Source: Heterodontus francisci (taxonomy: Eukaryota). From it: a stretch of DNA of 64,000 nt. Position 1 is the first letter of the stretch, and each line of letters opens with the position of its first letter. The stretch lies in contig NC_090371.1 of NCBI RefSeq assembly GCF_036365525.1, positions 135,962,737-136,026,736 on the forward strand, in the 5' to 3' direction. Below, one piece after another: positions 1-64,000 of the stretch. The notes under the pieces were generated by a model. It had not been told where the DNA came from and did no database searches. It was given only the letters and a program-made list of their open reading frames with translations. Position numbers and translations under genes: made by a program.

Positions 1-757
1 GCCTCATTCTTGGCAGGTGGGGGCCTAGCTTGACACCTCCACACCCAGCAGAATGAAATGCGACTTGAGAAAAGGCGCATTTCATGAAAAGGATCGAGGA
101 AAAATGTAAGATACAGAACAAACCATGCATTTCTCTCATTAATTTCCATTCATTCATAAATCCTAAAACTTATTACAGCCTGTCTTCTCTTGGTGCCAGT
201 GCTGCTTTAATTGCCCCCTTTTTGGCATCCCAATAAACGTATTTTTATTTTGGGAAGTTTCTCTTCCATTTGCCCATTTCCATGGCTGCCTAGGGTCTTT
301 GTTCCTGCTGTCAGGAACATTAGTTTTTCATACCCACTGTTTATGTGGCCTATTCAGAAAATCTCTTTCTTCGCATCAAGGCCCAAGTCATTTATTTTTC
401 ACAGATTTATTAATGGTTGCTGCACTATCTCTGCGTTTCAAGAAAACTGGCATGATAAATTTGTTGCTTCTGCTAGTGGAATGTGTGTAGAGATTAACCT
501 CCATCAACTTTCTCGCAGGCAACCATATGTGGATACAAGTGTTATAATGTTAATGAGAATTAACAGAAATGACATTCACCACCTAGTGGTACATTATAAA
601 ACTACAAACGCAGTGATTGTGTACAATTTGTATGCATAGTAATACAAAAACATCACTCTTAATTTTGACAATTTCCCCAAAAATGTCTGAGATGGAAGTT
701 GTTCATAGACAAAAAAGATCTCACCCCTAAACACAAGCAAGAAATTGTGCTTACAGT

Positions 758-1270
758 GGGCTGAATTTTCCTGTTTGAGTTGCAAGCCCAACGTCAGGCT
801 GATTTCTGGGTTGTGAACCTGGACATGCTCATGGCTTGATTTCGGGATTCCCCCTTCTGGAAGGATGCCAATTAAGAAGCCACCTCCGGGAGCGCAGTCT
901 GATCCGGGAGTGTCAATCAGAGCACCCGACGTGAAGGGTGGCTAGCAGACCCATTGTGAATGCTGTGTGCTGCTGAGGTAAATGGAGAAAGAGAGGGTGG
1001 CACAAGATGGAAGCACCATACTGCTAATGCAACCGGCAGCCAATTTCTCTCACCCAGCAGTATCTGGTGGCTCCGGCTGCAGGTGAGAAGCAAACTATTA
1101 CAGGTTTTTTCCTTCCGATGTCCTGAGGATTGCCAGTTTTCTGCTTTAAAGTGACCACTGCACATCAGTCCATGGCACTTCGACTTCCGGCTCTACTCTT
1201 GCTTCCTGTGAGTAGACGAGCTGCAGACGCAGCGGGGGTCCCATGTGCTGCTGACAAAATGTCATCGCCT
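758..1270. mobile_element. Non-autonomous PIF/Harbinger-like DNA transposon remnant
   Basis: Begins gggctgaatttt, the terminal motif also seen at 8208 and 17824. GC-richer than its flanks and contains the ccaattaag subterminal motif. Right end uncertain. Confidence 0.5.
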
Positions 1271-2087
1271 TCCAAAAATGCCTGCTAATTGTTTCCACAA
1301 TTGCCTTAATTGGCTTTCCACTGTTGATGGGCAGCTTGCAGTCACTACTCTGAAGCCCTCAAGTGATTTGATTGTGTCATGAAAAGGTGTCATGTTTACA
1401 TGGATGAAAACAAGCCAGCCTTTGGTACATGGGTCTTCAAAACAGGGCATTTGGTCACCCTATTTTAAGGAGGAGAGGGAAGCTCATTGACAAAAAAAAA
1501 ATGGGGTGGGGGAAAGAACCTGTATATAATTTTCCACCTCATTTTGCACATGTTGTAAAATGAGTCTAAAAATGTTTAGGTATTTGGAACAGTGATGATT
1601 TTCTAATAAGAAAGAAAAAAGAAGACTTGCTCTTTTCAAATACTTTGTTTTGAGGTGTTGCTAAGAAAATCAGCAATCACATACAAAATCCACAAGTTTC
1701 GTTTGTGCACGCAAACCTCAGTCTTAAACCTCGACATAGTGAAGTAAGACAGAAAGGGAATTTGAAATGCAGCAGCTATAATGCCTCCGAGCTGAACCAA
1801 GGCACTGCATACTATATTAAACTGGTACTAAATAATATTATGTCCTTATAATGGTATTGATTGTAGGCTTCATTTGTTAAGTAAAAATTCAGGTCATTGA
1901 ACGGCACAGTGATGGCGATCAAATAGCTGTAGGGTGAGTGAAATATTTCTGTTGTAGTGTGAGCTTTTGTTTGTAGAAGGAAACATGGTAAATTTGCCAC
2001 TAAAATGCAATCTTTTATATTCCTGTTATAGTAGATGGGCTTCCATGTGTTGCATGAGCAACCATACATAGGTTGTTGTATTTGAAG

Positions 2088-2310
2088 AATTTTTTATTCT
2101 TTCATGGGATGTGGACATCGCTGGCTAGGCCAGCACTTCTTGCCCATCCCTAATTGCCATTGAGAAGGTAGTGGTGAGCTGTCTTCTTAAACCACTGCAG
2201 TCCATCTGGTGCGGTGCAGTCCATCTGGTGCGGTACACTCACAGTGCTGTTAGGGAGGGATTTTGATCCAGCGACAGTGAAGGAACAGCGATATATTTCC
2301 AAGTCAGGCT
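2088..2310 (-). mobile_element. 3' end of Daphne/Crack-like (CR1/L2 group) LINE
   Basis: catgggatgtggacatcgctggctaggccagca..gcccatccctaattgcc matches the 3' termini at 23170-23227 and 41507-41570. Confidence 0.8.
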
Positions 2311-3719
2311 CTTTAAAAATACAATAAAAGAATTCACTTTGGGAATATGCCTGACTATACAAAGTGTGCATTGCACTATGGAGTTGGATTGATCGCGGAT
2401 GCAAAGAAAACAGCCATTTTCAAAAACAATCTAATTTTTGTCAGGTTTATTCTTCTTCCTCTATAGACTGCTCCAGACAAAAAGGCAGTTGATACACTCT
2501 TAGTCTGTACAAAAGCTTTTCTTACAAACAAACTGCAGGCACATTCTTTCAAGGAACTATGGGTGGCTTTTGTTTCACACTTAATTGTGACAGAGATTGG
2601 CAGTGTGCCATGTGAAGAAATCAGACATGATTTTATGACCTTAATTCTCCATGGCACAGCCCATATGCTATATGTGGCACATATGTGCAATGCTGCTCTG
2701 CCTGTGCGTAAGATGTATTACGTATTTTCGCATAAAGAAATATGGTATTCTGTTGACTTGCCGGATAAACCTAAATGTTACAGGTATGATTGTTTTCCAA
2801 TTGGCCACAGTCATCACTGGCATGGAGATTTTACATCAAATTCTATGAGCAGCAGTTTGAAAATAAAACATATTAATAAGCCAACTGTAAGGGTGAAGAA
2901 TCTCCCTATGTAACATTTATGATAGTATGGCATTTTGCTAGAATATTCGTTCCCTTAATTGTTATGACTGAAGTTTGATTTGCCTCCTGTGATTTAATTT
3001 GTACATGCAGCATAATTGAACACTTAAGTGCATAAACAAGTTATTTGCATAACATGTCCGCCTTCAGATTTATTGCCACCTACTTCGCTAATCTTATTTT
3101 AGTTCAGTCTCCTGATCCAGCTGATAGTAATCCGAATTCCTACTGATTTGACAGACAGGACAAAAGAATGCTCCATTTTGTTAGCTAGAAGTGCAGAAAT
3201 AAATAACTGAAAATCAACCTCTACCCTTATTTCAGTATCTTGTGCAGTGCTATGATATTTCAGACAATTAGAAATTTATGCCTAAATGTGAAAATGTTTC
3301 AACCTTGATTTAACGTTTTTCAAAATATTTTTAAATTTTCATTTAAAATCGAATGCAAGGCAACAACACATTTTGAACTGAAGTGTAAGTGGACTGTATA
3401 ATTTAAGCAAAATATTTTCATTAAGATGAACAGTTTTAAACATTTTATAATTGTTAAAACTTTCCAATGAGAGAAGGGGTATATTTAGTTAAGCAAGCTT
3501 GAATTAGGTTGCAGTTTGTGCTAAATGCCTTCTGAATGTGACAGAGATCTGAGACGCCAGGAAGAGGTTGGACAGATTGAGAATTCAAGCAAGGGAAATC
3601 TGGTTGCTGTCCATCATGCATGCAGACAGCAGAAAATGTCAACAAAAGTGTTATTACTTGTATGCTTTACGTTCTTAATAGTGTCATGGGAAGCAGATGA
3701 AAGGTCTGTGTCTTACAGA

Positions 3720-4875
3720 TGTTACTAGAGTTTTGTTTTTGTATTGAAAGCTTAGAATTCTGTGTGTTTTTAAATCTGAGGAGAGGATTTTTCTCTGTGG
3801 ACATTGCTGAAACTTGGTGGGTTTGAACTGAGTGAAATACACAGACTGCACGGCACATGTTTCCAAACAACCCCGCAGGGGAATGACAGGTCAACATTTA
3901 TCATTGTCTTGTGACTGGATTGTTGAAGTTAGTTTCACTTTTGGATTGTGAAAAGACCAGTGAACTGGACAAGGAGCAGGCAGTTTGAAATCTGGCTGTG
4001 ACCTGCCTGGAGACTGGAGAAAAGGACCTCTCTCTGTAAAGGTAGACTTGCATCTCTTTAAAAGAAATCCTGTATTGGAAATGTGGCTGTGATCTGCCTG
4101 GAGAGAGAAAAAAGACCCAGGAAAAAAAAAGTTACTTCTCTCTGTAGAGAAGACTGCTTTTCAGAGAAGAAGCCCCTATATGTCAGAGGTAGCAGATTCG
4201 TATTGCCTTCAGTCTTTGAAGAATCCCTGCCTCGAGTGGTTTCTGTTGCCTCCTGTGTTTTGGGAGATCCTGAAATCTCAAGAAAGCTTCTACTGCTAGA
4301 CTGCTGCTTCAAACCCCAAGCAGACCTGTTGCAGCACTTTTGCTGAAAGACCTGTGTGACGCCTGCTGCAGACAAATTGCCATGAACGTCTACCCATCAC
4401 ACACTGTTCAACAACCTCGCCTGGAGAGACCTCCAGTGGCATCTGACTATTCAACTCTGGGACACCTCACCATTCTGAAAACATCCTATCGGAGCGTTGT
4501 AAACTCAATCATTTTATTTTTTTCCTTTTTATTTTTTTCCTTTTTATTTCTAGGAAACAGCTGTAAACCAAAAAAACCCTTTTCCCTGGTTCGACTTTTT
4601 TTGATGTATGTGTGTGCATGAGGATTAAGGAAATGAGGTGTTTTTCATTTTATATAAATTTATCTCGTTAGTAGTTAAGACTTATTATTTCTTTTCTAAT
4701 AAATAGTTAATGTTGTCATTGTTTAAGGAAACCTAGTTTGGTGTGCTTTATTCTGGGGGACAAATAGAGTGTCTAATTTGGCTATTCTTTGGTAGGTAAA
4801 AAAACTTTCTTGATAGGCTGTGACCTGTGGAGTAGTGGAACTAAACAGTGCATTACTCCCACCGTGGTCATAACA
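3720..4875 (+). mobile_element. Solo LTR (probably Gypsy-type), 1156 bp
   Basis: Starts TGTTA and ends TAACA (5-bp inverted termini). Flanked by an exact 4-bp TSD CAGA (3716-3719, 4876-4879). AATAAA near 4698. No coding capacity. Confidence 0.8.
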
Positions 4876-5029
4876 CAGACCACATGAGACATGGATCCTC
4901 TTCATGAACAGCTGAAGCAGGCGTCTACAACCAAGTCTCTCAAGATTGTCAAAATCAGATACTTTTGGAGAGGTCTGTGAATTTTTGGAAGAAAGTTTGG
5001 GGCTTTTAAAATTTGAGAACCTTCAATTA

Positions 5030-5250
5030 TCCTAGTGGCCTGCCCATTGTTTATCCCTCAGTCAACATCACAAAAGACAGATTATGTGGTCATTTATCAA
5101 ATTGCTGTTTGTGGAGTTGGTGTGTTCAGATTGGCTGCCACGTTTCCTACATTGCAACAGTGACTACACTTCAGAAGTACTCCATTGGCTGTAAAGTGCT
5201 TTGAGACATCTAGTGATCATGAAAAACACTATATAAATGCAAGTCTATAT
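5030..5250 (+). mobile_element. DeuSINE (SacSINE1-like) 3' fragment
   Basis: cagtgactacacttcagaagtac..ttggctgtaaagtgctttg..tatataaatgcaagt, the reverse complement of the copy at 11071-11540. Confidence 0.75.
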
Positions 5251-5714
5251 TTTTTTTACAAGGATAATGCTATGCAATTAAGAGGGAGACACTATACGTA
5301 ATGTTTCACCTTTTGAAAGTTATAATCACAAGATTTAGTCTTCTACTGAATGCCAGTTGAGTTTCCGATTTCACCTTCCAATTTCTAAGAAATTACTTGA
5401 GCAGCAAGTTTTCACATCTGCTGTGTTAATTACACACCTAGCAACAGATTTACATTGGAATATAATGGGATCATCTTTTCCTGGTAATTAGCTGCAGACG
5501 ATCGCGCAAACATTTAGTGATTCTGTATCAATCAGTTACTCTGGCATGGGAATCACCATTTGCCAACTGCATAGAGTTTCTGAGTGTTAATATCTGCCAA
5601 AATTAATGCTGGTGGCAAAAAAAAGTTGATAACAAAACAAAACCACTCAACTGGTGGATATATTTTAACCAAGAATATATATGTGGATTACTACTTTCAA
5701 ATCAGACAAAAGTA

Positions 5715-5975
5715 AAAGACCTGCATTTATCTTGCTCCTTTCTTGACCACCAGATGTCTCAAAGCAATTTATAGCCAGTGAAGTTCTTTTGAAGTGTAGT
5801 CACTGTTGTAATGTAGGAAAAGTGGCAGTCAATCTGCATGCATCAAGCTCCCACAAACAGCAGTGTGATAATGACCAGATAATCTGTTTTTATGATGCTG
5901 ATTGAGAGATTGATATTAGCCAGGACACCAGGGGCTACCTTCCCTGCTCTTCTTCGAAATAGTGCAATGGGATCT
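5715..5975 (-). mobile_element. DeuSINE (SacSINE1-like) 3' segment of a copy split by two insertions
   Basis: Aligns by eye to 11078-11337 and ends at atgggatct, where the CR1 begins. Continues at 8108-8207 and 10487-10560. Confidence 0.8.
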
Positions 5976-8107
5976 GCCATGACGGATTGGGAAACGTTAC
6001 TTAAAGGGATGATGGTGGATAGGCAATGGCAAACATTCAAAGAGCGCATGGATGAACTGCAACAATTGTTTATCCCTGTCTGGCGCAAAAGTAAAACGGG
6101 AAAGATAGCCAAACCATGGCTTACAAGGGAAATTAGAGATAGCATTAGATCCAAGGAAGAGGCATATAAATTTGCCAGGAAAAACAACAGACCTGAGGAT
6201 TGGGAGCAGTTTAGAATTCAGCAAAGGAGGATCAAGGGATTGAATAAGAAGGGGAAAATAGAATATGAGAGCAAGCTTGCGGGGAACATAAAAACTAACT
6301 GTAAAAGTGGTGAAGACAAATGTAGATCCCTAACAGTCAGAAACAGTGGAATTTATTATGGGAAACAAAGAAATGGCTGACCAGCTAAATGCATACTTTG
6401 GTTCTGTCTTCACAAAGGAGGACACAAATATCATACCAGAAATGTTGGGGAACACAGGGCTTAGTGAGAGAGAGGAGCTGAAGGAAATCAGTATTAGTAG
6501 AGAAATGGTGTTGGGGAAATTGATGGGATTGAAGGCTGATAAATCCCCAAGGCCTGATAATCTACATCCCAGAGTACTCAAGGAAGTGGCCCTAGAAATA
6601 ATGGATGCATTGCTGGTCATCTTCCAAGATTCTATAGACTCTGGAACAGTTCCTACAGATTGGAGGGTAGCTATTGTAACCCCACTATTTAAAAAGTGAG
6701 GTAGAGAGAAAGCAGGGAATTATACACCAGTCAGCCTGATGTCGGCAGTAGGAAAAATTCTAGAGTCCATTATCAAAGATTTTATAGCAGAGCACTTAGA
6801 AAACAGTGGTACAATCGGGCAGGGTCAGCATGGATTTACGAAAGGGAAATCATGCTTGACAAATCTACTAGAGTTCTTCCAGGATGTAACTAGTAGAGTT
6901 GATGAGGGGGAGCCAGTGGATGTGGTTTATTTGGACTTTCAGAAGGCTTTTGACAAAGTACCACATAAGAGATTAGCATGTAAAATTAAAGCGCATGAGA
7001 TTGGGGGTAGTGTATTGCAATGGATAGAAAATTGGTTGGCAGACAGGAAACAAAGAGTAGGGATAAATGGGTCTTCTTCCAAATGGCAGGCAGTGACTAG
7101 TCGGGTACCGTGGGGATCGGTGCTAGGACCCCAGCTATTCACAATATACATTAATGATTTAGATGAGGGAATTAAATGTAATATCTGCAAATTTGCAGAT
7201 GACACAAAACTGGGTGGGAGGTGTGAGTTGTGAGGAGGATGCAGAGAGGCTTCAGAGTGATTTTACAAGTTGAGTGAGTGGGCTAATGCATGGCAGATGC
7301 AGTATAATGTGGATAAATGTGAGGTTATCCACTTTGGTAGCAAAGACAGGAAGACAGATTATTATCTGGCGGGCTATAAACTGAGAGAGGGGAATATGCA
7401 ATGAGACCTGGGTGTTCTCGTACATCAGTCGCTGAAGGTAAGCATGCAGGTGCAACAGGCGGTAAAAAAGGCAAATGGTATGTTGGTCTTCATAGCGAGA
7501 GGATTTGAGTACAGGAGCAGGGATGTCTTGCTGCAATTATACAGGGCCTTGGTGAGGCCACACCTGGAATATTGTGTGCAGTTTTGGTCTCCTTATCTGA
7601 GGAAGGATGTTCTTGCTATAGAGGGAGTGCAGCGAAGATTTTCCAGACTGATTCCTGGGATGGCAGGATTGAAGTATGAGGAGAGATTGAGTCGGTTAGG
7701 ATTATATTTGCTGGAGTTCAGAAGAGTGAGGGGGATCTCATAGAAACCTATAAAATTCTAACAGGACTTGATAGGGTCGATGCAGGAAGGATGTTCCCGA
7801 TGGTGGGGGAGTCCAGAACCTGGGGTCATAGTCTAAGGATACGGGGTAAACCATTCAGGACTGAGATGAGAAATTTCTTCACCCTGAGAGTGGTGAACCT
7901 GTGGAATTTGCTACTACAGAAAGCAGTTGAGGCAAAAACATTGTATCTTTTCAAGAAGGAGTTGGATGTAGCTCTTGGATCTAAAGGGATCAAAAGGCGA
8001 AAGCGGGAATCGGCTACTGAGTTGGATGATCAGCCATGATCATAATGAATGGAGGAGCAGGCTCAAAGAGCTCAATGGCTTACTGCTATTTTTTCTATGT
8101 TTCTATG
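5976..8107 (+). mobile_element. 5'-truncated decayed CR1 LINE
   Basis: ORF2 fragments QHGFTKGKSCLTNL, YLDFQKAFDKVPH, KFADD and RPHLEYCVQFWSP with stops and frameshifts. Ends in a (ttctatgt)n tail. Confidence 0.95.
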
Positions 8108-8207
8108 TTTACATTCACCTGAGAGGGCAGACAGCACCTCCAAAAAGTGCAGCATTCCCTCAGTTCTGCATTGGAGCATCACTTTTGATTTTAGTGCTCA
8201 AGTCCTT
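8108..8207 (-). mobile_element. DeuSINE middle segment
   Basis: tttacattcacctgagagggcag..agtgcagcattccctcag..gtgctcaagtc continues the SINE interrupted at 5975. Confidence 0.75.
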
Positions 8208-10486
8208 GGGCTGAATTTTGAAGTCCAGCTGAGGGCAAGAACGTAGGCAGACGGGTACTGACAAAACTGGTGCCAGCAGGGGGAGGGCAGCCCCAAGAAC
8301 CTGCCCAATCCACTAATGAGGTCAATTAAGGTAGTTAAGGAGCTCAGATTTTGGTAGGGACGCATGGGCTGCACACGGTGTCTGGGCAGCTACATGGAGG
8401 TGGCAACACAGCGGGGAGCCAGTCATGCCCAACCCAACAAATTAGGTGGACCTCATGAAAATGCGAACAGCACAGAGGGGGACTCTGCCATTGGCACACA
8501 GGAGCCATCGGATCAACAGAGGTTGTGGGGACAGTGGTCAGTAAGCATTCGGGCAGTGCAGGGGGTCGTCATTCTCCTGGCATTGGGGGAACCATAAGAG
8601 GAAGGGGCAAGGCTTCCAATCACAATTGGGATTCCACCTGAGCACAAGGAAGGCAGCAGCTGGCAACGGGAGCATGACTTTCAGATTTCGGGTCCAGTGG
8701 TGATGAGCAACATCCTCCACAAGAAGGGCAGAACCTTGGCATCAGGAGGGCAGAGGAGAGGGACAAGGGACAGGAAGGCAACGGAAGCCATACTCTCAAC
8801 GTTGGATCAAACAATGAAGACAGAGCTACTTTGAGATTTTTTTTTTAGAGATACAGCACTGAAACAGGCCCTTCGGCGACAGGGAGAGCGAGGTGGCAGC
8901 TGGGTAAGTGAGTTTACAACTTATATAAACTTACCTTTTTGTTTCGGCAGTTTCTTTTTGCAGCGGCGACAGGGAGAGACAGGGCGACAGAAATGCAACT
9001 CATTTTGAGCTGTCTGTGAAATCACTTCCATTAAAGACACAGCCTGAAACATCTCAACTCTTACTGCAAATGAAGGAAGGACATTTGCCCAGAGGTTTCA
9101 CTGTCACTGTTCACGGACCCTTGCTCCCCTTCATCACTTCATCCCTCTTCTGTACTGCCATTAATAAAAAGAGGCTCACACATCTGGCTTCATGTGTCAA
9201 TATTTACATGGTGCAACAAAAGACAAAAAGTGCACAGTTACAGGTGATGGACACCTCAGTGACCCACTCAGTGCTCTGCCCGACGGTTTGGCCTCTGCTC
9301 ATGAGCACTTCTATACGGTGCTCCCCTCATGGCCTTGGAGAAGGTGCAGGCAGCCTGCTCATTTGTCTTGCCTTACGCCTGAGATGCACGTGGCAGTTGT
9401 CCTCGTCGTGGAGGTACCAGTGAGGGCTGCTGCACCAGCGTCGTTGCAGTGGCAGTCTCCGTCACTGGGCCTTGCTTCGCAGACGCTCCCTCGACTTCGG
9501 CACCCTGTGGGAGACACGAGATTGTGAGAACGAATCTTGGAAAGCAGAAACCTCTGCAGTCTTTGGCATACTGTCGGACAGGCTGGAGTGCAATGCACCC
9601 CCTTAATGTATGTATCGCAATATCTAATCACAATCTCTGCAATGGATGCCCGTCTCGCCTTGCACGACTTCCTCGTGGTCAGAGACTCTGGTGATCTCCA
9701 TGGCTCCCTCTTCCATTATGGTGATGACGTGCAGATAGGGAACCCTATGTCCGGTTTGAGCCCTTTGGTGAGCATCATGTGCCTGTTTCTCCTGCAAGGA
9801 CAAAAACGAGAGAAATCAGGCACTGCTGGCCTCTACGGCCACTGCCAGCAGCTCATTGATAAAAGAAGCTGCATGTATTAGTGCTGGCAGGTCCTGAGCA
9901 GCACTATGGCTCAGAGCCTTGCTGAGGGGTCAGTCAGTGCCCATGTTCAGGAGCAGCATGCACACTCAGGCTCCTCAATTGGTGTGTCTGCTGGAGGTTG
10001 AATCCCCAGAGGCTTGTCCTAAGGGTTTAGCGTTGTGCTTAGCTTGCTAGAGTGAATAAGGTCATTGACCTATTCTTGCACCAGACCCAGTTTCTGCAGA
10101 CCACACTTCATCTGCTCATTGCGCAGGCGACCTCTATCCAGGCCTCCTCCTGCCGCCCTCTGGGAAGAGGACCCCTCTCTTCTCCCTCACCGCCTTGTGG
10201 AGGATTTCCAGGTCTGCATCCATGAAATGCGGGGCTGCCTGGCCCGAGGTTTCAGGCCTCTGCCTCTCTTGCTCTATGTTTCTTCCAGGAAGTAATGCAG
10301 TGAAATGGCAGCTACAGTAATGGCTGCTGTGATGGGTTTAAATTGGGCCTGCACTCTTTCTGTTCTGCCTCGATTCCTGCCCCGTGGCCTCTAATTGGCC
10401 ACCCAATCCACCTCTAGTCAATTGAAAGCCCACCCCCTTGAAAATCCTGATGTCCATTTCCCACCTCCGGAAGGAAAATCCTGCCT
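8208..10486. mobile_element. Internally deleted PIF/Harbinger DNA transposon
   Basis: Imperfect TIRs gggctgaatttt (8208) and aaaatcctgcct (10475-10486). Inserted inside a SINE. Carries a Myb/SANT gene remnant. Confidence 0.75.
9690..10280 (-). pseudogene. Harbinger Myb/SANT-like (NAIF1/MSANTD-type) gene remnant, two exons
   Basis: Minus strand reads FMDADLEILHKAVREKRGVLFPEGGRRR (about 10140-10230). A second exon follows tccttgcag|: EKQAHDAHQRAQTG (about 9793). Homologous to 12720-13290 and 26110-26240. Confidence 0.7.
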
Positions 10487-10560
10487 TTAGAGTGGGATGT
10501 GAATCCAGAACCTTGTGACTTAGAAGTGAGAGAGCTATCAACTGAGCCACGGCTGACACA
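10487..10560 (-). mobile_element. DeuSINE tRNA-derived head segment
   Basis: Minus strand gtgtcagccgtggctcagttgatagc..ggttctggattcacatccc contains A- and B-box-like motifs and completes the split SINE. Confidence 0.7.
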
Positions 10561-11070
10561 TAATTGCCATAATAGTAATTGTTTCTGATATTTGAATGTC
10601 CAAAGACTACTGCCTTGACATTACAGCTTACCCTTTGTTCTCTATATAAATGCACTTTGGAAAGGTACTGAAATATCACCCTTTTACTGAGAATTTTTTT
10701 TTAAAATACCTTTGTTCCCAAAATACTATACTTGAAATATTTTCTTATTGATCTGTCAAAATGATTACATATATCTTTCCCTATATTACAACGTTGACTA
10801 CACTTCAAAAAGTATTTCATTGGCTGTAAAGCACTTTGGGATGTCCTGAGGTTGTGAAAGGCACTATAATTGCAGGATCTTTTCCTTTTTTTCTTATTTT
10901 TCCTTTAATCTTTCTTTCTCGGTCACATTCTTTGCAGAATTACACAGAATATTAAGTTGTCTGTTCTGTTGATCCGTATCTCTGAGCTTCATACACTAGT
11001 AGTACATTTGCGATGCAGCACGACATAATTGTAAATATTAACTTACCACGTGGGCAGGAGGTAGAATCTG

Positions 11071-11540
11071 AAAAAGAAAGACTTGGATTTATATAGCGCC
11101 TTTCTTGATCTCAGGAGGATCCAAAGTGCTTTACAGCCAATAAAGTACTTTTATTAAAGTGTAGTCATTGTTGCAATACTGGATATGCAGCAGTCAATTT
11201 GCGCACAGCGGCTTTCACAAACAGCAATATAATAATGACCAGATAATCTGTTTTTACTGATGTTGATTGATGGATCAGTATTGGCCAGGGTACTGGGGAT
11301 AACTTCCCTGTTTGTCTTCAAAATCGTGCCATGGGATTTTTGACGTCCATTTGAGAGGGCAGAAGGGGCCTCAATTTAGTGCCTCGTCCAAAAGAAGGCA
11401 CCTCAAACAGTGCAGCGCACATCTCAGTACTGAACTGGAGTGTCAGCATAGATTTTTATGCTCCAGTCTCTGGAGTGAGACTGCAACCTGCAATCTTCTA
11501 ACGCAGGCAACATTGCTACCAACTGAGCCGTAGCTGACTC
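11071..11540 (-). mobile_element. Near full-length DeuSINE (SacSINE1-like)
   Basis: tRNA-like head (ggctcagttggtagc), Deu-domain-like body and L2-like tail aaggcgctatataaatccaagtctttc. Family assignment from recall. Confidence 0.8.
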
Positions 11541-12455
11541 TTGTGATTCGTCTGTTTTTTAACCATCTTTTTACTTCATACTAGAGCTGAGTTGCTGGCA
11601 ATGTTTATCTTTATTGTGAATTAGATAGTTTGGGTAATTAATGCCTTGAGTTCTGTTCTATCATAGATTCTGACAATGATCCATGAATTAGCTATGATTA
11701 AAACTAATATGGCACCCTTCTATTCAATTGTGGTTTTTTTTAGAAGAAGCTACCTTCTACATGGCTCTTTTTCACATTGTTCTAAAATAAAGCTAAGAAA
11801 GTGGGAAAATGGCTTGTGTAGAACCCTTTTTAATCTTTATTTTAGAATGATACAAAGGGTAGGTTTTATTAAAATTGGCTGAAAGAAATTCCAGTGCAAA
11901 GCTGTCTGCAGCCACATTAACTTTCTGCTGCAAATTCCATTATACGGTTGGCATTCTCTGTGCTTGCAAGAACCCAGTGTTTAGATAATTCAGAATAAGC
12001 AAAAGCCAGCAAAATGTTTACATTTTTGATGTTTGTTTCATGGCAAAAGTTCCTTGTAAACTTTTCTCCCCAATTAGGTTCCACTGTTTAAAAGTTCCAG
12101 GTGTCTGTTTGAAAAAAAAACACTTTAAGATCATTATATTTAAGGTCTATATAAATATAATTGGAAATTACAATCATCTGCCTTGCTGCTGTGATCAGTT
12201 CTCAGAAATTTAAAGCTGCTGTGAAAAAAAGAGCAGTGGTGCATGAAGCCTCAAAGCCAGCCAAAATTGGTTGGATCGTCAAATAAAACTCAGGGTCCTG
12301 TATTATGCAAGATCTTGCATTTTTTTCCCCTTTAGCCTGAAACAAAGCTCAGAGGATTCTGCAAAAACTTAAAATTAAACAATTAACAATTACCAATTAA
12401 AACAATTTCTACAGTTGGACTTCATTTTTCCCAACTCTAGCTTTCCAGACTTCAT

Positions 12456-14330
12456 GGGCAGGATTTTGCATTTTGAGTTGGGGCCCCCACATTGGAACCT
12501 GCTTTGGTGGGGTAGTAGCCACAGGCTGCGATTTTGATCAAGGTTGGCCCTAATTCGCTGGGGGACAAATTTGGCGACAATGATCGAAGGTGGTACTCTG
12601 AAAGTGGGGGCCTGATTTAAAGGCATGATAGTAGCCTTTATAGTGGCAGCCATCTTGCAAATCAATAGAAGGAAGAAATCTGCAGAAGGAGAGGCAGAGG
12701 CCTGGCACTCGTGGCAGAGCTGCCTCATGGTTTAGCGTTACTGCCCTTGAAGTGATGTTGGAGGCAGTATGTGAGAGCTGAGGGGTCTTGTTCCCAGAGG
12801 ATGGAGAAAGAAGGCCACCCACCCAAACTAAGCAGGCCTGGTTTGAGGTGGCAGAACATGTAAGCAGCCACAGTGTCGTCCAGAGAACCTTGGTACAGTG
12901 CCGCAACAGTCTAATGACCTTCATTCTGGTAAGGTGAGTGCAACGCAACACCCAGATGACAGGCCTCCATGTCTGTAGCGACCACCAGCTAAGCAGGCTG
13001 AGGGCTTATGGTGCTCCTGACATATGTGCCCAGGGTAATTACTGACCCATCTGCAAGGCTCAGAGCCCGAGCACTATCGAGGACCTGGCAGCACTGATGC
13101 ATGTGTTTCTTATTTAAATGAGCTGCTGGCATTGGTTAGAGGGGCCAGCATTGCATTATCTCTCTCTCTTTTGCCCTTGGAGGAGAAAAGGATGCACATT
13201 GCTAGGGAGAGGCGCGTACAGAGGAGTACCGCAGCTCGCCATCCTCACTGCTATTGAGAAGGCGGGAATGGACATCGCTTCGGGTTGTACTCCATGAGGA
13301 AGTGGGTGATGGAGAGATTGGAAAACCTGTAGGAGAGGGTGAAAGGATATTGAATTCTGTAGTTGAAGGGGATGGAGTACACTTCTCCCCGTGCGACAAC
13401 ATGTCAGATTCTCAGCTCATTGAGAAGCCTCAGCTCTGCAGAGATACCTGCCATCACAAGTGAGTTCTCATAATGGCTCCCACAGGGCTAATTGTGGAGG
13501 GGATACATGCCAGCACTGTTGCAACATCACCTGGGGCCTCAGACGAAATGGAACCATCAGACCAAGCACCATCACATCATTTAAGTACACCCTCCATTAG
13601 CGCAGGTACACTTATCGGTGGGGCCTCGCACACAATTAGGAAGTCTGACACTGGGTAAAGAGCATGTCACGAGTGAGCTGGAGGAGGAGGCGACGGAGGC
13701 AGAGGCAGCCTTGGGCAGTCCCCCTTGGAGGATGGAGGACAGGCACAACCATGCTCAGCTGGGCACAGATGCACAGCCTCAGGAGTAGTCGGGAGCGGGA
13801 AACTGAAAGTGGGGATGACAGAAGGGAGCGGGGTACTGTTGGTAGGAATGGAGGTGGTGATCATGGCCATTGAGGGGCAAGGCAATGCTCAGATGTCATT
13901 ACATATGACGTCATTGCGTGGTGATGTTGGTGTGCATGCATGCATTCATACTGGCATGCTTGTATGTTTGGGTGCACTCGACATGACTGATCGCTCTGCG
14001 CATGCTCTGTGTTGTCTGGAGACACTCTTATTTTTTTAAAGGCCTTCCAGCCTTGGTGATTCATCCTCTTGCATGGATGTTTTATTTGTGTTTGCTGTCA
14101 TGTTTGTCATGCTGATGGTTTGACTGTTCGAATTTCACTCGTCTGGTGAGTTGGTTCTCACCGCTGTTTCCTTGATCGTGGATCAATCAGCAGCCCATAG
14201 TTTGCTCTGATGTGGTACACACATTCTGTGGATCAGCGAAGATTATTGGTGTGGGGGATTGAAAATGTCAGTGGTGCAGTAGGGGATGGTGATAACCAGA
14301 AGCTGATAATATACATTTGAGCAGGGGAGA
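12456..14330. mobile_element. PIF/Harbinger remnant (Myb-gene end)
   Basis: Starts gggcaggatttt (TIR motif) and contains a Myb/SANT gene on the + strand. Right end unclear. Confidence 0.65.
12720..13330 (+). pseudogene. Harbinger Myb/SANT-like gene remnant with intron
   Basis: ASWFSVTALEVMLEAVCES*GVLFPEDGERRPPTQTKQAWFEVAEHVSSHSVVQRTLVQCRN (Myb_DNA-bind_5-like pattern), donor region gtaaggtgagt at 12929, then exon 2 EKRMHIARER..VPQLAILTAIEKAG from about 13183. Confidence 0.75.
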
Positions 14331-14394
14331 GGAATCTTCATCTGCACCTGGAAATGTATGAACCTGACCAACTTGATGAAATTAAAAACTATTA

Positions 14395-15260
14395 ACGTGT
14401 AGAATGTGTTTACTACTGAATCTGGTGTGCTTTGCTTCTTCTATGCTCACACAGTGACATATCTGACCTATTGAACCCCTTCATAATTTGAAAGATCTTG
14501 GTCACATATCCTCTTGGTTTCTGTTCTCCAGAGAAAAGAGAGCCAGGCTGCTCAATATTTTTCTGATCGCTGCATCCTCTTAATTCTGGTAACATGCTAC
14601 ACAGTACATTGAGTGTGCTCTAACCAAGGTTTTCATACTTCATTGGCTGTTAAGGAGGGTTTAGGACATCCTGAGGTGGTGAAAGGTGTTATAAAAATGC
14701 AGTCTTTTCCTATATAAATTTAGCATTATGTTCCTGCCTTTGTATTTTTTTCCTTTAGAACTGAAACCTAGGCAAAGTCCTTTGCACTTTCGATGCTTTT
14801 ATTAACTTGTGTTGCTGCTTATAATTTTTGTATCTGTATTCCAGATCTCTCTGCTCTTTTACCCATTTAGCTTCTTACCTTCCAAGGACCAAGTGGCCTC
14901 CTTGCTCTTAAAAAAGTGAACCACCTCAGACTTCATAATATTGAATCTAATTTGTCATTTATTCACTCACTTCTCAAGTCTTTTTATGTCTTCCTGTATT
15001 TTGGTGCAGACCTCCACATTATTAACTGTCCCCCCCCCCCCCCCCACCAATTTGATATTATTTGCAAAGTTCGACACAATATGTCTAATTTCGAATTGCA
15101 AATCACATATGTATATGGCAAAAAGCAGTGGTCCCAGCATATATCCCTGCAGGACACCACTTCCCACTTTCTACCAGTATGAGAAACTTCCCTTAACTCC
15201 TATACTCTGTTTTATTGTCAGCTTTCAATCCATTTGCTACCAGGCCCCTGATGTCACATG
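14395..15260 (-). mobile_element. Old CR1 fragment (with DeuSINE tail at about 14636-14710)
   Basis: Minus ORF SGVLQGYMLGPLLFAIYICDL..SNFANN is a degenerate RT core. Confidence 0.8.
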
Positions 15261-15264
15261 CCTT

Positions 15265-15630
15265 TGCCCTCAATTTAAAATTCTCATCTTGTTCTCAAAT
15301 CTCCATTTGGCCTTGCCTCTCCCTTTTCGCCAGCCCTACAAACCTCTGAGATATCTGTGCTGCTCTAATTCCGGCCTCTTGAGCATCCCTGATTTTAATT
15401 GCTCCACCATCGGTGGCCATGCTTGCAGATGCCAAGACCCTAAGCTCTTATAATTCTTTCCCTAAACCTCTTCACCTCGCTACCTCTTTTCCCTTTTTCA
15501 AGATGCTCCTTAAAACCAAACTTCTGGTCATCTGCCATAATATCACCTGATACTCCATGCCAACTTTTGTTTAACGTTGCTATGAAACATCTTAACACGT
15601 TAAAGGTGCTATCTAAATACAAGTTGTTTT
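15265..15630 (+). mobile_element. L2 LINE 3' end
   Basis: FKILIL..PDFNCSTIGGHA-type C-terminus and tail ttaaaggtgctatctaaatacaagttgtt. Same family as 34456-35270. Confidence 0.75.
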
Positions 15631-17245
15631 CATGAGTCTCATGCTGCTCTCCACTGTCTTTAGAGAGATGGGACAAAGTGCAACTCATAGATCAGATTTT
15701 ATAATACTCTGCAGTCCTGCTGTGTTGAAACTACAGCTTATGGGCTACATGCATCCTTGAGTGCTGGCATTTTGTCCCAAGAAAACCAGGCAATTCAGTA
15801 TTGTTTGCCCTCCAATATCTTTTATGTTGGTTTATCTAGCAGGTTTAGGGTGGGCTATTCTTAATGATGTTGCCTTGTTGGTAGATAAATCCTAAATTAG
15901 AATACCAAAATCTGTGAAAATATACATTAATGACAACATGAATTTAAACTTTACATCTGCCTCTGAGGCTCCATAATATGCATTTGAGGAACCCATGAAG
16001 TGTGTGTTAGTCTAACCTAACTTTGATGCTTGATATATAAAAAAAAGAGTTTGGACCCAGTCTGTTCAGTTTGTTGACTGAAATGTAGGTTTCTGTGACT
16101 AACGTGACAGCAAGTAGATAATGGATTTATTTGCAATTTGATTGCAATTGACACAGCTTTAACTGCAGCTCTGGTAGTCTGCCCTTTGTGTAGTTCTTGG
16201 TTTCGAAGTCAGGAATGCTTTGTACAGACCTGTCTCTCATTCATTGCTAGTTGGCTATTGGGTAGAATTGACCCCAGTAATAAATGTTAGAAATGAAAGT
16301 GATCTTTACATGCGAAAAGATATACTTTTTTGAGCATCATCAGTGCAAAGGGAGAAGAATTTTGTACTGCACATGCAAAATATTCTTCTCCCATCCCTCA
16401 TACCAGCTAAAAATACTTAACCATTTTTGTGTAAGTCCGGTGCTTTAAGGTTTGGTGTTCTGTATAGGGTTACTGTTTAGTAAATATATAAATTGTAATA
16501 ATTTAAATTAGAAAAGGAACCAGGAAGGAAATCTGAAATCAGGACAAAATTTCCAGCTGGTCCATTTTCCTCTAAAGATTTGTAGATTATGTGGTAGTTT
16601 TGCATGGTTCCTAGAAGCATGAAAGGTTCTGTAATATTGCTAAATTGCATTTTGGATGGAATGATAATACAACGACACAATGGGGGTTTTGGGCTGTAGG
16701 AATTCTAAGCAATTTTGTGATCAGTACGGTTAATATGACTGAACTATAAACAATGATAATAAATACCCAGTATCTCAGAAGTGATTTGAAGACTTGTTGA
16801 AATTCTGTGAGGAAACATGCTACTTAAGATTGAACTGTACATCTCCGTTGGTGACTAGATCTTCAGGAATCTTTTCACTCTTGAAAAGCTGCTGTAACTC
16901 GCCCTTGATCTTGGAGCTTTGTGAGCTTTTCACGCTCTTCAAAATAAAAAAAACTTTTAATTTAACAAAACTAGTTGAAGCCTAGATTCCTGTATAATGT
17001 ACCTTTTGATGTTGCGAAATGCTGAGAGGAAATGAACACAGACTTTTAATTTTTTAAAATAAAGCATAAATCAAGAAATTGCTGCATAGCAGCCAACTCT
17101 GAGTGAAGTCGCTGATGTGGCATGAAATCCTATATAATATCAACAACAGCCGAAAAGTTACTAGGTGTGGAAACTGTTGGCTAAATATAATAAATAATAG
17201 TCTGAATGGCCTTGGTAAAATCTCTCTATTCCCACAAAAATAAAC

Positions 17246-17380
17246 TAAGAAAGAACTTGCATTTATATATCACCTTTCTCAAGCTCAATATGTCCCAAAG
17301 TGCTTTACTGCCAATGAAGTACTTTTCAAGTGTAGTTCCTGTTATAAAGTAGAAAATGCAGCACATTTGCACACATCAAA
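17246..17380 (-). mobile_element. DeuSINE 3' fragment
   Basis: aaagaacttgcatttatat..cccaaagtgctttac..ccaatgaagtactttt matches the other copies. Confidence 0.7.
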
Positions 17381-18134
17381 TGTAACACTAAATGCAGAAT
17401 GAATAAGCAATAGAATAATACTGAATGTAGATGTCTGTTTTATTGCTGTAGGTGGCTGTGCTTCAAAGTATTTCAGAATTATCTAAGGTCATTAATATTT
17501 TAATTTTACATTCTATCTAATTACAGAAGAGATTTGCTTCTTTGTGTTTGTCCAATTTTCTTCTTTACTTGACAATCATCATTTGTTACAGCTGTGACTT
17601 AATTACTGCCTACTGCTATCAGTTGACAGCATAACATTTTTTTCAAATTGTTAATATGTGTATATTCTGAAGATCTGCATCTAATGCAGACTGTTTCCAT
17701 CCACTGTGAGTGTTCACTGGAGCTTCTCTCCACCCTTCCCCTGTGGAAATGGAATGGATCCACAAACCTGACACTGGTTTCAAATACTGAGCTAAGATTA
17801 TGCATGAATTTAACACACACAAAGGGCTGAATTTTACCAGCCCCTTGACACCCGGGTTGTGGCGCGGGGGCGATTAAAATGCTGCAGGGAGAGGCCAGCC
17901 TCGACTCGTGACTTCGAGACGGGCTCGCCGCATTTTTCCGGTGGTGGCGGGACCTTGGTGTGGCCCCCCACCCCCCCGGCCACATGGCGGTGGCACCACA
18001 ATTAGCATATGGTAATGCTTACTTAGCTGTGCTGATTATGCAGCCTGCCGCCTCTCCACCGACACTGCCGGATTTTTCGTTGAACCGGCGACAGTCACGT
18101 GCCGGCCCGTTCACGATCTGAAAAGCCAGCAGGT

Positions 18135-18470
18135 CCTCATTCTGCATTACAGGAGAGGGGGGGGGGGGGTACACGGGGGTCTAACTCTGCATCCTTAAAT
18201 GGTGGGTGGGATATGCAGGGGTCTAACTGCATTTATAAATGGAGGAGGGGGGGGGATACACGGGTCTAACTCTGCTTTCTTAAAGGGAAGAGAGAGGGGG
18301 GATACACAGGGGTCTAACTCTGCATTCTTAAATGGAGGAGGGGGGATACACGGGTCTAACTCTGCATTCTTAAATGGAGGAGAGGGGTGAGGGATACACA
18401 GGGTCTAACTCTGCATTCTTAGAGGGAGGAGGGGTGGGTGAATACACAGGGGTCTCACTCTGCATTCTGA
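18135..18470 (+). repeat. G-rich minisatellite, about 7 units of 41-49 bp
   Basis: Repeated core gggatacac(a)gggtctaactctgcattcttaaatggagga at about 18177, 18218, 18262, 18311, 18352, 18401 and 18450. Confidence 0.9.
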
Positions 18471-18999
18471 AAACTGTACTGGTGTGAAGGGAGGTACCAT
18501 GTACCATCCCTCCATTAACAGTGTACACGCTTTGTTTGTGAGGGGCAATGGCACACTTGGCACCCTGTGTCTGGGGAGGGTGCCAGAAAGGGCAGGAACA
18601 TTAAGGTTTTATGGATGGTGGGGGCAATCAATTCAGCTGGTAGGATCTTGATGTGGTCATGCTGTGCCACTCTGAGTGTTGGCCCAGATGGGCAATGCCA
18701 TGGCACGCCACATAGTGATCCAGGAAAGCAGCTGATGTACTCGTCAACACCAATCCATGCCCTGTTAGGAACCTTTGAATACATGCAGAGTTCAACTTTA
18801 TTTATCACATGGAGATAGATATGACTCATCCTACATTGTGTGATCCTCTGCACGTGAGGATCTGTATGTACCAGAGGCAATACCAACAGGCAGGTGTGAT
18901 CCACGTAAAGGCCCCTAGTCGTGAGCAGCATGCCCCAAGGGGAGCCTGCCATTACGGTTGCCGTGCATCTACAGGCCTCACATGACATGCCATCGGATG

Positions 19000-19810
19000 T
19001 CAGAGCACCAGTGTCAGAGGAGATTGTTTATATAGAGAGGGTGGTGACACATCTGTATGCCCTTCTCAAGGATGACCTGCAGCCCATGGGTTCTTATGGA
19101 CATCCCATGCCTTTGTTCCTCATAGTGGCAGCAGTTCTCAAGCCTGATGCCTCTGCAGCCTTTCAGGGGCCCACCGGAGACCTTTGTAGGGTCACAGTCA
19201 GTAGGGCACTGCTATATCATGGAGGTCGCCAATGCGCTGCACCAGAGGGCCAATGAGGATATCTGCTTCAGGACAGACTCTCACAGCCAGTCCCAGAAGG
19301 CCAGTGGTTCTGGCACCATTGCCGAAGAACCATAGGTTGTAATGTTCATAGACTGTGCTCATGTGGCCATCAGGCCTCCTGGCAGGCTACCACCTGCAGA
19401 CGTCACCATTAATGGAGCCCCCTCAAACTAGGTGAAGCTGGTATGTAAACACCGCGGCTGCTTGCAGCGAATGTGTGACCACTTCTCAGGCAGCTGCCAT
19501 GACACCTGGGTCTTGCGCCAGTCCCGGCTGCCACCACTGTTCACTGAACTGGCTCAGATGGAGGGGTGGCTTCTTGGAGATCAGGGCTATCCTTTGCAGA
19601 CATGGCTCCTGACACCAGTGCGAGATTCCACCACTGCTGCAGAGGAGAGATACGATGCCAGTCACTGAGCTACATGAGCCACCATTGAGCAGGAGATCGG
19701 CATGCTGAAAAAGTGCCTCCAATGCCTGTATGGATAGGGTGATGCCCTGTACTGTGGGCCGAAAAGGCCAGCTCCTTTCTTTGCTGCTCTGTACAACTAT
19801 GCACCCAATA
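19000..19810 (+). pseudogene. HARBI1-like DDE transposase pseudogene
   Basis: IDCAHVAIRPP, GSCHDTWVLRQS, WLLGDQGYPLQTWLLTP and ATIEQEIGMLK are DDE_Tnp_4 motifs, with stops and frameshifts. Confidence 0.85.
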
Positions 19811-20525
19811 GGGGCCAGGCCTGGCTTGATGAGAGGTGTCAACAGGATTCCTCCTCGGACTATGAGGATGCTGAAGACCTACAACATAAAAGACGCATGG
19901 GAGGGCAGATGGCACCCAGGCTCTGCTCGTAGGGCTAGCAGTGAGTTAGGGATGTATGGAAGTGGCTTATCAGACAAAGGCTGTCTGCTCCATAGGAACT
20001 GACATGAGCTCTGCAAGCCACACATCACCCTCGCTTACCTGCTGTGCACCAGTCCACATTTGCAGCATCCCTGTGTAAACCAGTAGAGGCAGCAGCTGAC
20101 TGAGCCAATGTCCATGTCAGAGTCCGTGGAGACGCTCATGTGTAATGGTGGCATGGCAATGATATTGCATACGTTGGCTCTCCTGAAGGGCCAATGGTGC
20201 AAAGGGATGTGACATTGGCACTACACGCTGGCTCACATCATTCCCTCAGAGAAACGGACACACACGTTGGTGAGGAACACTTAGTGAAAGACTTATTTAC
20301 ATTGCTGTGATGCCCGTGTATTCCCATTTGTGTCAGTGTGTTCTCTGTAAATGTCTGTAATACTTTTTATAGTCTATTTAAGTCTCACGTCCTGGAATGT
20401 GCAAAATTAAGATTATTCACCCAGGTGCAGCACGCCTACAAGAAGGAATGTTACACTTGAGTGGGAGAAGAGGATCGCGAATTCACAGGACACTGGGACA
20501 CAGAGTAGGGTAAGTATGTGGCAGC

Positions 20526-20683
20526 AAAGCGGAAAGTGCTGGGGTCACTCAGCAGGTCAGGCAGCATTTGTGGAGAGAGAAGCAGAGTTAACTGTCAGGT
20601 CTGTGAACTTGGACAAGTTAATTCTGCTTCTCTCTCCACAGATACTGCCTGACCTGCTGGATTTCTGCAGCACTTTCTGCTTT
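20526..20683. mobile_element. Penelope-like pLTR fold-back (inverted repeat)
   Basis: About 70-bp arms: aaagcggaaagtgctg..ctcagcaggtcaggcagcatttgtggagagagaagcagagttaac and its reverse complement, around a spacer of about 20 nt. Confidence 0.8.
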
Positions 20684-21169
20684 TCTGCCAGCCCCACTCT
20701 TCAGTCAGGTAAGTATTTCTTTGACAGCTGTCAGGAAGCAGGTGCTGGAGCGCTTAAAGTAGGGCCCCAGCACCTGCTGCACAGCTGTCAAAGGCACTCG
20801 CGCCGAATGTCCCGCCTCACCCCGCGTAATATGGAGAGGGCGGCTTGGCGCCGTTATTCTAATGAGCCCCCGCGATTAATATCACTCGAAGTTATTGGTT
20901 TAAAATTGGCTATAGATCAGCTTTTTTCGCTAAGAAAACAACTTGGTACAGGCTATGACTGAAATTACACACAAACTGTTTTGGGGAATGAGGGAAATAT
21001 TTATTTCATGTTGGATGGAGTAAGTGTATTCCGGCAGTTTTTAACAGGTTAACTGGGAGAATTTTTATATTTTGTGCCAGAAGTTAAGTGTTAGCAATGG
21101 TTTAGATGTTACTGCATTCAGATGCTAATTACAGGTGAAAACAGATGTCTGTTAGCTGGGTTTTGAGAA

Positions 21170-21680
21170 GGTGGAGAGAGTAGCTGAGATGCTGAGGGGT
21201 TTTGTGAGAGAGTTTGAGTGTAGCTGGGGCAAAGGGAGGGAAGGGGGATACACAAAAGGAGAGAGATGGGAGGGGATATAAGGGTGGAGAATGTTGCCGA
21301 GAAGTGGATGATGTACAAGTGGGATTCAATCTGGGAGGCCGGTGGAAAAGACATGATAGAAAATGAACCCAGAGGTGACCAAAACACAGATGAGGGTTTC
21401 AATGGTGGATAGACTGAGGTAGCACCAGAGGCAGGCAGTGTTGTAGAGTTGGAAGAAAGCAGCCTTGATGATCGATGGAATGTCAGGTTTGAAGCTTAGC
21501 TTGGGTCCAAACTGGATGCCAAGATTTTGTTTGCTGCAGTTGATCTTGAGAAAGTGGTTAGAAAGGAGGATGCAGTCAGCAACAGGAAACACAGTTTGTG
21601 ATGGGGGCCAAAAACAATTGAAGTTATAACTCATCAAGCAGTTTAACAGCATGGAGCTGGTTGAGAGAAGTGGTAGGAGA
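21170..21680 (-). mobile_element. L2 LINE fragment (continues at about 23236-23610)
   Basis: Minus ORF NLGIQFGPKLSFKPDIPSIIKAAFFQLYN..ETLICVLVTS is a typical L2 post-RT region. Confidence 0.75.
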
Positions 21681-21694
21681 TTGTTCAGCAGAAC

Positions 21695-21880
21695 CTGTCA
21701 TCGACCTAAAATGTTAACGCTCTTTCTCTCTCCAGAGATGCTACTAGATCTTCTGAGTATTTCCAGCATTTTCTGTTTTTATTTCAGATTCCCAGCATTT
21801 TTGTTTTTATTTCAAATTTCCAGCATTTTCTGTTTTTCGTTCAGATTCCCAGCACCTGCAGTAATTTACTTTTATTTAAG
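21695..21880 (+). mobile_element. Penelope-like pLTR with degenerate hammerhead and triplicated 3' unit
   Basis: gacctaaaatgttaacgctctttctctctccagagatgct..ctgagtatttccagca followed by three tandem ~29-bp units. Confidence 0.75.
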
Positions 21881-23227
21881 ATGACATCAAGGCAGCATTT
21901 CAGCAAGTATGGCATCAAGGAACCCTAGCGAAACTGGAGTCAGTGGGAATTGGGGGAAAACTGTCTGCTGATTGGAGTCATACCCAGCATAAAGGAAGAT
22001 GGTTGTGGTTGATGGAGGTCAATCACCACCGTCCCAGGACTTCACTGCAGGAGTTCCTCAGGGTAATGTCTTAGACCCAACCATCTTAAGCTGCTTTATC
22101 AATGACCTTCCCTCCATCATAAGGTCAGAATTGGGGATGTTCGCTGATGATTGCACAACGTTCAGCACCATTCGCGACTCCACAGATACTGAAGCAGCCC
22201 ATGTCCATATGCAACAAGACCTGGACAATATCCAGGCTTGGGCTGATAAGTGGTAAGTAACATTCACGCCAAGCAAGGGCCAGGCAATGTTCATCTCAAA
22301 CAAGAGAGAATCAAACCATCTTCCCATGATGTTCAATGGCGTTACAATCGCTGAATCCCCCACTATCAACATCCTGGGGGTCACCATTGACCAGAAACTG
22401 AACTGGACCAGTCATATAAATGCTGTGGCTACAAGAACAGGTCAGGGGCTGAGATTTCTGCAGTGAGTAACTCACCTCCTGTCTTCCCAAAGCCTGTCCA
22501 CCATCTACAAGGCACAAGTCAGGAGTGTGATGGAATATTCTGCACTTGCCTGGATGGGTGCAGCTCCCACAACACTCAGGAAGCTCAACACCATCCAGGA
22601 CAAAGCAGCCCACTTGATTGGCACTCCGTCCACCACCTTCAATCTTCACTCCCTCCACCACCGACGCACAGTGACAGCTGTGTGTACTATATACAATATG
22701 CTGAAAATACTCAGCAGGTCTGGCAGCATCTGTGGAAAGAGAAGCAGAGTTAATGTTTCACTGAAATGTTAACTCTGCTTCTCTCTCCACAGATGCTGCC
22801 AGACCTGCTGAGTGTTTCCAGCATTTCTTGTTTTTATTTCAGATTTTCAGTATTTTGCTTTTATATTATTGTACTATATACAAGATGCACTGCAGCAACT
22901 CACCAACGCTCCTTCACCAGCACCTTCCAAATCCACGATTTCTACCACCTAGAAGGACAAGGGCAGCAGATGCATGGGAACACCACCACCTGCAAGTTCC
23001 CCTCCAAGCCACACCCCTTCCTGACTTGGAACTATATCACTGTTCCTTCACTGTCATTGGGTCAAAATCCTGGAACTCCCTTCCTAACAGCACTGTTGGT
23101 GTACCTAGACCCCAAAGACTGCAGCGGTTCAAGAAGGCAGGTCACCGCCACTTTGTCAAAGGCAGCTCGGGATGGGCAATAAATGCTAGCCTAGTCAGTG
23201 ACGCCCACATCCCATGAACAAATAATA
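21881..23227 (+). mobile_element. Daphne/Crack-like LINE 3' part
   Basis: RT motifs AGVPQGNVLDP..FINDLP..MFADD and QQDLDNIQAWADKW. 3' end gggatgggcaataaatgc..cacatcccatgaacaaataa. Interrupted at 22697-22869. Confidence 0.85.
22697..22869. mobile_element. Penelope-like pLTR hairpin insertion with 14-bp TSD
   Basis: Arms 22698-22760 and 22762-22824 are near-perfect reverse complements. Exact TSD tgtactatatacaa at 22683-22696 and 22870-22883. Confidence 0.9.
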
Positions 23228-25239
23228 TTTTTTTTAAATGTAGAGCTGGTTGCAGGGTTGTGAGAAGTGCTGAAGAGATAGTCCTAATCATCAGCAGCCT
23301 ATATATGGAAGCTGGCCCTGTGCTTATGGATGATGTCACCAAAGGGCACCATTTAGAAAAGAAAGGGTAGGCCACCAGAATAGATCCTGAGGGGATTGAG
23401 GGGGTAATGCAGAGAGAAGAAAAGCCACTATTGGCAATACACTATGTTCAGATATATAGGAATGGACGCATACGAGGGCAGTGCCATAGAGCTGGACAGT
23501 GAAGGAAAGGCAATAGAGGAATGTGACATGGTCAACCATATCACATGCTGCAGTGAGGAAAAGGAAAGATAGCCTACTTCAATCACAACGGATGTCATTC
23601 ATGAACAAGCATCTTGTTCCCGTTGAATTGTGTCTCCTGTCATTTAGAGGGACACATATTATAAGTGCAGAAGCCAGTAACCTGGAAGCACTGCACTCTA
23701 TATCATTGCAATTGTATGAACTTATTTCACTGTGTACATATTTCATTACCTGAGCAACAAAAATTGAAGGTGCTGCAACTTCAATAGCATTCTCACTGCC
23801 AATATCAAAAATGTTTCCCTGTTACTTTTTTTTGAATGTTAAAATTATTTGTTGAGTTGCCATTCCCTTTCTCCTTCTCAAAAATAGCCAAGTTAAGGAA
23901 TTCAAATGCCGTAAAATATTCTATGTGCAGTCCTTTTTAAAAAAACAAAATGTGTAGTTAACAATGAACATTAAAAATGTTCATTACAACATAAAGGTGA
24001 AGAAACTTGATGAGCTATGTGCTGTCCACAGAAGGCAATTTATAATTCAGAAACCATACTCTGCTTTTACTCATCCTTTCAGGGATGAAATATAAACCAA
24101 AGAGCATAACTTTTGCATTACTTATATCAATCTGCCAATGCTCCTTACATCTTTCGACCCTGAGGGTGGTGTGGCAGTGGACTGCTAGCAGAGGATGTCT
24201 CTGACCCTGATTTGGAGGTGAAGGAATGGGAAGTACATTTCCATAAAATTTCTAGTCCCACAGGGCTCTGGGAAGGAGAAAATCTATTGAAAAACTCATT
24301 AAATTTTTCATGTCACTTGCAGCAATGCAATCGATTCCTCTCAGGCAGTTATCTTATTGCAACCAATATGCCAATTTTTAAGTCACCCCTATGTCCTAGC
24401 AATACTGGATGCCAAGGATCCATAGATATTTCTGACATCCAATGTTGCTAAAGATTCAACTGTTGTATGGTGTGTTTTCCTCATTTAAACGATATTGTAA
24501 TACAACTGCCTATTTTGAGTGAATATGTTCTGGTGCCTGAAAAGTACCAGAGTTTATGTTTCATCCTAAAAGGATGGACAAAAGCAGCATATCATTTCTG
24601 AATCACAAGTAGGCAGCATTTAGTTTTTCAGGTGTCATCACCTTTCGCTTGCGAAAGCTTGTAGTTTTGCTGTCTTAGGTCAGTTTTGTTCCCAAACCTT
24701 GCTGGCGCTCTACAGGGCGTTGCGCCCAACTGTGATCTCACCTCATGTCATGTGTGGTCCACAGTCCTCTGGGGAGGAAGCCTGCAAATGACACACGGGG
24801 AACCTTCCTTGGAGTTTTGTCATGCAGTATGAAGGCCATTTCACCAATCACAAATAAGGATTGGATTCTGTACCACTACATCCCTCCACCCCAACCAGTA
24901 CAGCATTATCAACAGCTACCAATAGTTTCAATACATTATGAGCCTTTCTAAGCAGTGTGAGTATTTTTACCTCTGCTGCCCCCCGCCCCCATGCACTAAC
25001 TCACATTAAATGGCCACATCCCTTTAAATTGTGGCCAAAGTGCAATCTTCCACCCCATGAGATTAGCTCCTTGTGCAGGGGGCTGAATATACTTAGTAAA
25101 ATATACTTCCAGAATATTGTAGGAAGTCACGTTGGTGTGCTTTTTTTTGGCTATGGTTATGCTTGCTTTTGGCTGGTCTCGGCAGATGCAACCTCCTGGA
25201 CAGGAGGAGGCCAGAGGAGCACAGCAGGGGGCTGTAAGG

Positions 25240-26030
25240 GGAAGAAGGCGCTACCTAAGAAATCAGGCCTACCCCGCAAGCGTCAGCTACCTGGAAATGA
25301 GAGAGTGCCAGTGCCAGAGGAGGCTATGTTAATCCAGGTAGATGGTCTCGGCCCTGCATTTAAATGCAACCGAGTTGTTCCAGGGATCAGCTGTGGACCT
25401 AGGTGGCATCTCACAGTTGGCAGCTCATAACAATATCTGGCAGGTCACAGATGCCATATTCTGGAGGGCAGGGGAATATATCCACTTTGACACAGGGGGG
25501 CCAGCGCAGGCACGCAGGGCATTGGGCTTCACCTCCATCGCTGGATTCCCCCAGGGCATCATCGATTGTGGCCACATGGCCATCAAGGCACCCAGCGACC
25601 AGCCAGTAAGATCCATCAACAGGAAGAGTTTTCACTCCCTCAACGCCAACTGGTCTGCGACCACAACAAGAGCTTCCTCCATGTGTGCGCTCCTTTCTTG
25701 GCAGCTGCCATGACCTTCTCATCCTCCACCAGTCTAGGCTGCCTTGGATTTTCACTCCATCCCTTAAAGTGTGTGAATGGATCATAGGGCACAAGGGAAA
25801 TCCCTTGAAGAGATGGCTACTGACCTCTCCACGTGAGCCCAAGACAGAGGCACAGAGGTAATGCCACCTACTAACTATTGAGCAGGCCATTGGTCTTCTG
25901 AAGAAGTGATTCTGGTGCCTGGATCGGTCGGGTGGCACCTTCCAGTACCCTCCTGCAAGGGTCTCAGTCAACGTGGTGACCTGCTGTGCTCTCCATAACA
26001 TGGCCTTCCAGAGAGCTGTGGACCTTGAGG
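25240..26030 (+). pseudogene. HARBI1-like DDE transposase pseudogene
   Basis: IAGFPQGIIDCGHMAIKAP..INRKSFHSLN, GSCHD, IEQAIGLLKK*FWCLDRSGG and VVTCCALHNMA. Confidence 0.88.
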
Positions 26031-26109
26031 ATAGCGAGGCCCTGGAAGGAGACAGCTCTTTGAGGGAGGAAGAGGAGTGGAAGAGGATGCCACTGAACAG
26101 AGAGGTGTC

Positions 26110-26240
26110 CCTGCTGCAGAACAAGGTGGCGTCCTCCTGCCAACCTCCGGAAAGAGGACCTCCCTCCTCTCCCTAATGACCTCCAACATTAGAGCCAGGT
26201 CGGCATCAATGAAGCAATGATCTTCCCTGTCCCTAGTGCC
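26110..26240 (-). pseudogene. Harbinger Myb/SANT gene N-terminal remnant
   Basis: CFIDADLALMLEVIRERREVLFPEVGRRTPP in ORF 25968..26297, homologous to the other two Myb remnants. Confidence 0.72.
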
Positions 26241-26751
26241 AGCTGCAGCTGCCAATGACATCCAACTTCCCTCTGGTGAAGTGCAAGATTTTGGCACAAT
26301 CAGCAGCTTTCTCCCTCAGGACAACCAGCACCTCAGTGAAGGCTGCAGTGGGGTGTCTGCATGAGCCCCACACTTGATCCGGCCCACCTCCATTCCCAGC
26401 TCCACTGGTTCTAAGTGGACAGACAACCCGTCTCCATACCAATTAAGAGCTCACCCATTTGAAAATCTGCATCAGTTTCCCACCGGAGGCAGGTTTCTGA
26501 CCTCAAACCAGACCCGGCTCCTGTTTCCCATCTCAAGTGGAAATCGAGCCCCCCATGTCGGTGAATAATTTCAGCCATTAGAAAATGGTATCACACCATG
26601 GAGAGTGAGGTTACAGACATATATATTGAGCTTCTATTGTTTTATTGCTGCATGTTCTTACAAACTTGAGTAGCTACATTTGGGCCTGTGGCTAGATGCA
26701 GTTCCTGAGATATTCCCAATCAGCTGTATCCATACCTTTAAACGGTAGTAC

Positions 26752-26810
26752 AAACAGTAAATGCTAGAAATACTCAGCAAATGAGGCAGCATTTGTGGAA
26801 AGAGAAATGG
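26752..26810 (-). mobile_element. Short Penelope-like pLTR fragment
   Basis: aaatgctagaaatactcagc..ggcagcatttgtggaaagagaaa. Confidence 0.65.
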
Positions 26811-27790
26811 CGATAATGGCCTGGAGTTTGCTGGGTTTTGGACAGAAAACTGTCATTATTCCTTTGAATCTGACCACAACTTCAGGAATTAGCACAACCA
26901 CAGTTTAACACGTAAGTCCTGAAGTTGTGGTCAGTCATTCACTGCTCTGCTCCAGCTTGCAGTATGGACTCACCCCCCCTCCCCCCCCCCCCCCCCGGCC
27001 CTAACCCCATCCCAACCGAGCTGATAATCAATGAAATCAATTGATGTGGCTCTGATATCACTGTTAGAAACCCCATAAAAATTTGAGCCTTGCTCAATTA
27101 AGTGTAATTGGGTTTTTAACAGCAATCTGAGTAATTACTATTGCTGAATAACTGATCTGTCCCTGAAAAAATAGTGGAATGTTGTTAAATTTCTCTGTAA
27201 TGATTAAATACTAGATGCTTTAGACCAGATTTTTAAAATAATTTTAAAAAAATTAAAGTTTGGTTGATATTTCAGTCTCTACCTTCAGCCGATATGTATG
27301 TCCCAGTCTTGAGATGTCTATACATTTTTTAAAAAGTGGATTGATTATTAGTGCTTTTCAACTCCTGGTTTGCAGTCTGTGAAAATTCTTTAATATGTTT
27401 GGCTGCTTAGACAGCTTGATGCCATCACTGCAGCTTGACACTGGGAATTCTCATTAAAACAACTACGATAAAATGCACGTTGAGAGAATAAGGTTTTTGC
27501 CACACATCGCTAGATCTCTCCTCAGCTTTCTTCCAGGTCAGCGGTAATCGCCATTGTTTCAGGTTTCTTCGCTTTTGTCAGAACCCCTTAGAAAGGTGTG
27601 TTTCATTTTATTGAACAAATAATGTGCTGATTCTGCAAACTCTCTGTCTCACTTGGAAAGTAGCAGTCTGATTCCAAATGCGAAATACAGGCGAAATAAA
27701 TATTAACTGATTAAAGTAACAGTGAAGAATGTTTTGGTATACTAGGGAATTGAGAACATGACCTTTGTTGCATGCAAACACAAATATATT

Positions 27791-28379
27791 GGGCTGGACT
27801 TCTGTTTAGAAGTCGGATGGACTTCCAGGTCCTGACTCTGTGGCACTGGATGCCCGATGCAATTTCTTTAGGGATGGCCAATTAGTGGCCATGGAGTGCG
27901 TTCGCTGTCCAATTAAGGAAGGAGGGCAGATTCCTGAGGTTGGAGAGCCAATGGGCGACCCTCCAGCAGTGACACAATGGCAGGTCCACTGACTGAGCTG
28001 GGAACTACTGATGCGTGTAAGAGAGAGAGAGGGCACCTTACAATGAAGGTGCTCTCTGGAGACGAGGTAAAAAGCTTTCAACTTATAAAGACCGTAGCTG
28101 CCAGGCTGTCATCATGAAAGGGCACACTCTCCACTGGGCAGCCAGCGGCCTCATCGATGGCCCAATGGCCATGGTTGGTGGGGTTCCCTAGTGGGATGGA
28201 GTGCTGCTGCACCCTGGTCTGCCACCAGGAGGCCTCCTCCATTCCCTGGCCATTGCAATCAGCATCTCCCCAGTGCCTTTAATAATCCTTTTAAGAGCCT
28301 TAATTGCAAACCAGCACACTGCTCTTCGAGGCCAATTTTCTGGCCCTCCCGTCTCCCCCAGGGAGCAAATATTCTGCCC
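27791..28379. mobile_element. Harbinger-type MITE, 589 bp
   Basis: Termini gggctggac.. and ..ttctgccc with a 3-bp TSD ATT (27788-27790, 28380-28382). The left part is homologous to 39972-40380. Confidence 0.75.
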
Positions 28380-28895
28380 ATTATTCTGCAGCAAGTAAGA
28401 TGAAACACATGAGAATGTGAAGGATAGAATAAAAAAGGTTATTTAGCTGAATGGACCCTAATGCCAGTGTAGGGTTTGAGAAATTAACACCTATTACTCT
28501 TGCATGTCTAGATTTTTCCCTTTAAAATGTCTCCACTTTTTCCCCATTTCCCTGAAGGGGCCAGATCCTGCTCGCTTAAATCTCCTCAGGTGTCCTTTGT
28601 CTTTCAGAAGTGGGCAAGTTGATAATGGAGGGCAGCACAGTCTCGCCTGACTACAAAATAGCAAGGCGCAGTAACAAAGTTCCAAATGTTTTCTGCAGTT
28701 TATACATCCTGAATTGGAAATTACTTAATTTTGTGGGATGAAGATTTATTTTTCAAATGTTCAGTCTCTTGTGAGTTATTGTGCTCTTTGTATACTCTTG
28801 AAATCTAATTGGACCCTCCCAGATTCATAGGAAACTTAACATCCATCTGAAAAGCTGTGGCTTTTATTCTGTCTAAGAACCTAGGAAAGGACCCA

Positions 28896-31860
28896 AAAAA
28901 AGAACAAAGAACAAAGATAATTACAGCACAGGAACAGGCCCTTCGGCCCTCCAAGCCTGCGCCGATCCAGATCCTCTCTCTAAACATGTCGCCTATTTTC
29001 TAAGGTTCTGTATCTCTTTTCTTCCTGCCCATTCATGTATCTGTCTAGATACATCTTAAAAGACTCCATCGTGCCCGCATCTACCACCTCCGCTGGCAAT
29101 GCGTTCCAGGTGCCCACCACCCTCTGCGTAAAGAACTTTCCACGCATAATCCCCCTAAACTTTTCCCCTTTCACTTTGAACTCGTGTCCTCTAGTAATTG
29201 AAACCCCCACTCTGGGAAAAAGCCTCTTGCTATCCACCCTGTCTATACCTCTCATGATTTTGTACACCTCAATCAGGTCCCCCCTCAACCTCCGTCTTTC
29301 TAATGAAAATAATCCTAATCTGCTCAACCTCTCTTCATAGCTAGCGCCCTCCATACCAGGCAACATCCTGGTGAACCTCCTCTGCACCCTCTCCAAAGCA
29401 TCCACATCCTTTTGATAATGTGGCGACCAGAACTGTACGCAGTATTCCAAATGTGGCCGAACCAAAGTCCTATACAACTGTAACATGACCTGCCAACTCT
29501 TGTACTCAATGCCCCGTCCGATGAAGGAAAGCATGCCGTATGCCTTCTTGACCACTCTATTTACCTGCGTTGCCACCTTCAGGGAACAGTGGACATGAAC
29601 ACCCAAATCTCTCTGGACATCAATTTTCCCCAGGACTTTTCCATTTACTGTATAGTTCACTCTTGAATTGGATCTTCCAAAATGCATCACCTCGCATTTG
29701 CCCTGATTGAACTCCATCTGCCATTTCTCTGCCCAACTCTCCAATCTATCTATATTCTGCTGTATTCTCTGACAGTCCCCTTCACTATCTGCTACTCCAC
29801 CAATCTTAGTGTCGTCTGCAAATTTGCTAATCAGTCCACCTATACTTTCCTCCAAATCATTAATGTATATCACAAACAACAGTGGTCCCAGCACGGATCC
29901 CTGTGGAACACCACTGGTCACACGTCTCCATTTTGAGAAACTCCCTTCTACTGCTACTCTCTGTCTCCTGTTGCCCAGCCAGTTCTTTATCCATCTAGCT
30001 AGTACACCTTGGACCCCAAGCGCCTTCACTTTCTCCATCAGCCTGCCATGGGGAACCTTATCAAACGCCTTACTGAAGTCCATGTATATGACATCGACAG
30101 CCCTTCCCTCATCAATCAACTTTGTCACTTCCTCAAAGAATTCTATTAAGTTGGTAAGACATGACCTTCCCTGCACAAAACCATGTTGCCTATCACTGAT
30201 GAGCCCATTTTCTTCCAAATGGGAATAGATCCTATCCCTCAGTATCTTCTCCAGCAGCTTCCCTACCACTGACGTCAGGCTCACCGGTCTATAATTACCT
30301 GGATTATCCCTGCTACCCTTCTTAAACAAGGGGACAACATTAGCAATTCTCCAGTCCTCCGGGACCTCTCCCGTGTTTAAGGATGCTGCAAAGATATCTG
30401 TTAAGGCCCCAGCTATTTCCTCTCTCGCTTCCCTCAGTAACCTGGGATAGATCCCATCCGGACCTGGGGACTTGTCCACCTTAATGCCCTTTAGAATACC
30501 CAACACTTCCTCCCTCCTTATGCCGACTTGACCTAGAGTAATCAAACATCTGTTCCTAACCTCAACATCCGTCATGTCCCTCTCCTCGGTGAATACCGAT
30601 GCAAAGTACTCGTTTAGAATCTCACCCATTTTCTCTGAGTCCAAGCATAACATTCCTCCTTTGTCCTTGAGTGGGCCAATCCTTTCTCTAGTTACCCTCT
30701 TTCTCCTTATATATGAATAAAAGGCTTTGGGATTTTCCTTAACCCTGTTTGCTAACGATATTTCATGACCCCTTTTAGCCCTCTTAATTCCTCGTTTCAG
30801 ATTGGTCCTACATTCCCGATATTCTTTCAAAGCTTCGTCTTTCATCAGCCGCCTAGACCTTATGTATGCTTCCTTTTTCCTCTTAGCTAGTCTCACAATT
30901 TCACCTGTCATCCATGGTTCCCTAATCTTGCCATTTCTATCCCTCATTTTCACAGGAACATGTCTCTCCTGCACGCTAATCAACCTCTCTTTAAAAGCCT
31001 CCCACATATCACATGTGGATTTACCTTCAAACAGCTGCTCCCAATCTACATTTCCCAGCTCCTGCCGAATTTTGGTGTAGTTGGCCTTCCCCCAATTTAG
31101 CACTCTCCCTTTTGGACCACTCTCGTCTTTGTCCATGAGTATTTTAAAGCTTACGGAATTGTGATCACTATTCCCAAAGTAGTCCCCTACTGAAACTTCA
31201 ACAACCTGGCCGGGCTCATTCCCCAACACCAGGTCCAGTATGGCCCCTTCCCGAGTTGGACTATTTACATACTGCTCTAGAAAACCCTCCTGGATGCTCC
31301 TTACAAATTCTGCTCCATCTGGACCTCTAACACTAAGCGAATCCCAGTCAATGTTGGGAAAATTAAAATCTCCTATCACCACCACCCTGTTGCTCCTACA
31401 TCTTTCCATAATCTGTTTACATATTTGTACCTCTATCTCACGCTCGCTGTTGGGAGGCCTGTAGTACAGCCCCAACATTGTTACCGCACCCTTCCTATTT
31501 CTGAGTTCTGTCCATATTGCCTCACTGCTCGAGTCCTCCATAGTGCCCTCCTTCAGCACAGCTGTGATATCCTCTTTGACCAGTAATGCAACTCCTCCAC
31601 CCCTTTTACCTCCCTCTCTATCCCGCCTGAAGCATCGATATCCTGGGATATTTAGTTGCCAATCATGCCCTTCCCTCAACCAAGTCTCAGTAATAGCAAT
31701 AACATCATACTCCCAGGTACTAATCCAAGCCCTAAGTTCATCTGCCTTACCTACTACACTTCTTGCATTAAAACAAATGCACCTCAGACCACCAGTCCCT
31801 TTATATTCATCATCTGCTCCTTGCCTGCTCTTCCCCTTAGTCACACTGACTTCATTATCT
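28896..31860 (-). mobile_element. Young CR1 LINE insertion, 5'-truncated just upstream of the endonuclease
   Basis: (tctttgt)n tail at 28896-28915 and 3' stem-loop gggccgaagggcc. Candidate 6-bp TSD gaccca at 28890-28895 and 31861-31866. Confidence 0.95.
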
Positions 31861-31871
31861 GACCCACTCAC
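28980..31871 (-). CDS. CR1 ORF2: APE endonuclease + reverse transcriptase, uninterrupted reading frame
   Basis: 963 codons with no stop. EN motifs NARS, ITETW, GDFN and SDH. RT motifs QHGF, DFSKAFD, GVPQGSVLGP and FADD. The GTG start listed in the track falls in flanking DNA beyond the TSD. Confidence 0.92.
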   Translation of the reverse strand: MSGSDNEVSVTKGKSRQGADDEYKGTGGLRCICFNARSVVGKADELRAWISTWEYDVIAITETWLREGHDWQLNIPGYRCFRRDREGGKRGGGVALLVKEDITAVLKEGTMEDSSSEAIWTELRNRKGAVTMLGLYYRPPNSEREIEVQICKQIMERCRSNRVVVIGDFNFPNIDWDSLSVRGPDGAEFVRSIQEGFLEQYVNSPTREGAILDLVLGNEPGQVVEVSVGDYFGNSDHNSVSFKILMDKDESGPKGRVLNWGKANYTKIRQELGNVDWEQLFEGKSTCDMWEAFKERLISVQERHVPVKMRDRNGKIREPWMTGEIVRLAKRKKEAYIRSRRLMKDEALKEYRECRTNLKRGIKRAKRGHEISLANRVKENPKAFYSYIRRKRVTRERIGPLKDKGGMLCLDSEKMGEILNEYFASVFTEERDMTDVEVRNRCLITLGQVGIRREEVLGILKGIKVDKSPGPDGIYPRLLREAREEIAGALTDIFAASLNTGEVPEDWRIANVVPLFKKGSRDNPGNYRPVSLTSVVGKLLEKILRDRIYSHLEENGLISDRQHGFVQGRSCLTNLIEFFEEVTKLIDEGRAVDVIYMDFSKAFDKVPHGRLMEKVKALGVQGVLARWIKNWLGNRRQRVAVEGSFSKWRRVTSGVPQGSVLGPLLFVIYINDLEESIGGLISKFADDTKIGGVADSEGDCQRIQQNIDRLESWAEKWQMEFNQGKCEVMHFGRSNSRVNYTVNGKVLGKIDVQRDLGVHVHCSLKVATQVNRVVKKAYGMLSFIGRGIEYKSWQVMLQLYRTLVRPHLEYCVQFWSPHYQKDVDALERVQRRFTRMLPGMEGASYEERLSRLGLFSLERRRLRGDLIEVYKIMRGIDRVDSKRLFPRVGVSITRGHEFKVKGEKFRGIMRGKFFTQRVVGTWNALPAEVVDAGTMESFKMYLDRYMNGQEEKRYRTLENRRHV

Positions 31872-31988
31872 TACTAACTGGTCTCTAAACTTTGACTTAT
31901 TTTAATAATCAGAAATGCTGCTGTGACCCTCAAAGGGTTAAATCAGTGTTTTAATTTGGTTAATGTTTTTTTCAACTCCCCTTCCCAG

Positions 31989-32197
31989 CAGATATATGGA
32001 GTGATCAATCATTTCAGACTGACCCTGATCTCCCGCCAGGATGGAAGAAGATCAATGATGTCGCTGGCATCTATTATTGGCACATACCAACGGGCACTAC
32101 CCAATGGGAGCGGCCAGTACCTACATCAACAGAGTTCTCAGACATACAAAGAGAATCATTGAGCTCCATTACTCCTTCTCCCACTGCAGAAAATGAG
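31989..32197 (+). CDS. APBB2: APBB2 (Fe65-like 1) internal exon encoding the WW domain
   Basis: Acceptor ttcccag|cag|, donor GAG|gtaaca. 209 bp, phase 1 to 0. Translates (A)DIWSDQSFQTDPDLPPGWKKINDVAGIYYWHIPTGTTQWERPVPTSTEFSDIQRESLSSITPSPTAENE, with the WW signature LPPGW..YYW..TTQWERP. Matches vertebrate APBB2 as recalled (DIWSDHSFQTDPDLPPGW...TPSPTPENE). Confidence 0.96.
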
Positions 32198-33094
32198 GTA
32201 ACATTTTTTAGATGTTTAAACTTTCTTGGAACGTTTTGCATTTAAGTTATCATATTTATACCTGTACATTATTGATTTGGAAGTCCTTCTGAAACCAACT
32301 GAGAGTGCAATTGAAGGATAAGGCATTTGTATTTCATTCTCACTGTCTTTCTTTTCCTCCACCACCATTCCTGCATATCACGTGCTGCATCTGACTGAAA
32401 AGATGATTGGTTGACTCCTTCTCCAAACTCTGCCATTGCAATTTTTGAAATGGTCAATGGGTGCATGTGGGATTACTGGTGCCTGACTGCTCCCTCCCTT
32501 CCAAAAATCTCCTCACTGCTTTGCCTGCAACTGTGGCAATTTATCTTATTTTCATGTTTTAATTTTAATTGTTGCTTTTTAAAAAAAATCTTTATGTTGG
32601 TATCAGTGTATCTTTTCCCTTTTTGGTTTAGTATTTTTCATGGAATCATAGAACAATAGTGTGCAGAAGGAGGCCATTCGGCCCATCATGACTGCTTTTT
32701 GCGCCTTTTTCTTTATCCACATAGCTTGATACCTTTAATCAAGATGTTTGGTTCATGACCTGCTCCCGGGTTGCCACTAGTGCCCGCATTGGTGGCTGCT
32801 AAAGACCAACATGAGACTCCCTCCGATTTTCTTTCACTCAGTTTCTGCATGATACAGCTCAAATTGGGATATGATTGGAGAGAAATTCAAATCCGTGCCT
32901 TCCCCTAATCTGTGGCACGGAGAGGTGGCACTTTAATATACAGTGTCAACAAAATGGAAATTTTTATTTGACCAATAAATAAAGGTCAGGTCTGTTCCAA
33001 AAAATGCCCTGAAATTAACAATTTAAATAAGATTAGATTTTATGAAGGATTCACTTTTGAGTGAATTTGTTTTATTCTGCTGTTTAAATTTTAA

Positions 33095-33425
33095 ATTTTA
33101 TTTGGAGATACAGCACTGAAACAGGCCCTTTGGCCGACCGAGTCTGTGCTGACCAACAACCACCCATTTATACTAATCCTACATTAATCCCATATTCCCT
33201 CCCACATCCCCACCATTCTCCTACCATCTACCTACACTAGGGGCAATTTACAATGGCCAATTTACCTATCAATCTGCAAGTCTTTGGCTGTGAGAGGAAA
33301 CCAGAGCACCTGGAGGAAACCCACGCGGTCACAGGGAGAACTTGCAAACTCCGCACAGGCAGTACCCAGAACTGAATCCGGGTCGCTGGAGGTGTGAGGC
33401 TGCGGTGCTAACCACTGCGCCACTG
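33095..33425 (-). mobile_element. HE1-type V-SINE
   Basis: Reverse complement of 49228-49590: tRNA head gtggcgcagtggttagcacc, V-domain and CR1-type tail. Confidence 0.9.
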
Positions 33426-34455
33426 TTCCACATATAGGTAGTAACATTCTAATATGCAGGGTCCTGACATAAAACTGTCTCTGCCACTGGGCTGGGTTTT
33501 GTACAGGCTTAATATCAAGAAGATGTTGTTCAAAAGAGTGTTGGTACTTTATACAGCTGTTACATGTTGGTGCAGCTTCTGTCCATGTTTTCATTAACCC
33601 TCAACATGAGCAAATAGATATAACGATACTTACCCTATCCTGTTTCCAAATCCTTAGAACCCCTTTTCATCATACACCTATCCCATATAACCTTGAATGT
33701 TCACATAGTTTCTGCCTCAACTCCTAATACTGGAAATGAATTCCACAGCCTTCTGTGTGGAGAAGTTTCTCTCTGTTCCAGATCACTGACATTTAATCTT
33801 GTGTTTATGCTCTCTTGTTATTAACCTTTGATACTTACAGTATGAGCTACTGCCTTCTGGACAGGAGAGAAAATTTGAGGAAACAAAAAGTTGTGTGTAA
33901 CATGATTTCAGCTTAATAGGTTGACTGAGACAATCTGTGCAAATTAATTCACTTTTCAAAACAGAGTGAAAGGAACCAATATAAGGACTATATTGTCTTT
34001 GGACCTCTAGCTCATTTCCAGTTTATTTTTGTTGCAAATATTTAGCTCTTTAAAATAATATTTACAATAGCATATCCATTCAATAATTTCAGAAGTATGA
34101 ATGATATGATGGAGTGTGAGTTCTTGCAGATCGTACTGATAAAATGGAGATGTAACCAGTTAAAGGTTGATCAGCTGTTTACCCATGCTCCCTCCCAAAA
34201 CCATTTTTTTACATGTCCCAAATGTTTAATATATGGGAGGGAGACAAGAAGGCATCAGTAATCAATCTTTAAATGAACAGTATTATTGCAATTATAGGTA
34301 TTTCTGTTGTTTTCTGCCCCAAAGACAAGTAACATAACGCACCTTGGCTGTCAAAGAGTAATGTAGTGCGTATGTTACTGGACTAGTAATCCAAAGGCCT
34401 GGACTAAAACTATAGATCAGCATCTGTAATATAAACAGAAAGGAAGTCTGGTTCA

Positions 34456-35270
34456 GCAACAACAAACTGCATTTATATAGCACCTTTAACAGATTCAAAG
34501 GTCATAAAGGAGGACACATTATCAAACAAAATTTGACACCGAACCACATGAGATTTTAGGGCAGATGACCGAAAGTTTGATTAAAAGGCAGGTTTTAAAG
34601 AGTGGCTTGAAGGAGGAGAGAGAGGTAGAGAGATGCAGGTGTTTTCGGAGAGAATTTTGCAACTTAGGACCTTTGCAGCTAACAACATGGCCACCAATGG
34701 TGGAGTAATTAAAATCAGAGATGGCCAACAGGCCAGATTGGAGCACAGAGGTCTCCGAGGGTAGTAGGGCAGGAGGAGATTACAGAGATAGAGAAGGACA
34801 ATGCCATGGAGGGATTTAAAAAAAACAATTTTAAAATTGAGGCATTGGTGGACTGGGAACCAGTTTAGGGCAGAGAGCACAGGATGAGTTAGGGTACAGG
34901 CAGCACAACTCTGGATGAGCTCAAATTTATGTAGGGTGGAAGTTGAAGACCAGTCAGGAAAACATTGGAATAATCAAGTCTAGAGGTAACAAAGGGATGA
35001 AGATGGGTTTTAAGAACAGCGGAGCCGAGAGGGGAAGGAGCTGGATGTTGTAGAGGTGGAAGTAGGCGGTTTTGGTAATGACGAGTCTGTGGAGTCAGAA
35101 GTTCAGCTCAGGCTCACAGAGAATGCCAAGGTTGTGAACAATCTGGGTTTGTCTCAGACAGTGGCCTGGGAGAGGAATGGAGTCAGTGGTTAGAAAGCTG
35201 ATGGAGTGTGAGAGGAACCAAAGACAATGGCTTTTGCCTTTCCACAATTTAATTGGAGGAAATTGAGACC
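34456..35270 (-). mobile_element. L2 LINE 3' part
   Basis: LSALNWFPVHQCLNFKIV and HNLGILCEPELNF. Tail aaaggtgctatataaatgcagtttgttgttg. Confidence 0.8.
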
Positions 35271-35646
35271 TCACAGTGATCAAGAGAACTGAAGAACAAA
35301 GAGAAAACAGCCAGATATATTTCTCTGCCTGGACAAGGAGCTGTCAATTCAACCCCTATCTTCAGAGATGCCCTTTTAAGCTTCTCCACTGGCAGGAGTG
35401 GGTACATTTACATTCAATGTAGCCTTTTGGAAATGGCAGTCAAAAGTTACAATGGTACTTAGCTGCCTCTAGTACAACACAAAGCTGACTCATTAGGAAC
35501 TGTACCAGATATTCAGAACTATGAGATTTTTCCCTAGACCTGAAGAGTTGGAATTATCAGTCAGAACAATTGAGGTTATTGTTTACAATCACCCAAGCTA
35601 AAATAAATCAGACCATCATTTCCATCCAAACATAAGGAATCATAGA

Positions 35647-35825
35647 TAAAAACAGAAAATGCTGGAAATACTCAGCAGGCCAGGCAGCATCAGAATGGTT
35701 CTGTTGAAAGGTTACAGACCTGAAACGTTAACTCCTTTTCTTTCTCCACAGATGCTAAATGACCTGCTGAGTATTTCCAGCGTTTTCTGTTTTTATTTCA
35801 GATTTCCAGCATTATTCTGTTTTTG
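35647..35825 (+). mobile_element. Penelope-like pLTR with short inverted 5' arm and mutated hammerhead
   Basis: Inverted arm 35647-35691, then ggtt-ctgttga-a-aggtt-aca-gacct-gaaa-cg-tt-aact and the pLTR body. Confidence 0.8.
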
Positions 35826-35829
35826 TATG

Positions 35830-37995
35830 AGTAATCATAGAATGGTTACAGCACAGAAGAGGCCATTCAGCCAGTCATGTCCATGCCAGCTCTCTGCAAC
35901 AGCAATTCAACTAGACCACTACTGCCGCTCCCCACCCCTTTTCCTTGTAGCCTTGCAAATATTTTCTCTTCAGGTGCTTATCCAATTCTCTTTTGGAAGC
36001 CACAATTGGATCTACCTCCAGCACACACTCAGGCAGTGCATTCCAGATCCTAACCATTTGCTACTTAAAAACGTTTTTCCTCATGTTGCTGTTCCTTCGT
36101 TTGCCAATCACCTTAAGTTAGTGTTCTCTGGGTCTCGATTGTTCTGTCAATGGGAACAGTTTCACTCTATCTACTGTGTCTTAGAGGTGTTCAAAATCAT
36201 AAGGGGTCTATCAAGTCTCTTCTCGACCCTCTCTTCTCTAAGGAGAACCACCCCAGTTTCTCCAGTCTATCCTCGTAACTGATGTCCCTCATCCCTGGAC
36301 CCATTCTCATAAATCTTTACTGCACCCTCTTTAGGAAGGATGTGAAGGCTTTAAAATGTGGTGCCCAGAATTGAACACAATACTCCAGTTCAGGCCAAAA
36401 GAGTGATTTATAAAGGTTCATCATAACTTCCTTGCTTTTATACTCTCTGCATCTATTTATAAAGCCCAGGATCCCATATTCCTTTCAGCCACTTTCTCAA
36501 CATGTCCTGCCACCTTCAACAGTTAATGCACATGTACCCCTAGATCTCTCTGTTCCTGTACTCCCTTTAGAATTGTATCCTTTATTTTATATTGCCTCTC
36601 CTCACTCTTCCTACTAAAATGTGTCACTTTACACTTCTCTGCATTAAATTTCATCTGCCACAGTTCTGCCCATTCCACCAGCCTGTCTGTGCCCTTTTGA
36701 AGTCTATCATTGTCCTCCTCACAATTCATATTACTTCCAGGTTTTATGTCATCTGCAAATTTTGAAATTGTGCCCTATACACTCAAGTCTAGGTCATTAA
36801 TATATATCAAAAAAAGCAGCGGTCCCAGTCCAAACCCCGGGGAATCCCACTGTATATCTTCCTCCAGTCCGACAAACAACCTTTCACCATTACTCTCCAT
36901 TTTAAATGGAGTATAATGTGGAAAAATGTGAAATTGTGCATTTTAGCGGGAAGAATTTAAAAAAAGCATATTATCTAAATGGTGAGAGATTGCAGAGTTC
37001 TGAAATGCAGAGGGATCTGGGTGTCCTAATGCATGAATTGCAAAAGGTTAGTATGCAGGTACAGCAAGTAATTAGGAAAGCTAACAAAATGGTATTGTTT
37101 ATTGCAAAGGGAATTGAATACAAAAGTAGGGAGGCTGTGCTTCAGCTATAAAGGGCAATGGTGAGACCACATCTGGAGTACTGTGTACAATGTTGGCCTC
37201 CTTATTTAAGGAAGGAAGTAAATGCATTGGAAGCAGTTCAGAGAAGGTTTACTAGACTAATATCTGGAATGGATGGGCTGTCTTAGGAGGACAGGTTGGA
37301 CAGACTAGGCTTGTATCTACTGGAATTTAGAAGAGTAAGAGGTGACTTGATTGAAACATATAAGATCCTGAGGGGTCTTGACAGGGTGTATGCAGAAAGG
37401 ATGTTTCATCTTGTGGGAGAATCTTGAACTAGGGGTCACTGTTTAAAAATAAGGGGTCACCCATTTAAGACAGAGATGAGGGGAAATTTTTTTCTCTGAG
37501 GGTTGTGAGTCTTTGGAACTCTCCTCCTTAAAAGGCAGTGGAAGCAAGGCCTTTGAATATTTTTAGGCAGAGGTAGATAGATTCTTGCTAAGCAAGGGGG
37601 TGAAAGGTGATCAGGGGTAGGCGGGATTGTGAAGTTGAGGTTACAATCAGATCAGCCATGATATTGAATGGCGGAGCAGGCTCGAGGGGCCAAGTGGCCT
37701 ACTCCTGCTCCTAATTTGTATGTTCGTATGTTTCTTGTTACTCAGCCAACTTCATATCCATTATGTCACTGTCCCTTGTATTCCATGAGCTTCAGCCTGG
37801 CTGGCAAGCCTATTATGTGCACCTTATCAAATGCCTTTTCGAAGTCCATGTACATTACATCAACTGTGTTGTCCTATTCAACCTGCTCTGTTACCTCAGC
37901 ATAAAACCTTCAACAGGATTTGCCTTAAACAAATCCACGCTGGTTTTCCTTAATTAATCCACACTAGTGTAAGACTTTGTTAATTTTGTCCTAGA
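35830..37995 (-). mobile_element. CR1 fragment (-) containing a nested opposite-strand CR1 3' fragment (+, about 36900-37730)
   Basis: Minus ORF DRLVEWAELWQMKFNAEKC, and plus ORF MEYNVEKCEIVHF..QRDLGV ending in a (tgtatgtt)-like tail. The minus copy resumes at about 37731. Confidence 0.85.
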
Positions 37996-37999
37996 TTGT

Positions 38000-38760
38000 T
38001 GGGCTAGGCGGGCCGCACGCCAAAGAGCTGCCGCAATCTCCCGCGTGGCGGTTCGTTTAAATAGCTTGGGCGGCCCACCTCCTCCACCCACCCCCCAGTC
38101 AATGCAGGGGGCAGGCTGTCCGTCCCCGGCACTGACGTCAGCTGCCTGTGCGCAGGCGCTGGCGCCATTCTTAAAGGGCAGCCAGCCCTGTTGGCATATT
38201 TAAATTTTTAAAGATACCACCCGCCCCAAAATTTATTAAATTTTCTAATACCCCTTTCCCACCCCCAGTAACAATTACATTAACTATTTGCCCTCCCCCC
38301 CACCCCCACCCCCCCCCCGCAAAACACCTTTGAAATCTGACTTTCGCCCCGCTCCCCCAGACTGCACAAAGTTTAAAGATCACCCCTTCCCACCATTCCC
38401 TACACCTTTATCTGACCCCGCCACACTGGAAATCTTAACTCCTCCCCCCATCCCCACCAGTATCACACCGGCTTTCCCCAAACGGGGAATTGAAGGCGTG
38501 GGGCTGCCGCACTGAGTATTGCCGCAGACCTGTAAGATTTCTGGTAAGTTTATTTTAATGTATTCATTTCATTGATTTATATATGTAGACGCTGGTCCTG
38601 TCGCCCAGTGGTGGTGAGGCCGCCACGGAGCCTCACCACCGCCAAGAGAATTGGGCCATGCCCTCCTGCTGTCGAGCTCCGAGGCAGGCCTCTGCCACAA
38701 CCAAACTTCCGGTTCCCCCCACCCGCCCGCCCCCCCCACGATGAGCCTGATGCCGTGGTC
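38000..38760. mobile_element. GC/CpG-rich non-autonomous DNA transposon remnant (Harbinger-like)
   Basis: Sharp GC-rich block with poly-C tracts resembling the subterminal regions at 17824-18130 and 20700-20880. No clear TIR pair. Confidence 0.45.
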
Positions 38761-38814
38761 TTTGTAACATCCAGCCATCATCTCTAAAAGCACCAAGGTT
38801 AAACTGACTGATGA

Positions 38815-39600
38815 TAAGATCATAAGAAATAGGAGCAGGAGTAGTCCATTCAGCCCCTTGAACCTGCTCTGCCATTCAATGAGATCATGGTTGAACTGAT
38901 TGTGGCCTTATCTCCACTTTCCCTTCTGCCTCCCATAACCCTTTACTCCCTTGTAGATCAAAAATCTGTCTAACTCAGCCTTGAATATATTCAGTGATCC
39001 ATTCTCCACTGCTGGAGGGAAGAGAGTTCCAAAGAGTAATGACCCTCCTGAGAGAAACAATTCCTCCTCATCTCCGTCTTAAAAGGGACACCCCTTATTT
39101 TGAAATTGTGCCTCCGAGTTCTAGATTCCCCCATGAGGGGAACCACCCTCTCAGCATCTACCCTGTCAAGCCCCCTCAGAATCCTTTTATGTTTCAATAA
39201 GATCACCTCTCATTCTTCTAAACTCCAATGAGTTTAGGTCCAACCTGCTCAACCTTTGCTCATAAGACAACCCATTCATCCCAGGAATCAGCCCAGTGAA
39301 CCTTCTTTGAACTTCTTCCAATGCAAGTGTATCCCTCCTTAAGCAAGGAGACCAAAACTGTACGTAGTACTCTAGGTGAGGTCTCACCAACATCCTATAC
39401 TGTTGTAGCAAGACTTTCTTACTTTCCTACTCCATCCCCCTTGTAATAAATGTCAACATTTCTATTTGTTTTCCTAATTACTTGCTGTACCAGCATGTTA
39501 ACATTTTGTGATTCATGTACAAGGACTCCCAGATCTTTCTATACCACAGCATTCTACAGTTTCTCTCCATGTAAAAACTATTCTGTTTTTCTATTCTTCC
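38815..39600 (-). mobile_element. CR1 3' fragment
   Basis: LVRPHLEYYVQFWSP..RRMRGDLIET, with tail cataagaaataggagcaggagtag. Confidence 0.9.
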
Positions 39601-39971
39601 CTTTACGTGCAACTCTAGTGCCTTTAATTGGTAAATATCCATGTCATCAAAGAGAATGGTACCTTTGAATTAGGAGATTAAATCAAGAAGGTTTAGAAAA
39701 TACCATAAATGGTGAGACAGGCTTTTTTCAAATTGTTTTTGTAATTTGGGTGACACTGGCAAGGCAGTATGTATTGTCCATCCATAGTTGCCCTGAAGGC
39801 ATTAAGAGTGCACTATTTGCTGTGGAACTGGTGTTGCATGTAGGCCAGACCAGATAAGGGCAGTAAATTTCTTCTCAGAAGTGAACCAGTGGCCGCTCTC
39901 AGACTGATTTCATCAGATCACTTCCACTGATTGATTGAATTCAATTTCCCAAGTTGGGATTTGAACTCACA

Positions 39972-40380
39972 GGGCTGGATTTTAGTTGTGGGGTTGGGAC
40001 CCCGATGTCAGTGCATTTACAGGTCCTGACCCTGCAATGCTTTGGTACCTGACACTCAGCATGATTTTTTACGAGCTGGCCAATTAATAGCCAGGGAGCT
40101 ACTTGCCGTCCAATTAAGAACAGGGGGTGGGCTACGGAGGCTGGAGAAGCAATAGGAGGCTCTCCTGCACTCTCAGATTGGCAGCCCCACTGTCTGAGGT
40201 GGGAGCTGCTGATGTATGTAGGAGAGAGAGGGTGCATTAAGATGGAGACGCCCTCTGAAGACTTTTGGAAAAGGTTAGGTTAGAACTGGACATAGCTTCT
40301 AGACCGCTACTGTGGAGGGGGAGCCCTGTGCCTGCAGCTGTGGCCATCTCAATATATTCTCTGGCGGGGAACAGGTCATG
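39972..40380. mobile_element. Harbinger-type MITE left half
   Basis: Starts gggctggatttt and is colinear with 27791-28180 (ccaattaa..gtccaattaag..ggagagagagg). Confidence 0.65.
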
Positions 40381-40414
40381 TTTAAAATGATGTTGGAATG
40401 TTGGTGCCTCGATC

Positions 40415-40735
40415 TGCCATCAGGAGGTAATAGGGAAAATGCAAGAATCTATTATAAAGGATGTGATAACCGGACGCATAGAAAATGATTGTTGTTGACC
40501 AGTGGATGTGCTGTATTTGGATTTTCAGAAGGCTTTCTATAAGGTCCCACGCAAGAGGTTCGTTAACTAAATGAGAGCACATGGGATTGGGGATAATATA
40601 CTGGTATGGATTGAGAACTGATTAACGGACAGAAAATAGGAATAAACAGGTCTTTCTCAGGTTGGCAGGCTGTGAATAGTGGGGTACCGCAAGGATCAGT
40701 GCCTGAACCCCAGCTATTCACAATCTATATCAATG
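40415..40735 (+). mobile_element. CR1 RT fragment
   Basis: tatttggattttcagaaggcttt..ggggtaccgcaaggatcagtg..acaatctatatcaatg. Confidence 0.8.
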
Positions 40736-40751
40736 TATTGTTTCCACATTA

Positions 40752-41505
40752 ATATAAAAGCAAAATGCTGCAGATGCTGGAAATCTGAAATAAAAACAAG
40801 AAATGCTGGAAATACTCAGCAGGTCTGGCAGAATCTGTGGAGAGAGAAGCAGAGTTAACGTTTCAGGTCAGTGACCCTTCATCAGAACTGGCAAATATGA
40901 GAAATGTAATAGGTTTTAAGCAAGTAAAGCAGGGGCGGGGCAAGAGATAACAAAAGAGAAGGTGTTGATAGGACAAGGTCACAGAGAATAACTGACCAGA
41001 AGGTCATGGAGCAAAGGCAAATGGTATGTTAATGGTGTGTTGAAAGACAAAGCATTAGTACAGAAAGGGTATTAATTGACAGAAAAATGAACAGCCCTGG
41101 CCCCAAGCACAAACATGAAAAAATCAGCAGGCAGGCACAGTAGAAACAAAGTAAAATAAAATGAACAAGGAAAAAGAAAAAATAACTAAAAATAAAAATA
41201 GGGGCCTGTCATACTATGAAATTATTGAACTCAATGTAGCGTGCCTAATCGGTAAATGAGGTGCTGTTACTCGAGCTTGCGTTGATGTTCACTGGAACAC
41301 TGCAGCAATTCCAGGACAGAGTTGTGGGCACAAAAGCAGGGGGAGTGTTGAAATGGCCAGCAACCGGAAGCTCGGGGTCGTGCTGATAACACAAAACTAG
41401 GTGGAATGTGAAATAAAAACAAAAAGTACTGAAAATACTCAGCAGGTCTGGCAGCATCTGTGGAGAGAGAAGCAAAGTTAACATTTCAGGTCAGTGACCT
41501 TTCAT
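40752..41505 (-). mobile_element. Penelope-like element 3' portion: pLTR, GIY-YIG C-terminus, 3' UTR, pLTR
   Basis: Minus strand HDPELPVAGHFNTP and QCSSEHQRKLE*QHLIYRLGTL (41240-41385) match the GIY-YIG C-terminus of Penelope-like elements. Direct pLTR copies at 41408-41505 and 40752-40890. Confidence 0.85.
40853..40889 (-). ncRNA. Minimal type I hammerhead ribozyme (Penelope pLTR)
   Basis: AGUU-CUGAUGA-A-GGGUC-ACU-GACCU-GAAA-CG-UU-AACU. Stem I AGUU/AACU, conserved core, stem II, palindromic ACGU stem III, GUU cleavage triplet. Confidence 0.8.
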
Positions 41506-41506
41506 A

Positions 41507-42940
41507 ATTCACGGGATGTGGACGTCGCTGGCTAGGCCAGCATTTATTGCCCATCCCTAATTGCCCTTGAGAAGCTGGCGGTGAGCCACCTTCTTGAACT
41601 GCTGCAGTCCATGTGGGGTAGGTACACCCACAGTGCTGTTAGGAAGGGGATTCCAGGATTTTGACCCAGCGACAGTGAAGGAATGGCGATCTAGTTCCAA
41701 GTCAGGGTGGTGTGTGGCTTGGAGGGGAACTTGCAGGTGGTGGTGTTCCCATGCATCTGCTGCCATTCTCCTTGTAGGTGGTAGAGTTTGCAGGTTTGGA
41801 AGTTGCAGTCGAAGGAGCCTTGGTACATTGCTGCTGTGCATCTTTCAGATGGTACACACTGCTGCCACTGTGCGTTGGTGGTGGGGAGTGAATGTTTGTG
41901 GATGGGGTGCCAATCAAGCGGGCTGCTTTGTTCTGGATGGTGTTCAGCTTCTTGAGTGTTATCGGAGCTGCACCCATCCAGGCAACTGGAAAGTGTTTCA
42001 TCACACTCCTGGCTTGTGCCTTGTAGATGGTGGACAGGCTTTGGGGAGTCAGGAGGTAAGTTACTCGCTGCAGGGTTCCTAGCCTCTGACCTGCTCTTGT
42101 AGCCATAGTATTTATATGGCTACTCCAGTTAGTTTCGGATAACCCCCAGGATGTTGATCTTGGGGGATTCAGTGATCATAATACCATTGAATATCATGGG
42201 GAGATGGTTAGATTCTCTCTTGTTGGAGATAGTCATTTCCTGGCACTTGTGTGGCACAAATGTTACTTGTCACTTATTAGCCCAAGCCTGGATATTGTCC
42301 AGGTCCTGCTGCATTTCTACACTGACAACTTCAGTATCTGAGGAGTCTCGAATGGTGCTGAACATTGTGCAATCATCAGTGAACATCTCCACTTCTGACT
42401 TTATGATTGAAGGAAGGTCATCGATGAAGCAGCTGAAGATGTTTGGGCCTAGAACACTACCCTGAGGAACTCCTGCAGTGATGACCTGGAGCTGAGATGA
42501 TTGACCTCCAACAACCACAACCATCTTCCTTTGCGCTCCCACCAGCGGAGAGGTTTCCCCCTGATTTCCATTGACTCCAGTTTTGCTAGGGCACCTCGAT
42601 GTCATACTCGGTCAAATGCTGCTTTGATGTCAAGGGCAGTCACTCTCACCTCACCTCTTGAGTTCAGCTCTTTTGTCCATGTTTGAACCAAGGCTGTAAT
42701 GATGTCAGGAGTTGAGTGGCCCTGGCGGAATCCAAACTGCGCGTCACGGAGCAGGTTATTGCTAAGCAAGCGCCGCCTGATAGTACTGTCGACGGTACCA
42801 TCCATCACTTTACTGATGAGCGAGAGTAGACTGATGAGGCGGTAATTAACCGGGTTGGACTTGTCCTGCTTTTTGTGTACAGGACATATCTGGGCAATTT
42901 TCCACATTGCTGGATAAATGCCAGTGTTGTAGCTGTACTG
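41507..42940 (-). mobile_element. Daphne/Crack-like LINE 3' part
   Basis: QFGFRQGHST, ALDIKAAFDRV and AGVPQGSVLGP..MFTDD. Same family as 21881-23227. Confidence 0.88.
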
Positions 42941-43199
42941 TGATCTCATTGAAACATACAAAATTCTTACAGGGTTCGACAGTGTGGATGCAGGAAAGAT
43001 GTTTCCCCTGTCTGGGGGAGTGGGGGGGGGGTGTCTATTCAGTGAGTCTCTCAGTTACCTTTACATAGACATTGAAGCAGGTTTAAAGTAAATTAAAAGA
43101 AAAATTAATAGATTTTCCTTAGACTTAGCTCTTGATCACACCCTACCCTACATGTTTCTCATGAGTGGAAAACAGTTTATTGCTTTAAAGAGAGGGACC

Positions 43200-44735
43200 T
43201 TCTCTGGTCCAGATGAGATGTATCCCAAGCTGTTATGTGAGGCAAGGGAGGAGATAGCGGGGGCTCTGACACAAATTTTCACATCCTGTCTGGCCATAGG
43301 AGAGGTGCCAGAGGACTGGAGGATAGTGAATATGGCACCATTATTCAAGAAGGGTAGCAGGGATAAACCAGGTAATTATAGGCCTGTGAGTCTAACATCA
43401 GTGGTAGGGAAATTATTGGAAAAAATTCTGAGGTACAGGATTAATCTCCACTTGGAGAGATGGGGATTAATCATGGATAGCCAGCATGGCTTTGTCGGGG
43501 GAGATCGTGTCTAAAGAAATTTGATTGAATTTTTCGAGGAGGTGACTAGAGGTGTAGATGAGGGTAAAGCAGTTGATGTCATCTACATGGACTTTAGTAA
43601 GGCTTTTGATAAGGTTCCGCATGGGAGATTGGTTAAGAAAGTAAGAGCCCATGGGATCCAGGGTAATTTGGCAAATTGGATTCAAAATTGGCTTAGTGGA
43701 AGGAGGCAGAGGGTGATGGTAGAGGGTTGTTTTTGCGAATGGAGGCCTGTGACCAGTGCAGTACCGCAGGGATCGGTGCTGGGACCCTTGCCGTTTGTAG
43801 TGTGCATTAATGATTTAGATGTGAATATAGGAGGTATGATCAGTAAGTTTGCAGATGACACGAAAATTGGTGGTATCATAAATAGTGAGGATTATAGGAC
43901 GATATATATACGGAGCTGTGGCAAATGGAATTTAATCCTCAGAAGTGTGAGGTGATGCACTTTGGGAGGATTAACTGGGCAGGAGAATATACAATGGATG
44001 GTAGGACCCTAGGGAGTTCAGAGGGACCTTGGTATACGTGTCCATAGATCACTGAAGGCAACAGCACAGGTAGATAAGTTGGTTAGGAAGGCATATGGGA
44101 TACTTGCCTTTATTAGCCGAGGCACAGAATATAAGAGCAGGGAGGTTATGATGGAGCTGTATAAAACGCTGGTTAGGCCGCAGCTGGAGTACTGTGTACA
44201 GTTCTAGGCCCCACACTATAGGAAGGATGTGATTGCACTGGAGAGGGTGCAGAGGCAATTCACCAGGATGTTGCCTGGACTAGAGCATTTCAGCTATGAA
44301 GAGAGACTGGTTAGCTGGGGTTATTTTCCTTGGAGCAGAGAAGGCTGAGGGGGACCTGATAGAGGTATGCAAAATTATGAGGGGCATTGATAGGATAGAT
44401 GGGAAGAAGCTTATTCCCTTAGCAGAGAGGTCAATATCTAGGGGGCATAGGTTTAAGGTAAGGGGCAGGAGGTTTAGAGGAGAGTTGAGGAGAAATGTTT
44501 TTACCCAGAAGGTGGTTGGAATCTGGAGCACACTACCTGAAGGGGTGGTAGGGGCAGGAATACTCAAGACATTTAAGAAGTATTTAGATGAGCACTTGAA
44601 ACGCCATAACATACAAGGCTACGGGCCAAGTGCGGGGAAGTGGGATTAGTTTTGGATGGGTGCTTGATGGTTGCTGCAGGCGCGTTGGGCTGAAGGGCCT
44701 GTATCTGTGCTGTAAAACTCTATCACTCTATGACC
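43200..44735 (+). mobile_element. Decayed CR1 (same subfamily as the intact ORF2 copy)
   Basis: REEIAGALT, PGNYRPVSLTSVVGKLLEK, YMDFSKAFDKVPHGRL and KFADD, with frameshifts. Confidence 0.92.
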
Positions 44736-44760
44736 TTAAGAGCCATTGCTATCAGATATC

Positions 44761-46850
44761 TTCTTCTTTGGCCTCCTTGTCTCAAGAGACAATGGGTAAG
44801 CGCCTAAAGGTGGTCAGTGGTTTGTGAAGCAGCGCCTGGAGTGGCTATAAAGGCCAATTCTAGGTGACAGACTCTTCCACAGGTGCTGCAGATAAAATTG
44901 CTTGTCGGGGCTGTTGCACAGTTGGCTCTCTCCTTGCACTTCTGTCTTTTTTTCCTGCCAGCTGCTAAGTCTCTTCGAGTCGCCACTCTTTAGCCCCGCC
45001 TTTATGGTTGCCCGCCAGCTCTGGCGATCGCTGGCAACTGACTCCCACGACTTGTGGTCAGTGTCACAGGACTTCATGTCACGTTTGCAGACGTCTTTAA
45101 AGCGGAGGCATGGACGGCCGGTGGGTCTGACACCAGTGACCAGCTCGCTGTACAATGCGTCCTTGGGGATCCTGCCATCTTCCATGCAGCTCACATGGCC
45201 AAGCCATCTCAATCACCGCTGACTCAGGATGGTGTATATGCTGGGGATGTTGGCTGCCTCGAGGACTTCTGTGTTGGAGATACGGTCCTGCCACCTGATG
45301 CCAAGGATTCTCCGGAGGCAGCGAAGATGGACTGAGTTGAGACGTCGCTCTTGGCTGACATACGTTGTCCAGGCCTCGCTGCCGTAGAGCAAGGTACTGA
45401 GGACACAGGCTTGAAACACTCGAACTTTTGTGTTCCGCATCAGTACGCCATTTTCCCACGCTCTCTTGGCCAGTCTGGACATAGCAGCGGACGCCTTTCC
45501 CATGCGCTTGTTGATTTCTGCATCGAGAGACAGGTTACTGGTGATAGTTGAGCCTAGGTAGGTGAACTCTTGAACCACTTCCAGAGTGTGGTCGCCGATA
45601 TTGATGGATGGAGCATTTCTGACATCCTGTCCCATGATGTTTGTTTTCTTGAGGCTGATGGTTAGGCCAATTTCATTGCAGGCAGCTGCAATCCTGTCGA
45701 TGAGTCTCTGCTGACACTCTTCAGTGTGAGATGTTAATGCAGCATTGCCAGAAAAGAGCAGCTCCCTGATGAGGACTTTCTGTGCTTTGATCTTTGCTCT
45801 AAGACGGGCAAGGTTGAACAACCTGCCATCTGATCTTGTGTAGAGGAAAATTCCTTCTTCTGAAGACTTGAACGCATGTGAGAGCAGCAGTGAGAAGAAG
45901 ATCCCAAACAGTGTAGGTACGAGAACACAGCCCTGATTCACACCACTCAGGATAGGAAAGGGGTCTGATGAGGCACCGCTATGCTGAATTGTGCCCTTCA
46001 TAGTGTCATGGAATGAAGTGATGATACTTGGTAGCTTTGGTGGACATACGATCTTTGCTAGTAGTCTGAAGAGATGACGTCTGCTGACGAGATCAAAGGC
46101 TTTGGTGAGATCTATGAAAGCAACGTAGAGGGGCATCTGTTGTTCACGGTATTTCTCCTGTAGCTGGCGAAGGGAGAACAGCATGTCAATGGTGGATTTC
46201 CCTGCCCAAAAGCTGTACTGTGCCTCAGGGTAGAAACGCTCAGCCAGCTTCTGGAGTCAGTTTAAAATGACTCAAGCGAAGACTTAACCCACTACGCTGA
46301 GCAAAGAGATTCCATGGCAGTTGTTGCAGTTACCACGGTCACCCTTGTTCTTACAGAGGGTCATAATACTGGCATTGCGCATGTCCTGTGGTACTGCTCC
46401 CTCATCCCAGCACAGGCAAAGCAGTTCATGGAGTGCTGAGAATATAGCAGGCTTGGCACTCTTGATTATTTCAGGGGTAGTGCCATCCTTTCTAGGGGCT
46501 TTTCCACTGGCTACAGAATCAGTGGCATCACTGAGTTCCGATTTTGTTGACTGTTCGTCCAGCTCATCCATGACTGGCAGAGACTGTGCTGCATTGAGGG
46601 CGCTCTCAGTGACAACATTTTCCCTGGAGTACAGTTCTAGGTACCACCCAGCGGTCCATTTGCTTGCATTGGTCATTGATTGTGTTCTCTGATTTAGACT
46701 TGAGGGGGTGATCTTCTTGATGGTTGGCCCAAAAGCTCTCTTAATGCCATCATACATTCCTCTGATGTTTCCGATGTCGGAGGCCAGCTAAATACGACTG
46801 CATAGGTGTTGCCAGTAGTCATTTGCACAGCGCCTGGCTGTTCTTTGTGC
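44761..46850 (-). mobile_element. RTE-clade LINE, 5'-truncated and decayed
   Basis: MLFSLRQLQEKYREQ..VAFIDLTKAFD, GVNQGCVL, FTYLGS, LLYGSEAW and RWLGHV..GRIPK..RPTGRP are RTE-type motifs. GAA tail. Possible degraded TSD atcagatatctt/atcttatatctt. Confidence 0.9.
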
Positions 46851-47939
46851 ATCTTATATCTTACTATAATTAGCAGGAGCTCTGTTCTGGTGGATAGAAG
46901 CCACAACTGTGGGACATTGTGCATGTATGTATCTCAAACAGTATCCTAGTCACCAGCCTCAGGAGGACAGCTGCAAAGCACCTCTTTTGCATGGAGGATA
47001 CTTTTAAATATTTCAGATCAGTTCCATCCATGCCTGCTGCTCTGCTTAAGTTCTGTGCTCTGATTGCTTGTTCAGGTTGCCAAGTAATAGGGTCCCTGCA
47101 GGAACATTGGGTTGTTTTTCTGAAGTAGGCACTACAGGGACTGGATGTGACTTTTGTGACATAGGATGCACAATTTGTAGATAATTTAGGACCTGCAATT
47201 TTAACAAGTTACTGTTGATACACAAAATGATGTGAAAATTGCCCATGTTTCAAATGCTATGACTTGAATGTGATATACATCTTGACTCAAGTACACAAGT
47301 CTACTTGTGTGAAAAAATTGGTTTGATATCTATATCTGTGGCACTGATTGTGTTGTGTCCATGACTGATACTGGTATGAAACTCATGACTGTGGAGGACC
47401 TGTTTTTAAAACGGGTACCTTTCTATGGTTTTAATGTGGCCGGTTATGTCATGATGTTCAGAGTTGTGTGGGTGAGCAGCAAGTTGGACATTAATGCTAA
47501 TGTACATTGTGTGTGACCTGGAAACGCTTAGCAATGCCACCAGATAGATGATTGTTTTTTTAAAATCAGCTTTCCAACTCGATTAACATCCACTGTAAGG
47601 CAGCAAAAATGAAATTGTGTAATCCTGAAAGTCCCTTCTAAGAATAATGGTTGTGTGATATGTCAGCTACTCTCAAACTGGACTATTTCTACATGAGAAT
47701 GTAATGGCCTGGATTTTGTGGTTGTAATCGTGGCAAAACTGTCAACGTTCATGTCATTACTCTGTAAAACTGGCAGCATTCACTGTACTTACTGTGTGAA
47801 ATTGACAGCAACTTACCGAATCTGCATATGCATACTTAAACACTGAAATCCAGAAATTCCATAGCACCAATAGTTCCGGCACTACGGTAGTCGGTTGAGG
47901 AAAAAAATGGCGGAGGCTCCATGTCTGACAACTCATGGT

Positions 47940-49820
47940 AGGGAAAAGAAGTCACTAGTGGGAGTGGTCTACAGGCCCCCTAACAGTAACCATAATGTAG
48001 GACGAAGTATGCAAGAAGAAATATTGGGTGCTTGTGATAAAGGGACGGCAGTAATCATGGGTGATTTTAATCCACATATAAACTGGAAAAATCAGATTGG
48101 CAATAGTAGCCTGGATGAGGAGTTCATAGAATGCTTTCGAGAGAGTTTCTTAGAGCAGCACGTTCTGGAACCAACCAGACAGCAGGTTATATTCGACTTA
48201 GTATTGTGTAATGTGACAGAATTAATTAATGACCTCAGAGTAAAGGCACCTCTAGGAAGCAGTGACCACATTATGATTGAATTTTACATCCAGTTTGAAA
48301 GAGAGAAGAGTGAGTCTAAAACTAGTATGTTAAACTTAAATAAGGGCAACTATGTGCGCATGAAAGCTGAGCTAGCTGGAGTGAACTGGGTTACTAGGCT
48401 AGTAGATAAATCAATAGAGAAGTAGTGGCAGACATTCAAGGGGATATTTCAGAATACTCAGGATAAGTATATTCTTACGATAAAGAAAAATTCTAAGGGG
48501 AGGACCCACCTTTTGTGGTTAACTAAAGAAGTTAAGGAAAGCATCAAACTTAAGGAAAAGGAGTTTAATTGCGCAAAGATGAGTGGCAGGTCAGATGATT
48601 GGTCAGAATATAAAGAACTGCAGAGAATGACTTAAAGGTTAATCAGGAGAAAGAAATTAGAGTATGATGCGAAGCTTGCTAGAAATGTAAAAACAGATAG
48701 CAAGAGTTTTTGCAGGTGTTTAAAAAGGAAAAGAGTAAGTAAAGTGAGTGTTGGTCTTCTAGAAAGTGAGAATGGGGAGTTAATAGTAGATAATAAGGAA
48801 ATGGCAGATGAAATGAAAATATTTTGCTTCTGTCTTCACTACAGAGGATACAAAAACATTCCAGTAATAGCTGTAAATCAGGAGGTGGAAGGAAGAGGGG
48901 AACTTGGTGAAATTACAATCACCAGGGGAGCGGTACTGAGCAAACTGATGGAACTGTGGGCTGACAAGTCCCCGGGTCCTGATGGGCTTCATCCTAGAGC
49001 CTTAATAGAGGTGGCTAATAAGGTAGTAGATGCGTTGGTGTTAATTTTTCAAAATTCGCTAGATTCAGGAAAGGTTCCATCAGATTGGAAAATAGCAAAC
49101 TCCTCTATTCAAGAAGGGGGAGAGGCAGAAAACAGGTAACTATAGGCCAGTTAGCTTGACGTTTGTCATGGGAAAGGTGTTAGAATCGATCCTTAAGGAG
49201 GCTATAGCTGGGCACTTAGAAAAATTAGGGCGGCAGAGTGGCGCAGTGGTTAGCACCGCAGCCTCACAGCTCCAGCGACCCGGGTTCAGTTCTGGATACT
49301 GCCTGTGCGGAGTTTGCAAGTTCTCCCTGTGACCGCGTGGGTTTCCGTCGGGTGCTCCGGTTTCCTCCCACAGCCAAAGACATGCAGGTTGATAGGTAAA
49401 TTGGCCATTGTGAATTGCCCTTAGTGTAGGAAGGTGGTAGGAAAATGATGGGGATGTGGGAGGGAATATGGGATTAATGTAGGATTAGTATAAATGGCTG
49501 GTTGTTGGTCGGCACAGACTCGGTGGGCCGAAGGGCCTGTTTCAGTGCTGTATCTCTAAATAAATAAATAAATTTAAAATAAATAAAATTCAAGGTAATC
49601 GGGAATAGTCAGCATAGCGTTGTAAAAGGGAGATTGTTGTTAACCAATTTATAGGAGTTCTTTGAAGGAGTAACATGTGCCATGGCTAAAGGTGAGCCTG
49701 TTGATGTACCATACTTGGATTTCCAGAAGACATTTGACAAGGTACCACATTAAAGGTTATTGGACAAAGTAGAAGCTCATGGTGTTGTGGGTAACATATT
49801 AGCATGGATAGAAGATTGGG
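47940..49820 (+). mobile_element. Decayed CR1 ORF2 fragment (EN to RT) interrupted by HE1 SINE
   Basis: VGVVYRPP, IMGDFN, GSSDH and KSPGPDGLHPR. Confidence 0.9.
49228..49590 (+). mobile_element. Full-length HE1-type V-SINE
   Basis: gggcggcagagtggcgcagtggttagcacc (A box), gggttcagttc (B box), V-domain gggtgctccggtttcctcccac, tail gggccgaagggcctgtttcagtgctgtatctc(taaa)n. Confidence 0.92.
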
Positions 49821-50094
49821 CCCCAACACAGACCCGTGCGGGACTCCACTCGTCACATCCTGCCAATCCGAAAAGGACCCACTTCTGCATACTCTCTGTT
49901 TTCTGCCAACCAGCCAATCTTCTATGAACCTTCTATCTTCAATAAATTGGTTAAAACTCTGAGATGGAAACCACCTGGGGATTTGTCATTCTTTAGTGCC
50001 GTTATTTTTTTTTGTTAGCTATTTTATTTACATTAGTTCATCTGTCTGATTCAATTTTAGTCTCCTTGGGATTTCCAGCATGCTGACCTTTTTT

Positions 50095-52765
50095 GATAGG
50101 AGCAGGAGTGGATCATTCGGCCCTTCAAGCCTGCTGCGCCATTCAATAAGAACATGGCTTATCTGCCCCAGACCTCGACTGCTCTTTCGTGCCAGCTCCT
50201 CATTGCCCTCAACTCTCCGATATCTACCTCCTCTTTAAATACTTTCAGTGATCTAGCCTCCACAACTTTCTGGGGTAGAGAATTCCAGACATTCACTACC
50301 CTCTGAGAGAAGAAATTCCTTCGCATCTCAGTTTTAAATGAGTGTCCCCTTATTCTGTAACTATGTCCCCTAGTTTGAGATTCCCCCACTAGTAGAAACA
50401 TCATCTCAACATCTGCCCTGTCAAGTCCCCTCAGAATCTTGTACATTTCAATAAGATCACCCCTCATTCTTCTAAACTCTAATGAATAAAGGCCTAACCT
50501 GTTTAGCCATTCTTGATAAGTCAACCCCTTCATCCCAGGAATCAGCCTAGTGAATCTCTTTTGAATTGCCTCCAATGCCAGTATATCCTTTCTTAAATAC
50601 GGGGACCAAAACTGTACGCAGTACTCCAGGTGCGGCCTCACCAACACCCTGTACAGTTGTAACAAGACTTCCCTATTTTTAAACTCCAACCCCCGAGCAA
50701 TAAAGGCCAAAATTCCATTTTCCTTCTTAATTACTTGCTGCACCTGCACGCTAATTTTTTGTGTTTCATGCACAAAGAACACCCAGATCTCTGTGCTGCA
50801 CTTTTTTGGAGTCTCTCCATTTAAATAGTAGTCTGCCTTTTGGTTTTACCTACCAAAGTGCATGACCTCTCACTTTCATAGAGTCATAGAGAGATACAGC
50901 ACTGAAATAGTCCCTTCGGCCCATCGAGTCTGTGCTGACCAACAACCACCCATTTATACTAATCCTACATTAATCCCATATTTCCTACCACATCCCCACC
51001 ATTCTCCTACCACCTAGCTACACTAGGGGCAATTTACAATGGCCAATTTACGTGTCAACCTGCAAGTCTTTGGCTGTGGGAGGAAACCGGAGCACCCGGC
51101 GGAAACCCACGCGGTCACAGGCATTACCCAGAACCAAACCCGGGTCGCTGGAGCTGAGGCTGCGGTGCTAACCACTTCGCCGCCCCTAATTTCCTACATT
51201 AAACTGCATCTGCTAGGTTTTTGCCCACTCACTCAACCTATCTATATCCCCTTGCAGATTCCTTATGTCCTCATCACAACATGCCCTCCCACCTATTTTT
51301 GTATCGTCAGCAAATTTGGATATATTATGCTCTGCCCCCTCCTCCAAGTCGTTAATATAGATAGTAAATATTTGAGGCCCTAGTACTGATCCTTGTGGCA
51401 TTCCACTAGTTACGTCTTTCCAACCTGATAATGACCCATTAATCCCGACTCTCTGTCTTCTGTGAGTTAACCAATCCTCAATCCATGGTCCTTACCTCCA
51501 ATACCATGAGTTCCTATTTTATATAATAATCTTTTATGTGGCAATGCTTTCTGGAAATCCAAATACACTACATCTACCGGTTCCCCTTTATCAACTCTGC
51601 TTGTTATATCCTCAAAGTACTCTAGCAAATTTGTCAAACATGATTTCCCTTTCACAAAACCATGTTGACTCTGTTTGATTGCGTTAAGCTTTTCTAAATG
51701 TCCTGCTATTTTTTCCTTAATAATGGTTTGTTTTATATTTCTTGCCAATTTACAGTTTTCTCCCTCTTTATTAGCTTTTTAGTCATCCACTGCTGGTTCC
51801 TAAAAAAAAAATTTGCAATCCTCTGGCCTACCACTAGTTTTCACTGCTTTGTATGCCTTAGTTTTTGATTGGATACTCTCCTTGACCGCCTTTGTTAACC
51901 ACAGGTGGTTCATCCTTCTCATCGCGTCCTTTTTGACCGGGATAAATTTTTGCTGAACGTTATTAAATATCTGCTTAAATGTCTGCCACTGATCATCCAC
52001 TGACCTTTCCCTTAGTCTATCTTCCTAGCCCGCGTTAGACAACTCTTCCTTCATACCTCTGTAATTGCCCTTGTTTAAGTTGAGGACACTGGTTTGAGAC
52101 CTGAGTTGCCCGCCCTCAAATTGAATTTGAAATTCTACCATTTTGTGATCGCTACCCCCTAGAGGATCCTTAACCAAGATAGCTCTTATTAATCCTACCT
52201 CATCACACATTACTTGATCTAAAATAGCCTGTTCCCGGGAAGGTTCAGCAATGTATTGCTCTAAGTAACAATCTCTGATGCAGTCTACAAATTCGTCTTC
52301 CATGCCACCTCTGCCAATCTGATTTGTCCCGTCAATATGCAGATTAAAATCACCCATGACAATTGTAGCGCCCTTCTTGCATGCCTCTGTTATTTCCCAA
52401 TTTATACTTTGTCCTACAGTGAGGCAATTCTTCGGGGGCTTATTGACGACTCCCACCCGTGACTTCTTCCTCTTGCTATTCCTTATTTCCACCCAAACTG
52501 ATTCCACATTGCACCGATATCACTAATCACCACCGCACTGATACCTTCCTTTATTTACAAAGCTACCCCACCTCCTTTTTTTTTTTTGCCTCTTTTTCTG
52601 GAACGTCGAATACCCTTGAATATTGAGTTTCCAGTCTTAATCACCCTGCATCCACGTCTCTGAAATAACTATCAAGTCATATTCATTTATTTCTATTTGT
52701 GCCGTCAACTCATCTAGCTTGTTACAAATGCTGCGTGCGTTCAGATAAAGAGCCTTAAACTTTGA
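50095..52765 (-). mobile_element. Decayed CR1 ORF2 interrupted by HE1 SINE
   Basis: LYLNARSI, MGDFN, QHGFVKGKSCLTN, PQGSVLGP..KFADD and RPHLEYCVQFWSP. Confidence 0.92.
50880..51186 (-). mobile_element. HE1-type V-SINE (small internal deletion)
   Basis: Reverse complement of 49228-49560. Confidence 0.9.
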
Positions 52766-53439
52766 CTTTTTACCATTATTATTATGATTGCTATTTGATC
52801 GATGTTCAATCACCATAAGGCTGTTAGCTAAATCTGGCTCATTGCTCATTACTAAGTCTAATATGGCCTTCCCCCTTGTTTGTTCTAGGACATATTGCTG
52901 CAGAACATTATCCTGGACCCACAAAAAAATCACTACCTTTCTGATCCGTACTAATCTGCTTGTTAAAATCCCCTATTAAAACCACTCTGCCTTTGCTACA
53001 TACTTGTCTAGCCTCTGCATATGGACAATCCACCACTTCACAGTTGCTACTGGGTGCCTATACATAATTCTCACTAGAGTCCTTTTTCTATTTCTTAATT
53101 CTACCCATAAAATCTCCACTGCGTGTTATTCATGTGTTTCCCAGCCTGTTGAAAGAGCTGCTGCAACAAAAATGCGCTTCCCCTTTTAAGAGCTATAGGC
53201 TGGTTTTAAGAAGTGCAAACTGGCTTTAATTGGTACCAGCCTTGCATGAACTTTGGCTGCATATTCAGCAGGGAGCCCTTCAGCAGCACCTTTCGTGTTA
53301 GGCTGCACGCCACAATTATGGATATGAGCACCAAGTTTGCGTGCTGCCTGCATTAGTTTCAACGGGCGCGGGTTAATCACACGTCACAGTCCCCGCGCCT
53401 ATTATTAGGCCTTACTGAATTTTTAGCCCTATAAATCTC

Positions 53440-53646
53440 CTGGTAATATTCAAAGAGCAGGGATTCTCCCAGCGTCCTGGCCAACATTTCTCCTTCAACC
53501 AACACCACCAAAAAAACGATGAACTGGTAATTCATGTCATTGCTGTTTGTTAGATCTTGCTGTCTGTGTAACAACATCACGTCATTGTGTGAAGTGCTCT
53601 CTGATGTTTCTAAGAGATAGAATAAAGCATATATAAATGCAAGTTT
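53440..53646 (+). mobile_element. Old DeuSINE fragment
   Basis: gagcagggattctcccagcgtcctggccaacattt..attgctgttt..tatataaatgcaagt. Confidence 0.65.
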
Positions 53647-53897
53647 TCATTTAATTTCTTTTATTAGTAGTAATTGTCTCTGCTGTATATGTGTGTTTAG
53701 TTTCATGTGGTTACATGAAATTGCAAACATGGTAAATTGCTGACTACAAATCTTTTTTAAAAATCCAGTAGTTTTTATGAGAAATGTTACTGTAGCATTT
53801 AGAAGCTGTCTCACTAACTGCTTTAGTGTGCTAACCATGTCCTTTTTCTGTTTTTATGCACATGTATTTCTTCCTCTGTGATTAATTGTATATCTAG

Positions 53898-53957
53898 AAA
53901 CCGTGGACTGATTTTGCTGTGCTGAATGGTGGAAAGATTAATAGTGACATTTGGAAG
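53898..53957 (+). CDS. APBB2: APBB2 60-nt symmetric exon with GC donor
   Basis: tatctag|AAACCGTGG...ATTTGGAAG|gcaagt. Encodes KPWTDFAVLNGGKINSDIWK (recalled human KQPWSDFAVLNGGKINSDIWK). Phase 0-0, joining ...ENE to DLHAA in frame. Confidence 0.93.
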
Positions 53958-55714
53958 GCAAGTATTTTATGAAATATTAATCAGATAACCTATTTTAAAA
54001 AAGAAAAGATAATTCTAATAATTCAAATACCATTTAACATTCAAATTAACTTGAGTATATGTACTAAGCAGAGATAAAAACCATTTGACACAGCACTGAC
54101 GTGTTGACCGAATCAAAATGCTACTACAAAGGTGGCAATTGAAAGTTTTCAAACTTTTATTGGATTTAAGTGCATAGAGATTAAATAATGTGTGGTACAA
54201 AGATATTTCAGACTCTTCTAATTTATGTAATGCAATTTACTCATTCAACATATGCTGTGAAGGCAGCTGTCACCTTACCGGGCCTTGAATGGGCAAACAA
54301 GCTTATACTCTCTTGTGATTTTCCCACATGGCTTTCACAGTGAAGATTAGGTGAACTGCAACCATGTTAAATCCAGAAAAGTTTGACCTGTTCTGTGTCA
54401 TGGATGTGTGCAGGGGCAAATGTTTCAAATAAAGTGATTGGATACCTAAGTGTTATTCCCCATTGGTGTTTGAGATAAGTTGAGTGCTTTATGTGTGCCA
54501 ATGTCCCTCTGGAGCCTCTTTAAAATCACCTTCAATAAGATTGAAACCCACTGAAGAACAAAAGGTCTGTGCTTGATACAGTATGAAACATCTTGATAAA
54601 AGTAAATTTTACAGACAGCGAACTTATATTTGAGATCCTAAGTTGCAAACAATAATTACCATTATTTTAGGCTTTGGTACATTAACTTCAAGTTCTATGC
54701 AGTAATGGCTTATTCAAATTGCTATGAGAAGGTTCCTCATGAGTACAGATGTACATTGTTATCACTTTCTCTAACATTTGCTAAAACTAAATATTGTTTG
54801 CTAATGTTTAAACTAATGATGGTCTTGATGATTAGCAATATGGAGTTGATTCTGTACCTCTTTGTAGTTGCAGGACTCCACTTTATTTCTCCTAAGCTGC
54901 AAATACACTATTCAAATACACTGCAACCTTTACCTCTTCCTTTCATAATCATTGTGTTGAAGCCATTAATTTTCTACTCAAACGCAATTTTTGCCATGAC
55001 ATCAAGACTGGAAATTGTTCCCCCCCTTCCTTTACTACGGTCTACCATCTTTGGCTTTAAAATACAATTTTAGTTTCACTCATCACTGTTTCTTGATTTA
55101 CCTCATTTTATTTGGTCCTGTATTTGCCCCTTGGTTTTGGTTTCTCAGTAAAAATAAAGGATGCGTTCAAGGCAGCTTACCCAGCAAAATCTGTTTTGAA
55201 TGTCCGTTATGAAGATGATTGCAGTAAAATGGGAAAATTAGGAAGTTTTTTTTATACGTTACTTTTCTGCATTTTGACATTTACATATTGGTGGTCATAT
55301 ATTTTGTTCACGTGCCATTTGTGGGAACAGACATTGCAGCAGTGTATCTGCTCCATAATTGGAAGTGGTGTTAAGCACATACGGATCAGGGTATCTATTG
55401 GGATGAGGTTGAATTTCTGTTTCTATTGTATCTGGAGTTGGAAGGGATATATTAAGTTTTACAGCATATACAGTGCCAGCTCCAAGTTTCTGCCTGAACT
55501 AAAGCAATGGATAAAATTAAAAAGGTCAATGCCATCGATACTTTTTTTCTTAGTTCCCTTTCATTTTTGAAGAAGTTAGCTTTGTATTGATTACATGAGT
55601 GGGTTGATAGAACAGGAGTGATTCATTTCCTAAAACTGCACTAGTTTAGTCCAATCCACAGAAAAAATAAGATTTGTGATACTGCATCTTATTTTATATA
55701 TTTAGGGGAGTCAT

Positions 55715-56380
55715 TGAAGGAGGCCATTCAGCCTGTTGTGTCCATGCTGGCTGAAAAAACTAGCCGCCCAATCTAATCCCACCTCCCAGCACCTGGTCCA
55801 TAGCCTTGCAGGTTACAGCGCTTCAGGTGCATGTCCAGGTACCTTTTAAAAGAATTGAGGGTTTCTGCCTCCACCACCGTTCCTGGCAGTGAATTCCAGA
55901 CACCCACCACTCTTTGGGTGAAAAGGCTTTTCATATGCCCTCTAATCCTTCTACCAATCACCTTAAATCTGTACCCCCTGGTAATTGATCTGTCTGCTGG
56001 GGGAACAGGTCCTTCCTGTCTACTCTATCTAGGCCCCTCATAATTTTGAATACCTCAAATAAGTCACTGCTCAGCTTCCTCTTTTCTAAGGAAAACAACA
56101 CTAGCCTACCCAATCTTTCCTCATCGCTACAACTTTCGATCCCGAGCAACATTCTTGTAAATCTCCTATGTATTCTCTCCAGAGCTGTTATGTCCTTTCT
56201 GTAATGTGGTGACTAGAACTGTACACAATACTCCAGCTGTGGCCTAACCAGCGTTTTATACAGTTCCAGCATTGCTTCCCTGCTTTTGCATTCTATACCT
56301 CAGCCAATAAAGGAAAGCATTCCATATACCCTCTTCACCACTCTCTCTACCTGTCCTGCCACCTTCAGGGACCTGTGGAC
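55715..56380 (-). mobile_element. CR1 3' fragment hosting the full-length CR1
   Basis: FTQRVVGVWNSLP. Interrupted at gtggacat and appears to resume as atgcactcc at about 60732. Confidence 0.85.
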
Positions 56381-59240
56381 ATAGAAACATAAACATAGAA
56401 AATAGGAGCAGGAGTAGGCCATTCGGCCCTTCGAGCCTGCTCCGCCATTTATTATGATCACAGCTGTAACCTGTTCCCGCTTTCCCCCCCAAATCCTTGG
56501 ATCCTTTTTGCTCCAAGAGCTATATCTAACTCCTTCTTGAAAACATACAATGCCTCAACTGCTTTCTGTGGTAGCGAATTTCACAGGTTCACTACTCTCT
56601 GGGTGAAGAAATTTCTCCTCATCTCAGTCCTGAAACGTTTACCCCATATCCTTTGACTATGACCCCTGGTTCTGGACTCCCCCACCATCAGGAACATCCT
56701 TCCTGCATCTACCCTGTCAAGTCTTGTTAGAATTTTATAGGTTTCTATGTGATCCCCCCTCTGTCTTCTGAACTCCAGCGAGTATAATCCTAACCGACTC
56801 AATCTCTCCTCGTACGTCAATCCCACCATCCCAGGAATCAGTCTGGTAAACCTTCGCTGCACTCCCTCTATAGCAAGAATATCCTTCCTCAGATAAGGGG
56901 ACCAAAACGGCACACAATATTCCAGGTGTGGCCTCACCAAGGCCCTGTATAATTGCAGCAAGACATCCCTGCTCCTGTACTCTAATCCTCTCGCTATGAA
57001 GGCCAACATACCATTTGCCTTTTTTACCGCCTGTTGCACCTGCATGCTTACCTTCAGCGACTGGTGTACGAGAACATCCAGGTCTCGTTGCATATTCCCC
57101 TCTCTCAGTTTATAGCCATTCAGATAATCTGCCTTCCTGTTTTTGCTACCAAAGTGGATAACCTCACATTTGTCCACATTATACTGCATCTGCCATGCAT
57201 TAGCCCACTCACTCAACTTGTCCAAATCACCCTGAAGCCTCTCTGCATCCTCCTCACAACTCACCCTCCCACTCAGTTTTGTGTCACATGCAAATTTGGA
57301 GATATTACATTTAGTTACCTCCTCTAAATCATTAATATATATTGTAAATAGCTGGGGTCCTAGCACTGATCCCTGCGGTACCCCACTAGTCACTGCCTGC
57401 CATTCGGAAAAAGATTCCTACTCTTTGTTTCCTGTCTGCCAACCAATTTTCTATCCATCGCAATACACTACCCCCAATCCCATGCGCTTTAATTTTACAC
57501 GCTACTCTCATATGTGGGACTTTGTCGAAAGCCTTCTGAAAGTCCAAATAAGCCACATCCACTGGCTCCCCCTCATCAACTCTACTAGTTACATCCTCAA
57601 AGAATTCTATTCGATTTGTCAAACATGATTTCCCTTTCATAAATCCATGCTGACTCTGTCCAATTCTACCACTGTTCTCCAAGTGCTCTGCTATAAAATC
57701 TTTGATAATGGACTCTCAAATTTTCCCCCGTACCGACGTCAGGCTGACTGGTCTATAATTCCCTGTTTTCTCCCTACCTCCCTTTTTAAATAGTGGGGTT
57801 ACAATAGCTACCCTCCAATCTGTAGGAACTGTTCCAGAGTCTGTAGAATCTTGGAAGATGACCAGCAATGCATCCATTATTTCTAGGGCCACTTCCTTGA
57901 GTACTCTGGGATGTAGATTATCAGGCCCTGGGGATTTATCAGCCTTCAATCCCATCAATTTCCCCAACACCATTTCTCTACTAATACTGATTTCCTTCAG
58001 CTCCTCTCTCTCACTAAGCCCTGTGTTCCCCAACATTTCTGGTATGATATTTGTGTCCTCCTTTGTGAAGACAGAACAAAAGTATGCATTTAGCTGGTCA
58101 GCCATTTCTTTGTTTCCCATAATTAATTCCCCTGTTTCTGACATTTGTCTTCAATCTTTTTTTCTTCACATACCTATAGAAACTTTAACAGTCAGTTTTT
58201 ATGTTCCCCGCAAGCTTACTCTCGTACTCTGTTTTCCCCTTCTTAATCAATCCCTTGGTCCTCCTTTGCTGAATTCTAAACTGCTCCCAATCCTCAGTTC
58301 TGTTGTTTTTTCTGGCGAGTTTGTATGCCTTTTCCTTGGATCTAATACTATCTCTAATTTCCCTTGTAAGCCATGGTTTGGCTACCTTTCCTGTTTTACT
58401 TTGCGCCAGACAGGAATAAACAATTGTTGCAGTTCATCCATGCGCTCTTTGAATGTTTGCCATTGCCTATCCACCATCATCCATTTAAATAACACTTCCC
58501 AATCTATCATAGCCAACTCGCGCCTCATACCTTCTCCGTTTCCTTTATTTAGATTCAGCACCCTAGTCTCAGAATCAACTACGTCACTCTTCATCTTGAT
58601 GAAGAATTCTATCATATTATGGTCGCTCATCCCCAAGGGGTTTTGCGCAACTAGATTGTCAATTATTCCTCTCTCATTACACAATACCCATTCTAGGATG
58701 GCCTGTTCTCTAGTTGGTTCCTCAATGTATCGGTCCAGAAAACCATCCTGTATACACTCCATGAATTCCTCCTCTACGGTATTGTGACTAATTTGATTTG
58801 CCCAATCTATATGCAGATGAAAGTCACCCATAATTACAGATGTTCCTTTATCACATGCATCTCTAATTTCCTGTTTAATGCCATTCCCAACATCACCACT
58901 ACAGTTTGGGGGTCTATATACAACCCCCACTAATGTTTTTTGCCCCTTAGTGTTTCTCAGCTCTACCCATACAGATTCCACATCGTCAGAGCTAATATCC
59001 TTCCTCACTATTGCTTTAATTTCCACTTTAACCAGCTATGCAACTCCACCGTCTTTTACTTTTTGTCTGTCCTTCCTAAATACTGAATACCCCTGGATGT
59101 TCATTTCTCATCCCTGGTCACCCTGCAGCCATGTCTCTGTAATCCCGCCTATATCATACCCGTTTACATCTATTTGCGCGATTAATTCATCCACTTTATT
59201 GTGAAGGCTCCACACGTTAAGGCATAAAGCCTTAAGACTT

Positions 59241-59356
59241 ATATAATATAAAATAAAAACAAGAACTGCTGGAAATACTCAGCAGGTCTGGCAGCATCTG
59301 TGGAGAGAGAGAAGCAGAGTTAACGTTTCAGGTCAGTGACCCTTCTTCAGAACGGT
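59241..59356 (-). mobile_element. Solo Penelope-like pLTR insertion
   Basis: Flanked by 12/14 duplication aagccttaagactt (59227-59240) / aagccttgaggctt (59357-59370) within the CR1. Confidence 0.85.
59319..59353 (-). ncRNA. Minimal type I hammerhead ribozyme
   Basis: GUU-CUGAAGA-A-GGGUC-ACU-GACCU-GAAA-CG-UU-AAC. Core intact (position 7 is variable). Confidence 0.75.
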
Positions 59357-61612
59357 AAGCCTTGAGGCTTGTCTTTTTAACATTACTTGTCCCCTTCCTA
59401 CTATTTTTCACTGTGGCCCTGTTTGATTCTGGCCCTTGATTTCTCTGTCGATCACTTTTCTTATTCCCTTTACTGTCTTTTGTTCTTGTCTTTGATCCCC
59501 CCTCCTCTGACTCCTTGCAAAGCTTCCCATCCCCCTGCCATTTTAGTTTAAACCCTCCCCAACCACTCTAGCAAATACTCCCCCAGGACATCAGTCCTGG
59601 TCCTGCCCAGGTGTAACCCGCCCAGTTTGTACTGGTCCCACCTCCCCCAGAACTGGTCCCAATGTCCCAGGAATCTAAAACCCTCCCCCTCACACCACCT
59701 CTTCAGCCACGTATTCATCCGATATATCCTGCTATTTCTACTTTGACTAGCACGTGGCACTGGTAGTAATCCTGAGATCACTACCTTTGAGGTCCTACTT
59801 TTCAACTTACTTCCTAACTCCCTATATTCTGCTTTTCAAACCTCATCCTTTTATTTAACCTACGTCGTTTGTACCAATGTGTACCACGACCCTGTTCACC
59901 CTCCCCATCAGAATGTCCTGTAACCGCTCTGAGACATCCTTGACCCTAGCACCAGGGAGGCAACGTACGTGGAGTCTCTTTTCTGCGGCCACTGATCTGC
60001 CTGTCTACTCCCCTTACAATTGAATCCCCTATAACTATTGCATTCCCACACTTTTTACTCCTCCCCTGTGTATCAGAGCCAACCGTGGTGCAATGAATTG
60101 GGCTGTTGCTGCTTTCTCCTAAGAGGCCATTCCCCCCAACAGTATCCAAAGCAGTATATCTGTTTTGAAGGGGAATAGCCACAGGAGATTACTGCACTGC
60201 CTGCCTACTCCTCTTGCTCTGCCTGGTGGTCACCCATTCCTTTCCTGCCTGTGGAGTCTGAGCTTGTGGTGTGACCACCTCTCTATACATGCTATCCACG
60301 ATACTTTCCGCCTTGTGAATGTTCCACAGTGTCCCCAGCCGCCACTCCAGCTCTGAAACCCGGGCTTCCAAAAGCTGCAGCTGGAGACACTTGCTGCACA
60401 AATGCTGGTCCCGGGCACTGGAATTGTTCCCGGCTTCCCACATAGAGCACAAGGAGCACACAGTGGCTTTGAGCTCTCCTGCCATGACTTAACCCTTTAA
60501 ATTAAACCTTTTGGAAGATGCTTAATATCAAATAATATCAATTACTCTCAGGCCCTTCTTCCCTGGTCCTTGTTACTGCAGAGCTCCCTAAAAAACGCTA
60601 CTTATATATGAAAATAAACTGTAGACTTTTCTTACCTTAGTTACTTAGCCAGCTATTTAGAGCTATTCCCTAACAGCAATTACTCACCAACCAATCACCT
60701 TGCAGCTTTTCTGTGATGTCACATGTTTTTTATGCACTCCGAAGTCTCACTTATTCTACCCCTGGCAAATTGATCATTTTGTCCACATATTGTCAGTGTT
60801 AATCTCTATCCTGTTGTACCTGGTCTGGGCCAAACACTATATCTGTCTCAGCAAGGTGAATTAACCACAAGCTGAGGAAAAATATCCCAATTGCATCAGT
60901 GTGAATTGTTCTGTTTCTCACATTTGCCGACCCTGGGGCATCCCTGAGTGACATTTGCCAATTAATGCCAAAGTTGTGAGCAGTTTTTGCCTTGTCGAGT
61001 CTTAGCCACCGGAGGCTGGTTCAGGTTGTCTAATTTTCCATTTACAGCTCTTCAGTGATTCTGTCCATTTTTGTGTGAAAACCATATCATGAAATGGAGC
61101 CTTTTCATTCTGAGCTGGGAACTTGTTAGAAAGTACTGTAAGATTTGCAGCAGTTGTTAGCACAGTGGATCATTAGACTGCCCTTTCATTGCTGCAATTC
61201 TCCTGAAGGTCTCCTAATGTTGCTGGTTACAAAAGCTGAGGATGTGTCTGTGTCCAGTAACCATGAGCACACAGCACAAAAATAACAATTATTTGGCACT
61301 GAATTAGCAATTTCATTCAGATAAGCCACAAGGATAGCTAATGCAGAAAGCAGAAAAAATTGTTCCTGTTCAGTAGGAGATGCCATTCTCAGGTTTGTTC
61401 CTTTTTAATGTGTCATGCCTGATGTAAGCTGTTGATGCTAACATTGGATATCAAAAGTGCAAGAAGGGTTCCATTCCCCACGGCTAATAACTTTGCACTT
61501 GGTGAGTATGTAACAGACCACAAAATTTAAAAAAATATAGTAATGATTTTCAAATGGGCCAGATTTTTGTTTGAATTTTCTTTAAAATTAAAAGGGAGTT
61601 CTCTTGTCATAG

Positions 61613-61698
61613 GACCTCCATGCTGCCACTGTAAATCCAGACCCAAGTCTGAAAGAGTTTGAGGGAGCAACTCTGCGCTATGCTTCTTTAAAACTGAG
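61613..61698 (+). CDS. APBB2: APBB2 internal exon (linker before PTB1)
   Basis: tgtcatag|GACCTCCAT...AAACTGAG|gtaaag. 86 bp encoding DLHAATVNPDPSLKEFEGATLRYASLKL(R), matching recalled APBB2. Confidence 0.96.
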
Positions 61699-61798
61699 GT
61701 AAAGTGTGATATTTTAAAAGTATTGGTCTAATGAAATTTGCAGTACAGTATTGCATTGCTTTCTGTTTAAGTACTGATACTTCCAATTGCCTCCATAG

Positions 61799-61859
61799 AA
61801 CAGTACCACAGTCTGAGGAAGATGGTTCCTGTACTATCAATAGTGACCCAGAGGCAAAG
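61799..61859 (+). CDS. APBB2: APBB2 internal exon ending just before PTB1
   Basis: ctccatag|AACAGTA...GAGGCAAAG|gtcagt. 61 bp, phase 2 to 0, after a 100-bp intron. Encodes (R)TVPQSEEDGSCTINSDPEAK (recalled human ...SCSINSDPEAK). Confidence 0.95.
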
Positions 61860-62644
61860 GTCAGTGTTGGTTCACTGCTATTTCTGAACTTATTTTGACA
61901 TCAAACTTTGTGCATATGAATTATATCACATCTAAGTATTAAAAGTTAAATAATGTCAGGACAATGATTGTGAAATATTTATTTGTTGGTCTCTTTTTAG
62001 TAAAAGGGTAACTATGTTGTATATTTGACACAGTGCTATTGTTTATACTTGGGGATTGCCATTATTTTCAGTTGATGTGTGTAGCCAGGTGCAGATTTAG
62101 TGTATTCAGTCAGCTGCTGGTCGTTTAATATGCTGCAACTTGAGATGATCACCTATTATTTCTTTCAACCTATCAAAAAAAGTTAGTGACACAAATGCAG
62201 TTTTACAAGGGGATTGTGCTGGAGTTGAAGACTCTAAACAATTCAATCTATTATCAGTAAATGTACCCTTAATTCCCTTTGATACCAGCGTAAATACTAA
62301 GAGCTGAGATCCAAAAAGTTAATTTTCATCATTTAGACATTCCATACTGATATGTAACTGTTCCCTATCTTCAACTATGTTATAAATGCATCATTGCATT
62401 CGAGCAAAATTTCCAGAGTCAATCTCCAGAATTAATGAACCATGTGATTTTAAGAAGAAGTTATATTCCATTGATATCTAGTACATGACTATTTTCATAT
62501 CTACTCTTCTATTAAGATTTTCAAGTGACTAACATTACCAAGAAAATGCACTATAGGAAGTTTTTTTTGTACTGGTGGGGTGGTGGGGGGGAAATTATTG
62601 AAGAATTGTATCGTGGCACAGCAGGATGTATAATAATGTACCCA

Positions 62645-63335
62645 AAATACATACACATGCAGAGGTACAGCAAGCAATTAAGAAGGAAAATGGCATGTTG
62701 GTCTTCATTACAAGAAGATTTGAATATAGGGGTGAAGACGTCTTCCAGCAATTATATAGAGCCTTGGTGAGACCGCACCTGGAGTATTGTGTACAGTTTT
62801 GGTCTCCTTACCTAAGGAAAGATATACTAGCCATAGAGGGAGTCCAATGAAGATTCACCAAACTAATTCCAAGGATGAAGGGATTGTCCTACGGGGAAAG
62901 ATTAAATAGAGCGGGCCTTTATTCTCTGGAGTTTAGAAGAGTGAGAGGTGATCTCATTCAAACATACAAAATTCTTACAGGGCTTGACGGGGTTGATGCA
63001 GGAAGGATGTTTCCCCTGACTGGGGAGTTCAGAACCAGGGGACACAGTCTCAGAATAAGGGGCAGGCCATTTAGGACTGAGATCAGCAGGAATTTCTTTA
63101 TTCAGAGGGTGGTGAATCTTTGGAATTCTCTACCCTAGAGGGTTGTGGAAGTTCAATCATTGAGTATGTTCAAGATTGAGATTGATAGATTTCTGGCTAT
63201 TAATGACATCAAGGGTTATGGGGATAGTGCAGGAAAATGGTGTTGAAGTAGAAGGTCAGCCATGATATTGAATGGTGGAGTGGGCTCAAAGGACTGAATG
63301 GCCTACTCCTACTCCTATTTCTTATGTTCTTCTAT
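62645..63335 (+). mobile_element. CR1 3' fragment
   Basis: LYRALVRPHLEYCVQFWSPYLRKD and FFIQRVVNLWNSLP, with tail tttcttatgttct. Confidence 0.9.
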
Positions 63336-63344
63336 TCTTAATGT

Positions 63345-64000
63345 AGCAAGCCGGATACAAAATTGGCTCAGTGGCAGGAAACAAAGGGTAATGGTTGGCG
63401 GGTGTTTTTGCTACTGGAAGTCTGTTGCAGTGGGGTTCTGCATGGCTCAGTACTAGGTCTCCTTTTTGTGGTATATATTAATGATTTGGACTTAAATGTA
63501 GGGGGCATGATGAAGAAGTTTGCAGATGACACAAAAATTGGCCGCATGGTTGATAGTGAGGAGGGAATCTGTAGACTGCAGGAAGATATCAATGGACTGG
63601 TCAGGTGGGCAGAAAAGTGGCAAATGGAATTTAACCCAGAGAAGTGTGAGGTGATACATTTGGGGAGGTCAATTAAGGAAAAGGAATACGCAATAAATGG
63701 AAGGATACTGAGAGGTCTAGAGGAAGTGGGGGACCTTGGAGTGCATGTCCACAGATCCCTGAAGGTAGCAGGATGTGTCGATAAGGTGGTTAAGAAGGCA
63801 TATGGAATTCTTTCCTTTATTAGCCGAGGCAGAGAATATAAGAGCAGGAGGATTATGCTGGAACTATATAAAACATTACTGAGGCCACAACTTGAGTACT
63901 GTGTGCAGTTCTGGTCACCTCATTACAGAAAGGATGTAATTGCACTAGAGAGGATACAGAGGGGATTTATGAGGATGTTGCCGGGACTGGAAAATTGCAG
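63345..64000 (+). mobile_element. CR1 RT fragment running off the window
   Basis: YINDLD..KFADDTKIG, WAEKWQMEFNPEKC and RPQLEYCVQFWSP. Confidence 0.9.

Follow-up and report, generated by a model that had tools for sequence, protein, structure and literature searches.

In the 64,000-nucleotide stretch of DNA analysed here (the window), a 173-bp insert enclosed by two identical 14-mers (22683-22696 and 22870-22883) is a one-off, 5′-truncated, head-to-head insertion of an EN+ Penelope-like element (PLE). Its probable origin is a cut with a 14-nt stagger whose two strands each served as primer for reverse transcription of PLE RNA, a reading drawn, like all the mechanistic evidence below, from genomic end products. 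The focal locus is an ordinary dead copy and its footprint is of an already known kind, an inverted, 5′-truncated copy with a one-sided tail and a TSD being standard PLE anatomy. Canonical complex insertions of EN+ PLEs are described as an inverted, 5′-truncated pLTR with an optional tail of 30-40 bp and a short TSD (PMC8557442, PMC3846280). The focal insert resembles them in its head-to-head arms, one-arm tail, TSD, pLTR hammerhead and a parent element encoding RT along with GIY-YIG at the C-terminus, and differs from them in its tiny arms and in carrying no ORF.

The left TSD (22683-22696, forward strand) consists of 14 bp of the host LINE and is followed by one extra T at 22697. Two inverted arms of 63 nt each, 22698-22760 and 22762-22824, are 92% complementary and separated by a spacer of 1 nt; folded as RNA, the hairpin has a z of -16, and equal stability was reached in 0 of 200 shuffles. 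In a numbering in which q+1 is the first C of CTGATGA, the inverted, untailed arm (22698-22760, reverse strand) spans pLTR q21-83 and the direct, tailed arm (22761-22869, forward strand), compared with the ends of L022 and L211, spans q20-136 with a 9-nt internal deletion in its tail. The final four TSD letters on the side of the inverted arm also match q87-90, and it is an equally good reading that this arm was primed near q90 and later lost a small segment. The tail of about 35 nt is on the direct arm only (22839-22869, forward strand) and lies between the two clusters in which the 3′ ends of the family fall (q94-100 and q130-136 in a histogram of 117 segments). It is followed by the right TSD (22870-22883, forward strand). 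The junction between the arms falls in the final two bases of hammerhead helix II, adjoining GAAA, and positions 22761-22774 (forward strand) retain a remnant of a minimal type-I hammerhead, as defined in PMC4209133 and judged by the motif and by pairing in 40 random copies. This remnant comprises the last 2 nt of helix II, GAAA, a CpG-decayed helix III and the 3′ strand of helix I, with the predicted cut after 22770; CUGAUGA is missing, as is the remainder of helix II, and the ribozyme cannot form there. The first-pass annotation had described this geometry from the letters alone, namely the insert in a LINE with a perfect 14-bp TSD, the two arms of about 63 bp set 1 nt apart, the inversion point at the end of stem II next to GAAA and a PLE origin with an inverted pLTR and GIY-YIG/RT machinery, and in all of this it was right; the restriction of the tail to one arm and the loss of the ribozyme had escaped it.

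The insertion splits the 3′ part of a host LINE (21986-23218, forward strand), which we take to be of CR1/L2 type. The LINE is recognized by an RVT_1 match at 21993-22253 (E 1.8e-6, 28.2 bits, slightly below the curated cut-off) and by 84-87% identity to a copy elsewhere in the window (41508-42537). For an empty-site comparison, the focal flanks were joined without the insert and aligned with the host-LINE copies that cross this position in 1.6 Mb of random sequence, and all 41 such copies have the 14-mer once; the second LINE copy within the window is also empty at the insertion site. The commonest form of the 14-mer in empty copies (17 of 41, among the 12 commonest forms listed) is two letters off both focal copies. 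The focal TSD thus carries two derived letters twice and was therefore duplicated after the LINE had aged. By chance, the TSD matcher returned at least 8 bp in 3 of 300 shuffled flank pairs and at least 10 bp in none of the 300. The focal TSD is a genuine duplication. In a look-up for the orthologous site and for polymorphism, the contigs of four DNA runs were dominated by other LINE and PLE copies.

The window holds further copies of the same PLE family. Two older fold-back copies lie at 20534-20684 (q12-85 and q27-93) and 35638-35828 (q51-104 and q-2 onward), a longer linear copy with a complete hammerhead motif and a tail at 40750-41198 (reverse strand), and a short, untailed linear copy, q-2 to q104, with a complete hammerhead motif at 59245-59353 (reverse strand). 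An older linear copy at 21697-21875 contains the tail unit three times in tandem. Among other repeats, about six copies of a G-rich tandem unit of 42-49 nt occupy 18159-18472, and a long repeat is present at 5976-7870 and 56618-58513 in opposite orientations, about 50 kb apart and with 89-95% identity.

The insert corresponds to the 3′ end (pLTR) of an abundant EN+ PLE in this 6-Gb genome, whose longer copies run into an RT reading frame. A protein search of the genome found a 924-codon open frame in 24 of 150 scored matches, several of them arranged as tandem or head-to-head pairs, and a full 924-codon copy lies about 1.07 Mb downstream of the window (G000:C1:137094981). One locus (L211) contains a 3290-bp tandem unit in which this frame is the single ORF, encoding RT and then a C-terminal GIY-YIG (RVT_1 E 6e-6, GIY-YIG E 0.002, both under the Pfam curated cut-offs); its hammerhead and both start sites of reverse transcription lie about 170 nt upstream of the first ATG. 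Against the end of the element unit, the focal insert matches L022 at 91-95%. By eye, the L211 translation has a C-x4-C-x2-C just ahead of GIY-YIG, two cysteines within GIY-YIG and a DKG motif, features in common with Neptune/Nematis-type PLEs. A CX2-5CxxC linker motif between RT and EN marks those PLEs according to PMC8557442, where Neptune is described as paraphyletic. The parent element would accordingly be of Neptune/Nematis type, an assignment that rests on the linker motif and covers both names. No relative of the 924-codon ORF was found in the PDB, and a 227-aa piece from L026 gave no Pfam match. Extrapolated from a 1.6-Mb random sample, the family numbers about 4e5 insertions, and short fold-backs about 5e4 genome-wide (from 13 in 1.6 Mb). 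A candidate PLE tandem at G000:C22:35000001-35010000 was rejected, as it is a tRNA-Val array repeating about every 3.48 kb, in which every unit combines a single tRNA-Val(AAC) gene with a 3′ PLE fragment split by a SINE-like insert.

Full copies carry a minimal type-I hammerhead motif in the pLTR, whose activity is a prediction. Helix I pairs q-3..0 with q30-33; the core q1-7 and an unpaired q8 are followed by helix II (q9-13 with q17-21), GAAA (q22-25) and a palindromic helix III, and cleavage is predicted after q29. The motif matches the minimal form described for PLEs in PMC4209133. Rfam detected no hammerhead in the window or in L211, and the motif is supported by pairing counts in its place: across 40 random copies the core letters are near-invariant, and the pair q9-q21 is G-C in 12, G-U in 10, A-U in 17 and A-C in none, counts that reflect few independent events. 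In the youngest, ORF-intact subfamily (L211:1316-1322; 12 of the 40 random copies) the core reads CCGAAGA for CUGAUGA (U4 to C), and the active lineage may carry a weakened or variant ribozyme.

How such insertions arise was approached through an unbiased sample of 160 stretches of 10 kb, taken at round coordinates on contigs C1-C35 (1.6 Mb), in which ends are BLAST ends accurate to a few nt. It yielded 125 match groups, 103 with a pLTR end, and a head-to-head pair is present in 25 of these 103; the fold-back set, a small one, comprises the 18 with both outer ends at q80 or beyond, 13 of them short. The 3′ ends of 117 segments form two clusters, q94-100 and q130-136, about 35 nt apart, and their 5′ ends fall at q-5..0 in 36 cases, at q14-27 in 7, at q28-33 in 6 and more than 50 nt upstream in 27. 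Linear copies use either 3′ end (19 tailed and 16 untailed, n=35), but in fold-backs one arm has the tail and the other is without it in 17 of the 18 random and 21 of the 22 pattern-picked cases (p = 1.4e-4 against 50:50). Products of 100-140 nt ending at the presumed RNA 5′ boundary dominate the sample, and 10 of the 13 short random fold-backs have an arm ending at q-5..+1. That the breakpoints and TSDs of other copies should be tabulated had been proposed in the first-pass annotation, and other copies with TSDs do exist. Duplications of at least 8 bp flank 13 of 15 random fold-backs (the other 3 of the 18 lack readable flanks) and 19 of the 22 that were pattern-picked; for linear copies the figure is 11 of 33 (p = 0.0013, random fold-backs versus linear). 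Their lengths in random fold-backs run from 5 to 16 bp with a mode of 14 (five of 14 bp, three of 15 bp), and 26 TSDs show no clear cut-site motif beyond AT-richness. The centring on 14 bp compares with examples of 8-10 bp in the rotifer paper (PMC3846280).

The two arms are also offset. The untailed arm extends further 5′ in 12 of the 18 random fold-backs (reverse in 3, ties in 2, two tails in 1) and the tailed arm extends further 3′, so neither arm contains the other, as at L170 (q-1345..95 and q51..133); among pattern-picked fold-backs 13 of 21 are ties on 5′ reach, by design of the patterns. The same head-to-head anatomy spans about 170 bp to several kb, including insertions with ORFs, and five long inverted insertions of 4-8 kb (L212-L216) follow the same one-tail rule, with 11-14-bp duplications by eye. 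Between the two 2-kb inverted arms of one of these lies a 105-nt piece (L216:3286-3390; q-4 to about q100), which suggests that the RT switched template to a second RNA 5′ end, at its untailed start site.

Taken together, these ends favour two-site double priming. Reverse transcription would begin at the inner site from one target end and at the end of the tail from the other, the template probably being one RNA copied twice, or two RNAs of a single source locus. Both cDNAs would extend toward the RNA 5′ end just before the hammerhead, then stop or be trimmed, and the cDNA ends would be joined end to end, often via 1-7 nt of microhomology. An RNA starting at q-4..-2 and primed at both sites would yield products of 100-140 nt ending at the RNA 5′ end, and TSDs would be frequent in fold-backs because both target ends are captured as primers. 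At the focal locus both cDNAs would have stopped at q20-21 and been joined bluntly; alternatively, a joint with 3-nt microhomology may have been followed by a 5-nt slip. The focal locus by itself says nothing on nesting, its arms ending at q21 and q20, and against double priming its untailed arm halts at q83-90, before the q94-100 that is usual. Deletions after insertion are another possible source of non-nested arms. Copying one RNA twice would require an RT without RNase H and with strand displacement, as this RT class has.

A common template is indicated by the identity of the arms within a locus. Two long fold-backs show no differences over 3154 sites (L213) and 2150 sites (L215), and their arms are at least 0.4% from every other locus compared. 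The arms of L212 differ at 2 sites, of L214 at 5, of L216 at 19 and of L038 at 3, one allele of each being absent from the other panel loci; L038 is uninformative in the ORF distance table, and L214a is 0.10-0.11% from other loci versus 0.16% from its own partner arm. At subfamily-diagnostic sites in 41 fold-backs, 11 of 316 comparisons are discordant versus 121.5 expected for independent copies, a rate on a par with the background of 4.0%, and 2 of the 11 are in the focal locus. Gene conversion, or a pair of transcripts from the same locus, could also produce matching arms.

Identical arms are also accounted for by self-priming, in which one cDNA, or else an antisense RNA, doubles back on itself at a palindrome and templates a second arm, which the endonuclease then shortens so that a single tail remains. 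Self-priming at palindromes has been proposed before, with antisense RNA for rotifer Penelopes (PMC3846280); resolution of the intermediate by the endonuclease would explain the tail asymmetry (PMC8557442), and junctions do recur at self-complementary sequence. It nevertheless predicts nested arms, where 12 of 18 random fold-backs are non-nested, and it leaves aside that untailed ends occur in 16 of 35 linear copies without any fold-back. Zero-loop palindromic junctions, of which there are 60 loci centred on AACGTT and 19 centred on GTTAAC, are impossible as intramolecular hairpins and therefore need two strands. We consider self-priming unlikely and double priming the better account.

Where the arms join was surveyed over the whole genome with patterns of equal design, each of two 11-nt inverted anchors with at most 13 nt between them. 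Loci number 2986 for the anchor q3-13, 205 for q14-24, 287 for q27-37 (including the focal locus) and 75 for q49-59, the downstream control. Among the loci listed over the same 1.07-Gb span (C1 to C5:130 Mb), q14-24 has 49, q27-37 has 50 and q49-59 has 20, and the q3-13 class reaches 50 already within 70 Mb; since the same-span counts of q14-24 and q27-37 are so close, the total of 287 may include duplicated loci. The anchors themselves match 33, 39, 53 and 77 times, in the same order, in the random sample, and being rarer near the 5′ end they understate the excess of junctions there. Breakpoints are thus non-random along the pLTR, as the first reading had anticipated: their numbers drop with distance from the RNA 5′ boundary, apart from local maxima at microhomologies, and the end of helix II is not special. 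Inversion junctions differ from locus to locus, and the exact focal junction has a single match in 6 Gb with CpG decay allowed. By eye, about 8 of 50 5′-end junctions on G000:C1 carry a 6-8-nt repeat of q6-13, as if RT had slipped back at the RNA end before joining; an interpretation of extra G letters at such junctions as cap copying was dropped, a 6-8-nt slip onto q6-13 fitting them equally by eye.

These counts bear on whether the hammerhead triggers a recurrent template switch or RT stop, at the end of helix II or through self-cleavage after q29, as the first-pass annotation had suggested for stem II. In its favour stand the 287 loci in which both ends fall immediately upstream of q27, compared with 75 at the downstream control (50 against 20 over the same span), and the AACGTT-centred junction beside GAAA, which recurs in 60 of the 287 loci and in one reading sets one arm exactly at the predicted cut. 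Junctions at the 5′ boundary are nevertheless ten times commoner, the like frequency of q14-24 and q27-37 over the same span describes a slope from the 5′ end with no peak at GAAA, and only 6 of 117 5′ ends lie at q28-33 against 36 at q-5..0. Both ends fall within q14-27 in 1 of 13 short fold-backs, the focal junction is unique, and ribozyme-dead mutants insert normally in vitro (PMC11167929). A trigger by the hammerhead is quite improbable. What stands of the suggestion is a minor recurrent junction at AACGTT, the helix III palindrome, best read as microhomology; under double priming the ribozyme would be a bystander whose self-complementary segments supply such microhomology.

A later shortening of the hairpin would also place the junction where it is found, if the arms had both reached the RNA 5′ end at insertion and the tip was then deleted between short repeats. 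Full-length hairpins are the commonest class, inverted arms convert palindromes into slippable direct repeats, and removing 5 nt from a known junction with 3-nt microhomology, present in 6 copies genome-wide, would give the focal one. Such a deletion would tighten an already unstable palindrome, opposite to the usual trend, and as it leaves tail pairing and TSD retention unexplained it can only modify double priming; as an explanation in its own right it is very improbable. A family of MITE-like, non-autonomous hairpins or of retrozymes that moves as one unit, also raised in the first-pass annotation, has next to no likelihood despite the roughly 5e4 short fold-backs extrapolated and junction types that recur tens of times, given that the focal junction occurs once in 6 Gb, loci sharing a junction differ in tail side and outer ends, the focal locus has an incomplete motif and no tandem hammerhead units, and the same anatomy is seen in kb-long, ORF-carrying insertions.

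Known systems place double priming among related processes. In L1 twin priming both target ends prime and microhomology joins the cDNAs, producing an inversion within the TSD; the internal priming site is arbitrary and the inversion is without duplication. The PLE cDNAs would instead both be copies of one stretch, begun at two fixed sites, and so form a hairpin. Non-LTR retrozymes (bioRxiv 10.64898/2026.07.22.740005) are likewise short, non-coding, PLE-derived and of type-I hammerhead lineage, but they are direct tandems with complete hammerheads, whereas the focal insert is inverted and ribozyme-dead. There is also a likeness to Poseidon of the lizard Anolis carolinensis, whose protein, a predicted dimer, in vitro cuts and extends both target strands and initiates at two internal positions of the RNA, one on either side of the tail, ribozyme cleavage not being needed (PMC11167929). 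Poseidon belongs to another clade, and in the sections available of that paper double priming is not invoked for the inverted arrangement or the one-tail rule.

A stronger proposition, that PLEs insert by obligate two-site double priming, with one RNP making the 14-nt staggered cut and both ends priming one RNA, could as easily be wrong as right. If it were true, the inverted pLTR, the tail on one side and the TSD would all follow from two fixed sites spaced by 35 nt, and most insertions would be 100-140-nt stubs or hairpins from the mRNA 5′ end, with no separate non-autonomous family. An RNA that begins just before the hammerhead already holds both start sites, and stubs and hairpins would therefore predominate. 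Shuffled sequences are as stable as a predicted stem-loop containing both start sites (z -0.3).

Candidates for the RNA 5′ end at q-4..-2 are a transcription start, a splice acceptor or processing. The CAGTT at this boundary is presumably initiator-like. In D. virilis an intron ends at helix I (PMC4209133). No splice joint at the CAG before the hammerhead was found among the 10 matches listed in contigs of four guessed RNA runs, a source that cannot show RNA ends, and 23 linear copies starting at q-5..+1 share no exon-like sequence upstream, scoring like random controls; a spliced exon 1 is unsupported, though conceivable in view of the D. virilis intron. Separately, in contigs of two guessed RNA runs from one sample the untailed end q93 is connected, across 4 letters, with an ORF position lying 214 nt downstream (L211:4698-4913), a joint that is non-canonical as a splice.

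The origin of the inverted pLTR and one-sided tail of PLEs is stated as unresolved in the available text of PMC8557442 and PMC3846280, and no double-priming proposal for PLE inverted repeats was found in the titles and abstract openings of the literature searched. With its intact elements and tens of thousands of young hairpins, this family is well suited to testing how the inverted repeats of PLEs arise, and the end statistics of the hairpins separate double priming from the published self-priming idea. For annotators, these PLE hairpins are neither MITEs nor retrozymes. The family itself matters modestly, and the part worth following is the double-priming rule.

What the first reader, a model, noticed from the sequence alone, without database searches (positions are those of the whole stretch)
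40853..40889. Intact minimal hammerhead ribozyme in a Penelope-like pseudo-LTR
Seen: the minus strand reads AGUU CUGAUGA A GGGUC ACU GACCU GAAA CG UU|AACU, with all conserved core bases, a 4-bp stem I, a 5-bp stem II and a loopless palindromic stem III (ACGU). Stem II variants in other copies keep pairing (AGGUU/GACCU at 35709-35721; AGGUC/GACCU near 41490). Known: Penelope-like retroelements carry minimal type I hammerheads whose palindromic stem III works as a dimer. Inferred: cleavage between 40857 and 40856 in antisense transcripts, probably needing a second copy.
Basis: partly seen in the sequence, partly recalled or inferred. Interest (0 to 1): 0.8.

Follow-up and report, generated by a model that had tools for sequence, protein, structure and literature searches.

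The report
Hammerhead in shark Penelope retroelement repeat
This is a real but already known type of tiny self-cutting RNA motif at the end of a broken Penelope-type jumping gene; the one fresh point is that many genomic copies begin exactly at the motif's first base, not at its cut site, so they were made from uncut RNA.

Summary
The motif is present exactly as described (40889-40853, minus strand) and exceeds chance. It lies in the 3' pseudo-LTR of a 5'-truncated, dead Penelope-like element (probably Neptune clade) of a shark-like genome, on the element's SENSE strand, not antisense. It matches the published minimal-hammerhead consensus (Cervera 2014); roughly 50,000 intact motifs are extrapolated genome-wide. 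Three subfamilies keep the 10.1-11.1 pair (A-U, G.U, G-C); the youngest carries U4C in the core. Cleavage was not shown; the active dimer is not the predicted stable fold.

New here: 5' ends of copies form a wall at the first base of stem I (21 of 98, and 11 of 39 in an independent set) and almost never at the cut site (1 of 98, 0 of 39). These ~135-nt solo repeats often have target-site duplications. So the template RNA most likely starts at the hammerhead's first base (initiator-like CCAGTTC) and is copied uncleaved, matching in vitro results on a lizard element. Verdict: new member of a known kind, with a modest mechanistic lead.

The parts
40853..40889 (-). Minimal type I hammerhead motif (subfamily A type: CUGAUGA, G.U closing pair, ACGU helix III, GUU triplet); predicted cut 40857/40856
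   Evidence: matches consensus in supplementary Fig. S3 of PMC4209133
40750..41384 (-). 5'-truncated Penelope-like element copy, 88% identical to the 3' end of the full-length relative L032
41208..41384 (-). Broken C-terminal remnant of the GIY-YIG endonuclease frame, ending at the element's stop codon
   Evidence: blastn/tblastx against L032 ORF, 83% nt identity; Pfam GIY-YIG on the L032 piece E=0.018, below cut-off
40754..41207 (-). 3' UTR / pseudo-LTR; the last ~135 nt (40889-40754) is the unit found genome-wide as solo repeats
40885..40891 (-). Initiator-like YYANWYY heptamer whose A (40889) is the first base of stem I and the position where copy 5' ends pile up; inferred RNA 5' end
   Evidence: pattern kept in 108 of 124 long copies; pile-up; Inr consensus recalled, function not tested
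40754..40788 (-). Optional ~30-35 nt 3' 'tail' (second reverse-transcription start), present in this copy
   Evidence: 3' ends bimodal: 26 copies at profile positions 421-431, 60 at 455-456, of 96; tail described in PMC11167929
41403..41505 (-). Short upstream copy on the same strand, 616 nt away, lacking stem I 5' strand and CUG; could only be a substrate strand
59246..59353 (-). Solo pseudo-LTR copy with intact core, starting at the second base of stem I, with a ~9-nt target-site duplication
35637..35812 (.). Inverted pair; direct arm 35698-35812 (+) starts at stem I, core broken (A6U)

Best explanation
The motif is the standard minimal hammerhead of a Penelope-like retrotransposon (probably Neptune clade), carried in both pseudo-LTRs on the sense strand. 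In the active master elements it was kept under selection (shown indirectly) as a weak, dimer- and probably protein-dependent self-cleaving motif (from published work, inferred here). The element's RNA most likely begins at the first base of stem I (inferred from a wall of 5' ends; initiator-like context). Reverse transcription starts internally about 100 or 135 nt downstream, at an AT-rich nicked target, and usually copies RNA that has NOT been cut by the ribozyme, leaving ~135-nt solo repeats, inverted pairs and longer 5'-truncated copies (shown at DNA level). The copy at 40853-40889 is a passenger in one dead truncated insertion; it has no intact same-strand partner nearer than 18.5 kb and most likely does nothing for the host.
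For: Fixed 3' end and variable 5' end in 30 of 30 best genomic matches. Longer copies encode DKG, YIDD, linker CX4CxxC and CxxC..YIG motifs in the motif's strand; 57 homologous proteins, best 62% identical, annotated with RT, PF26215 and in part GIY-YIG domains. L032 has direct 5' and 3' pLTRs each with an identical hammerhead; L033 and L034 have inverted 5' copies. Motif fits the published consensus incl. the base between 9 and 10.1. Core positions vary less than flanks across 123 copies (42 observed vs 72.7 expected; N7+loop 66 vs 30.8). 10.1-11.1 pair is A-U in 34/43, G.U in 59/69, G-C in 10/11 copies of three subfamilies defined by flanks only. 5' ends: 21 of 98 at -4..+3 from the stem I start vs 4 at +29..+36 (1 exactly at the cut site) (21 of 50 local ends, p=4e-7); independent set chosen only by sequence downstream of the cut site: 11 of 39 at -2..+3, 13 at +4..+29, 15 long, none at the cut site; longer arm of 10 of 16 inverted pairs ends at -2..+2. 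TSDs >=8 nt in 11 of 30 such copies vs 3.6% of 854 control pairings. PMC11167929 reports internal RT initiation, protein-assisted hammerhead cleavage and unprocessed RNA as dominant substrate in vitro for a lizard Poseidon.
Against: No cleavage or RNA-end data: only assembled contigs were available. Stems are not less variable than flanks (128 vs 134.4); covariation test not significant. The youngest, abundant subfamily has U4C in the core (9/11; 20/21). The monomer's best fold is not the hammerhead (-7.3 vs -5.9 kcal/mol) and the hammerhead dimer (-8.5) is far above the best dimer fold (-23.6). Pfam did not recognise the RT piece itself. Copies are not phylogenetically independent, so the core-conservation p-values are optimistic. 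Most 5' pLTRs of near-full-length copies extend upstream past the wall, so RNAs that do not start there also serve as templates.
Confidence: 0.8

Rival explanations
1. Retrovirus-like strong-stop and strand transfer: the RNA starts at stem I of the 5' pLTR, the hammerhead of the 3' pLTR cuts to set the RNA 3' end, leaving a 33-nt terminal redundancy (the hammerhead itself). RT primes ~135 nt from the 5' end, copies to the first base, then either aborts (solo repeat) or jumps to the 3' redundancy and copies the whole element.
For: Hard wall at the stem I start and ~135-nt solo copies; two independent cases where a copy ending at that base is joined to the element body at L032 positions 5660 and 5674, i.e. 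a jump after reaching the wall; near-full-length copies whose 5' pLTR starts at that base (3 independent loci among 30 examined); PAc needs sequence downstream of the pLTR for binding and primes internally.
Against: No RNA 3' ends seen; requires asymmetric cleavage (3' copy cut, 5' copy spared) although the dimer is symmetric; read-through of tandem copies explains long insertions without it (PMC2377424 discussion); hammerhead mutants did not affect insertion in vitro for PAc. The two jump cases come from loci selected for the body sequence.
Confidence: 0.12
2. Published rolling-circle model: both hammerheads cut, the unit-length RNA is ligated to a circle, and RT runs round it to give long and tandem copies.
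For: Proposed in PMC4209133; about 30-40% of copies run far upstream through the motif and most 5' pLTRs extend past the wall, which circles would allow.
Against: A circle has no end at the stem I start, and linear cleaved RNA would leave 5' ends at the cut site; the wall and the lack of cut-site ends show that at least the short class and some full-length copies came from uncleaved linear RNA. It can only apply to part of the long class.
Confidence: 0.2
3. The wall marks a 3' splice site (branch-like CTAAY, pyrimidines, YAG just before the core), as in D. virilis Penelope, where an intron ends at helix I; short copies come from spliced or splice-arrested RNA.
For: YTAAY motif 6-14 nt upstream in 97 of 124 long copies and an upstream G|GTCAGT donor-like site giving a 109-nt candidate intron; D. 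virilis precedent.
Against: No spliced junction in any held locus (0 hits); sequence upstream of wall copies is the duplicated target site, not an exon, and differs between copies; a lariat block would stop RT about 8-9 nt further upstream. An intron may still exist in transcripts, since PLEs are known to retain introns.
Confidence: 0.1
4. The motif is no longer (or never was) catalytic in this family; its conservation reflects overlap with promoter or protein-binding signals at the RNA 5' end.
For: U4C fixed in the youngest subfamily, which is 7 of 15 long copies in the arbitrary sample; misfolding energies; low or no activity for most PLE/retrozyme motifs tested in print; no cut-site ends.
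Against: The 10.1-11.1 pair is kept through two successive changes ending at the canonical G-C; free positions N7 and loop II are the ones that vary; U4C is a known natural variant that stays functional in vivo (PMC3088659 passage).
Confidence: 0.2
5. This particular copy has been co-opted by the host as a functional ribozyme, e.g. cutting the core-less copy 616 nt upstream in a shared transcript.
For: The motif is fully intact whereas only 24 of 69 subfamily A copies are; the upstream copy retains a pairable helix III and stem I 3' strand.
Against: About one copy in three is intact by chance; the copy is ~8-12% diverged from relatives like any other and sits among LINE fragments; no host exon was identified or expression shown.
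Confidence: 0.03

Closest known systems
Minimal hammerheads (min-HHR) in pLTRs of metazoan Penelope-like elements (Cervera & De la Pena 2014, PMC4209133; Xena, Poseidon, Neptune of fishes, coelacanth, Xenopus)
   Same: Type I topology, CUGANGAH + G..Y stem II + GAAA + palindromic 15.2-16.2 + UH, short stem I, U-rich 5' flank, location in both pLTRs, thousands of dispersed truncated copies; G10.1-U11.1 and H17=U also occur in the published fish/frog/coelacanth examples.
   Different: No cartilaginous fish in the parts of Table S1/Fig. S3 that I read; here three subfamilies with A-U, G.U, G-C closing pairs and a U4C core variant; a wall of 5' ends at the first base of stem I is not described in the text I read.
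PAc (Poseidon of Anolis carolinensis; Frangieh et al. 2024, PMC11167929)
   Same: Two internal RT start sites giving an optional 30-40 nt tail; AT-rich targets; insertion from unprocessed RNA; no reads ending at the cut site.
   Different: PAc is Poseidon clade with the ORF starting inside the hammerhead; this element has a linker zinc finger (Neptune/Nematis type) and the pLTR ends about 100 nt after the cut site. Their Fig. S2 could not be seen.
D. virilis Penelope (Schostak et al. 2008, PMC2377424)
   Same: Transcription start inside the pLTR at an Inr-type internal promoter; 3' splice site abutting helix I; 34-bp tail.
   Different: There the start lies about 120 nt upstream of the hammerhead, with an intron between; here the inferred RNA start coincides with stem I and no spliced copy was found.
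Animal non-LTR retrozymes (10.64898/2026.07.22.740005; PMC7229834 listing only)
   Same: Non-coding hammerhead-bearing repeats related to PLE pLTRs, reported also for one chondrichthyan.
   Different: Retrozymes are head-to-tail tandem arrays; the copies here are dispersed solo or inverted pLTRs with TSDs or truncated elements.

Membership tests
Minimal type I hammerhead (PLE min-HHR) | Core C3 U4 G5 A6 N7 G8 A9 ... G12 A13 A14 A15.1 ... U16.1 H17 | tested here: met
Minimal type I hammerhead (PLE min-HHR) | Stem I 3-5 bp, stem II >=4 bp, one unpaired base between 9 and 10.1 | tested here: met
   4 bp, 5 bp, A at 40878
Minimal type I hammerhead (PLE min-HHR) | Palindromic 15.1-16.1 segment without loop III | tested here: met
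   ACGU in this copy; CG kept in 39/69, 10/11, 12/43 copies of the three subfamilies, otherwise mostly CpG decay
Minimal type I hammerhead (PLE min-HHR) | G10.1-C11.1 closing pair (consensus >80%) | tested here: inconclusive
   G.U in this copy and its subfamily; G-C in subfamily B; G.U also in published examples
Minimal type I hammerhead (PLE min-HHR) | Compensatory changes in stems | tested here: inconclusive
   one pair A-U/G.U/G-C between subfamilies; 146/500 shuffles as high; none in stem I
Minimal type I hammerhead (PLE min-HHR) | Site-specific self-cleavage as dimer | not testable with these tools
   folding disfavors the active dimer; contigs cannot show RNA ends
Penelope-like element (EN+) | Single ORF with PLE-type RT (GxxF, DKG, YIDD) followed by GIY-YIG endonuclease | tested here: met
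   motifs in L031-L034, frames broken; homologues with RT + PF26215 +/- PF01541; Pfam on the pieces themselves weak or nil
Penelope-like element (EN+) | Pseudo-LTRs from partial tandems, inverted 5' copies, optional 30-40 nt tail, short TSDs | tested here: met
Neptune clade | CX2-5CxxC zinc finger in the RT-EN linker plus CCHH in the EN | tested here: met
   CX4CxxC in L033 and L034, CxxC before YIG with downstream His residues; definition; shared with Nematis
Neptune clade | RT phylogeny grouping with Neptune references rather than Nematis | not tested
   no clade-labelled reference sequences were available
Non-LTR retrozyme | Head-to-tail tandem units each with a complete hammerhead | tested here: not met
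   copies near the finding are dispersed, truncated or inverted

The most novel reading that the evidence does not exclude
The hammerhead is the terminal redundancy of the element's RNA: transcription starts at its first base, the 3' copy's cleavage sets the RNA 3' end 33 nt into the same sequence, and the ~135-nt solo repeats that litter this genome are aborted 'strong-stop' cDNAs of a retrovirus-like strand-transfer cycle. This would give PLE hammerheads a concrete role and explain how pseudo-LTRs are regenerated. (The milder part alone - RNA 5' end at the first base of stem I, copied uncleaved - I put at about 0.6.)
Probability: 0.12. Interest if true: 0.75.

Novelty: new member of a known kind. 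Interest (0 to 1): 0.33.

Why it matters
The motif itself adds one more host group to a class known since 2014. What PLE hammerheads do in vivo is still open: cleavage is weak in vitro and was dispensable for insertion in the one reconstituted system. A genome with hundreds of thousands of copies is a fossil record of template ends. Here it says that templates were mostly uncleaved and began at the ribozyme's first base, which supports the in vitro result with in vivo products and gives exact positions for CAGE, cyclic-phosphate sequencing and reconstitution tests. A successful subfamily with U4C is a natural test of how much catalysis the element needs.

Tried and rejected
Rfam scan of the window: no hammerhead family at E<=1, only miRNA-like hits on inverted PLE pairs. 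Bare core pattern is barely above chance. Single-strand folding gives no support (z -0.79, -0.15, +0.39). Genome searches with two consensus-like 95-102 nt queries returned nothing because common words are skipped, so the wall was replicated in subfamilies A and B only, not C. NCBIfam: no hit; Pfam: none for four of five ORF pieces. Sequencing runs: 24 listed, all assembled contigs; four laid on a 601-nt stretch show the repeat in runs of four organisms and a fall in summed depth upstream of the stem I start, but contigs cannot show RNA ends, strand or level, and the stretch lacked the candidate splice donor, so this counts as no evidence. Splice-acceptor origin of the wall rejected. RT stalling on the hammerhead's own structure rejected by logic: RT moves 3' to 5' and has already passed the whole motif at the wall. 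'Antisense' rejected. No host gene was identified; about 59% of the window matches repeats in my sample and the remaining stretches were not annotated. Lunse et al. (dimer cleavage of PLE hammerheads) was seen only as a title in a reference list. Literature searches for shark PLE hammerheads or for a 5'-end wall/strand transfer in PLEs found no paper describing them; the library is incomplete, figures are not held, the PAc supplements gave no text hits and the preprint's supplements were not seen.

Full report
1. Observation. The core pattern alone is hardly above chance (15 vs 6.6 +- 2.9). A descriptor requiring core, stems and a pairing 15.2-16.2 dinucleotide gave 7 hits in 61 sequences (window plus 60 arbitrarily placed 10-kb stretches; 654 kb without N), all of one family, against 0-1 in each of 10 shuffles. 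Five of the 7 lie outside the window, which extrapolates roughly to 50,000 intact motifs in the 6.0-Gb genome; 27 profile hits spanning the whole motif extrapolate to about 250,000. Rfam has no match. The two neighbours cited for covariation have the stated stems but broken cores.

2. What it is part of. The 30 best genomic matches share a fixed end at window ~40754 and vary at the other end: a 5'-truncated retroelement on the minus strand. Four long copies were extended. L032 is a full element with a direct 5' pLTR (5019-5216) and a 3' pLTR, each with the same hammerhead; L033 and L034 have inverted 5' copies. Their broken frames carry GLSF, DKG, YIDD, a CX4CxxC linker finger and CxxC..YIG. 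The RT piece found 57 longer proteins among 1259 candidates, the best a shark protein at 62% identity, with RT, PF26215 and in part GIY-YIG domains; Pfam on the pieces themselves gave only GIY-YIG at E=0.018. By the definitions in Craig et al. (passages) this is a C-terminal EN+ PLE of Neptune/Nematis type; Neptune is likelier in a vertebrate (passage) but no tree was built. The window copy spans 41384-40750, keeps only the end of the endonuclease and is 88% identical to L032. The hammerhead is therefore on the sense strand. 3' ends are bimodal (26 copies at profile positions 421-431, 60 at 455-456, of 96), the PLE 'tail'.

3. Is the motif under selection? From 126 copies reaching well past both sides I dropped 3 (two low-scoring, one inverted-junction artefact) and clustered 123 on flanking columns only. 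Subfamily C (43 copies, oldest) closes stem II with A-U (34), A (69, includes this copy) with G.U (59), B (11, youngest; 4.4% vs 9.0% pairwise in arbitrary loci) with G-C (10). Other fixed changes fall at N7 and loop II, with one exception: U4C in B (9 of 11; 20 of 21), a variant that lowers activity in vitro but stays functional in a viroid (PMC3088659 passage). Core columns vary less than flanks (42 vs 72.7 expected after base correction; column-wise p=0.011), free positions more (66 vs 30.8), stems the same (128 vs 134.4). A formal covariation count on 9 hand-picked sequences was not significant (146/500). Only 24 of 69 A copies are intact, mainly through CpG decay of helix III. Reading: constraint in the master lineages, neutral decay in copies; the loci sets for A and C were chosen by similarity, and copies are not independent.

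4. Can it cleave? Not testable here. The monomer prefers a non-hammerhead fold (-7.3 vs -5.9 kcal/mol) and the hammerhead dimer (-8.5) is far from the best dimer (-23.6). Published PLE min-HHRs are inactive as monomers and weak as dimers (PMC4209133, parts 1-2 of 4 and supplement parts 1-2 of 3 read); the lizard PAc motif cleaves only with protein (PMC11167929, parts 1-2 of 4); 1 of 9 Xenopus retrozyme dimers cleaved (preprint parts 2-3 of 5). Cutting at 40857/40856 needs a partner with an intact core; the nearest on the same strand is at 59350.

5. The wall of 5' ends. Counting from the A at 40889 (0; cut site +33), I mapped 5' ends in arbitrary stretches, in loci chosen only by the 103 nt downstream of the cut site, and in bystander copies, leaving out the primary hits (chosen for length), 7 duplicated loci, rows scoring under 90 and rows at locus edges. 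Of 98 copies, 21 end at -4..+3, 19 at +4..+28, 4 at +29..+36 (1 at +33), 4 beyond, 4 at -15..-5, 17 at -280..-16 and 29 run further; 21 of 50 local ends in one 8-nt window, p=4e-7, versus p=0.91 for the cut-site window. An independent set of 39 subfamily B loci, chosen the same way, gave 11 at -2..+3, 13 at +4..+29, 15 long, none at +33 and none between -32 and -3; in 16 inverted pairs the longer arm ends at -2..+2 in 10. Of 30 copies ending at -6..+3, 11 have a >=8-nt TSD (control 3.6% of 854; the 30 include inverted and 5'-pLTR cases where a simple TSD is not expected), with 1-4 nt microhomology or a few extra bases and no foreign exon. Shown: many insertions are complete ~135-nt copies that contain the 33 nt upstream of the cut site and stop at stem I. 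Inferred: the template RNA began there and was uncleaved. The context YYAGTTC fits the initiator consensus (recalled) in 108 of 124 long copies; D. virilis Penelope also starts at an Inr inside the pLTR (PMC2377424 passages and discussion), and an Inr-like site is noted in a rotifer pLTR (PMC3846280 passages). Against a single start: most 5' pLTRs of near-full-length copies extend past the wall.

6. Mechanism. Most likely (0.8): a known-type PLE hammerhead, weak and partner-dependent, at the very 5' end of the element's RNA and again near its 3' end; RT primes internally and copies mostly uncleaved RNA; this copy is a dead passenger. Rivals: rolling circle for part of the long copies (0.2), a no-longer-catalytic motif (0.2), strong-stop/strand transfer with the hammerhead as terminal redundancy (0.12), splice-site origin of the wall (0.1), host co-option (0.03). 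These are not all exclusive.

7. Novelty. Class, structure and dimer model are in print since 2014, and six earlier notes of this scan on other shark/ray windows say the same (unchecked, not counted as support). Searches found no paper on shark PLE hammerheads or on a 5'-end wall at stem I, but the library is partial, figures and some supplements were not visible, and Lunse et al. was not held. Verdict: new member of a known kind; interest 0.33, nearly all of it from the 5'-end pattern and the U4C subfamily.

Noticed in passing
L090:7794-8202, L074, L078, L084, L194-L232: Youngest subfamily (pairwise 4.4% vs 9.0% for subfamily A over 105 nt, arbitrary loci only, 7 and 5 copies) has U4C in the catalytic core together with a canonical G10.1-C11.1 pair; C4 in 20 of 21 further copies.
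   Followed up: partly
window 40890-40905 (-) and relatives: Branch-point-like YTAAY plus pyrimidines plus YAG directly before the core (97 of 124 long copies; mutated in this copy) and a donor-like site 109 nt upstream; same position as the D. virilis Penelope intron end. No spliced copy found in held loci.
   Followed up: partly
L053 and L055/L059/L060: A solo repeat starting at the stem I A is joined directly to the element body (L032 positions 5674 and 5660), in one case with one extra G: looks like template jumping after RT reached the RNA 5' end.
   Followed up: partly
window 20526-20690, 21687-21872, 22687-22867, 35637-35812: Inverted or rearranged pairs of the same pseudo-LTR; these cause the miRNA-like Rfam hits.
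   Followed up: partly
window 28980-31901 (-): Uninterrupted 973-codon frame with AP endonuclease and RT domains (LINE ORF2); many broken LINE pieces elsewhere (e.g. 6700-7233, 43515-43955, 45213-46256, 56581-59035).
   Followed up: no
L048-L050, L056-L058 (one contig): Six near-identical loci with the same element on one contig, and three more (L055, L059, L060): segmental or tandem duplications; counted once.
   Followed up: no
L103:8675-8878: Very diverged inverted pair weakly matching the pseudo-LTR profile (31 bits); possibly an older PLE family.
   Followed up: no
L034:954-2613: Tandem array with an 84-bp period upstream of the element.
   Followed up: no
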